Shown: positions 1 to 64,000 of the stretch, piece after piece | Layout: each line of letters opens with the position of its first letter | How positions within the stretch are numbered: the first letter of the stretch is position 1 | NCBI GenBank assembly: GCA_964035545.1 | Contig: OZ037766.1 | Span: forward strand, 11,708,722 to 11,772,721 | DNA length: 64,000 bases | From: Bugula neritina | Lineage: Eukaryota > Animalia > Bryozoa | Direction: 5' to 3' | Program-made: the position numbers and the translations under genes | Notes under the pieces: model-generated | Told to the model about the DNA's origin: nothing | The model's input: only the letters and a program-made list of their open reading frames with translations | Database searches by the model: none

Positions 1-432
1 ACAAATTACAATTACCCCAACCCTGGTTTATAGTGCATAACTCCTATAGTTATAAGTTGCTTGAAGTCTGTGCAAATATCTTAGATTAGAATGCTTAGTT
101 TAAAAATCACACTACTGCCTGGCTTGGAAAATTCAGATTCAAATACTTCAATTCAAATAACTGCTGAGGAATAACTAAATAAAAGTACAAGATAATACAT
201 AGCTTTCACGAAATTATTGGTATTGTCCACTGATTGGCTGGATAAAAACAATTATCCAATCATAGTAAGACATGGAAAACTCATGAATATATGATTCATT
301 GTTGAAACATAGAAATATTTTGCTTACCTGGCTGTAAATTTCTGATAACACAACAATTTTCTAGCGTTCATTTTTCTGTCACAGATTAAATTTTACATAA
401 ATAAATAAACAAATAATGTTGGAATAATTGCA

Positions 433-7662
<7,230 letters not shown>

Positions 7663-8014
7663 TAGTAAGATTTGATTGAGTGTTTTGGTACATCAGTTTC
7701 AAGTTTTCTCTTCTAAACACATTTGCGTATGCAGTGCAATCAATAACCTTGTGTGTTAGTTGCACCAATGAGCATCCTACATAAAATTCCCACCTAAACC
7801 TGCTTATGTTCAAGTTTTTCATGCCTGCCTGCCGTGAGTTTTCTTAACCAAGCACCGAGTTCACTGGGCTTTTACTTTTTCGTGACTGCACCACTCTAAC
7901 TATAAACATAATATTGTATAAAGTGTGCATAGGCATCAGATATACCTGCAAGGAAAATTTGACTTCATCTAAGTTTTCTTTATTGAACTATTATTGCAAT
8001 TTTTACTATTTTAG

Positions 8015-8319
8015 AGGGAACTCTCCAATCTGCTGCGAATCAACAAAGTCAATTATCAAACGCAACATCAAATTTAGTTAATGGTAATCTAATACTGGCT
8101 TTAATAGTCTGGTTATGCGTGATAACATTGATACTCTTGCCACTGCTAATATGTGTACTAGTACAAAACTGCAGGCAAACAAACATTAAAGAGGACTATA
8201 CTGATTTACTGAACAACATACATGAGAAGTTGGACAATCAAAGTCAGTCTGACAGAAATCTCTTGCCTGACAATGAATCTACAATTTCCTCCATTCCTGA
8301 ATCAAGAAGCTATGCCTAA
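8015..8319 (+). CDS. Candidate alternative terminal exon of the gene above, encoding a second TM segment and cytoplasmic tail
   Basis: Acceptor ttttag at 8009-8014, phase 1 like the donor at 6967. Open frame GTLQSAANQQ...LILALIVWLCVITLILLPLLICVLV..RQTNIKEDYTDL...RSYA*. Confidence 0.65.
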
Positions 8320-9553
8320 ATTCATTTTTCTTCTTTATTGCTTTCAAGCATTGATAAAAGAATGGTGCAGTGCAAAATGAATGTAGAGTTAGTGTTTTGC
8401 CGCTTACAACTTTCTACCCACACAAATATATTTGATTTTGTGATTTTTCTACAAAAGTATAAAAGAATTCTGTTTATAATATATTCTTCTAACAAATTTC
8501 TGTATTTTCTTAATATTATAAAAACCTTTAATAAACTGCTTGATATAATAAATAAAAACTCAAACCTGTTACCTCATGTAAATATAACCATTAGTAATGG
8601 CATGAGGCTATATCACAGGACAATAAATATTCAAAAGCAAATGAATCTATTTGGCCAGTAAAAATACGACACAAAAATATCTCAGCAAAAATATTTTAAA
8701 ATTTTATCATGCAAATGCATATTTTGATAGCATAAATTTTACACATCTTTCATATTGTCTAAACTTGCACCAAATGGTATTATAGCAGGATTATCAATGT
8801 TAGCTTTATAGACATGGGATGGGGACTGTGTGGAGCTTCTAGTGGTAGGTTGACTCATATCTTTCATCTGTATACACATGAGCTCTGTATAATACAATGA
8901 TGCCGTTATTTCACCATTTATCAATTTACCATAAAAGAAATTTTATAAAAGTGTAGGAAAAAGTCATTTCTCAAAGTAATTTATTATTAGCTTTATAAAT
9001 TTCCATTTAGCCAAGAATCATTTCGCAAAATATTTACAAAACAATGAAAACATAAGCTGAACAATGAAGGAGTTTGCAATAGGAACTAGCTAGCACTATT
9101 AAACAAATACTATTGCTGACTAGTGTGAAAATAATACATTTTAGGATATGCAACCAAATAAATATAAAAGACAATTTGCATTTGAGTACTGTTATAAAAA
9201 ATATTCAGAGTTCTGAGTTTTCAACAACTTAAATTTTATACATCTGAAGTTATTGCATGAAAAACGAGTCTATAACGAAAGGATTCGAATCTGTTTTTAT
9301 AACTTGGAAGTAACTGAACTAGACAGATTTCCTGTTATATCAATTAAGACAAGATGATATTCATTTGCTACAGCTTGTACTCAACTGCTGAAAGACATCA
9401 ACTTCTATATTATTGGAAAATAAAATGCATGAGAAGTTTTTTATACATGCAATGGATTGGTTAGTCTATCCAGATGTCTAGCTTGTTGTTCTACTGTCAG
9501 GCATGCAGCTATCATATAACTGAAGTCAATACCTTCTTCTAAAGTTGGCTATG

Positions 9554-12500
9554 TCACAAGGCAAATATGAGACATGAGTGAGATAAGATACCTTCACCAC
9601 CTGAAGCACCAGAAGCACCCGAGCTACCCTGAGTTGATTGACGGAGAGATGAATCTCCATCAACATGTTGAGAACTGTTTAAAGCCTGGTATGCATCAGT
9701 TTTGCTTAGATCTGTGTCAGCTACAACATGGGAAAGGCGTTTTAACATACAAAGTAGCATGCAATATCTTGCATATACAGTAATACAGTACTATAGTACA
9801 ATATAGCTGGTGCTGGTGGTAATAGAAGAAACAGAAAAATATTTTATGACATGCCAACAGAAAAAAGGGAACAAAATCGTGACATAACATATTAAGGTTA
9901 TAGGGTTATTATAATATTTATATAGAAAGAATGGTATGACTCATTACATTTTCTGACTTGTTTTAAAGCTGATGCTTCTTCTGTGACTTTAGAAACAGCT
10001 TGACTCCTCGGTCTGGAAGTGACTTGTGTGATCCTACCTATAGACAGTACAGACATTACATGCTACAAATGTCAAGGTCATTTTAGCATAGACTGCAGTT
10101 GTTACCTAAACCCTTAACTTTATGACTTCTGAGTTGTAGATTACTAACAGTACACAAACATACAACTATAACCAATAGCATACTCACAACTCTCCCATTC
10201 TTTCTGAATACAAAGAATTGCAACATATACTTCAGCTGAACTTGAATTGATAATTAGTCCAGCACTCGTTACCAATAGCAACGGTTCTGTCTTGCTAACT
10301 AATGCCAAAGGATTCAGAGTGATCGGATTACCTGGTACTGGACGAACAGAATTGCTGAAGAGAGAGTAACCTGTGCTGGACGGTTGGAGGATGGCATTAG
10401 CCTGTGTTGTTGTTAGGTCCAACATGTTAGCTATAACCATCATTTTTCTCTGAAAAAAAAACCATAATCATATTAAAATATGAGAGGAATAAAAAACAAT
10501 CTTTCAGAGGTCTAAGTCTCAGAACATTTTTGTTAATTCAAATGAATAACCAACATGTAGTAGGACTAGCGTGTGTTAGGTGTGTATTTCCACAAATTAA
10601 AACCCATAAAAAAAGCTATTTGAAAATTTAACCATTTGAAAGATGTATATGAAAAACATATGATGGTAGTCAAATTGGAAAAGAAAATCCTTTGCCTAAT
10701 ACAGATTTCTGTATATAGCACAGTTTCAAATTTTCTAGAAAATTGAAAAGTCTCAAAGTTGATGAAGTTCCTTTTATGTAGAAGCTGAGCTGTTTTACAA
10801 GAAGTCATAAAGTTAAAAGAAAATAAACACAAAATTAAAGAACCAAGACAATCCTGTTTCGAAAAAATTTAAAAGCTTTAAGACCTCACTAAAAATCATA
10901 GCACCTTTGCAAAATAGATACCTGGAACACACAAATGAATAAAAATGGTTTCTAAAATACCCATTATAAATTTCAGTCAATAAATTTCATTTTAGTAAAA
11001 ATGCGTTATAGTGAATTATTTAACTATTGACCATTCATGAACTGTCTTGCAGGGTAGTTCATGTGAGGAGTTTAATTTCTTTATAACAAGACTTATAAGT
11101 TTTCCGTTGGACCAAGTATCTTTTCAAAGACTAACAACACAAAAATAAAAAATTCAACAACTCTGAAACTGGTCTTAGATATGCATTTTTCTCAATAAAA
11201 AAATAATCAGTCATTTGCAAAATAATCACAAACGAAATACGCAATATGAAAAATTTGAAAAAACATTTTGGAATTTATTTCATAACCAACTAGCCGTTGA
11301 GATTTTTTGGGGATCTCTTAAAGCTACCATTGTGCCCATCAAATAGCTTTAGAAACATACTTGTCTAGCCTTAGTGCGACCTTTAGTCAGCCTTTGTTTA
11401 GCGGCAACACATCTAATGTGATCATCAAAGGTCAACTTAGCAGTGAGCAGAGGCAGTGGCTTAGCTAGATGGGAAGATGCAGGCTTGTGAATGTTGATAT
11501 GAAGAGATCTGCTATCATCTCGGTCTCCAGTGACCTCTACGTCCTGAATAGATTCACACAGAACACCAACATAAAAAGAGGTACGTGTAGACTATAATAT
11601 CCTAAACACTATCATTAAACCTGTTATAACTAGGAACCAGGGGTATTAGTCAGATTCGCACTGGACTGTAGTGTATATTCAGCTGAACAATCAACTTTCT
11701 AAATTATTAATGAGACTAGAGCCTTGTGTGCTGCACATTTGCACACACAACACTTCCAAAAGGGAATAAAATATCACAGGTAGAAAGAAATCAATGGTGT
11801 GCAAATTCTACACTTCAATTATGTATTACACAAGAGGCACAGCGCATCTGTTGATATAAATGTTTCCAGGAAATGATGTCATATCCAACAACACATCGTC
11901 AGCATACGGGCTACAACCGACTAAGGTAAACTAGTCAAACTAGACATGTAATTGTGGTAGACTGAAAACAACGTATCAACCTGCAAATATCCAGCAAATC
12001 GGACGACTCCCCACCCCAGACGCCCGGTCTCTGGCTCCACCATTATCAACTGTGTTATATCAATGACCAGAAACCGTCTTTCTTTTTTTGAAGATTTGCT
12101 AAAAAGAAAAAGTAGATAACTCTACACTGTAGTTCTTATCTAACATTGTAAGGTTGATTCTATCCTAATACATATTTCACACATATTATGAAGCATAAGA
12201 TATAAAAAATATTACAATATCGTAAAAGTTCTTGCTGCTTCATTCAAATGTAATTCTCAGTTAGTTAAAAATAACATGAATACTCAACTATGAGCATACC
12301 AACGGTATTATACAGCATACTTCTTTACTGCATAGATGTTGTAATGAGAAAATAATATTTTTAATCATAATTATGACCTTTGTATGTCTGAATATAATGT
12401 TGAAAAATGTAAAAATAACTACTTGGGTGAAATGAGAATGCAGGTGACATGCAAATAAGTCACGTATGGCAAGCAGGATTGTCAAGTATAACATCTTATA

Positions 12501-15500
12501 ACAATATATAATAATATAATAATACTTACTCTCTGATAACTGTACATCCAATTAAATCACTGTTATCTACAAAATAAACCATTCGAAAGTCAAAGCTAAG
12601 CTGACTACAAGTGGGTATTTAATATTAAAAGCAGAATAAAATCTGGAGTTGTTTTCCCAACCTCAGAAGTACGTCAGCACACAGGGCTGCTCAGTTGCAT
12701 AATTCTTATACAGATTTGGAGTTGTGTACCCCAAAAATTAGTTTTTATAGTATATTACAGGTTCGTACTGTGAAAAGTAATCCACTTACTAAGGTCCAGA
12801 ACATCTCCAACTTTAACACAGTCACTAGATTTACTCAGGGGTAGCTGGGTTTCTATATCACCATTGAGATTCTGTAGTAGTTTCCTAATGTGTAGGTACA
12901 CCCTGATTGCCTGTGTATAATATATTGCACAGTAAGTGTGATATAGTGACATGACACACAGAATATTCTAAATATATCCTTATGGACCAGAAACATCATT
13001 AAACATACATAAAAGAGAAACATTTTTTTGTTTACTACTGTATTTATCTAAACAAAGTATACTTATATTTCAAATACCTCTGTATCCATCTTAAATCGTT
13101 CAATTAACTTAAAATTAATTCGAAATAGAAGCTTATTTTGCTTATTTAGATAAATAAAGAAGCAAGCAAAAAATGTTTTTTGTTTCTTAAAATATTTATA
13201 ACTATATGTACGAAAACTTGTCCCCCAAAGTGCCAACAAAAGAATAATCTGCTGATAAGCAGAAGCAAACAACCTTTCTTATTCGCTCCACTTCTCCGCA
13301 GGGGAGTCTCTGAATAAACTTGATGTCAGTAAGGGGGGTGCTGGTGGGCTGCAGTAATATTGTGGCTTCCATTGTTAGGTACTCAACATTCAACTCTCTT
13401 TTCTAAAAAAGACACATTTATTTGTAAGGAGGGGTAGATGTTTTAAAGTTGAAGCAGATTCTTGAAAATCTACTTCCATGGGAAGATGTTGAGGTGAAAA
13501 TAAAAAAGAGAGATCGTTTCAAGTAAGTCTAGCAAAGCTTCGACTCAGCCGATTGACTTGAGCTCTCTAAACTGGTCAGGTAATTGCCTGTTGCAAATCA
13601 AGTAATACAGAGTTATTATTTTTTTGCAGTATCATTTTCAAACACAATAAAACATTTATCAATGAAAATGTAACTGCTTCCAAGAATTTGAAACTGAATT
13701 TAGTATTAGGGTGCTTGTATGCTGGGAATACTAAGCTTAATTTCCATGATGCACACAGGAAAGACAATTCTCACCACACAGCATGGAAGCCTTACCGTCA
13801 TTTCTCTGAATTCATCTTCAAACATATCTAGAAATATCTCCTCTGTCTTAAAAACATTTCTCAGCAAAGCCATGCTTTCCTCCTTGATGCTGATGAGAGT
13901 GGCATAGTGGTTGTCACGGAGACAGCTCGTCCCATCATCCATAACAACTAGCATATTCAGTACCATAATAGACAGCTCAAGGGTGGCCAACCGTACCTTC
14001 CCAGCTGGAATATAGTTACAACACAAAAGGTCATCTGCACACCATGCATGGTCCAACTCAGACTTAGATCATTTCTAAAATTAGTACTATTCTTTTTATA
14101 AAAATATTCATATGATGCAAGTGTAACAACTTACCAAACTGACTACTCAAAGTAATTATTTTAATAATCTTATCGACTAAAAGTTCATTGTAGGTATCTT
14201 TTTGTTTAGACATCCTTGTGGTAAAATTTATGGTGTCCAATTGTTCTTGATTCAAACCTAAAAACAGAATACATATTTTATCACATTGGCTTTTTATTGA
14301 TATAATACTGCTGCATTGCTGCACGATGTCACACGAGAAAGAAAACACAAGTACAATATTCATAAAAGATAGAATTGGCTTGTTTAACAATAAACATCCA
14401 TCTAAGGTTTTAGTTAAGGTGTCAGAAAGCACTTAGCCTGACAAAAAAGCAAGTTTTTGCAAACACAAAGATAACTTTCTAGTTAATAACTTCACATTTA
14501 ACTCATTAGCAAAAACACTGAAATCGTTGCATAACAATATTGGCTCAATGTTTTGATATAAAGAATACCTATTCAAACCAAAGAAGTTGCAGTTCAGAGA
14601 TTGGATGTGTAGATAAATAAATCTCAACTTTGCATTAGAGTTACTTAGAGCACTGTAAGTTAGTGTTGGGTACTCTTTGTACATCTACTGTATTTATATG
14701 ATCACACACTCATCAGTGTTGAGTCCATTATTTTTGTTGTACACAATTCCGTTAGCATGAGCTCTTTTTGCAAAAAACAGCCTGCATTGGATATTTCATA
14801 CTTTTTTCCTTCATTCTCAAAGCTGAAAGCACATAGGCTACGCAACCACTGAATATCACATAGAATAGATGTTAATTTAAGGTGTCTTGCTTAGTTAAAG
14901 GCAACTGCAGGTCTACTTGTAAACCAGTCTATTATTTTAACCAAACACCCAGGCTTCAATGTATTTAGTGAATCTTGATATTTTATGCCATAAAACTGGC
15001 ATTATATAGGTACAGTTGCTAGTTATGGCCAATACCATCCATTAAATTAGAAGGGTAAAAATAACACTACATGAGGGCATTATTCTAGGAATATCGGTTA
15101 ATTATCTTTTTTTAGTAGTAACTAATGCTAAACGAACCATGCATAACCATTTTAATTCATCAACAATATCACTATTCTAACTTAACTCTAAATGACGTTA
15201 TTTTTCTATAACAAAAATCTGAATGAAAAAGCTAAATGTTAGGGGAAAGCATTGTAAAAAAGATAGTTTCAAAACTATTCAAACACCATAAGGTATAATC
15301 TTTAGCTACAAATGATGTGAAAACAAAACAAAATACTCACATTATATGATGCCTAGATGACTACTATATGACTATTATATAACAATATGACTAAACGATG
15401 ACAAAGCTGCAATAGATACACATGAACAAGGAACAAGAAGAAGGAACAAGAAGCCTACACAAAAAGTCTACAACAGCAGTTCTCAATCAGTTCAGGGTGT

Positions 15501-18500
15501 GTACCCCTTTCATTCCTCCTAGAGTTTCAAGTAGCCTTCTACATTTATACTTTATATTATAACATCAACATACACATAAACTGATAAATACTACATGTTA
15601 TTCAATGCATGTAACATTTCTAATAGACGAAGTGCCCTTTAAATTTCTTTAACGTCCAAGGGTGGGAATTTGAATAAACAGCCTGAAAGCAACATGAACG
15701 CAGGAGAAAAGTGAACTTCAAGCAGACAAAAAACTGCTATTATAGTCCTAGTTATTGCCAATGACTGCAGTGAAGACTCATAAATAGAGCAGAAATGCTG
15801 GAGGTATGTGCAAGTTGAGTGATTCTAGAAGGTGCTAGAATGTCTAACACTCATGTATAACGATCAAAGCCTGCATGTTCAGATGAGAGTCAAATCTAGT
15901 ATAATTACACATACATGAAACGCTGGTAGACACTTATTAGTGTTGACACTTGACTAGTATGAGTATACAAGTCTACATAGACACCAAGTCAATACAATAT
16001 AAGTCTTACAGAGTAGAGCATAAAACAATTGTCAGTCTTCTTTTACTCAAAAACAATATAGCAGACATGTTTGACTAACAATAAGACCAGTTTCACAGTC
16101 CTATATATACTAAACTGGTAGCCACACTTTTATCACTAGAACTCATTACATATGAAACAAATCAACCATGAATACTACATCAAAGTACAGTTATTTTAGA
16201 TAAATGAGTTACTCCTGTCAATAACTATAAATCTTTACATTGCATTAGGTTGGCGACAGAGTACATGAATTGCTATTACAACATTTAAAGCTTTATCAAA
16301 ATAATTACCAAGTTGGTAGTTCAAAACGTTATCTGAAATGTAAAAATACAGCCCATACTGCCATCTCAAATAGCTACTAATCATTCAACAATAAACACTA
16401 TAAATTTCCTACAATCAAAACCTTTTACTTTGTAAGAGTAAGTAGAAAACATTTCTACAGTATGTGGCAATTTTGTCTGCTTTTGTCTACTTTAAAAAAG
16501 GTTAAAAAGTAAATGTAATTTTATAAATTTTTGTATAAAGCTTGGCTGCAAAAGACTCACAAAATATACAGGATTACCTACCAGTGTTCTGTCCTATAGC
16601 ATAGAGAAGGCACAGAATTACCTACCAGTGTTCTGTCCTATAGCATAGAGAAGGCACAGAATTACCTACCAGTGTTCTGTCCTATAGTATAGAGAAGGCA
16701 CAGAATTACCTACCAGTGTTCTGTCCTATAGCATAGAGAAGGCACAGAATTACCTACCAGTGTTCTGTCCTATAGCATAGAGAAGGCACAGAATTACCTA
16801 CCAGTGTTCTGTCCTATAGCATAGAGAAGACACAGAATTACCTACCAGTGTTCTGTCCTATAGTATAGAGAAGGCACAGAATTACCTACCAGTGTTCTGT
16901 CCTATAGCATAGAGAAAACACAGAATTACCTACTAGTGTTCTGTCCTATAGTATAGAGAAGGCACAGAATTACCTACCAGTGTTTTGTCCTATAGCATAG
17001 AGAAGACACAGGGCTAACAAAGCACGGAAATCATCATCTACTGCATCCAGGCATTCCACTATTGCTTTTATATATGGCCTGTAACACAAAACCTGTACCT
17101 GTATATCTATATTAGACTACAGCATACTGTCCACAGAATTATATAGTTTATATTTACTGGCTACTCGAAGAGGTGTTTGTATTCTACTGGACAGTTTGTG
17201 CTTTGAAAGGTAGAAGGCCTCAATTCATGCAGATTTATTCATTTTGTTCAAAAAACAAGATTGAATTGCATATCTTCTAAACTAAACGTTTCCTCGCCAT
17301 ATATGGTACTTCATAGCCAAATAAACGTCTGAAAATCTCAGTTCCCTATTGACTTTCTATCTCATGATGTTTTAGAAAAAAACAGTTGAGTAGAAAGCAG
17401 TTATATTGCATAATGAATGTTTCGAAAACATCAGCGCGTTACAACAGAAACCCATACCTCTGAAGAAGAGAGAGTGATGACGCAGTGACTGAATCCTTGC
17501 TCAACTTCTCATCGTCGGTTGTGTTGGTTTGGGATTCGGCAAGACTAACTTCTGGGCTAGCAGATTCTAAAAACATAAAAACATATTCCATACACAATTA
17601 TTTCAACAGTTAAACAACAGAGTAGATGTAGGATTTGGTGACTCAACATTTAGATAGAGTCATGCAATATTATGCTAAGCAATAAATTCTACCAGGAATG
17701 ACTAGGATAACAGATAAGTGCTGTGAACTTGTGAGTGACCAGTTACAGTATACTATAATACATGTAGCGTATTGTAGTATACTGTAGTACATGCAGTATA
17801 CTGTGGTACACGCAGTGTGCTGTAGTATACTGTAGTACATGTAGTATACTGTTTACTGTAGTGTACTGTAGTGCATGTAGTATACTGTAGTATACTGTAG
17901 TATACTGTAGTTTACTGCAGTTCATGTAGTGTATCAAACTAACCTTGTTGATCCTCCAGCTGTTCCACAGGGGTACTCGCAAGGGCACTCACAGGGGTAC
18001 TCTCAGGGATACTCTCAGGGGCACTGGCCCTCCTCTCCAAGTGCCCAAACTCGTCCTTCAGTGAGACATTTGGTGCAATGAACTGTACAATGGTGGGGTG
18101 CAGAGCTGACTCCGTGCTGGAGAATGCACCAGTATTCCCTCTGGTGGGGCCAAGAAGAAGGGACATGAGCCGCCGCACCAGTGGCTGGTGGTGAATAATC
18201 AAGAAGACTTGGGACAGCAGGAACAGTGACACTGCTTCCGAGATTTGTGGAGCAGGTTTCTACAAGATAAGTTTCAGATATAAAACTCAACAGTCAGTAA
18301 AATGGTACTGCCACATATAACACAGTATATTCATACTATGTAAGTAAAAGTAAAGTCAATGAGCTGCATATATGATAGTCTTATAAGCACAAAACAAACA
18401 ACAGATGGTATACTACATGTACTACTACAGTACAATAGATGTGCTACAGTGCCTATTACAAATAGATTTCATTATTATCCTGTAGCCCACCAAAACTTCT

Positions 18501-21500
18501 AACTATTACACAACACACAGTTGCATGAGTGACTGTCAGTTCATTGTCTAACCTGAGAATCCTGGTCAGGAATTAGACTATTGACATAGAGTGGAATATA
18601 TAGCCTGTTGAGCAGATAGTCTGTTAATATATTATTGAGGAGGTCAATGCCCAGCCCGAGTATATCATTGAGATAGTGAAGGTGGTCTAAATGCTCTGCC
18701 ACTAAATCCTGCAGCTTGTCTTTACTCTTGTGACTGAAACACAAACAATACTGTATATAAACTATATAATTCCGCTATAAATACACTGTACTAAATTAAA
18801 AGTTTTCAACCCTATAGGTCTAATAGTGTAGGCATAAGAGCTAACGTTACACGTTACACTGCTAGCTAACCCTGAATACGGATGGTTAAAGTTTTTCCAA
18901 TATAAATATTTTTATGGCAATGCTGTAATGTGAATCTGTTATAAAAATAAAACTTAATGAGCAACTAACTTTATGTCGTGTTGAACACAGCTGTTTAGTT
19001 CCAATACATGATTTCCCATATACCAGACGAGGTTAGAGAAATATGGTGCACATGTTTTCTCTCTGATGAATGTTTGCATTCTTTGGTTTTCAACTACAAT
19101 TAGAAAACTTTCATTTGCATAATAAAATAACAAGTACACTTTGGCTAACAAATTGCATGCCTTGCCATCAACTCAAATTAGTCCTAAAACAAACTGCAAG
19201 TAAAAAATATACAAGTGTGGGACAAAGAAGGAGCGCCAACTAACTTATTTGGTACTAAATCACTTTCTACCATATGTTTCTCCGAATATGTATACACCGA
19301 CGCTACTCACCTCTATATATGTTGAGAGTGATGGTACGCACAGCAATTCTCACCATACTCTCTGAATGATTGAAGAACTTGATGGCTTGTGTGTACAGTG
19401 GAAAGTCTTCAGAATGCTAAGACATAACGTGTTAATAGTAGCAGTAATGACACGCAACACAATATTAAATTATAGATTCTAGCTCAAAACTGCACAATAC
19501 TAATTCCATTCTAACAATCAGCTAATAAAAAGATTGGCTAACTGTAGCAAGAGAGCTAGAAGAATGTTGGTTACCTCATTGAAGAAGAAGTGAATGGTGT
19601 ACTTGTTAAGCTTCAGGGACAGAGTCTTCATAAAAGATATGTAGTAGGCCATCACCTGACAAACAAGTAGAAAAGATTAACAGGGCGTTGGGTAAGGTCA
19701 ACTTATACATTCTATGCAGAACTGCTTCTAGGGGGAAGTGATACTAGTCATGCTCATGCTTTCAGTTGCTTTAACTTCATTGGAATGATTGTACAGTGAA
19801 CTAAGCAGCAGTTGATAGTCGATACATTTGAAGTACTGCCAAAAGAACAGACAAGATCAACTGCATGATGGTAGTAGTATTCCTTTATCTACATACCTCT
19901 TCATCTGTAAAGTCAAACTGGTGGCTAATTATAGAATTCACATGGTTGTTGGAAAGAAGAAAATCTACAAAAAAAATTTCAGCATAATAATAAAACAGTA
20001 AAAGTTTGATAAAAAAAAGGGTTTTTCAACTTGGCAAGTTGAAATTTTAAAAATTATAATGACTGGTTTATTTATATGTTTGTAAACAAGAGTTGTATTT
20101 TTTAACATCAATACAGGACTAGCTGACAGTAACAAATCATTTAGCACTCTATCATGTGACATATTCCATATCCTATGTGCATATATTTGTATCATTGAAT
20201 TTTAGATATGGGTAAAGTGCACTAACATGCAAAGGCTACGTCATGTGGACTCACTGATGTAATCGATATTTATAGTTGATGAAATAGTATTATGTAATAA
20301 ACTTTTGGGACAACTGTTTTGCTTATCTCCTTGCTCACCCTAAATTGTTGACCTAAATCGGTAATCTAGTAATAATTCAGTAAAGTATTATAAATATATG
20401 TTATATAATAAAAGTTAAACCAATGATTTATCAGACAAAAAAGCTGAGAAATGACCTTCCAGATAGCATCACCACCCTGTGTAGAACTTAGATGACACAT
20501 AGTAAGTCACTTACATATACAGGTTTCCTTGCTTATGTTTTCAAACAGAATGTTTAGCGTCTGCAGCAGCTGAACGGAGATGTATTGTCCACTCTTTTGC
20601 TCCAGATATTTGATGAAAAATACAAGCATGTTCTTTTCCAGAAAGAAACTACAAATCAAACAAAAACAGGATAGAATGTATATTCAGTATAATATGGTCA
20701 GGTACATCAACTGCCAAGCAATTTACACTTCTGCTTCATGTTTTATATGCACTGTAATAATTAATAAATGTACATAGTGATACATTGCACATCAGGTAAA
20801 GAAGATATAACCTTATAGAATACATATACCGTGTATAAGGGTCGCTTAACAGCTTAATATAGCTTATAGAAGCAACCTTGTACACTTGAACGTACACACA
20901 AAAGTTACCAGGACAAGGGTTATTGTTATAAGCAGCTCAATGGGTTAACGAGTGAAATTATAGTTTAAGCATATGGAAAATTATTTAAAAAAAACAATAG
21001 ATGGAATGAGTGACAGAAAATAATATATTATTTGAATGAAAAAAAATTGCCTTTAAAATATTGGTGAAATTTGACCTTGAATTAAGAGTGATGTAATAAA
21101 CAGACTTGGTTGACCTTTTAAATGGCTTATCTCTGAGTAACCTGATAAACAAAGTCCTAGTTTTGAACTTTTACCTAGATTTAGCCTCATGCACACAAAA
21201 GTAGTGTAACCTACAGCATATCTTATACAGTAGCTATAGTATATCTTATACAGTAGCTATAGCATATCTTATACAGTAGCTATAGTATATCTTATACAGT
21301 AGCTATAGCATATCTTATACAGTAACTATAGCATGTCTTATACAGTAGCTATAGTATATCTTATACAGTAGCTACAGTATATCTTATACAGTAGCTATAG
21401 TATATCTTATACAGTAACTATAGTATATCTTATACAGTAGCTATAGTATATCTTATACAGTAACTATAGCATGTCTTATACAATAGCTATAGCACTCCCT

Positions 21501-22262
21501 TTATAGTAGCTACAGTATATCTTATAGAGCAGTTATAGCTCATTTTATATAGAAGATATAACATATTTTAGACAGTAACCAGTGAAGGTTACCCGTACAG
21601 ATGCCGGCAGAATTAACTCACTCAAAAACTGTGCTATCATTCTGGTCACCCCAGATGAGAATCTCCGAGATAGATCTGAGTGTCTCAACTAAGAGAGCTC
21701 GGTTTGACTCTGTGACTGTCTGGTGCCGCAATAGCACATTGTAAAGATACCTAAAACACAGCAGCATTGTAGTAACTAGAAGCAGATGAAGAATGAAATA
21801 AAAATATTAGTAAATACTGTTAGGGAGCAGTTGTAGTGGTTAGAGGGCTGGCCTAGTAAACCTAAAGTCAATGGTTTCAGTACAAACATCAGTGGTGATG
21901 TTAGGAGGAGCATTCAGTCATAATTGCTCTTGTTTCACATCTGAATAAGTACTTAGCTTTAAAAACTCCTGTTGATCAGGAGTTTTCACAGGGATAAAGA
22001 CTATAAACTTGTGTGAGTTTTATTAACTGTGAAAACTGTATTGATGGCTGCTAAAGCTATATTCAAAGTGTATGTAAACACATATTGTAACTGTCGTGCA
22101 GCATCCAGCATAATATACATGAAGTTCATGTAATGTTACAAAGTACACAATATTACTCCGTAAAAAGTGTAAAACTCAACAACCATAATAAACTCACTTT
22201 AGATTCTCCAGAGAATGCACATTTTTAGGTTTGGAGGATCCGAAAATCTTGTTTCGCAACAT
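9554..22262 (-). CDS. CLEC16A: Protein CLEC16A homolog (TT9/gop-1/ema family), ~20 exons; C-terminal exons uncertain
   Basis: ATG at 22262: [22 protein letters not shown]|YLYNVL...[23 protein letters not shown]|FFLEKNML. Further exons read [35 protein letters not shown] and [12 protein letters not shown], matching the recalled CLEC16A sequence. Confidence 0.93.
16573..17011. repeat. Tandem array of 10 x 44 bp overlapping a CLEC16A exon end and 5' splice site
   Basis: Unit attacctaccagtgttctgtcctatagcatagagaaggcacaga recurs at 16573, 16617 ... 16969. Confidence 0.95.
17750..17915. repeat. Degenerate tactgtagta(ta/ca) minisatellite in a CLEC16A intron
   Basis: Seen directly. Confidence 0.8.
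21211..21545. repeat. 23-bp tandem repeat, ~14 copies, intronic
   Basis: Unit g(c/t)atatcttatacagtagctata. Confidence 0.93.
21826..22010 (+). mobile_element. tRNA-derived SINE, degenerate, family A
   Basis: tRNA-like head (tgtagtggttag), core taggaggagcattcagtcataattgctc, tail tttcacaggga. Homologous to 39869-40050 and 53480-53665. Confidence 0.7.
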
Positions 22263-22974
22263 TTCCTCTCTGTAATGAAAAAGCATATCACATCTAATAA
22301 CATGCGCATTGATAATATCACTGCAAAACATTTCCCATTTACTATAATTAAACTAGTTACATACCAAGACTACATTCAATTGTAGAAAAATGATTGATTG
22401 TTCTTAAAAAATTGAAATAATTGGAAATTTTGACTGCCTGGCTAGTATCCTTATGCGTCACCTTTTAGCGCCAGGTTACTGTTTTTTAAATTTAAAAAAA
22501 TACTTTATTGCCTTTTTTTATATAACAATAATAGATCTGTTTTAAAATAGTTGATTGTATGTGTACGCTTATACTGAATAGAGTCAGGTATGTGCATTAC
22601 ACACTTAGGTATTGGTATAACATATAGCATTACTAATACTAATAGTATAAGTATTAGTTTTATTTATGCCTATAGTTATACTTATACTAATACTTATAGT
22701 TATAGCAAATCCTAAATCAGTACTAATAGTTATACTCATAGACCATAGTGATGGTGATTACTTGACTGAAGTTTAAGACAATAATTTTTTTGTAATTGCA
22801 CAGCTGATGCTCATGGTGTTGGTGATACATCAACATAAATCATGATACATATAATAATATTAATTTATATTATAATTATCATTATGATCAATTATTTATA
22901 TAATATTATTATTAATATTATAACATAATCATAATGATAATGAATATCAATATGATAAATCCTATAATGATAAT

Positions 22975-23240
22975 GATAGTAAATTGTGAATTAGATTTAG
23001 AATTAGAACCAGAATGTGAATATCAATTTTAAATAGAATAACTTGAACATTAACCTATTTATTTTAACTTAAAGAATAACTATAACTATAAGATTAACTT
23101 TAAGTTCAAGTTAACCTTACAGTTATAGTTATTCTTAAACTTAAAGTTGAATTAAATAAATTAATGTTCAAGTTTATTCTATTTAAAAATGATATTCACA
23201 TTCTGATTCTAATGTTAAATCTAATTCACAATGATTATCA
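22975..23240. repeat. Long imperfect inverted repeat (foldback), centre near 23103
   Basis: Left arm attgtgaattagatttagaattagaaccagaatgtgaatatc...cttgaacattaa matches the reverse complement of the right arm ttaatgttcaag...gatattcacattctgattctaatgttaaatctaattcacaat. Confidence 0.9.
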
Positions 23241-25763
23241 CTATGATAATGATTATCATTAATGATTATGTCTTATGATAACCATAATTATAATGATAAT
23301 TATTATTATAATAATATAATCATAATGATTATGATTATTATAATTATTATCAGCATCATACATCATTATACTTATAATGAAAATATTAACAACTTTAAGT
23401 TCAACGTGAACAATCACCACAATGAACAATCACAATGAACATAGTCAATGTCATACATTTCGGTTTCCAGTTAGTGTTACTCTCAGTCTCACTCTCAGTC
23501 TCTGACTTTTCACTTTTGAGATCAAAAGTTCAAAAACATTTGTGGCTAGTCCTACTCTCAAAGTTACTCTTTAGTCTTTTAGTTCTGCTGAAATCACAAG
23601 GCCAAACATCCAAAAGCTGTGAGTGTGAGTGTGAACGCCAGTCTTGTGACCATAATGATAATTATTTTTAGAGTTAGTGTTATCGGTTATCTAATCATCC
23701 TTTATCTGCACGAATAGAAAATGGCTTCACTGTGATGAAATGGTGAATATATCACGCTGGCTGTGAGAAACATACAAACAGTTTTTACGAACTAGTGCTA
23801 GGCCCACTGAAATGTTATATTAGTATTACTGGAAAATAGTTCTAGTTCAGTGATTATAACATTTCTGTGCCTTAGGCGACATCGAAAAAAAAAATTAGAC
23901 GTCGACTGAACTGTTTTATCTACCATACGCCATCAGCTTGAAGAACTGAGGCCAACAAATTTCGTTCGTAAACTTCAACAGCGCGAGTACAACTCTCGAT
24001 CTTTGTTGCTGTTTCAAGGCATTTTCATTTTGACCTTGTGGCTGATGGTAGTTAAAAGCCTTATAAGGACAGTGGCTTTACCTGAGGCTGAATACTTTAC
24101 TATTAGAATATCCATAATCATTATAGTTCATCTACCTCTTTGCCCTTAGCTAATCCTAGTCCTAGTATCATTAATTAACATAATACTAATGTCTAATCAG
24201 TCATTCAGTGGTAGTGAAGTGAGTGATAGTGATACTCGTACTCATAGTCATAGTCATAGTCATACTGATACTCATAGTGATACTGATAGAGTTAGACCAT
24301 AGTTATAGTATAATTGCATAGTCATACTTATACTAATAGTAATAGTCATACTATTACTCATAGTGATAGCTGAGTCATATTCATGCTGATGGTGCTACTC
24401 ATATTCATATTGATAGACGATACTCATACTGCTACTCATACTCATAGTAATACTAATAGCTAATACTAATACTAATAGTCATACTATAACTATGAGTATC
24501 AGTATGACTATAGTGATGGTCAAACTGAAACTCAGTGTCATATTAAGTCTAGTCGTGTGAACTATGATATTGATACTCATACTGATACTCATAGTCATAG
24601 TTAATGTTATAGTATGAGTATCAGTCATAGCCATAGTGATAGTGATACTCATACTTATAGTTATACTAATAGTGATACTCAGTCTCATACTGATAGTGAT
24701 AGTCAAACTCAATGTCAATAGCTATAAGTCATGCTCACAACTATAATGATAATGATACTGATACTGATACTCAATCTCATACTGATACTGATTAATATAA
24801 ATATGCTGTTGCTACTGCTACACTTTCTCTTCAAGTCTAATTTCGGCATAAACTCAAAGTAACTCACCCTGTTACTTTACATTAACTTTTTAGTTTTTTT
24901 TCAGCGGCTGTGGTATATCATTCCAAGATGTAAAAAGACACAAAAAACTAAATTAATTTTCTTCAGTACTGTAATAAATATTTAATCAATTATTCATTTC
25001 TAATCAAAATTTACTTAGTCTAATTACGCCAGTTGTAACTATTAGCTATAGTTTTCAATATATTTTATGGCATATAATTGTCATTGATAAATATTATTTT
25101 TTATAGCAATGTAAACTGTAAAGTCTAGGATATATTACCACAATTTGCCTAACAATAGACAATAATCACTCTATGCAATTCAAAAGCATCTGGACTCTTG
25201 AGTAATATAAATTACACCTTTTGTTATATATAAAATGTAAGCTGCTCTTACTGCATCCAACACACCTACACATCCTCCCCCAATGAGCGCATTCTCTGAA
25301 TAAAACTCTATTTTTACCTCAGCTCAATTTATAGAATATGATAGCAACACTTCTAAAAAAGTTTTCAAGTAGAATAAAATAAATCTCAAATCAGTAAGTA
25401 TTCAAACTAATGTGACTTGTACTCAGCTGTAATAGTTGATTATGCATTTTGTTCATAAAGCATCAGTGAATTTATAATAAACGCAGTCAATATAATGTAG
25501 GAATGTAGTAAAATATAGTGTAATATACTACTATTTATTTGCATAATTGAACAAGTTATTATAGTAGCACAGCAGTGCATTTGATTTCATTTGGTAGTTT
25601 TCAATAACCCATTTAAATACTTGTAGCAATCTTGTAATTTTTCGTAAATCAGTAACACCCTGGGGAGCTGCTACACACAAAGCCTTGTCACGGTTTTGTC
25701 TAGTAATGATATTAAATAAACTACGGCTACTACATTATATTTTTCAGGTTGAACTTTCTTTGA

Positions 25764-26120
25764 ATGATGTCTGATGATATTCAAGTTATTGATTATAGTA
25801 GCTCCCCAGCTGGTAGTCGCTCATCGCCTGCTTTGGGGAGGATGACAAATAAGTCTCCTGCTACCCATAGCAAGCCATCAACACCTTCACCAGCAGTAAT
25901 ACAGCAACTGCCTCAACAGGTTGACCCAATGCTTACTCATGCACAGTCCAAATACGCAGCATTACTTGCTATTATTGAAGAACTTGGTAAGGACATTAGA
26001 CCTACCTATGCTGGCAATAAGCTGGCTGCTGAGAGACTCAAACGAGGGATTGTACATGCAAGGGTACTGACCAGAGACTGCATGCAAGAAGCTGATCGAA
26101 ACATTCGAGGAAGTCATTAA
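25764..26120 (+). CDS. CDK2AP1: CDK2-associated protein 1/2 (DOC-1) homolog, single coding exon
   Basis: [46 protein letters not shown] matches the CDK2AP domain. Acceptor ttttcag at ~25747, AATAAA at ~26431. Confidence 0.93.
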
Positions 26121-26612
26121 TTCGGGACTCTATATTTAATGTAGGAATCACCTTTTTCGTGGAACTTTACCATCACTGCTGGGGGCCAAGTAATACGCTA
26201 GATCTGACATTGCAATATCTTATTATTGCTACTTCATAAGGGATGTTTCTGTGGGCTCTCTTTTCATCTTGCTTGTACTTTTCATTTTCAGCTACTTTTC
26301 TGTATATATTGATATGAATGTTTACTCAGTAATTATCGTTTTTTATTTATAAGACTATATCTCTTAAGGGTTTGTACCACATTTAATCATAGTAATTAAT
26401 TACATTTTATTATGGAATTTGTATATGAACAATAAAGCAGTTTTCAAAGTGTCAAGTTTTTGCAGTGAAAATTGTTCTAGTTGCTAATGCTCTCCGCAAT
26501 CACTACTATTTAGGATTTTCATTCTATTCAAGCTCAACCATATACAGCCAGCACTGAAAAAATAGTAAGCAAAATGTTATCATTTCACCTATATGCAGGT
26601 TAAGACATTAAT

Positions 26613-29600
26613 ATGGACACGCATATCACCACATTGGATCAATTTGATACTGAATATACTGCTGACTCTGTTGAGTGGTGCCCTAATCTTGGCTACACGA
26701 GTCTGTTGGTTTGTGGGACGTACCAATTAAATTCACATACACCTGACAGTTCTGGGGTAAGTGATCTACACTTAATTAAATCAAATGTAGAATCTTCTCT
26801 AATAATATTTTGATTGTGCAGGGAAATACTTTAAATTTGCAAAGTTTGTATAAACTTTTCTAATATATACTTGAAACATTACAGCCCCAGAAAAAAGGTA
26901 GAGTCTACCTGTTTCAAGTCTCGGAGAAAAAGCTCCATCTGCTACAGACCATTGAATGTGCTGCAGTGCTAGATCAGAAGTGGAATGAAAAATCTGATAT
27001 CCCAACATTAACAGTGGCACTTGAGTCTGGTGGGTGATCATTTCATTAGCATTAAACGAGTGCTTGTTAGAACCTGTCTTTAGCATTACTTAACGAAACA
27101 GCAGCTCAAGGCTACAGCAGAACATACTAATGTAGAAGGACCTGTTTGAAAATTTCAATCTATTCTCAACTTTGCATGGGGACCAAATTGCAGCCAACTT
27201 GGTTTTAGCTTTTTCAAACACTTATGTGTACATTTTATGTACTGGAAGACTGTTGAATAGATAGGTTTGTGTTTTGTTTAGGTTTCATATCTATTTATAC
27301 CATTGACAATGATAAGGAGCCACTTCTTGTTTGGAAGGAAGATGTTCAGATAGCAACAAATGGATTAGCACTTTCTATAGACTTGTGAGTATAGACAGTA
27401 TGTAAACCAAGTCAATAAGAAAGTTTTTTCTATTTTAAATACTAATCTAAGTTGCATGTAAAATTTTATTTTTTTCAGTTGTAATTTTTCTAAAACCATT
27501 ACCATTTAATAATTTTTTATCAGAGCAAACTCAAGTACTCTGCTAAAATAATCTTATATTTTTTAAATAGAATTTAAGCTATGCTTGTAGAGCTATAAAA
27601 ATAACAGTCTAACTTTTAAATTTGGTGCCATGATTCACAGTTTCATCAGCTATTGTAGCCGAAATTTTTTTGAAAATCCTCAGTTTGCTACAGATACTAG
27701 TGAGTGGCAAATAAAAAACTGATTGCCATCATGTGACAGCATTCAATATTTGACTGAGATTCTTTAGTTGTGAATGTAATTTTAATGTAGATTGGCATCG
27801 CGAACATTGGTAAGCGATTCACTTGGGAAAATATCCCTCCTTGACAATGGTACCGTTACTGAGAATTGGAAAGCACATGACTTTGAAGCTTGGATTACAG
27901 CATTTGATAAGTGGGACGAAACAAGGATTTGGAGTGGTTAGTTAGCACCTAGTATTTCATACTTATTGACTATTGTAGTTGGTTTTCAACTGTAGGACAG
28001 AATTTAGTGTGAAGGGTCTTCTTAGCATTTATGTATCATTCAAAATCTTGCAGTTTACTGAATTTAATTACAATGACAACATGGGCGCCAGAAAGGTTCC
28101 ATACATGAGGATGGGAATGTCATGAATTATTCACTTTGAATTAAATAAGGCATGTGCAGTAATGGCCCATTTTCATCACTCAGTAGCAGCAGTAACAGCT
28201 CACTTTTAGCTGTAGTGTGAATGAAGCATAATGATGAAATCTAAAATAGCCTGTGTTATGAATATCAAAATTTCAAAATAAATAGTATCATTTGAAGATT
28301 TTAACTTGCACCCCAAACTAAAATTTATAATAACAAAAGAACCCTAGCTATTAATTTTTTTCTGTTACTCTACCTAAATGGTTTAATAATTCCTTTGGAC
28401 CTTCTAGTTTTGTTTCGTTGAGAAATATACACTATGCTGGTTACAACTTTGGTAAACATCAAGCCTCCTAGTAACACAACTTATCCTAGATGACAGAAAA
28501 CCTTAATTGCTAAGAATAAGTTCAGAATGACAGTATCTGAACATATCCTGAACTGCACTTGATTTTTGAAAAGTTGAGTAACGACTAGTTGCTGTACAAT
28601 GTTTGTCATTTTAGGAGGTGATGACACCAAACTAAAAGTGTGGGACTTAAGGTGTTTACCGTCGGCAGCGTTGACTAGTAGAAAGCATAGCATGGGTGTG
28701 TGCAGCTTTCATAGCAATCCTTACAAGGAACATGTTATGGCCAGTGGCAGGTTGGATTTAGTATATTATGTACTCTATCTGTTGTATGTAAACTTATATT
28801 AGCCCAAGTGTCTTTTTAAAACTTAAATGAACTATCTATATATAGTTCTTCACTTTTACATTCATTAAAGTTATATGTAACCCCAGGTTATGATGTGGCA
28901 GGGTCTTTAGACTGCTCTTCAGTTATACCAGTCAATATATTAAAACATATTCCATGAAACTTTTCTTACAATCGCTGCTGCATTCACTGTTATGGTTGAG
29001 TAGATCACTGAACTGAAACTATAATTATAGTTCAATGGAGTGGATATCATGTATGTTGTTAGGAATTATGCTCTCAGTAAATTTGGGTACATCTTTATTA
29101 GGCATACTTCCCGGGACCTCATAATCTACCATTACTCATATTATAAACAGTTTATTCAGTTATCGTGTAACCAGCTTCTTCTCTCTATATTGTCAGTGCA
29201 CTTGGAATTCCAATTTTATGCCTATTCTTCTTTGTCTACATGGCCTGTTAAAATAGAGTGAATTCTGTGCCCTACCAGCCATTTTGATTAAAGCCTGTGG
29301 TTAAGTTTTGTTAATCAATTTCTATATACCAAAGGCTAAGTTCTGAGTAACATAGTTTTAAATGTTAGAACATATGTGCCCCTAAGATCTCTTTGTGTTG
29401 TTATGGATTATTGAGACAAAGTGATAGAAAGCTTTAATTGGTTTCTATGAATAAAAATTAAAGAGGGAAAGTTAACTCTGCATATGCACAGCTGAAATTC
29501 TTTCAATAAAAATATGATATGTTTACCAAACTAATAAGTATAAAACAAACATTATGTAATGGTACTTTTTGTCAATAGCCTTTTGCTTGCCTTTAAACTT

Positions 29601-32600
29601 GAATTTTATCAAGCTTAGGCAGGAACCAGTTATGAGTTTACATGTACTTGAAGTTATTCCCCCTATGACCTAAAAACTTTAGTTTTATGACATCAACTTG
29701 ATGTCAGTATAGCCATCTTCAATTTGAGGTGTAAACATAAACTTAACTTTTTAGAGATTAATTGATGATTGGTAAACAGAGAGGTTATTATTGGTTCAAT
29801 TGAAGAGCTACTATGTAATATTTATAATATTATGCATGCATTTGTTAATTTGCAAACCTTCCATTTTTGGACAAGATATTATTGCCATAATATTCAGGAT
29901 GTTTATATATTCAAGATTGTTAATAAAAAAAAGTAGCATAACGCATGGTTTTTTCATGGAAGGGGAAATTGCCCAGGCAAACAAAAGTCAAATGCTCAAT
30001 AACAGCAAAATTATTTTTGTCATGCTTCCTCTTAATAATTTATTGATTTTAATACGGCTTTTGTCACTAAAAACATGGTTACATAATTATCAAGAATGAG
30101 ATATATGGACAATTTTTTTACTAGCTCCACTCTGCACACTATCAAATCTACAATGTAGTTGAACAAAGACAGGCTCACCATAATAACCTGTTTGGATTTT
30201 TGCAGAGCAATTCAACAATTTGTTTCGCTCCTTCACCAAAATATATCAATATTAAATTGCCAATTTTTAAAAAAACTTGAAGTTATATTTACTTGTTATT
30301 TGTTTTAGACTAGTAAGCATTATAATATTTCATGGGTGAGTTACCTAATATAGGAAGTTGTTCTACCTTGTATGATATACACGTTATGTAACTGTAACCT
30401 ATAGCTGTCTGAACTAGTACCAGATTTGCTGGTGGTCCTGCTAATAAACAAACTTGTTGTAAAATGTCCAGCAAAGCCTCTTTGTTGTGGCTGTTGGTTA
30501 TTTTCAGCCTGCAAGGACAGACTTTTATTGCATAATATATGCATGTTTGTGTATCTTAAATTAGATCAGCATGGTCACCATACTTTTAATTAGAATATAA
30601 GTTAAAACATAACAGTTTATGCCAGAAAGAAAATAATTAATTTTATTTTGCATATCCGCCTAATTAGTGTCATCTAACTGATGCTTTAACGGTATTGTTT
30701 ACTAGAACTAGGCAGTAAATTAAGAAACTAAATATAATTAATACATCACACTTTATTGGAATGTAGGTGTTGATCACAACTAAATGCAGTTCTTTGCAAC
30801 TTCTTCTTTGCTAGAATATTACCAACTATTTAAAATCTAACTTCTGGTTAGACCATTGACACATGAAGTGAGTTTTACTGAAAATAGTGCAATCTGTTTT
30901 TAAAAAATATTTTATGATTTTAGATTTCTCGAATAATTAAGGTGCAAAGGTTTTGTTCAACTAACAAGTAATTCTAAATATAAACTATAAAGAAAGTCCA
31001 AAAAGCAGTAGTCGGTCAAAGTGAAGGTCAATATATGTTTATATGTTTATTTACAACTCATAAGATATACATAAAATTCAAGCATTTTAAAGGAGATACC
31101 AGACTGTATTATATATATGCCATATAGTAACAATTGCTGAATATTCAAGAATGAAATTGCGTCTTATACTCGTAGCTATATTAAAATTATATTGGTATAA
31201 TTCACCATGCTGTTCTCAAAACATAATATAGTGTACAAAGCATTCTCAATGTTCTATACACAACGGTTAGTTGCAAGGCTCAGTCATTTTCAATTGTGAA
31301 ATCAAATAACAATATGTCAAGCTGGCAAATATTTATAATGTATGCATATAAAAGCTATGCAAAACTTTGATGACTGTAAAAGGCCTTGATTCTTATCATA
31401 ATTACAATGTTTCATTTTAGTTAGGTCAACTGCACTCCAAACCAAGTATAAAACTTAAGCAAAGTCAAAGTTGCCTATTATATGGAGATCGTGATTATCC
31501 CAGATATGCACTAACTTTTTCTATGACTATGGCACAAACAAAAATATTCACCTTCAAGTAGAAGGAGATACAGCATTCAAAACCTCTCTTAAATGAGTTA
31601 GTCAACTCAAGTTACTGTTTCCTGCCACACTGATACTGGTCCTGTATAAATTTAAAATACACTTCAAGTACAGCTCTTGTCTTCATAAAGGAACACAATG
31701 ATAACTTGACAATGTAAAGCAGGTTCAATTTTACTAAAGAAATCACTTTATTGACTTTCTAAAAACATGTTTTGTTATTTCCGAGAACTTTAATGCGTGT
31801 GAATACAGAATGCAAATTTAGCCGTCCCAATTTTTGGTATAAGTTATATACTCACTTATGTAATATAGGGGAAGAATAGCCAACTTAATACATTATATAC
31901 ATTTATGAGGCATTTACCAACAATGTAGTTGTGCGGTTATGTGGCCCTCTACATCATTCTGAGCCAATAAAGAAAGGCCTAATGTTTTCAGTTGGGTAAA
32001 GTTATAGACTATAGAGTATGAGCTCAACTATAATTTGAAATTCACAAAAATGGGAGGTGAGATCTAAATAATGAGCGAATTTTCTGCCATTTCAATATTC
32101 CAAGCATGTTCAAGTAATTGTGACAAGTTGAATTGTTTTATCTTTTAGTTATGATGAACATGTGTTTATCTGGGACACACGGCAAATGAAATCTCCCGTG
32201 ACAGACACACATATAGGAGGCGGGGTGTGGAGGTTGAAGTGGTCTCCACACAATGGAGATTTCCTATTGGCTGCTGGCATGCATAATGGATTTTCTGTAC
32301 TAGATTGTAAAGTTTCTTCACAAAGTTAGTATGTCAGAGTGTAGTAATTTTCCACTGTAAAATCAAGTATAGTTTTATGAACTTCAGTTGCTAGTAGCCA
32401 TACCCATTTAAGTTGCCTATTGATCTGTCAGCCTTTCAGAATAGATTTGAATTAGCTGGTAGGTGCTTCTACACTTGCTTCAATATTTAATCTTTAGAAT
32501 ACCATTTTATTTCAATTAATTAATATTTTTCATATTTGTATGAAAACTTTTAAGATCTGGGGGCTTTTCCATACCATTTGTAGGTCTAAAGGTTTTAGTT

Positions 32601-33541
32601 AGCCTGGAGTTCTCTAAATCTAAAATATAACTGGGTTCACTGCATACTTCCAAGTGTTACAAGTTATACATCTTTTAAGTCTAATGAAGTTTTGCCGCAC
32701 AGTGGTCCAACATGTTTTGAAATTTCAATTTTAAAGTGTGTAAGTGATAAGCCAAATTTTGTAATATTTTGCATTGAAGCAATAATTTAGTGAGTAGCAA
32801 ATTCTTTTACATTTGATCAATTTTTCTACAGAATTTTCTATTTTAATTTAAGAATATTTTACTGTATCCCCTTTAAACAATAGTCCATGGCAACCTATAC
32901 AATTTTAATAGCTTTTAAGATTATTTTAAGTTATGTACAATATAGTGTAATTTAAAGCTCCTACAACCATAGTAACACTTAGTGAATCTTATTTCTATTA
33001 GCTAACAGTTGGTGTAATAATTTGTTCTTTGCTTGATTTATTATGTATAGTGGAGCATTTTTGCTTGCATATAGTTACAAAAAGTAATGTAAATATTATG
33101 TCTTCGAATTTAAAAATTGTCATTCACTAGGATTTGTTAAAAAAGATGTTTTTTCCTAGAAACAAAAGCATAATACTAGATATAAATTTGGGAGTTAATT
33201 ATCTGTTTCAAACTGTTAAAAGTATAGTGAAATTTAGATTTATACAACAGAAGTTATTAGCGTTGACTATATTTTGAAGTTTGCTCTATTTTTGATAAAT
33301 GTGAGCGTACATATATAGAATTAATGATGACTTTGTTGATGGATATTACTGGTTGAATTATTAAATGAAGCATCTAAGTTGGGGAACCTTTCTTTTAGAT
33401 GATCAGCCAATCATAGCAAAGTACACAGAGCACAAGTCATTAGCTTATGGATCTGACTGGTCACATGGTGAAGAGTTGGGTTTGATTGCATCCTGCTCCT
33501 TTTATGACCACTTGTTACATTTATGGAAACTTAGTATATGA
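26613..33541 (+). CDS. DPH7: Diphthine methyltransferase/methylesterase (WDR85). Approx. exons 26613-26756, 26885-27030, 27282-27384, 27791-27937, 28615-28750, 32149-32326, 33399-33541
   Basis: [100 protein letters not shown]. Confidence 0.93.
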
Positions 33542-35129
33542 ATCAACTGCTCTATTCAGCAAGAGCGACATTCAATAAATGCCCTGCACCACAGAACTAG
33601 TATTCTTGGAAGTTGAAATCAAGTAGTCACTGAATCTTTAATCTACATTAAAGTTTGCAGGAGTATTTTTCTATATATAATTCTGAGTTGATGAGTTTTC
33701 AAATGTATTATGATATTTATACAGTACGCTCCATTTATGCACAACAAGTCCACAAATGATGCAGAACCTCTCAAGCTGTTCGGTATGTGAGAGTTATCAC
33801 AAGTCAGTGGGCTAACTTTAGTTCTTGGAACATGCATTGCCTACCTTAAAACTGTTCTTCATCACAATTTTTTAAAATTTTGAAAAAAGAGTTCAAGACT
33901 CATAAATAATGATGTAAATGAAATAATGCTCATAAAAGTTGCACAGCTTCTTTTTCAGAAGCATGCATTTTGCAGTTAAACTTGCAAGATTTGGTACACA
34001 CCTAGGACTGGCTAAGTTTTACATAGGTTTACAGGGCACCCTTCAAAGGTCTTCAGAAGAAAGAAAAAAGATTCCAGCATTGCTTTTTTGTTATAACTTA
34101 ACTTTATTTGACAGGAAAATTGCAATTCTTGCCTCAGTGCTTTTCTTTCAGATAATGGTTGGTTTAGAGTCACAAGTTTTCAATAATCCCCAACAGTTAT
34201 TACATATTAATGTATCGATTTATAAATGCTTGTCCACATTCAGATTTTTTTCCAAAATCTCAGTCATTTTACGTAGCCACTATTTTCAGAAAGCTGATGT
34301 TGCTTAAAGCATGGCCAGCTTTATATGTTCAAAAATGTCTGAATAATGCAACATATTTAAAACCAGAATATTCCCATCTGTTGAGCGAGTTAAAAATTAT
34401 TTACGCACAGTAAGAAGCATTTTGTGACCAGGTTGGCTGCAAGCATAAGAGAAAAAACTACTCTTATTGAGATCTCAAGCTTTTGTCAGCAATTAACAGT
34501 ACCTGTATTATAAAAGTCTATGCCTCAATGTCTTTTTATATCATAATCCAGTTTTGGTGATGGCCAGTTTTAGCAGCTGTTTTTAATGCAAGTGTCCTAA
34601 TGTGGACAGGCTTTAACAGAGTTTGATTATTATGTTCTACTGCCTTATAAAATGTATTCGGGTTTTGGTGCAAATCTAGATTTAATTTGATATACTTAAG
34701 AGTGACTGTTCCCATTAAATGCATGCCAGCATGCTAGTGGGAGGCTGCCACTTTTCTTAATTATTTATATGCATGGTGACTTTTTTTAAATATTGTATTG
34801 TAAATTTGTGCATTTCTGTATGGTGGGTGCAAGTAGATACAATAGATTTTATTTGCTAATTCAATGTTTACACAGCTTCGAGTTAATCACAGTAGCTAAT
34901 TATAGATAACAAGTCCATTAATAGGTAATGGTACAATAACAGTGTATCAAAATAGAATGTCACAATCACAGCTCAGAGTTGAATAAGCTAAATACACAAA
35001 TTGTAATTTTAGAAAAACACGAACATTTCTAGTTGACTTGTTTGAATGTTTCAAATAACTGGGTTACTTGTGAACTGCAAGTCTATGCAAGCTGCACACA
35101 ATGTAGAGTGATGCTAAAAGCTGTCCAAA

Positions 35130-38100
35130 ATGTTTTCAGTGAGACACGCTCGATCAATGCTGTGTGGATTTGTTTTTATAAATTATGGTATATGCTTCCA
35201 ACTGGACCAGTTCACTACTGAAACACGTAAGTATAATTCCACATAGTATACACGCACCAATAGTTGGGGTATTGAAGGCTTAAATATGATCAAACACAGG
35301 GATTACTAATTCAAATTTTAAATGTTTAAAAATTAATAAAGAAACTGTAAGCTCATATATTAGTTTTGTGTTGCAGTGCCAATATTTGGAGTGACTGAGC
35401 CAAACAAAGCAGAATCTGGGTTTGATACTAATCCCTACCATGATTCCAGGGTGAACGCTGAGACAAAACTTATTCGAGCAATCTTCAGGTATGTGTTAAT
35501 AGTGTTCACCTTGAATATGAGTGTTAAATCTTATCACTCATACTAAAAGAACATTAAATCTATATAAACTAGATATTGGTTCTTCCTAAAAAATAGCTCT
35601 GTTCAAATTTGTTGGTTATCAAATTTAAACTTTTTTGTCTCATAGAATTTGCACCTTTGGTTTATAGTTTTATAATGTAACATAGTATCTTGAAAAATTA
35701 AAAAAATTTTTTATAAAATCATTTTTTTCTGGAAACAATTCATTGTAGTATGTTGATTGCTGCACATTAAAGAAAAGCATCTAAAAGTAAATTGCTCATC
35801 GACTATATTATGGATTAATTTTCACCTTTTTTAAATTTTTAACAACCAACTTGAAAACTTTGTAATGGAAAGAACATCCTCAAAACTGTAACATCATTTA
35901 ATGAGTATTTAAGTGTGTCAATGCCTGTAAGTGAAGATTAAAATATATACTTGGTGTCAGACACAAATGGCTTGTGATGTAAGGAGTCGTGCATACGTGG
36001 TAAAAGCTGGCTAAGTGTTGTATGTTCAGTACTTATTAGCAAATTTCATTAGTATTTACAGAAGTTCTGCACAGATATAGTAATTGCAGTTTTTATATTT
36101 GATTTCAGTTTTCCAATGAAACAGCAATATTTTTTGTCTAAACATTAGATTTTTTAGCAAAATATTTTTTTCTTTTAGCAAGGCAGTGTACTAGGCTTAG
36201 TATTAAAGTTCTAATGAATATAGTACATTTAAGAAAGAAATGGAAAGAAATTAGGATATCATATTTCAAATGGTGTTGTCATTGCATGTTATTTAAATAA
36301 TATATTATACTATAAGTAAAACTTTTAAACAATGTTTAAGATGCTAAAGCTTCAAAGTATTTGTTTAGAGACTATGACCATGTATCTAGGCCTGTGCTCA
36401 ACATTTCAAAAAGTGTAGAAGTTGCCTTTGGATACCGTCTCCTTAGCATTCAACTAGTGAGTAGTGTTATTTTATTTTATTTTAGTTGTATACTTTATTT
36501 TGGGAGGTAATGATATATGAAATTCTACGCACTGCAATGAGCTAGCTATCCATAATGCATCTCTAATACAAACTTCCTTTAAGTAGGTTACACACTAAAT
36601 ATGTACTGTAAGTTTGATTTATAACATAAATATGGTAACTAAAAGCGAAGTATATTTTTCAGAGAGCCATTGTTATTTAATTTTATTTACAAAAACATCT
36701 AACTTTTACTTGGTGATATTAGTATTCCACTTGTATTATTGCAACCGATAAAAACACTTAAATGTATAAGTTTTATTTTACCAATTACATAAGTTATCTT
36801 CTTTTAAAAAGCATTCTTCTGCCATTGTGTTTTGTATTTAACATATTGCTGTAAATTGGCAAAGATTACTTTTCAGTATCGCCCTTACAGCTAAAAATAA
36901 CCATTAATTCATTCATGAAACCATATAGACTATGCATAGAAAATCCAGAACTCTGTACCTAACTAAGGATCTCACCTACTTGCTAACTGAGTCACATGAC
37001 CCCAACTTGAACTCCAAAACCCAAATTTAAAAACAAATTAACGATTCTTCACTCAATAAGTCACTCCGGTGTTGTTAAGTTTCCATCACTGTGAAAACCA
37101 CTGATGGGGAATCAGGTTGAGAGCTGTTTGCTTCATATGCTGCATGGTTTTGGAGATTTTTAAAGTAGTGAAGAGGTAGTTATGACCAGAAGCCCATTGC
37201 GAATGAATCTAGTGGGATTCAAACCCATCCGTGATCTATACATCTTTTCTTGATCGGCTCAAACCACTGCACCAAGTTACTCCCTACACAACATTTAATC
37301 AATTTTTAATAGATTAATTTGTACTGAATATTTAGAGTGTGGAAATAAAACAAAAAGAGCAACATTGTATTCTTTAACGTATGAAGTAGAGTTGCTTTTT
37401 TTACACAAATTGTATAAAGGTTTGCAACAATTTTTTAAATAAAATGTGAAAAAGATCAATTTCCGTGTATAGATTTTGAATATGTGTGGGTGTTTTTGGT
37501 CTATTTAAAGTTTGGTAAAACAAAATATGAAGTTTCATAAACATACTCGATGTCTACAGTTGAAAGTACAAAAACCACAGGAGAGTTGTCTACTATTTAT
37601 ACTTAAACATTTGCACTCCAACAGTATAAGTGTTAGCTTTATAAACTCTGACACAGAAGTTGCTGTAATGTAGAGCAAAAGGATTAATGTACCACTTACT
37701 GACTTATACTTATACCCGCATCAGTTTTTTAATTCTAATTTATATTTAAAATCTTCTAATGAATCTAGTCAAAATATTATATTTTAGCTAACTGAAAATT
37801 GTTTCTCTAAATTAATTTTGACTCAACTTTTTGACAAAATAACTAGAGTAAACCACTTATATGTTGTTAACAATATTTTTCAATCAATTTGCATTACAAA
37901 CTGGCTTATGTAACATGCATGATGTATATTTGTTAAATTTTATAATGGATATAGTTATGCTGAAAACTAATGGAAGCAGACAATTTTCAAAAGTTCAATG
38001 TTTTATATATGTTTTTTAAATTTATTCTGTATATATACTATGTGTGTGCCAACTTTTTTTTATATTACTTAATTGTAAGTTTGAGTTAACCCATGAAACC

Positions 38101-41100
38101 TAAATCCACTGACTCCAAGTACTGATAAATCTACAGACCAAAAAGGTGCTGAGGAATACTTCCGACATACTCAAAGTTGCTCATATATATTATTTATTGT
38201 TTGTATTTTAGAATGAAGTCGATCAGTTATTGACTAGCTTTGTGTGGTTGCCTCATGTAAGTCACTCTTTCATCATTTATATGACAAATTAATTTACTTT
38301 ACAGTACATCTTAGCTGCAGAAAACATTTCTACTCTAGTGTTCAGTTTTTATGTTATTGTTTGAGTTAAAATGAGTCATTATGGTTGGGTGCAAATTAGT
38401 TTTAATCTGCAAGTTGCAAAACCTTCAAGAATAATAACCTAATAGAAGCTCAGAGGTATTACAGCCATGTATATTCAGTTAAAATAGTTGAAATATTGTA
38501 TACTATGCTGTTCATGTTATGCAAATTGAGCTAAGGGCATAATATCCTATGTACGTGAATTTAATTTGTATCAGTAAAACTTTTATTATTTTGTTGTAAA
38601 TAGTATTTAGTAAAAATTTTTTTATAAAATCAACAGCGTTGGAGAGATGAACGGCTGACATGGGATCCTGCCCTACACGCTGGTATCGAAACAATAATTA
38701 TACCAAACAAGATGCTTTGGCTACCAGACACTTTCCTCTATCAGAGGTTCGTTGCTTCTTTGGACATTTTACAAAAAAGTTTCCTAACTCATGTTATATA
38801 AATGAAATACTTGTAAGTGAAGATATCAACAATACATGTTCTGTCCCATTGACACTGATACTTTATTGCTCCGGTCAGCATTTGAGTAACTGGAGCATTT
38901 CAAGCTAAAGACTTTTAGGTCAATTACACCAACATATATTCAGTTCTTTGGTTTGTTCATTTTCCGATTATGTAAGTTTTGTAATAATAATAGGCATATA
39001 TCATGCATGACTGCATAATAAGCTATAGCTTATATAACTTTCCTGAATACTTATTTTAAAAAAGCTGCATGGCAATATATATCCTTATTGTGGTGACAAG
39101 GTTTATGCAACAATCGATGCAAAACATTTTTAACACATAGAAGCACATAATTAATGAAACTGAAATTTTTGTATCTGCAGTTATGTTACATAAGTTACAA
39201 CAAATTCCCAGCTTCTTTTTATCATGATTAAAAAGAAGACAATTCCTAATAATTAATGCAAAACCTGAATGTTTGCTGTTTGATAATTAGTAAAACCACT
39301 AAGCTAGCTAACTCATTTATTATTATGGTGTATAAATCAACAAACAAATTTACAAGTAAGATACAGAGAAAGAAAAGTTTACTTACTAACTTTCTTTCAT
39401 TTCATATATCATAAAATGGTCAGGTAGGTATATTGCCAATAGGTGAAATTTGAGTTCACTTTGTCATAGTTTTAATATTTCATAATGTTAGTGATATTAT
39501 ATTGCATTTTTCAATTTTATTTCTTGTAAATAATTTTAGTTCTGATGATTCTGGTTATGTTACATCATTTGACCGAGTGCCTCTGGAATTTACCGGAATG
39601 ATGGAATGGTGGCCATCTGCTATACTACTCAGTCCTTGTATCATAGATGTCACATTCTTTCCCTTTGATTACCAGAAATGCTCTTTGACTATTGGTCCTT
39701 GGGGATACCATAGCAAGCAGGTAATAAACAGATTACAGAGCTTTCTAAAACTGCTAAAATGCTATATAGGATAGTTTGCTATATATTTTATACTAATATT
39801 TTGTGCTTGAAGATATAAGAAAATTGAATTATGTAAGTATAGCTGTATAGGAGTATAATGTAGTATAGTAGTGATGTAGTGGTTAAAGTGCTAGCCTAGT
39901 AAACACAAGGTTAGTGTTTTGAGACCAAACACCATGGTGATGTTAGGAAGAGCATTCAGTTATAATTGCTCCTGTGTAAGATATGAATAAATTCTTAGCC
40001 CGCTTTAAAAAACCCCTTTCCACCAGGAATTTTCACAGAAATAATGGTTTTATACTGTATTGAAGGTGAATTACACATTAATGGACACGGAAGCTAACCT
40101 AGAGAGATACACTGAAAGTGGAGCTTGGGAGTTGCTGAAGACTAGCATTGATAGAGAAGTGCAGTTTTATCCAGAACTGAATATGAGTTACACTCTGATT
40201 GACATTACAATTAAGTTGAAGAGGAAAGCCTTATACTACACACTCAATATTCTTATACCTTGCATTCTGTTGAACGCACTTGGTATTGGTCTCTTTATTT
40301 TACCTGCTGATAGCGGAGAAAAAGTGAGCTTTGGTCTTGGCATATTACTCACGGTGTTTGTATTTGCTATCCTGGTAAATGAGAATATACCAAAGACTTC
40401 TGACTACACTCCTGTAATGGGTTAGTTAATTTGAATGTACTTATAATAGCTTACAGTTGCTATTCATAGTATCCATAACAGAAATTACTAAAGAGCTTTA
40501 GTAGGAATAATTAAATTAAAGCATTTTTGGCATGATTTTTTTCCCTCAATAAATTATTTAGCTCAAGACATTAAATTAAACCAAGTCAAGTTAGATACTT
40601 TCTTGCTTCCCAAATTTTCATCAGCATTCAATATTTATATCCCTTACAATAAGTATCTACACTGTTTATAATATGTGTAATTAAACCTAAAATATTTCAT
40701 GAAATGTTGTAAATTTACATGCATAGCGAATTTCAAGCTCACCAAATTTTATGTATAAAAACAGTCTTTATTTAAGTTACTTATTAATGTAAAGTATCTA
40801 TTGCATGTTTTATTAAAAACTGTTTTTTATCCATCATAACTGTATACTTATAATAAAAATGGCACAATATTTTATACAGTCTCTCAGTTGCACTGTTGGT
40901 TATATATTGAAAATATTTTTCAGGTATATATCTGGTTATTATCATGAGCATGATCTCTTTCTCCCTCTTTATTGCAATCGTCATTGAAAATCTTCACCAC
41001 CGAAGGCCTAAGCTGAAACCAGTTCCCAAATGGGTTCGATTTCTGTTTCTAGGAAGGTTTCCGAAATGGCTGGGAATTGAACTGCCCAAGGTACAGCATA

Positions 41101-42485
41101 GCTATTGAAATATTCAATCTGACTAAATTTTGAATTTGCAACTTAAAAAAATGTAATCTTCGCCATTCTCATATATTTTCGCAGTAATCTTTGAAAATTG
41201 TGGTATACCTCAAATACAAATTAAGTTGAAAAAAACTGCTTCGCCTGTAATTTTACCTTTTTATTTGTGGAAATGATAGATTTTGATTTATGCTATTGAA
41301 CTTACTTTTAAAGCATATTGCAAAATACTTATTCTAATATTGGTTATTTATTGTAGTATATCTAGTTTATCCATTGAACTACAGATTCATACTTTCAACA
41401 TAAAGCATGGCAAGATTTTGCTACACACCCAAAAAACTCAAAACAAACAAAATATGCAGTGACTAGAGCACTTTTTGCTAGTGACTACCTCATATTTTGC
41501 TAAAAATATGCATCTAACTACTATGTAATTAGTGTTACTGTGTTAGAGAAATTAGGCGTTGAAGTGACCAAGATTGTTGCCAACTGTATTGCTCTTTTGA
41601 CTGAGAGAGTCCATAGTACAAATTTCGTATATTATTTGAACCAAGCTTTTAAATAGGTTTGATTTTTATTCATAATTTACATAATATATGCCATGAAATT
41701 CATAGATGGCTAGTTCTCAATAAATATTTTATAATACAGCAGGAACTCTTTTATTGTTTTGCAGCTTCCCCTGTTTACATCATTTTCAAACCAAGGGCTA
41801 ACGCCAAAGAAAAAAAGGCGTGTCAAGATGTTTAGAAGACTGATGAGCCTAGCTAAAAAGACAGACACACCCAGTAAGGAAATGGAAGAGTCCGTCCAAT
41901 TGGCAAGTTTATCCAATGTTATTACTATGAGTTATTGGGATGCACCACGTATAGAGTATTTCATGCAACTAGCAATTTGTAAGCTTTCAACTATAATACG
42001 TATGTTTTATAAGAATGACTAATAGACTGTTTATAGCAAGTTACAGCTCTCTGCTTATTTTAGTGCAGCAAATGTGAAAGTGCTCTAGCTACTCGTGCCA
42101 GAAAACTGTTTTGTCCTCAAAATCTCGTCACAACTCAATTACATGTAAAAGCACTATTTAATTTTAACATAAATTCATCAATCTGGTTAGCATATTAAGC
42201 TCCTATGGTACGTTGTAGAACATTCAAAACGAATGCAGCAACCATTCAAGTCAAGAGAATGGAGGAATAGAGAACTTAAATTTTACACACTCTCCAAGTG
42301 AACAAGAGCGGCTACAAGATGCTTACAAGAACATGCCATTTGATGAAAAAGACAATGATGAATGGATATTGGTAGCTTTAGTCTTGGACAAACTACTTGG
42401 TTGGATTTCTTTGGCCTTGATAATACTGACAACCAGCGTAGTAGTCATTATTGTACCCCTTTATCAAGCCCAAAGGCATTACTGA
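35130..42485 (+). CDS. Nicotinic acetylcholine receptor-like Cys-loop channel subunit, non-alpha type. Approx. exons 35130-35226, 35377-35488, 36369-36457, 38212-38256, 38637-38746, 39540-39720, 40066-40421, 40924-41090, 41765-?, 42064-42143?, 42219-42485
   Basis: Signal-like start, YD..SRPV, W.DERL.W, LWLPD, Cys-loop CIIDVTFFPFDYQKC, M1 YYTLNILIPC, DSGEKVSFG (cationic-type M2 entry) and M4 EW..VALVLDK. Confidence 0.9.
37100..37285 (-). mobile_element. Possible tRNA-derived SINE remnant, different family
   Basis: Reverse strand has A-box-like tggtgcagtgg and B-box-like ggtttgaatcc but no clean cloverleaf. Confidence 0.4.
39869..40050 (+). mobile_element. tRNA-derived SINE, family A
   Basis: Shares gtagtggtt..gcctagtaaac..ggtgatgttagga.gagcattcagt.ataattgctc with the 21826 copy. 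Confidence 0.7.
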
Positions 42486-43074
42486 AATAAGCTGAATAAT
42501 ATTTCACCCACTTATGCTAATTTTTTGTAGACAGATGCCGGTACAAATACACCGTGAATTTTTTTAAATCTCTCAACAGAATGTTGGTTGTTCTATGCAA
42601 CATGTATTGTTTTTCTCTTTCATAACTATCAAAATTAATTCCCAGCAAACACGACCTGCTCAAAAGATTCTGCATTGGGACATTTCTGCTGGTAGATTGC
42701 AAGGTTCCAGCACCCTTCCCAGCTAGCAAAATAGTTTATAGGAATATTGATTTTCTAGATAAATAAATAACGCAAGAAGCAAATTTTGATGCTTATATCT
42801 TCAACTTATCAACTTCTAGCTCTTGCTGTGCTCGAACATGTGAAACAATTTGTTGATTAATAAGTTCAATTTATTATAAGCTCATAAACATAGACAACGT
42901 ATTGCAATATTGGTAACAAAATAACAAAAAGAAAAAAACTTAATTTGATAATTCAAAATTATTTAATAAATAGTTCACATCCAGGAGCCAATCATTCATT
43001 GAATCTAAAATAGAATTATAACGCATACAGTTTCAGGATTATGTTGAACAGATTTGGTTTAACAGTATGAATGG

Positions 43075-43299
43075 ATTTGTATAAAGCATGGTTTTACCCA
43101 GTGGTCACAGCCACATAGTAGCTACACCAAGTTCAGGTATATGCTATACTCAGTCCACACCAGATACAAGTACCTGGGGACATGTTTTATCTGCGACAGT
43201 GTAGAGGGAAGCTGCACAGTGACTGACTTAATTAGTAGAACTAAACAGACAGACTAGTCAACACCACAGCTGGCGCCAATAGCCTAGCTGCTCTGTCAA
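43075..43299 (-). ncRNA. SNORA73: U17/snR30 (SNORA73)-family H/ACA snoRNA, copy 1, in predicted 3'-UTR intron of eIF3A
   Basis: ~225 nt. H box AGAUAA, m1-like GCAUAUACCUG, m2 AAACCAUGC, ACA 3 nt from the predicted end. Confidence 0.85.
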
Positions 43300-43831
43300 C
43301 ATCTAGCAGATCAATAAAGCAATAACAAAAAACTTCAATTTAAAGTTCAGATTGAAAATATGTTTGCATTTTTTCAAGTTATTTAAGGTATACACTGACC
43401 AGTTGAGACTAACAATTAAAACTGACCCAAAATTTATAGGTAGTATTTCTACTTGCGGAATTGTAGCTACTTGATGAAAACATGGGTATAGTTGGTATAT
43501 CATTTGAAAAATAAAAAGCTGCACTATTTGTAAGTTATTAAAAAAATTCAAAATTTTTTTACACAACCACCATTTTTGATAATGAAAAACAGGACACTGG
43601 CACATTTTTTAATTGAGAATTTCACAAACAAATTCAAACTGTTTTGATCGTTTCATTACACATTTTAGCGTCAATAACCTTAAGCAAAACAAAATATTAG
43701 CAGCTACAAGTTCATAAAATGGGAAGAAAATTCAGCCTGTACTACATAGTTAGTTGCCCATTACTAAATGAATGACAAGTGCTATCCCGGCTGATGAGAA
43801 AAACAAATGGATAACACGGACTCACCAACAA

Positions 43832-46800
43832 TTATTTTTTGTATCGGACTGTACTCCAACCATCTGCATCGTTTTGTGGAGGTTTATCTTCCTCCTGCCG
43901 CCTAGGTGGTGGGCCATCTCCTAGAAAAGTAAATTAAATATTTACACACAACATTTTCTGTATATAAAAAAACATTAATTAGCATTCAATTGTTTACTTG
44001 CAAAAAACCTAAAAATCTTAAGAGCAAAATCAACAGCGCAAATCGAGAGGACAATTGGACAATGGCCCACTTCTACAGTTATTATAGTGCAAGCTGGTAG
44101 GCAACACGAACCTCTACGCCAAGAGCTATCTCCCTTTTTAGTATCACGAGAGCCACTTCCTCGGGAAGGCAGTTCAATTCGCCGAGGCCCGCTTTCTCCT
44201 CGCCGCCATGAACTTTCACCTCTAAAAATGAAATGTTTCAACAAACAGTCAGAGATGCATCTACAGAGATCAGATCTATGGTTTGTATAAAGCATGGTTT
44301 TACCCAGTAGTCACAGCCACATAGTAGCTACACCAAGTTTAGGTATATGCTATACTCAGTCCACACCAGATACAAGTACCCGGGGACATGTTTTATCTTT
44401 GACAGTGTAGAGGGAAGCTGCACAGTGACTGCCTGAATTAGTAGAACTAAACAGACAGACTAGTCAACACCACTAACTACCACAGCTGGCGCCAATAGCC
44501 TAACTGCTCTGTCAGCATTAGAATGTAAAGCACCCAACCGCATCAAAAGCAAAGCTTACCCTCTGGTATCCTGGCCAAAGCCTCGATCGTCTGATCGACG
44601 GTTTGAGTCATCAGCACCACGGGTCCATCTGTCATCCCCACCGCGTCTTTCAAAACGATTGCTATCTCCACGTCTCTCAAATCTATCACTGTCACCACGC
44701 CTTTCAAATCCGCCATCTCGCCTGTCATATCCATCTTTGCGACCACCATCCCTAGACCATGGCTCATCTCTTCGTCCACCGCCATCTCTAAACCTGTCCC
44801 TAGGTGGTTCGTCTCTAAGCCTGTCCCTTGGTGGTTCGTCTCTGAACCTGTCCCTCGGTGGTTCGTCTCTAAGCCTGTCCCTAGGTGGCTCATCTCTGAA
44901 TCTGTCCCTAGGTGGCTCATCTCTGTAACGATCCCTGGACTCCTCACCATCGTCACTATAACAAAAACAACAGTAGTTATGGCACAGAAACAAACACAGA
45001 TGGATTTGTATAAAGCATGGTTTTACCCAGTAGTCACAGCCACATAGTAGCTACACCAAGTTTAGGTATATGCTATACTCAGTCCACACCAGATACAAGT
45101 ACCTGGGGACATGTTTTATCTTTGACAGTGTAGAGGGAAGCTGCACAGTGACTGACTGAATTAGTAGCACTAATCAGACAGACTAGTCAACACCACTAAC
45201 TACCACAGCTGGCGCCAATAGCCTAGCTGCTCTGTCAACATCAACAAGTGGCAGAAGTCTTCATACATGCTCCTGAAACTTCAGGTAAACAGAGATTTTT
45301 CTTCTATAACGAGTTTTGAAAACATCAGAAAAATATTAAATTGGCCACATGATTCGTGTAATAATTTATTTAGCACAACAGGACTTTTTCAAAACCACAA
45401 GGAAAGGAAATAACAAAGTATGTATTAGCTTACCCTTTCTTTTTCCAGGAATCTTTTTTAGCAGCTTCTCGCTCTCTCCAGCCACCGCTGCCTCCAGTTC
45501 CCCCGACACGATATGCACCAGAAGAGGGCGCTGCTGATTGACGAGCTTGTTTCTCTTCAATTTCCAACTCGCGCTGTCTCTGCTTGGCAGCGATGGCCTC
45601 AAGCTTAGCCAGTCTTTCTTCTTCCATTTTTTGTTTCTGTTCCATTTCTTCTTTTTCTCGGGCTATTCTTTCTTCTCGTTCTGTAAAAATAAATGTTTAA
45701 GTTTTGAGTTACCTCAGCAAGACAATGTAACAAATCACTAAATACAGGCACTGCTATATGTTTGCATACTTCTTTGCACATTGCTGTAAAGCTAAGTGCA
45801 CTTATTCTGATACACTTTCATTTAGGCATCTCGTAATATCAAAAGCTATTAGTTAATTTTTGATATAATTGTAACAAAATGCCTGTAACTTATGACCAGA
45901 AAAAACCACTGCAAAATGGAATCACACAAGATGCAACTAACCTCTTCTTGCAGCTTCATCACGTTCGCGCTGTCGACGCTCTTCTCTTGCAGCAATGGCT
46001 TTTACTCTTCTGTCTTCCTTTCTAGCAGCCCGACGTTCTTCTAAGCGCTCCGCCTTGACTTTAGCCAACATTGCATTGTACTCCTTCATCTTGGACTTTA
46101 AAAAATGAACAGAATGTTGATATTTAAAATATGCAATAAACATAAACCATCAATTACAGCCATTACATAAAGATAGAAGATTTGTATAAAGCATGGTTTT
46201 ACCCAGTGGTCACAACCACATAGTAGCTACACCAAGTTTAGGTATATGCTATACTCAGTCCACACCAGATACAAGTACCTGGGGACATGTTTTATCTTTG
46301 ACAGTGTAGAGGGAAGCTGCACAGTGACTGACTGAATTAGTAGAACTGATCAGACAGACTAGTCAACACCACTAACTACCACAGCTGGCGCCAATAGCCT
46401 AACTGCTCTGTCAATAAAAAGCAACAAGACTGGCCAACTTCTTTCAGATCCACCACAAGTTAGCTAGGCTTACCTCATGGCCGTCACGCCTCGAGTCCTT
46501 CAATCTCCCAATAAACTCATCTTTATCCGCCTGCATCTTTTTGAGTCTGTCACGATGTTTTAAAGCCAGTTCTCGTTCCTTTTTCAGTCCTTCAATCTAC
46601 ACACAGAAACCCCAGAATAGCTATAGACGGACCCGAGCATACCGAATGTATCATAGCTGTGAAATCAACGCAGGTCATAACTTGATAGTCATCATAACTC
46701 TATGAATGTGAACAGCAAATATTTATAATCACACCTAATAAACCGGCAAAGAAATATAGCAGCAGACTTCCTTACCCTATCTTTTTCTAGCTGCTCCCAC

Positions 46801-49800
46801 TGCTCTCGCTTCTGAGCACCCATTACCCTCGCATGCTCCTCCAGGAGGGGAATTTCTTCAAGTCTCTTGGCACGAATGAAGTGGTCAACCTAAACACACA
46901 GTTCAAACAATCTACATGTAGTATGCATTACAAGGTCCAATGTAAACAAGCTTGAAGAACAACAAAACTTCAGACAGCCAGGGATGGCAGATTTTCGTGA
47001 CACAGTGCACCACACCAGGGGGTTCATCCATTTCTGGTCCTAGTGATTTGTGCAAGCAGCCGAGAAATATAATTTCATCACATAGTTTTGAAAACATTGG
47101 CTCCAGCACACCAAAAAGCTACTTAGAGGCGTACCTTTTTATCCTGGCTCTTCAATCGCTCTTGCAGCTCTCTTTTCTCTTTTTCTAACTGCTCCACTTG
47201 CTTTTTGAGGATGTCATCTGTGTCTAACTCAGCCAGTTCCTGGAAACGGGCACAAGATACAATAGGAAACGAAGCTACTTCCAACAGGATTAGCACACTG
47301 AATGTAACTTGTCAATTGAACCATGACACCAAAATTTGTCACAATACATCAATCAACTAGAATAGTTATGTAGCATGAAATGAAAACTGCAACAGGGATA
47401 ATGTACCCAGCACAGTCAACCAAACTCCATGCTTTGCCATACCAGATATAAGAGGCCAAAATACTTACCTCTTCAGTCAGCCCTTCAAGAGCCCGTATTC
47501 CGATATCTGTTGTCTTTAGCTGCTCGATACGCTTCTCTGCCTCCTTCTTTCGGATGTTTTCGTGCTCTTGTTGCGCACGCTGTCGTTCACGTTCAGCCAT
47601 TTCTCGCTTGAGGCGGGTTTCTTCTTTTTCCCTCAAAATACGTTGCTTTGTTCTTTCTTTTTCCAATTCCATTTCATCCTAGATAAGAAATTACACAAAC
47701 ACGGTTGACACTTGGAAATAAAGTGCCATGGTTGGAAATTGTTTCAATATGGAAACTTGTCAGTGCCATTTCTTTACAAACCATATTAACACAGCCTGCA
47801 CTTTGTTTGGACACCGTTTTTTTAGGCTCGGTTTGACACCCAGAATGTGTGTGTACAACATACCAGCAACACCCAAGCCAATCAAAAGAACTGATCTAAT
47901 ACTTCAAGAATGATGGTTTACAGTAGTCACAAAACTTATATTACTTTAACGTATATCTAAATACCTTTTCACGATTGATTATTTCCAGCTTTTCCTTCCT
48001 GTTTTCTATGACATTCTTTCGTGTTAAAATCTTTTGCCTGTCTCGCTTTTCTGATTTTCGATAGGCATCAATAATCTTGGCCTTCGTATCCAAATTCGTA
48101 GCCTATGAAAATACAATTATTCCCATGAAAAGCTCTGGAAAAGAACATAAACGAAGAAATTCAATAATATTAGTTTGTCTGGAGTGGCACTGTTACCTTA
48201 TCAGCTTGGTCTGCCTGAAGCTTAGTGATGGCATTGGACAGAGCGCGTGCCATATGCTGTAGCTGGTTACGCAACTGTTCACCTGGCATATGCTGCAAGA
48301 ATGGACCTTCCTCTACATCTTCTTGAAGGCACACATTAAGGTCAGTACCAAAACTCACACTTTGAGTTCTATGATCCAGTCTGATCTGCAAAAAGTTGCA
48401 CCATACTATACGCAGGTTTAAAAGAACTGACATCAATGTAATCATTACTGTTAGTTGTAAGATGCATTTGATATGAGCTGAAAAAAATCTGCCCTCAAAT
48501 AAAAAATACATCAATTTGTATCGGCTCTGTTTGACACCCAGTAAGTCTTAAGAACAGACCAGCAACAGTCAAAGCCTAGGCAAACAAAAGTAAGTCCTAG
48601 ATTAATACTTACAGGTAAATCAATATTCTTAGCAGCTTGTGCAATAATTCTCTCCAGCTCAAATGCTGAAACAAATGGGACGAGCTCACGAAGTCTCTCG
48701 AACTGTATAGACTGGTAGATTTGTGCAACCTGAAAAAAGCAACTTTAAGTTAACACAAATAGACGGTGTGAGGCAATGAATTAAATGTATGTGTAAGTTC
48801 AGTACGAAGCTCTCACAACAAAGCCATTGTGAAGGCCAGAAATGAACTGCTGCTTTTGCCTTGTGCAACACTCTAAAATAACATTAAAGTAGATTTGTTG
48901 TTACACCAAGGCTTAGAATGCGAGAAATTCAAGTTAATAAAACACCTGCTTAATGAGTCGGACAACCATCATCTCCTGCAGAGAGTCTACATAGTGACAG
49001 AGGTCATTTGACTGCTCTAGAAACTTGAGACAGGGTGTTAGCTTGGTTGATAACTTGAGAGGGGAGAATTCAACTTCTAAGCTGTTATAGAGATCCCTCA
49101 GCTCAGGCGAGATGTGTTGCAGAACATTACTCTTAATCTACAACATGAAATATACCGTAACAGGAACACCATTTTACCAAATACATTTTTACCCAAACAG
49201 AGAGTACAGCGTGAGATTGCAGGGTGTGAGATTGCAACAGTGAGTGCTACTAAATTGATTAGTAAGCACCAATAAAACAAGCAAACTATTGTTATAAGCC
49301 CATACAGTTACCACCATAAACATACATTTTTGGTGGTCGTAGATGGGCTATTTGTTAGTGTAACATTAATATATAACACATTCTTACCAGATCTTTGACT
49401 AGAGAAGCTCTAGTGGGTGGAGTGGGCACAGATGCTAGACTGAGGAGGGAAGCTAAGCGACGTCTTTTCTCAGCATCGTTAGATTCTAACAGCTGGTCAA
49501 TCAGGTATCTTGTAGGTGGAATGGGGATGGACAATGTCGAACATAGAACACGGTTGGCAATCCTACAATGAGAGGCGAGATTGTCAGAGCACTTTATACC
49601 CAATAAAGAATTGATTCTTAACTGAGCTCAAACAGGCCCGATTGGTCTAGCACTAGTAAGATAGGAAAGCAATATACTGTATTACGTATATACTCGCTGG
49701 ATAGTGCATCACATCGACACAAGTGAGCAACACTCTTATTACCTCGTTATTTCTTCTGGACTTGGGTTTTTCTTCTGTTCAGAGATGAGAAGGAAGAGGC

Positions 49801-51731
49801 GGTGGCACGCAGCTGCATGGAACAAATGGTTGCCAGACTTCAGAAACACAAGGCTAACATTTTCAAAGTAACTGGCCAATGATGAAGGCTTCGGCACTTT
49901 CTTCGACCTCACAATAAGGTCATGTATATCTTCAACAGCTTTAAAGGCTTCCTATATAAAAGAACAGGCACTAGATCCATCTCTGTACTTGCGTTTTTAT
50001 CAATTTCAAAAACATTATTGCAGTTGATCAGCAGCAAGAAATAGACTGGTTACCTGCCACAGCTCCATACCAATTGCCGAATCTAATTGGTTCAGGCGAG
50101 TATCAAGGTGCATGCTCAGACTTTCTGCATTGTTGAGGGAAACAGCATTCTGCTGTGTGTGAACTTTCTCAATTATCTGCTTCAAGTGATTTCGAAGCTG
50201 AAAAATGAACATAATTTTTAGGATAGAAGTAGAGATGGCTTTTCTTATTTGACCAGAAAGGAGAGAATTTCAGACAGCCGGAGATGGCAGATTTTCGTGA
50301 CACAGAACACCACACTAGGGGGTTCTTCCATTTCTGGTCCTAGTGATTTGTGCAAGCAGTCGACACTAGATTATTCATCATTAATTCTAAAGACTGGCAA
50401 CAGTTGCAGGAAAATTTAAACAAAGGTAAATATAAAACTACAGTATTCTTACATTATCACACAACTTTCTGAACTCGGTCTTCCTTGAATAGGTAGAGCA
50501 AAAGTCAAATGCTTGTTTAGCAATGTCATGGTAAAGACGTTCAACTCGGTTGTTGTTTCGAAGCAGATCTAAGCATTGCCTAAATGACTCCCAGAGAAAC
50601 TTGACCCAAGGTGTGAGTATGGCCCGATCCGATCTATCTTGAGCATCTTCAGCAGTCACAGCCGCAAGCAATAAGCTAAACAAAATACAACACATTTGTT
50701 GTTGGTGGTGACTTTAAAGAGCAAGTAACTTTGTTTATAGTTAGCCTAAAAGATGTAATTGATATTAAAACTATTTGCACACTAATGCAAATAAAAAAAA
50801 ACATCAAGCATTAATCTTGCACTTTTAATAATGGTAATCACCGATCGATACAATCAATAACCCCTCCGAAAGTGCTCATTAAATCATTGAAAACAGATTA
50901 TAAATATGTATGTCAAGAGACCTTTCAGGGGATTGAATGACGTCCAGATCATCAATGTCTAGGCACGATTGGTGAGATTGCTCCCGGGCAGCTTCAGTTT
51001 TTTGAGATGCCAAATTCAGATAAAATCTAATAACTGTATCAAGTGACTTTACATTCACCTGAAAGCAAGACATCAATTGCAATTTGAATTAGTAACACAA
51101 AATAAAAATTTACAGATCTTTAAGCCATAAAAATGGGCTTTCAATATAAATGCTGCCAAAAACTTACCAGCTGGCATATATTTTTGTATTGATATAAACC
51201 TTCTTTAGCAAGGTGACTTTTCTTCAGTTCTACACACAGCTCCAAGTACTTCAACATAATAGGTTCGTGGGTTTTCTGCCATGTTCGGTGCCTTTTACTT
51301 TTAATAACATCATACAGAACTTCAAGAGCTTGCTCTGGTTTTGACACCTCAATAAATTCTAAAATAAAAATAGAATATTATTTCTAACTTACGATAACTT
51401 CATACAATATTTTGTGAAATTCATTTAAAGGAAACTTTTTATATGGTTCTGCAAGCCAATTTAAAACTAAAACTTTGAAATTACTATTAGTAGTAGTATT
51501 AGTACTAAAAGTAAATGCAATTAAAATATCAATATACTAACAATAGACGACACTAACTATTTCTACTAATACTAGTACTACAACATCAACTCTGAGTCTA
51601 AGCGACTAACATTAACATTTAATTACAATAAATTATAATAACAGCAACATCAACGCGAGTTTAATTCTACAAAATTACATACCACTAGCCCGTTTTAAGG
51701 CATTTTCCGGCTTTTGAAAGTACGTTGGCAT
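43832..51731 (-). CDS. EIF3A: Eukaryotic translation initiation factor 3 subunit A, ~20 coding exons
   Basis: [15 protein letters not shown]|EFIEV.K...[42 protein letters not shown], a coiled-coil region and C-terminal RD-rich repeats. Stop TAA at 43832-43834. Confidence 0.97.
44281..44514 (-). ncRNA. SNORA73: U17/snR30-family snoRNA, copy 2
   Basis: Near-identical intronic copy. m1-like AUAUACCUA, m2 AAACCAU, ACA box. Confidence 0.85.
44788..44935 (-). repeat. Coding 27-bp tandem repeat (RDEPPRDR[F/L]) x5 in the eIF3A C-terminus
   Basis: Seen in the translation of ORF 44556..44993. Confidence 0.9.
45004..45238 (-). ncRNA. SNORA73: U17/snR30-family snoRNA, copy 3
   Basis: As copy 2. Confidence 0.85.
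45756..45885 (-). ncRNA. Candidate H/ACA snoRNA, target not identified
   Basis: Hairpin aggcattttgt..acgagatgcct, H box AAAUGA, second hairpin, ACA box, ~130 nt. Confidence 0.55.
46180..46414 (-). ncRNA. SNORA73: U17/snR30-family snoRNA, copy 4
   Basis: As copy 2. Confidence 0.85.
46963..47090 (-). ncRNA. SNORD22: U22 (SNORD22)-like box C/D snoRNA, copy 1
   Basis: C box GUGAUGA, 3' CUGUCUGA, 7-bp terminal stem caaaact/agttttg. Central CUAGGACCAGA..GAUGAACCCCCUGG resembles the recalled U22 core. Confidence 0.75.
47300..47433 (-). ncRNA. Candidate H/ACA snoRNA, target not identified
   Basis: Hairpin agcatgga..ttcatgct with internal loop, H box ACAUAA, second hairpin, ACA box. Confidence 0.6.
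47755..47880 (-). ncRNA. SNORA13: SNORA13/snR35-like H/ACA guide for the 18S m1acp3-Psi site, copy 1
   Basis: 5' pocket GUGUU/GUCAAA is complementary to 18S UUUGAC-U-C-AACAC, 14 nt from the H box. Second hairpin ends in ACA. Confidence 0.75.
48453..48578 (-). ncRNA. SNORA13: SNORA13/snR35-like H/ACA guide, copy 2
   Basis: Same pocket UGUU/GUCAAA, H box AUACAA at 14 nt, unrelated second hairpin, ACA box. Confidence 0.7.
48789..48913 (-). ncRNA. H/ACA snoRNA with SNORA2/SNORA34-type 28S target
   Basis: H box AAAGCA. 3' pocket UCUG/UUCGUAC is complementary to 28S GUACGAA-U-A-CAGA. ACA box present. Confidence 0.65.
49222..49350 (-). ncRNA. Candidate H/ACA snoRNA, target not identified
   Basis: agcccat-ctacg-accacca..tggtggt-aactgt-atgggct hairpin with clear pocket, H box AUAACA, second hairpin, ACA box. 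Confidence 0.65.
49579..49708 (-). ncRNA. Candidate H/ACA snoRNA, target not identified
   Basis: gcacta..tagtgc hairpin, H box AGACCA, second hairpin with gctcagt/attgggt upper stem, ACA box. Confidence 0.6.
50264..50388 (-). ncRNA. SNORD22: U22 (SNORD22)-like box C/D snoRNA, copy 2
   Basis: Paralog of 46963-47090. C box AUGAUGA, D box CUGA, different terminal stem agaatt/aattct. Confidence 0.75.
50751..50876 (-). ncRNA. Candidate H/ACA snoRNA with possible 28S target
   Basis: gcacttt..aaagtgc hairpin, H box AGAUUA, second hairpin ttgatgtt..aatatcaa, ACA box. Confidence 0.6.
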
Positions 51732-51800
51732 GATTCTAGAGTTGGTTATGGCGCCTGCTATAGAACGAAAATGAAGTCCTACTTTCCCGGCCAAAAGCTA

Positions 51801-51825
51801 GGGAAAGAAAGGAAGCTTACACGTG
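51801..51825 (-). promoter_or_regulatory. Putative TCT/5'TOP initiator of eIF3A with adjacent E-box
   Basis: Minus strand cttcctttctttccc ~70 nt upstream of the ATG; CACGTG at 51820-51825. Confidence 0.55.
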
Positions 51826-53479
51826 AGACCTCGCGTACAAAACGATAGAAAATTGTTTAGCCGCAAATAGATATTTCAATAAAATGCGAAAATTTTAATT
51901 ATTTTTTTATTTAGTGTTTGTAAATAATATTTTGATTAACAAAGGGTATTTAAAAATTTAAGTGATCAACTATCAACATTGAGCCTTTCAATGATGCTAT
52001 CATTATAGAGAGCTTCTACAGCTAAATTAATATTGGTGAACAATAAAGAAGTTCGCCAAGGAGAAGGCAAATCTCTTCAAATGGAATTGCATTATTATTT
52101 CCACATAACTTATTCGCTTCTGTAGTACAGTTTGTAGTTATGCAAACCCACAAAAACAGAGCCATATTCATTTAATTAGGTTTCAAGTCCTACAACATCA
52201 TCGGAGGATGTTGTTACATATTATATTATTTATAAATTATATAGATGTGGTGCTGTGCTATACAACTTCAAATTGCTAAGCTTGTCCTAGTTTACAGATT
52301 AATGCTATTATATTTCATTTGAGAACTAGAGTTGTGTAACTAGTAAGAGTGTAGTATATCTGATTTGAATAAGCTCTACACGTCTATATTTACTGTTTGA
52401 GGAATGAGTTTTTATGCAGCTAGATACAGTTACGTTGAAATGAGCATACTATATTTTATTTAATGACACTGATGACAGTGATTTTAAATTTAAAGTCCAT
52501 CAAATACTATTAGTAAGTCATCAGTAAGTTTCAAGATTTGTCCACCCCCCTTATATCAGTGTAATGCTAAATAGATGGATATCACTAACTTATATACAAA
52601 GATTGATTGCTAATATTTTTGCATTGCATCCCACATATGTACGAAAGTCAGTTATTCCTTCTAGACTTTTGATATACCTAAAGAAGCTGTTATATGAATC
52701 TCAGAGTATTATTGCAAGAACATTAGTTGACTACTTCTCCTCTCTGTGATGATGAGATACTATGGTCATGGACATATATATAGCCATGGACAGTATTGGT
52801 TGTAGATCTCTTAAGTTTAAATCATTTTAATATTTTTAGGCATTCAAGACTAGAGGCAAATTCACCAGTAAATATATGCAAATAAGTAGTCATATTATCC
52901 CTAATATAAAATCCAGTTACATTCTAATAATATTATTACTGAGTCGATCATCATTTTTGATGAACTTTTAACTTTAATTTGAAGTTGTCCTCCCTTGGAA
53001 ACTTTTCCTAATGTTTATTAGAAGGTTTGCCAGTTGATGCCAGGCTCGTTCAAAATTTCATAAATATATAAGTGTTTACAAGTTACTGACTTTCTCTGAT
53101 CACAATTTTTAATATAATTATTTTTATATGTGTTTGAATATGCACATGGAATGCAAATAACACTTATATGTTATATATGTTGATGCTGGACAATATGTAT
53201 AAAATTATTTTTACAGTCTATAAAAAACAAACCTATTATCCTTCATATGTATATTTTATATTCAAAATGAAATTATTTATGTTACAAAGTTAGAAATTTT
53301 ATTTGTAATGGCATTGATATTCTATATAATAATCAAATAATATATCTATTAGTAAATATTGTTAATTATTTATGAACCTTTTGCACAGGGTATATCGTCT
53401 TCGCTCATGTGCTCAAGCTGCTTGTGGAAACCAGATATATATTATTTTTAAATTATTATTAAAAGAAAATCACACAAGT

Positions 53480-53665
53480 TTATAGTTGCCATCCCTGTGA
53501 GAAACTCTTAATCGAAAAGGCTACGGACTCATCAGATGTGGTACAGGAGCAATCATGACTGGATGCTCTTCCTATAGCAATGTCAATGGCCTTTGTCAGA
53601 GTTCGAGCCCATGACTCCGTGCTTATACTATGCGAACGCTCTAACCCCCTAGACCATGACCTACA
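53480..53665 (-). mobile_element. tRNA-derived SINE, family A
   Basis: Reverse strand has A-box-like tggtctaggggttagagcg, B-box-like ggctcgaactc, core taggaagagcatccagtcatgattgctcctgt and tail tctcacagggatggcaactataaac. Confidence 0.7.
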
Positions 53666-54989
53666 CCATTCGCATAAATAATAAGTAAAAAGAAGCTTGT
53701 GGCTAGCACTTTGTAGAAAGATTTGTCATCACTCCCTAGCTAGCAGAAATATTCCAATATAAACTGCATGCACAAAAATATATAAACTTGATTTTGTTAA
53801 ACAATATCTCACCCAGACATTGTTCATATATAAAAAATTATTCTATATAGCATTATAATATCTTATTTACTAGCAAATGCTGTTGTAATAATTTGGTTAA
53901 ATTTAGCTTAAAATGGCTTTCAATTTTGATCAATGTTTATTTTCATTAATTTTATTCAAATTTTGATGTATATAATAAGAGTATATTTGTTATATGTAGA
54001 CGTCCCATTTGTATTTTTATCCGTTGCAAATGAAAAACAAAGCTACATATGCCTCATTTGTTAGTAGCTGTTAGTTTGCATAAGTAAACAAAAATGTTTT
54101 CATAAAAAAGTATTCTAATACAATTTAAAAAGAATAATGTAACGTTGTAGCTCAATATAATAATTTAAGCTAGTGAGTTAGCACTAGCCATTTTAAAACT
54201 TGTCAACCTTGAAAGTTATTAGATTCTTCTATCAGGTACTCTTGAAAAAAAACTTAGAGCTCTTGTTAATTATTTAAACAGTTTGCTGATTTAAATTTTT
54301 TGTTAGTCTGCCACGTTTCAGACATGAAAATTATGTATTTTATGTTTGCATCAATTATACAGCTTATGTTCTCAAACTTATTATTAAACAATACAGTATA
54401 CACTTTTAATTTGATAAGAACATTCTTCATGTGCTTTCATTGGATAATATAGTTAAAAGTATTAAACCATAACAAGTTACAAACTTACAAAGTCTGCAAA
54501 TAATATACATATAGCTGTATTCTATGAAGCACTGAAAGTATTTACATCTAAACTATATTTATTTTGACAAGTAAGTTTTAGGAAATTAGGGGTACAATAC
54601 ATATATATGAGTTAGAAAATTTGAAATCTCTATCTCCAGCTGTTATAAAGTTAAGAATTAAGATAACATATTTTAGGGAACTAATGGAAAACAAGTCAAG
54701 AATGTAAACAAAACTAAAATAACTAACAGTGGCTGAATATTTTTAGCTATTAGTAGTTGTTATTATGTCTATAAAACCTGCTAATTCCAACATTGTTTGG
54801 TGAAGTGCTACCTATGTATAGGCTATAAAACTCACGCAAGTGTTATAGACTGAGTTATAGGCTATAGCCTACACTATATTTTTTAAATTTTTCCTGCATA
54901 ACTGAGAATTTTGCTCAGTAATGCCTAGCAGCTTTTTTTCTATGAACACACTAAGCTGGTCTGATCTTACCTGTCTCTGCTCTGTCCTG

Positions 54990-55044
54990 TAGGGTAGGGG
55001 TAGGGGTAGGGGTAGGGGTAGGGGTAGGGGTAGGGGTAGGGGTA
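54990..55044 (+). repeat. (TAGGGG)n tract with G-quadruplex potential
   Basis: About 8 GGGG runs separated by TA. Confidence 0.92.
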
Positions 55045-58000
55045 GGGGTAGGGGTAGGGGAGGGTTGCTAATTAGCTGATCTGATGATATGTCTTATAAA
55101 TAGCTGTAAATGAAAATTGCATGCAGTTTATTAAGGTTATGACTTAGGATATCTATATGTTTTGAAATTACTTCCTGTTTCTTAAAGTTAGCTACAGAAA
55201 TAGAACTATCAAAATATTTTGTTAACTGAGTTGTAATAATATTTTAAATTAGTGGTATTTATATTTTCAGCATAACTTCAGAAATAAAAATAAGTAAGCA
55301 GCCAATATGCTAAATTAGAAGAAAAATTTAATTACTATATACTAGCTAACAACATTAATTACAGTCACAATATTCATTTAATTATTGGGTTTTATTTTTT
55401 ATGTTTTATAGCTGCAGTGAGACCTGATCTACAACACATTTTCAAGATGTTGAATGGATAACTCTACCATCAGTATAATAATATTTTCATGCGCGTTGGA
55501 ATGGGCGTGACTCCAAAACATTTCACGTAAGCTGATTGGACATAGATGGAGACAGAACTGTTATTACACATTTTTGTAACGAAGTTGGATCTCAAATAGT
55601 AATACTGAGAGTAAATATGTAATTGTCAAATTGATTATATTATTTATAAAACCATTTAATTTCCTAATCATTACAACTCTTGTAATGGAAAATATTCACT
55701 TTGCGTTTGTATTTATTCTAGCTTTAGTCTTATACTCTTCTACTTTTGCTTTTAGTCTAAGGCTAATGAATAATGATGAAATTAAATAATTATCAATCAT
55801 CAAATTCAATTATGATTATTCAATAATTCAATGTCATTGCTGTCATTCAATCACAATCACAATATTGATAACTCTTGTCCTGGCACCAAGCCTAAGGCTA
55901 ATACTTACTAATACTAATAGAGTAACACTAATACTAATAGTAATACTAATACAGTAATAGTAATACTAATAGTTACTTATACTTATAGTTATTTATATTA
56001 TAATTATTAATTATAGTAATAGTAATACCCATACTCATAGTCATAGTCGTAATAAATAATCATACTGATACAGGATACTCATAGTCATACTGATATAGTG
56101 ACAATCATAATGATAATCACAATCATAATGATAGCATTAGTCAGGATTGCTATGAGACTGAGCCGTAAAATGTTCTAGATTCTTTGGGATAAAAATTAGT
56201 ATAATCCTATGGGCTATCGACATTGATGATTAGCGGTGATTTAATGTTGAACTGGATAGTCTTACTCATAGTGATAGTCAGAGTTTACTCAGTTTAGTCA
56301 TAGTTATAATCAAATCCTTTAAAGTTGATGATGAATCACAATCTTGAAGTTTTAGTTAATGAGTATTAATAGTTACTATGAGTTAGGCTAGAGGTGTATC
56401 ACTATGTCCTAAATTTAAAATATGTTATATAAATGTTAATATTTTATATGCATAACTATAATCATGATGATGCTGTCACTGTGTAATTATAATAATAGTT
56501 ATTGCTATTCTACCTCCCATAAACTGATAAGAAATCATAATAATGATGACAAGAATAATAATTTTTATTAGCATACTTAGGCCTACTCTTTATTTTGATT
56601 ATTTATATTTATGCTGTTACAGTGTAAATATAAATATATTAGTTAACAATTACAATTTTTGTCTTGGTGTAACAATTACCATTATAAAACAGTGGATAAG
56701 CACAATTTTTATTATTTTAAGTTTGGGAACTCTTAGGTTATAGTTGTGATATACTTTTTAGCAAAAAGTAAAAGCTGTTGTAGAGAACATAGGAAGTAGT
56801 CTAGATTTCGCATTAAGGTTGATTTTTCATTTAATAGCTGCTCAGGTTACCATAAGTATCTGATTTCAGCATCTCCTAGCTTTGCTTTATGCTGTTTAGA
56901 GGGCTCTCTATTTTGATTGATGTCAACCATTTCTCATAATTACTATGTGCCTTTTTTATATCCTTGAGTTTCATTAATCTTTTAGCTTCAATTCAATTTG
57001 CTATCATCATTGGTATGTGTATGATTATGAGTCATATTCTTACAAAATAGCTTATTAATTTATTATTAAAATTGATTTAATTCTTGTTTTACTCCAATCT
57101 ACTTGCTCAGCAATAGCAATTACAATTCCTTGCCTAACTGTTAGACTTGAACATTTTGATTTAATTCTGCGCACATAACTCAGTCTGAGAAGTCTGAGAA
57201 GGATGAAACTTGGTCAACTTCATAATTACAAATGACATTCAAATAGGTGATGATGATCACATCGACTGAAAAATAATAGAAATCACTCAAAGCGGTGGTT
57301 TATTTTATTAGAAAGATTTCGTAGTAATATAGACAGGATACATAGTGAAGGCATATTATGATAGGGGTTTTCCTTATATTTTAGTTATGAGTAAGTATAT
57401 CAGAATAGAGATCTAAACCTGCAGGTTCATAATTACTGTTATTGCTTAAGTGTTAATGCAGCATATATATTTAGTTAGGTCCTGATTCATCTGTCTCTAT
57501 CAGCACCATCTTGTCCAACTACTAGTTGCAAGTGTTGTTATTAGTATTATTAGAAGCAACATATTGATGCCAAAGGTACTAGCCTTTGTGTCATGCATAA
57601 TCTCACCCCAAACACCACTACAATTCAGACAGAATATCTTTGAGTGCAGTTCTGTTTGAAACATTGGATATTGTTACATTATCTAAGACTTATTTAGTGT
57701 TGATAGTTTGGCTATTCTCTACTTGGTTTATCTAAGCATCTCCTTATTTCACCTGTGAGAACTTTAAGTTCCGATAAGCTTGCACAAATACAGCAAGTTG
57801 AGTAGACATGACATATACAAACACTTTTCATTCAATTGGCAAATCTGTAGTTTTGAATATAAAACAATAGGGACTTAGGCAATTTTATTCTCACCCAATG
57901 CCAGTGTGTTGGTATATCGTACACCTATAGCTTTTGTTAACTTTTCAGCTTTGACAAATGCTTGCAGCATTTTTATAGTTAATTAATTCAATTTCATTTA

Positions 58001-59169
58001 AGTCTTTGTGTTGGAGTGCTAGTATACTAGAGTTATTGTAAAGATATAGCAAATTTTATAGTCCTCAAGCTTTACAAGTAATTGATTTTCTTTTAGAGGT
58101 ACTACATTTTAAATCTGCACCTTTTATTAATTTGTCAAAATCAAAAATTGTACCTTTTCTAGAAGCTTGCAACGTATTTTGCTAAAACATTTCTTTGAGT
58201 ATGCCCTTAATAATACAAATATGTAGTATTATGTAAAGCAGTTAGCTATAAATATTATAGACAGGTATTACATAATGTATTTTTGGTTTTTTATATTTAA
58301 ACTCTATAGTAAAAATAGTACATACGGTTGTGAAATAAGAATTACTGTCAGGGCTCATGGTGAACTAGTACTGCTGCTAGTTGAATAACTGTTTGACAGC
58401 CAGTGAAAGTGTTTTTACGCACTTTTTACATCTATTTTCAATGTTTTCAATAAAGTATTTAGTTTAAAAATACTTGGTTCATAAATATGCATTGTATAAT
58501 TTTTAATTTATCTGTCTGTGCCTTCCTGAGCCATCTCAACCCTCTGCACTTCCTTTCCTGAGTTTCAAGTTGTGCTAATGGCATTACTGGCACAAAGCCA
58601 TTGATTGTGACATTCTGCCATGTCTGCTTTAAAAAATCATGCAAACCCTATGCCTCATGATAATCATTCTACTCACTGCAGATCTTTCTGTTAAATTGTG
58701 TTCTTTTCTGCTATTGTTTGGTATTGTATTATACTCATTGACAACTTTAGGCTCAAATAGTTCAACTTAATGACAATCTCTAGTTAGTACTACTACTACT
58801 TCCACTTGTAATACTACTACCACCACTACTACTGCTGCTGCTGCTGCAGTGCTATTACTTGTATATATTCCTATATAAATAGAGAACTGTTTATAAAGTA
58901 ATTAAAAGATAATTACAGTTTGATGGATTCCCAACATTACAGTCTCCTATGTTCTGTGTTGCAGTAATTTATCCATTATTATAATATTATGCTCTGGTTA
59001 TTTTTTATTTTTACATCTTATCAGTAAATTTATCATTTCTGTTGAATGTTTATCTCAGTTATTAATTTTTTATAGGACGAAAATACAAGCGAAAGTAAGT
59101 TTCTACACACTTACAGATCAACCTATGTCCAGCTTCTCATAACCTCTTGCTTTCTTACTTATCAATAGC

Positions 59170-62100
59170 ATGCTGTCTCAAAAAAGGCGGAAGAAGCGGC
59201 AACTACATGGATTAAGGACTGTAGAGTTGCAGAGAAGCAAACAAGGCTATGGATTCACCATATCTGGTCAGCAGCCGTGTGTTTTGGGGAATATTATAGC
59301 TGGCAGTCCTGCTGATTTACAAGGTGCTGTATGTGTGCTAGTAATTAACAGTTTTTCCGTTGATGCTGTTGATCTGCGTTCCTAGCGTTCATTTAGTTTG
59401 CTTTACTCTCTGCTCCTATTTTTTGATCACCAGGCACCACCCTAGTAAATGGAATTACTTTGTGAACTTGGCAAGTCACATTCTTATAACGTTGTATTGT
59501 TGAGGCCATTAGGTTAATCTAAATGACACGCTTGAATCTAGTTGACTCTAATGATTATTCTTATCTACCCTAACACTAGTTACTCCTGATGCCTTGTTAT
59601 CCTCCTCAATATTTACATGTAACTATTCATTGTGATATCTAGTGATTCTCTATGATGCTTAGTTACTCACTATGATATTTAGGTAATCACGATGATATTT
59701 ACTTAGTCACTATGGTAGTATGTTACTCACTATGAGTTGAGTTACTCACTGTGATATTTATTTAGTCACTTAGTACTAATAACTGCTTTTCAATTCAATT
59801 CCGTCAAAAATATATTTAATAGTAATAGTTTCCAATCACTTAGGAATTATTTTCCCATCTAGACATGCACTGCTCCTCCACGAAAAACATTAACAAAACT
59901 GTAGTTCTTAATCTAAAAGCTTTCAACTACATTTCTCATTAGGCATTAGTTGTGCACTGTGGTACCTGGTTGTTAGCTGTAATTTCATCAATGGCTATGA
60001 AGTTCCTTTGCCGGAGCTGCCCCCTCAATAAAATCTATTTATAGAATATAGTCAAAGAATAAAGCTCAAAATTATAAGGTGTAACAGACTTGTGACAATA
60101 TTTTCTATAATTTTCTCAAAAATGGGCGTAAGAGCCTTGTTAAAACAACAGCTTTGATTTCATGCTGCTAAGTGTGCTAGTGGCCCACTCACTCACTCAC
60201 TCACTCACTCACTCACTCACTCACTCACTCACTCACTCACACTCACTCACACTCACTCACTCACTCACTCAAAAAAATTTCAGCTCAAATACTATAAGTA
60301 ATATTTGCATTTTGTATAATAAAAGGTGCAATACATATATGAACTGTATTTCTTGGCAAACACTTGGGATTTGTTACAACACTGCTTTAGTAACTTACGT
60401 CTTACAACATCCCTTTACATTTCTTGTTTTAATAGACTTGGCAATAGTTTGCTTATTGGAAGGTGATACTTTATACACATCAGGTTCCTACTGCTACTAT
60501 ACTGACAATAAATAAAGTTGAATCAACCCTGACTGTACTTATTCAAATAATAACCTATTTGCAGCCCTCTTATTATTCATTAGCCATTTTTTATAATTTT
60601 TCAAATAGTGCTTATAATGTACATATGCAACACACCAAGTCGAATTCACAATTATACAAGAACACTTGCTTTGTTTCACCATTTCTTGCTCATACTAGCT
60701 GTTCGAAAAGAAGTAAAATATGTTTACTATATATACAAATACTGCTGTCAAGATTATCTATAGGTTATGTTTAGCTAAATTACACCCATGTGGCTGCTAT
60801 ACTAGTGACGTCTAGTAGTTACTCCTCCTTATCAAAGGTTGATGGGAATATATAACACTGCTCGTAAAGTTCAAATGTTTACAGGTGTTAAATGGGTTGT
60901 ACTCTAAATGATAACATTAGAACAGTTTGAATTAATCCTAGAAAAAATCACCATTACATGTCATTATTTAATCTAATCTCCATGTTTTATAAAGTTTCAT
61001 TCAAAGTAAGCTTGATTTCAAATTTACCTTACCCTCTAAGTACAAGTAATGTAATCAATTCAAGCGCAACATTGGGCTATTTGTAATATTAATTTGAGTC
61101 TTAATCATTTTTTGCAAATCTAAATATAATTGGTATTTCTCAATTCAATAATTGTAAAAAAAAATAAAATGTAAATTATGTAGTTTTTAGCTGAAAAAAT
61201 CAGTCTTTGACTTCTAAATTTTATGATTTTGTGATTTCATCAAAAGTAATTGCTTGAAAGAAACCAGCTTTCCAAACAAAACACAGTGCCTGCTTTGGCT
61301 AAGGAGTTAGTCTGGTGTAGTTTTGCTTATATAAACAAGTCATTTTGCTACAAGTGCTTAGATTGAACTTTTTGCAGTTCAATAATACAAACAAATTAAA
61401 GGAACCTGTTTCAGAGTTAAATTTTCTATAAATAAAATTGGGTTATCATCAGCTGCTATTTTTCAGAATTGCACTTAATTTTAGCTTTTAAAAGTCTGTT
61501 AGGTGCGTTGATTAGATTTTCTCTTAATATGGCCTTATAAATATTGATTTGGCCTTTGGAATCAGATTTATTCTTTTCATGGTCAGATAACTTCTTATGG
61601 TACCCATCTACCCATACGCTTCCCGCCAGACTTTGATAATGGTTGTAGTCTGTGTTTACATGAGACATGTGTTTGTGCTTAGTCAATTTTTTTTTCAATT
61701 TATTTTTCTTTTATGAATAATTGGAAACCACTCAGTGCTAATACTAGGTACTTGCTGCAGGCTAGATTTAGATTGACTAATAAATGTTATGACAATTGTG
61801 GTCAACAGCTGAAAATTTGGGGTGAGAGTTGAAGATAATGTGGACAGTGTTTAGACTTTAGCTTGATCATTGCTGTTGCAGCTCTTTGATCGGCACTCAT
61901 ATTTCCACAAACAGGTGCTATTACAGTTAAATCTTTGCACTCCTATATTTACTACTAAGATTCAAACTGATTACTAAATTTACTGTAATGAACCCAACTA
62001 TGTGAATTTAATAAACAAAATAATTCTCATTTGGGAAAGTGTGCATCGCAAATCTCCCATTTTATTTATTTTTTGAATGAAATAATAAAAATGAGTACAT

Positions 62101-63588
62101 ATTTAAGCATTGAAAACATGACCACGCGGGTGAGCTAATGACCAACTTAAAGCAACTAACTCAAAAACCGAACTTGATTTTCTTGGCATAGACTTGAGTA
62201 GTTATTATTCTACGTTTGGGAATAATTAAAAATTTGTTAAAGAAATGGAGTTATGCTGCTTTTAAAAGACCAAATGATCCACTCTACTCTAACAACAAAC
62301 ATAGGCCAGTGAATGTTGACTGCCATTATATTATATTATTCTATTTTTATACCAAGAGAGTCTTGATACCAATAATGGTATTAATCCATGTGTGCTGATG
62401 ATTATCGGTGGCCTATATAAATCTTGAGTTCGAGTGCACTGAACTAGCAAACATGAGGCATACAATAATAATTATAGTAAATTATAATGGTGGGCAGGTG
62501 CAGGCTAGTATGCATTATTACTAAAATTGACAATCCCAGCACGATGATAAAAACAGGAAATGCCAAAACTGGAAGTCTCTATTCTGTCAGAACCTACAAT
62601 TTCAGCTGCACTTTGGCTACAGTTTCAAGTTACTACTCACACTCTCATCTCCTAAATATGATTTATTGTTGAACCATTCAATTACCTGAGTTATAATTTA
62701 GTTGCTATGTTTTTATACAGGATATTGTAAAGTAATGGAAGATTTTAGCTGATTTGTTATGAAACTTTTGTTTTAGCTGCCTCCACAATAATTGGAGAAT
62801 ATACCTATAGTTTTACAAGCAGCCTAACTTAAATATTGGAAATTTCTAAATCCCAAACTTGTCAGTATGATTTAATATTGGTTAAACAATGCTCATTAAA
62901 ATTGTTTTGTGTTTTCAAAATTTTCTTCACTGGTGACTCTGTAGCTATTCATGCTATAAGTTACATAATAGTCTTTTTAAAAGGTCTATATTTCTGGAGG
63001 TTAAGTTTGAGGCAAGTTCTTTTATATAGCCAACTAATAATTTTCACTTATATCAATGCTTTCCATCAGCAAAGTAGTGCTGTATTACTTCTACACCTCA
63101 AATTTTGATATTTTGCATTATATTTTTATCTTTCCGTTCATTAGACTCTATTGAAACTTAAGTTCGAGTATTTCTTGGTTGGAAATCATTAAATGGTCAT
63201 CTTAGCTATTTTGGCAGTAAATGTGAGATAACAACTCCTCAATCATTTTGTGATATTTACATGCAGGGTGATGATTATTTTGATCTAAACAATCTACATT
63301 ATTATAATATTCAGCAGTTGGTTTACCCTACTTTATCCTGTAGTTAAATTAAGCTTCTTATTTTAATACATATTATAATAGTATTTATTTATGTTGTACA
63401 GGTTTAAAGGATGGGGACCATCTGGTAACTGTTAATGGGTTAGCCGTGTCTCAATTATCACATGAAAAAGTAGTACGTGTGATCGGGTCTTGTAGTGGCA
63501 CCCTCAAAGTACAAATAGCTGAAATAGGTAGAACACAAGCTCAATACAATGATTCTGATTCTTCAGACGAACAATACGTGAAACCCAG
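59170..63588 (+). CDS. RGS12: RGS12/loco-like protein, N-terminal PDZ exons 59170-59323 and 63402-63588; continues beyond the window
   Basis: RTVELQRSKQGYGFTISGQQPCVL..IIAGSPAD|GLKDGD.LVTVNG..VS..SHEKVVRVIG.CSGTL...IAE matches the recalled RGS12 PDZ domain. Confidence 0.82.
60186..60270. repeat. (CACT)n microsatellite
   Basis: Seen directly. Confidence 0.95.
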
Positions 63589-64000
63589 GTAGGTAGTTGC
63601 TTGCAACATTACTCTTTTAGAGTTTATAGTGGCTGGTTTTTGTTTAACAATAAGGAACATAGTCATAATAGTATTCTCATTTGGTGTGAATAGATTATGT
63701 ATTTCTTGTATAAACATAAAGCTATAATTTCATTAAAGTTATACATCTATCAATAGATCTTTTTTGTAAAATTATAAACACTGGTGAAATGGCTGGTTTC
63801 AAATTCTTTTGAAAAAGTACTAAAACAACATGCTTTGAATTCAATGTTCTACTGGATGCTTAGGTTGCTGTATGGAATAGTTGTCATACCTTTACTCATT
63901 AAGTAAACCTAAGCTAACCTAATATCTGATTTTAAGCTTGTTTGGATTTCTTTAATCTCTGGCCATCTCATTGAAAATAATAGTCATAACTTAAAGGATT

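Follow-up and report, generated by a model that had tools for sequence, protein, structure and literature searches.

U17/snR30 is required for 18S processing (cleavages A0, A1 and A2). Its motifs m1 and m2 are the opposite strands of the 3'-hairpin internal loop and are complementary to rm1 and rm2 in 18S ES6 (PMC7601244, PMC2664660). Among the animal and fungal U17/snR30 sequences tabulated in PMC7601244, only the last m1 position varies, and in Trypanosoma brucei snR30 an altered m1 is compensated in the 18S rm1 (PMC2664660). The hosts of this RNA vary widely by lineage: frog and fish carry it in a ribosomal protein gene, mammals in a TOP gene that is non-coding (PMC7601244); vertebrate U17 does sit, as the preliminary description of this DNA had it, in hosts other than the one presented here. 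In the ribosomal protein genes, according to work of 1994 and 1996 as cited in PMC7601244, near-identical U17s lie one per sense-strand intron of a highly expressed gene of the translation apparatus and are released from the spliced introns. Human U17HG (SNHG3, upstream of RCC1) is a TOP-type non-coding host with two intronic copies, U17a and U17b. Initiation factor genes are also snoRNA hosts: human EIF4A2 has a mixed multi-snoRNA cargo (SNORA81, SNORA4, SNORA63, SNORA63B and SNORD2) and human EIF3A, as the preliminary description said, the single SNORA19 (PMC8759569). Finally, vertebrate U22 (SNORD22), a C/D RNA of ~125 nt, unusually long and without a convincing rRNA antisense element, resides in the non-coding host UHG/SNHG1 (Tycowski et al. 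1994, as cited in PMC7038934), and its processing role is listed in PMC4914119.

The gene described here lies in a 64-kb window (the whole stretch of DNA that was analysed) and encodes eIF3a. We consider it very likely that it is an ordinary protein-coding gene, probably of the TOP type, which also acts as a multi-snoRNA host with mixed cargo. The gene model, with its ATG at 51731 and its stop codon at 43834-43832, is frame-consistent, has GT..AG borders at all introns and a single terminal stop, and exon 4 shares 72-95% identity with eIF3a proteins and exon-sized open reading frames. With one intron in the 3'UTR there are 20 introns of 94 to 821 nt, 17 of which measure at least 170 nt.

43832..51731, minus strand: eIF3a coding region, 20 exons, 1103 codons, 19 coding introns
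43005..43825, minus strand: 3'UTR intron 20, GT..AG, donor 6 nt past the stop codon
51795..51830, minus strand: putative start region read from sequence, E-box CACGTG followed by the TOP-like pyrimidine tract CTTCCTTTCTTTCCC

Splicing was followed in contigs from three or four RNA-type runs, which are assembled, so that mature ends and abundance are not readable from them. These contigs support introns 8-18 exactly (joints with CT..AC ends) and intron 19 approximately, and for intron 20 loose contig ends at 43826 (runs X2 and X14) continue with an exon starting at 43004. The tract CTTCCTTTCTTTCCC stands ~80 nt upstream of the ATG, directly after the E-box, and in the relative L040 TCACGTGT and a downstream pyrimidine run are likewise found upstream of eIF3a exon 1. 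The start region looks TOP-like, in agreement with the earlier remark that snoRNA hosts are often TOP genes, and eIF3a is probably a TOP-type housekeeping gene that would be under TOP regulation.

Well-supported snoRNAs occur in 12 of the 17 introns of at least 170 nt, one per intron and all on the sense strand. They comprise four U17/SNORA73, two SNORA13-like, two paralogous C/D, one SNORA9-like and three other H/ACA elements. The preliminary description had announced ~14 intronic snoRNAs, with one element in most introns longer than ~170 nt; the dense host stands, with a count of 12 well supported and three more possible (introns 3, 14 and 16). In its sense-strand, one-per-intron arrangement of near-identical U17s within a highly expressed gene of the translation apparatus, this locus resembles the ribosomal protein gene hosts, as far as these are presented in the citing article. 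It differs from them in that the host is eIF3a and that U17 occupies 4 of 20 introns, the other elements belonging to other families. Like U17HG it combines intronic U17 with a TOP-like start, the snoRNA being conserved and the identity of the host not; unlike U17HG, it encodes an essential protein. Whereas human EIF3A carries SNORA19 alone, ~12 snoRNAs of ~8 families are found here, and the Rfam search gave no SNORA19 match in eIF3a at an E-value of 10 or better.

The covariance-model search that had been proposed as a check returned SNORA73 (E 1e-11 to 1e-15) and SNORA9 (E 6e-7), and no eIF3a element reaches its Rfam gathering score. Across the 64-kb window every snoRNA match with E<1 falls in eIF3a, the significant ones being four full-length SNORA73 and one SNORA9 only. 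SNORA13 appears in this whole-window scan at E 1.8, inside eIF3a, and the sole Rfam snoRNA match outside the gene is snoZ223, E 1.8. The density of H/ACA elements in the eIF3a introns exceeds chance: of the 20 introns, a strict scan flagged 6 when they were read in sense and 1 in antisense, and among 214 control segments it flagged 5, two of them (TA)n repeats. Genome-wide, we found four copies of U17 and two of the C/D RNA, all in eIF3a, and a single copy of each of the other four elements searched. Transposon copies spread over the genome, a possibility that the preliminary description had raised, were not seen, as none of the elements searched has a copy outside eIF3a.

The four U17 copies, all that are detectable in the 216-Mb genome, agree with the four U17-like elements first noticed.

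46180..46414, minus strand: U17/SNORA73 copy 1, intron 15 (RF00045, 60.7 bits, E 3e-13)
45004..45238, minus strand: U17/SNORA73 copy 2, intron 17 (RF00045, 67.3 bits, E 5e-15)
44281..44515, minus strand: U17/SNORA73 copy 3, intron 18 (RF00045, 63.7 bits)
43075..43299, minus strand: U17/SNORA73 copy 4, 3'UTR intron 20 (RF00045, 55.6 bits; somewhat degenerate)

These full-length matches (1-219; 55.6-67.3 bits) are under the curated RF00045 cut-off (gathering score 74 bits), yet their scores place them far beyond chance. Copy 2 has the H box AGATAA (position 118 of 235 nt), m1 AUAUACCUA, an exact m2 AAACCAU and an ACA box (230-232) 3 nt from its end, and similarity between copies starts and stops at the ends of the RNA itself (ACA plus 3 nt). 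Copy 4 has a 10-nt deletion, a mismatched lower stem and a G after m1; a 267-nt contig of 'organism B' spans this region (43076-43317). Compared with the close relative L038, copy 2 is 97.4% identical (rest of the intron 80%), and copy 4 is not conserved above its flanks. In L040, U17 lies in introns 15 and 17, the same introns as copies 1 and 2.

Where the motif definition has AUAUUCCUA, m1 reads AUAUACCUA; this is AUAUACC against the consensus AUAUUCC (PMC7601244), a change of U5 to A. The 18S contains GGUAU once, at 834-838 in ES6, replacing the GGAAU of rm1 (PMC2664660). On the rm2 side UGGUU occurs at 868-872, and the m1 variant is common to the U17 of L040. The position of rm1 is the one that we assume from flanking sequence, partly by analogy with other 18S sequences. 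The U-to-A change in m1 thus appears to be matched by a complementary A-to-U change in 18S, as in Trypanosoma brucei snR30, unlike which it concerns a single position (rm1 GGAAU to GGUAU) and an animal lineage. Such a lineage-specific m1 also sets this locus apart from the ribosomal protein gene hosts as reported in the citing article.

Both SNORA13-like elements fit helix 31 of 18S, the family acts on 18S, and the preliminary description is borne out on this point.

48453..48576, minus strand: SNORA13-like H/ACA a, intron 9 (RF00396, 27 bits, E 0.15)
47755..47882, minus strand: SNORA13-like H/ACA b, intron 11 (pocket fit to 18S U1228)

The site was specified beforehand as a 5' pocket, 14-16 nt from the H box, flanking the helix-31 uridine (UUUGAC-U-C-AACAC), here 18S U1228, which we take to be the m1acp3-pseudouridine site. 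The intron 9 pocket TGTT/GTCAAA pairs with 18S TTTGAC-U1228-C-AACA at 14 nt from the H box and the intron 11 pocket GTGTT/GTCAAA with the same uridine (d=14), giving 6+4 and 6+5 Watson-Crick pairs respectively. The intron 9 score of 27 bits does not reach the RF00396 cut-off of 53, and the best match of the intron 11 RNA is snopsi18S-1377 (23.6 bits, E 0.47). GTCAAAC and TGTTGCTGG are invariant across six SNORA13-like sequences from four genomes, including the one of L040 intron 16 and the one that lies upstream of exon 3 in L036, and changes in the lower stem compensate each other between paralogs and between orthologs. In L038 the 5' hairpin of the intron 9 RNA is identical and the intron 11 RNA 96.9% identical (vs 84%, p=4e-4).

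The two C/D RNAs lie 66 nt (a) and 73 nt (b) upstream of their 3' splice sites.

50264..50388, minus strand: box C/D snoRNA a, intron 4, 125 nt (stem AGAATT/AATTCT, C box aTGATGA, D box CTGA)
46963..47090, minus strand: box C/D snoRNA b, intron 13, 128 nt (stem CAAAACT/AGTTTTG, C box TGATGA, D box CTGA)

Their 98-nt cores are 92% identical, and their terminal stems (6 and 7 bp) differ in sequence yet both pair; an ortholog exists in intron 4 of L035 and L040, where the L040 sequence forms a third self-complementary stem. Copy b is 93.8% identical to L038 (rest of the intron 77.4%, p=6e-4). The best Rfam family is SNORD22 (RF00099) both for copy a (16.2 bits, E 1.1; cut-off 50 bits) and for the L035 ortholog (16.5 bits, E 6.5), and copy b gave no RF00099 match. 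The longest rRNA complementarities (12-15 nt with 2-7 G-U pairs) are within the range of shuffles and differ among the three sequences, so that this RNA fits a non-guide RNA. Boxes C and D, the terminal stem, the length, the lack of a convincing rRNA antisense element and a common GAACCC(A/C)CU core with CUGUCUGA at the D box liken it to vertebrate U22; it differs by its 16 bits against 50, a protein-coding host and two copies, the likeness being known from sequence. It may be the U22 counterpart: of the "two U22-like" elements of the preliminary description we retain two paralogous C/D RNAs of U22-like size and leave aside the U22 identity.

Four further H/ACA elements complete the set.

49579..49710, minus strand: SNORA9-like H/ACA, intron 6 (RF00411, 44.7 bits, E 6e-7, full length)
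49222..49352, minus strand: H/ACA candidate, intron 7 (two hairpins, H box ATAACA, ACA box)
48789..48912, minus strand: H/ACA candidate, intron 8 (H box AAAGCA, ACA box)
47300..47433, minus strand: H/ACA candidate, intron 12 (H box ACATAA, ACA box probably 47305-47303)

The SNORA9-like RNA, which was absent by name from the preliminary list, does not reach the RF00411 cut-off of 85. It has full-length orthologs in intron 5 of L035 and L040 (54.6 bits) and intron 8 of L039 (53.3 bits), is 96.2% identical to L038, and its pocket strands AUCCAGCG/UUUCCUA and UGUUUGAG/GUAUAAAG align with conserved consensus columns. The "SNORA2/34-like" label of that list found no supporting match. The RNAs of introns 7, 8 and 12, each single copy in the genome, show the succession hairpin, ANANNA hinge, hairpin and ACA within ~125-135 nt, with conserved boxes. 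Compared with L038, that of intron 7 is 91.6% identical (vs 75.6% in the remaining intron, p=0.001; both boxes unchanged), that of intron 8 94.4% (vs 76.3%, p=6e-4; guide strands unchanged) and that of intron 12 95.3% (vs 85.5%, p=0.02). The ACA first called in intron 12 is ACT in L038, a conserved ACA being found 7 nt downstream, and L039 intron 10 contains an ortholog whose guide strands are the same. This pattern points to purifying selection relative to the surrounding intron.

Target prediction gave 143 sites against 120 decoys in shuffled rRNA (14 against 11 in a second run); since it is overall no better than shuffled rRNA, predicted targets beyond the pre-specified SNORA13 site are tentative. 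The 3' pocket of the intron 8 RNA forms 13 Watson-Crick pairs with 28S around U3109, and the SNORA9-like RNA has a 3+6 bp match to 28S UAU-U1197-C-UCAAAC that is no better than shuffles. PMC12288042 lists SNORA9 itself among the 28S guides, and the RNAs of introns 6, 8 and 12 tentatively look like 28S guides.

The possible further hosts are introns 3, 14 and 16.

50751..50875, minus strand: possible H/ACA, intron 3, weak (architecture only; 5' hairpin without pocket)
46597..46775, minus strand: conserved element, intron 14 (91.8% identity to L038)
45681..45941, minus strand: element, intron 16 (even conservation, 5' hairpin plus AAATGA, incomplete H/ACA architecture)

No counterpart of the intron 3 element was found in L036, and L040 intron 3 is 75 nt long. 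Intron 14 shares an exact 14-mer with L040 intron 14, and neither an H box nor a D box was found in it; conserved as they are, neither intron 14 nor intron 16 agrees with a snoRNA model. Introns 1 and 19 yielded no snoRNA element, and intron 19 was rejected as a host, its conservation being no higher than that of its flanks.

Taken over the whole gene, the elements are 91-97% identical to L038, the intron flanks 75-90% and the exons 93.5%, and H and ACA boxes are kept except for the first-called ACA of intron 12. In distant relatives, eIF3a still contains U17 and the SNORA9-like, SNORA13-like and C/D RNAs, and the intron that houses them is often a different one. The comparison of eIF3a introns that had been suggested therefore shows a conserved association which, being common to distant relatives, is old for these four RNAs.

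The preliminary description went further and proposed that this lineage selectively gathered 40S-biogenesis snoRNAs into eIF3a, one transcript adaptively coupling eIF3a supply with small-subunit maturation. We regard this as improbable. Every detectable U17 copy does lie in eIF3a, and genome-wide searches, of a kind that would miss diverged copies, showed the SNORA13-like RNAs there only. Both families work on 18S, and relatives share the association with eIF3a. The C/D RNA has the size of U22, shows no rRNA antisense element and scores best with SNORD22 in two species; by copy number, 8 of the 12 elements would be small-subunit related. By family, however, only 2-3 of ~8 would be, and the U22 identity is unproven at 16 bits. 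The set is not 40S-specific: SNORA9 is on record as a 28S guide, and for the intron 8 and 12 RNAs target prediction ranks conserved 28S sites first; the alleged enrichment for 18S/40S RNAs holds for U17 and SNORA13, but not for the U22 identity nor for these putative 28S guides. Moreover, co-transcription is generic to all intronic snoRNAs, and the variety of U17 hosts between lineages is in keeping with neutral switching from one highly expressed host gene to another. That the elements are dispersed repeats, snoRNA pseudogenes that arose by retroposition, or structures conserved for splicing, non-functional as snoRNA genes, is extremely improbable: U17 copy 4 looks degenerate and the conserved introns 14 and 16 lack snoRNA boxes, but no copies were found outside eIF3a, each element sits on the sense strand in an intron of its own, boxes and guide strands have stayed conserved between diverging flanks, stem changes are compensated, and distant orthologs sit in different introns, which fits mobile RNA genes and not splice elements.

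If eIF3a is indeed a multi-snoRNA host with mixed cargo, splicing and debranching would release one snoRNA from each long intron, and exonucleases would trim the intron to the snoRNP core (dyskerin and H/ACA proteins, or fibrillarin and C/D proteins), leaving stable RNAs. U17 (three good copies, one decaying) would act as an 18S-processing chaperone that pairs with 18S ES6 via m1 and m2, the two SNORA13-like RNAs would guide the helix-31 uridine of 18S, and the long C/D RNA may play the part of U22. Several others would be ordinary pseudouridylation guides, at least three of them, tentatively, most likely on 28S; the targets of the unnamed H/ACA RNAs are predictions, and co-expression with eIF3a may carry some benefit. 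Individual snoRNAs appear to have been duplicated, lost or moved between eIF3a introns while the cargo stayed with the gene across the clade. The layout of eIF3a is a known one in a dense form, and no dedicated switch for small-subunit ribosome production.

The preliminary description counted about 14 snoRNAs in the introns of eIF3a. This set is real and beyond chance: about twelve RNAs are well supported, and introns 3, 14 and 16 are further possible hosts. At Rfam gathering thresholds no match is obtained in the window, and all the family calls come from Rfam scans by E-value, below the gathering cut-offs. These scans returned four full-length SNORA73/U17 matches in introns 15, 17, 18 and 20 (55.6-67.3 bits for a cut-off of 74, E 9e-12 to 5e-15), which bears out the four U17-like elements first reported, together with SNORA9 in intron 6 (44.7 bits, E 6e-7) and two weak matches, SNORA13 in intron 9 (27 bits) and snopsi18S-1377 in intron 11 (23.6 bits). 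A strict H/ACA scan, in which each of two single hairpins had to reach -12 kcal/mol or better and both an ANANNA hinge and an ACA had to be present, gave sense-intron candidates in introns 3, 6, 7, 8, 9 and 11; the background was one match among 20 antisense introns and five among 214 control segments taken from the window; the intron 12 RNA has the same architecture by inspection. No snoRNA was found in introns 1, 2, 5 and 10 or in the upstream parts of introns 17 and 20. The candidate of intron 19 was rejected, its identity to the close relative (locus L038) being 78.7% versus 78.3% for the rest of the intron. The label "SNORA2/34-like", which may have designated the intron 8 RNA, finds no support in any family match, neither SNORA2 nor SNORA34 matching an intron at E <=10; SNORA19 likewise has no Rfam match in any eIF3a intron at this level.

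The introns of the other genes were described as holding nothing comparable. Indeed, in a whole-window Rfam scan all snoRNA matches with E <1 fall inside eIF3a (SNORA13, also inside, is given E 1.8), and the remaining matches beyond this gene are AT-rich hairpin "miRNA" matches. Two other places in the window were noted:

17331-17423, minus strand: weak, unconvincing snoZ223 (C/D) match (E 1.8) in another gene, with CTGATGT and CTGA motifs
3097-3285: long (TA)n/AT-rich palindromic repeat, giving spurious hairpin matches, one to a Pestivirus 3'UTR and one a false candidate of the H/ACA scan

The control H/ACA matches at 3001 and 12001 (-) were inspected and correspond to a (TA)n repeat and an AT-rich fold.

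The host gene model was obtained by reading positions 42900-52000 (minus strand) with reading-frame and GT..AG rules. It runs from an ATG at 51731 to a stop at 43834-43832 and contains 20 coding exons (3312 nt, 1103 codons, a single and terminal stop) separated by 19 introns that measure 94-478 nt. Intron 20, likewise GT..AG and 821 nt long, begins only 6 nt past the stop codon; under the 50-nt rule an intron that close is not expected to cause nonsense-mediated decay. Exons 4 and 10 were used as separate search queries. Exon 4 is 72-95% identical to eIF3a proteins and exon-sized ORFs, and led to full-length relatives, mostly transcript-derived, from shrimp, monkey, fish, ascidian and mite, a mixture that says nothing on taxonomy; the proteins matched by the window's eIF3a sequence are annotated with the Pfam domain eIF3a_PCI_TPR-like. 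Judged by sequence, the N-terminus and exon 4 are unmistakably those of eIF3a. In contigs of four RNA-type runs covering 43000-48999, joints with CT..AC ends match the model exactly for introns 8-18, intron 19 is represented by just a near-by joint with letters replaced, and intron 20 is confirmed by loose contig ends at 43826 that run on into an exon starting at 43004. The exons of the RNA contigs (runs X2, X8 and X12), which bear the organism label of the likely source of the assembly, differ by 3-9% from the window over the same interval, with one 3-nt indel in exon 18. This divergence would point to another strain, or to a cryptic species that goes by the same name.

One feature was recorded at the start of the gene:

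51795-51830, minus strand: E-box (T)CACGTG(T) and then a pyrimidine tract, immediately before the 5'UTR of eIF3a

The tract, CTTCCTTTCTTTCCC, lies within about 10 nt after the CACGTG, and TCACGTGT with a pyrimidine run is also found in a more distant relative (L040:6930-6975), the exons of the two species being 65-78% identical. This region resembles a TOP start combined with a site of Myc/USF type, both putative.

Four related loci were brought in by exon-sized searches. The locus of the close relative, L038, is collinear with the window from exon 6 up to the end of the gene, at about 91% identity; L040 contains the whole eIF3a gene of a more distant species (to which L035 also belongs), L039 spans exons 7-17 and L036 exons 3-4. 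Exons are 93.5% identical between the window and L038, and most of the RNAs are conserved at about this level within introns that are less so.

Identity of intronic RNAs to L038, compared with the rest of the same intron
Intron 7 RNA: 91.6%; rest of intron 75.6%; p 0.001
Intron 8 RNA: 94.4%; rest of intron 76.3%; p 6e-4
SNORA13-like b (intron 11): 96.9%; rest of intron 84.0%; p 4e-4
Intron 12 RNA: 95.3%; rest of intron 85.5%; p 0.02
C/D copy b (intron 13): 93.8%; rest of intron 77.4%; p 6e-4
U17 copy 1 (intron 15): 96.0%; rest of intron 75.5%; p 3e-7
U17 copy 2 (intron 17): 97.4%; rest of intron 80.0%; p 1e-9
SNORA9-like (intron 6): 96.2%; rest of intron 87.5%; few flank bases
SNORA13-like a (intron 9): 91.1%; rest of intron 85.7%; not significant

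The H and ACA boxes are retained in L038, and substitutions are commoner at unpaired than at paired positions. Two of the possible hosts are as follows:

46597-46775, minus strand: intron 14, 91.8% identity to L038
45681-45941, minus strand: intron 16, evenly conserved, 93.8% identical to L038

Intron 14 is without H box, CUGA D box or Rfam match. It has in common with intron 14 of L040 an exact 14-mer, TGCTGTTCACATTC, as well as GTGATTAT and a TGATGA motif; a CTGA stands about 70 nt further downstream in L040, at a place where the window has CTAT. Intron 16 has a good hairpin followed by AAATGA, without a clean 3' hairpin or ACA.

The more distant relatives carry the same cargo, often in other introns. 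In L040, a C/D RNA is found in intron 4, a SNORA9-like RNA in intron 5 (54.6 bits), a SNORA13-like RNA in intron 16 and U17 in introns 15 and 17, the introns of copies 1 and 2 in the window. L039 has a SNORA9-like RNA in intron 8 (53.3 bits) and, in intron 10, a counterpart of the intron 12 RNA with identical guide strands; in L036 a SNORA13-like RNA precedes exon 3. The SNORA9-like RNA thus occupies intron 6, 5 or 8 in three genomes, and SNORA13-like RNAs are placed in introns 9 and 11 of the window, in intron 16 of L040 or, in L036, ahead of exon 3. The association is therefore old and the positions are fluid: a snoRNA set can remain with one host gene while its members shift between the introns of that host. 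L040 lacks introns 11 and 13, exons 11/12 and 13/14 being contiguous (L040:10271-10612 and 10782-11000); since SNORA13-like b and C/D copy b reside in just these two introns in the window, intron gain or loss accompanied changes in snoRNA copy number. About 5 kb downstream of eIF3a, the same locus has a tRNA gene (L040:17748-17830, minus strand, 65 bits) amid ORFs resembling neurotransmitter-gated channels.

The four U17 copies are 93-98% identical among themselves, and no further copy was found in the 216-Mb assembly by covariance model and BLAST. When they are aligned with their flanks, similarity begins at TTGACAGAGCAG and ends at the ACA plus 3 nt, the flanks being unrelated; such boundaries mark them as intronic snoRNA gene copies rather than segmental repeats. 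In copy 4 there are lower-stem mismatches and a 10-nt deletion, and this copy may be decaying because its conservation against L038 is not above that of its flanks. The RNAs have a canonical H box (AGATAA), ACA box and m2 motif (AAACCAU). The m1 motif is AUAUACCUA, for a published consensus of AUAUUCCUA (PMC7601244). In the 18S rRNA of the same genome (L007:610-2459), GGUAU occurs only once, at 834-838, within the ES6 stretch GCAUGGUAUGAUGG, at the place where rm1, the 18S partner of m1, is GGAAU in other eukaryotes (PMC2664660); GGAAU is absent from that ES6 region. The U-to-A change in m1 is therefore matched by an A-to-U change in rm1. The AUAUACC form of m1 is common to the U17 copies of a distant relative. 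A comparable compensation has been described in Trypanosoma brucei (PMC2664660), and a published table of animal and fungal U17/snR30 gives variation at the last m1 position only (PMC7601244); we did not find such a compensated change tabulated for animals. The m1/rm1 couple is a natural compensatory pair that bears on ES6 recognition by snR30/U17. The rDNA unit itself (L007, G000:C6:7112500-7122499) measures about 13.4 kb; its ITS1, at about 2 kb, is unusually long, and its 18S has an atypical 3' end (GGTTTTCGTAGG...CTGCGTAAGGATCATTG); at least 12 18S copies are present on two contigs, in both orientations.

Both SNORA13-like RNAs have the hairpin-hinge-hairpin-ACA structure. In the 5' pocket of each, (G)TGTT pairs with AACA(C) and GTCAAA with UUUGAC on the two sides of 18S U1228, at 14 nt from the H box, in the sequence context of the helix-31 hypermodified uridine. 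The SNORA13 name holds. This match is meaningful in spite of a noisy general predictor because the family fixed the site in advance. GTCAAAC and TGTTGCTGG are invariant in six SNORA13-like sequences from four genomes, and the lower stem has compensated changes, a U-A pair of one paralog being G-C in the other and L040 having C-G in place of U-A, as read from the MAFFT alignment itself, which is not structure-aware.

The C/D RNAs of introns 4 (copy a) and 13 (copy b) are 125-128 nt long, with a C box (a/g)TGATGA, a D box CTGA and terminal stems that differ in sequence and both pair (AGAATT/AATTCT and CAAAACT/AGTTTTG). Their 98-nt core is 92% identical and they are the sole two copies in the genome; the ortholog in intron 4 of the relative has a third stem, AGCA/UGCU, and the core GAACCCACUGG. 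They lie 66 nt (a) and 73 nt (b) upstream of the 3' splice site, a distance that, according to what Hirose and Steitz reportedly found in 2001, favours C/D snoRNA processing in mammals. Their description as U22-like is unproven: under the most permissive filters SNORD22 (U22) is the top Rfam family for copy a, over its full length, at 16.2 bits (E 1.1) for a cut-off of 50, and matches the relative's ortholog at 16.5 bits (E 6.5), and copy b has no Rfam match. Duplex energies and longest complementary runs against 5'ETS, 18S, ITS, 5.8S and 28S are within the shuffle range, and an RNA-RNA duplex search found no rRNA site in common. This fits a non-guide RNA like U22 and proves nothing; the pair is a candidate invertebrate U22, in a family known mainly from vertebrates.

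The cargo had been presented as enriched for 40S maturation. This agrees with U17 and SNORA13, which act on 18S, as the C/D RNA may if it is U22, but not with SNORA9, listed as a guide for 28S helices 37 and 38a (PMC12288042), nor with the pockets of the intron 8 and 12 RNAs, which are predicted to fit 28S. In the intron 8 RNA, the 3' pocket is predicted to form 13 Watson-Crick pairs with conserved 28S CAGUACGAA-UA-CAGA around U3109; the 5' pocket of the intron 12 RNA, kept in L039, is predicted to pair with GAAA-UU-CAACCAAGC around U2566, and the 3' pocket of SNORA13-like b, kept in L036, to fit 28S U2012; for the SNORA9-like RNA the predicted site is 28S U1197. All these 28S sites must be taken as tentative, since matches are about as numerous with decoy rRNA as with the real one (143 real and 120 decoy in one run, 14 and 11 in another). 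A stricter geometry missed even the known SNORA13 pocket. Target evidence was consequently limited to the pre-specified SNORA13 site and to guide strands conserved across species. Even so, the predictions argue against an exclusively small-subunit cargo. By family, 2-3 of about 8 are small-subunit-related; by copy number the share is 8/12, mainly because U17 was amplified. The proposed coupling between eIF3a and the 40S is a generic inference.

The layout, in which a gene of the translation apparatus carries several intronic snoRNAs and U17 has multiplied with a single copy to an intron, is of a known kind. It is exemplified by Xenopus S8/U17, human EIF4A2 and human EIF3A/SNORA19, and the locus does not reveal a new mechanism. 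It provides a clean, well-delimited snoRNA set, including the sole detectable U17 genes of the genome, in a phylum nearly devoid of non-coding RNA annotation. Four points deserve to be retained: in this clade U17 is hosted by eIF3a exclusively, and this hosting is conserved; snoRNAs have moved from intron to intron of one host; the m1/rm1 change is compensated; and there is a candidate invertebrate U22. We consider it rather improbable that, throughout a clade that would probably be the bugulid bryozoans, eIF3a is the sole ancient source of the 18S-essential U17, of a true U22 ortholog and of the helix-31 guide, with U17 and 18S having co-evolved at m1/rm1. If this were true, small-subunit assembly would be tied to the transcription of one initiation-factor gene.
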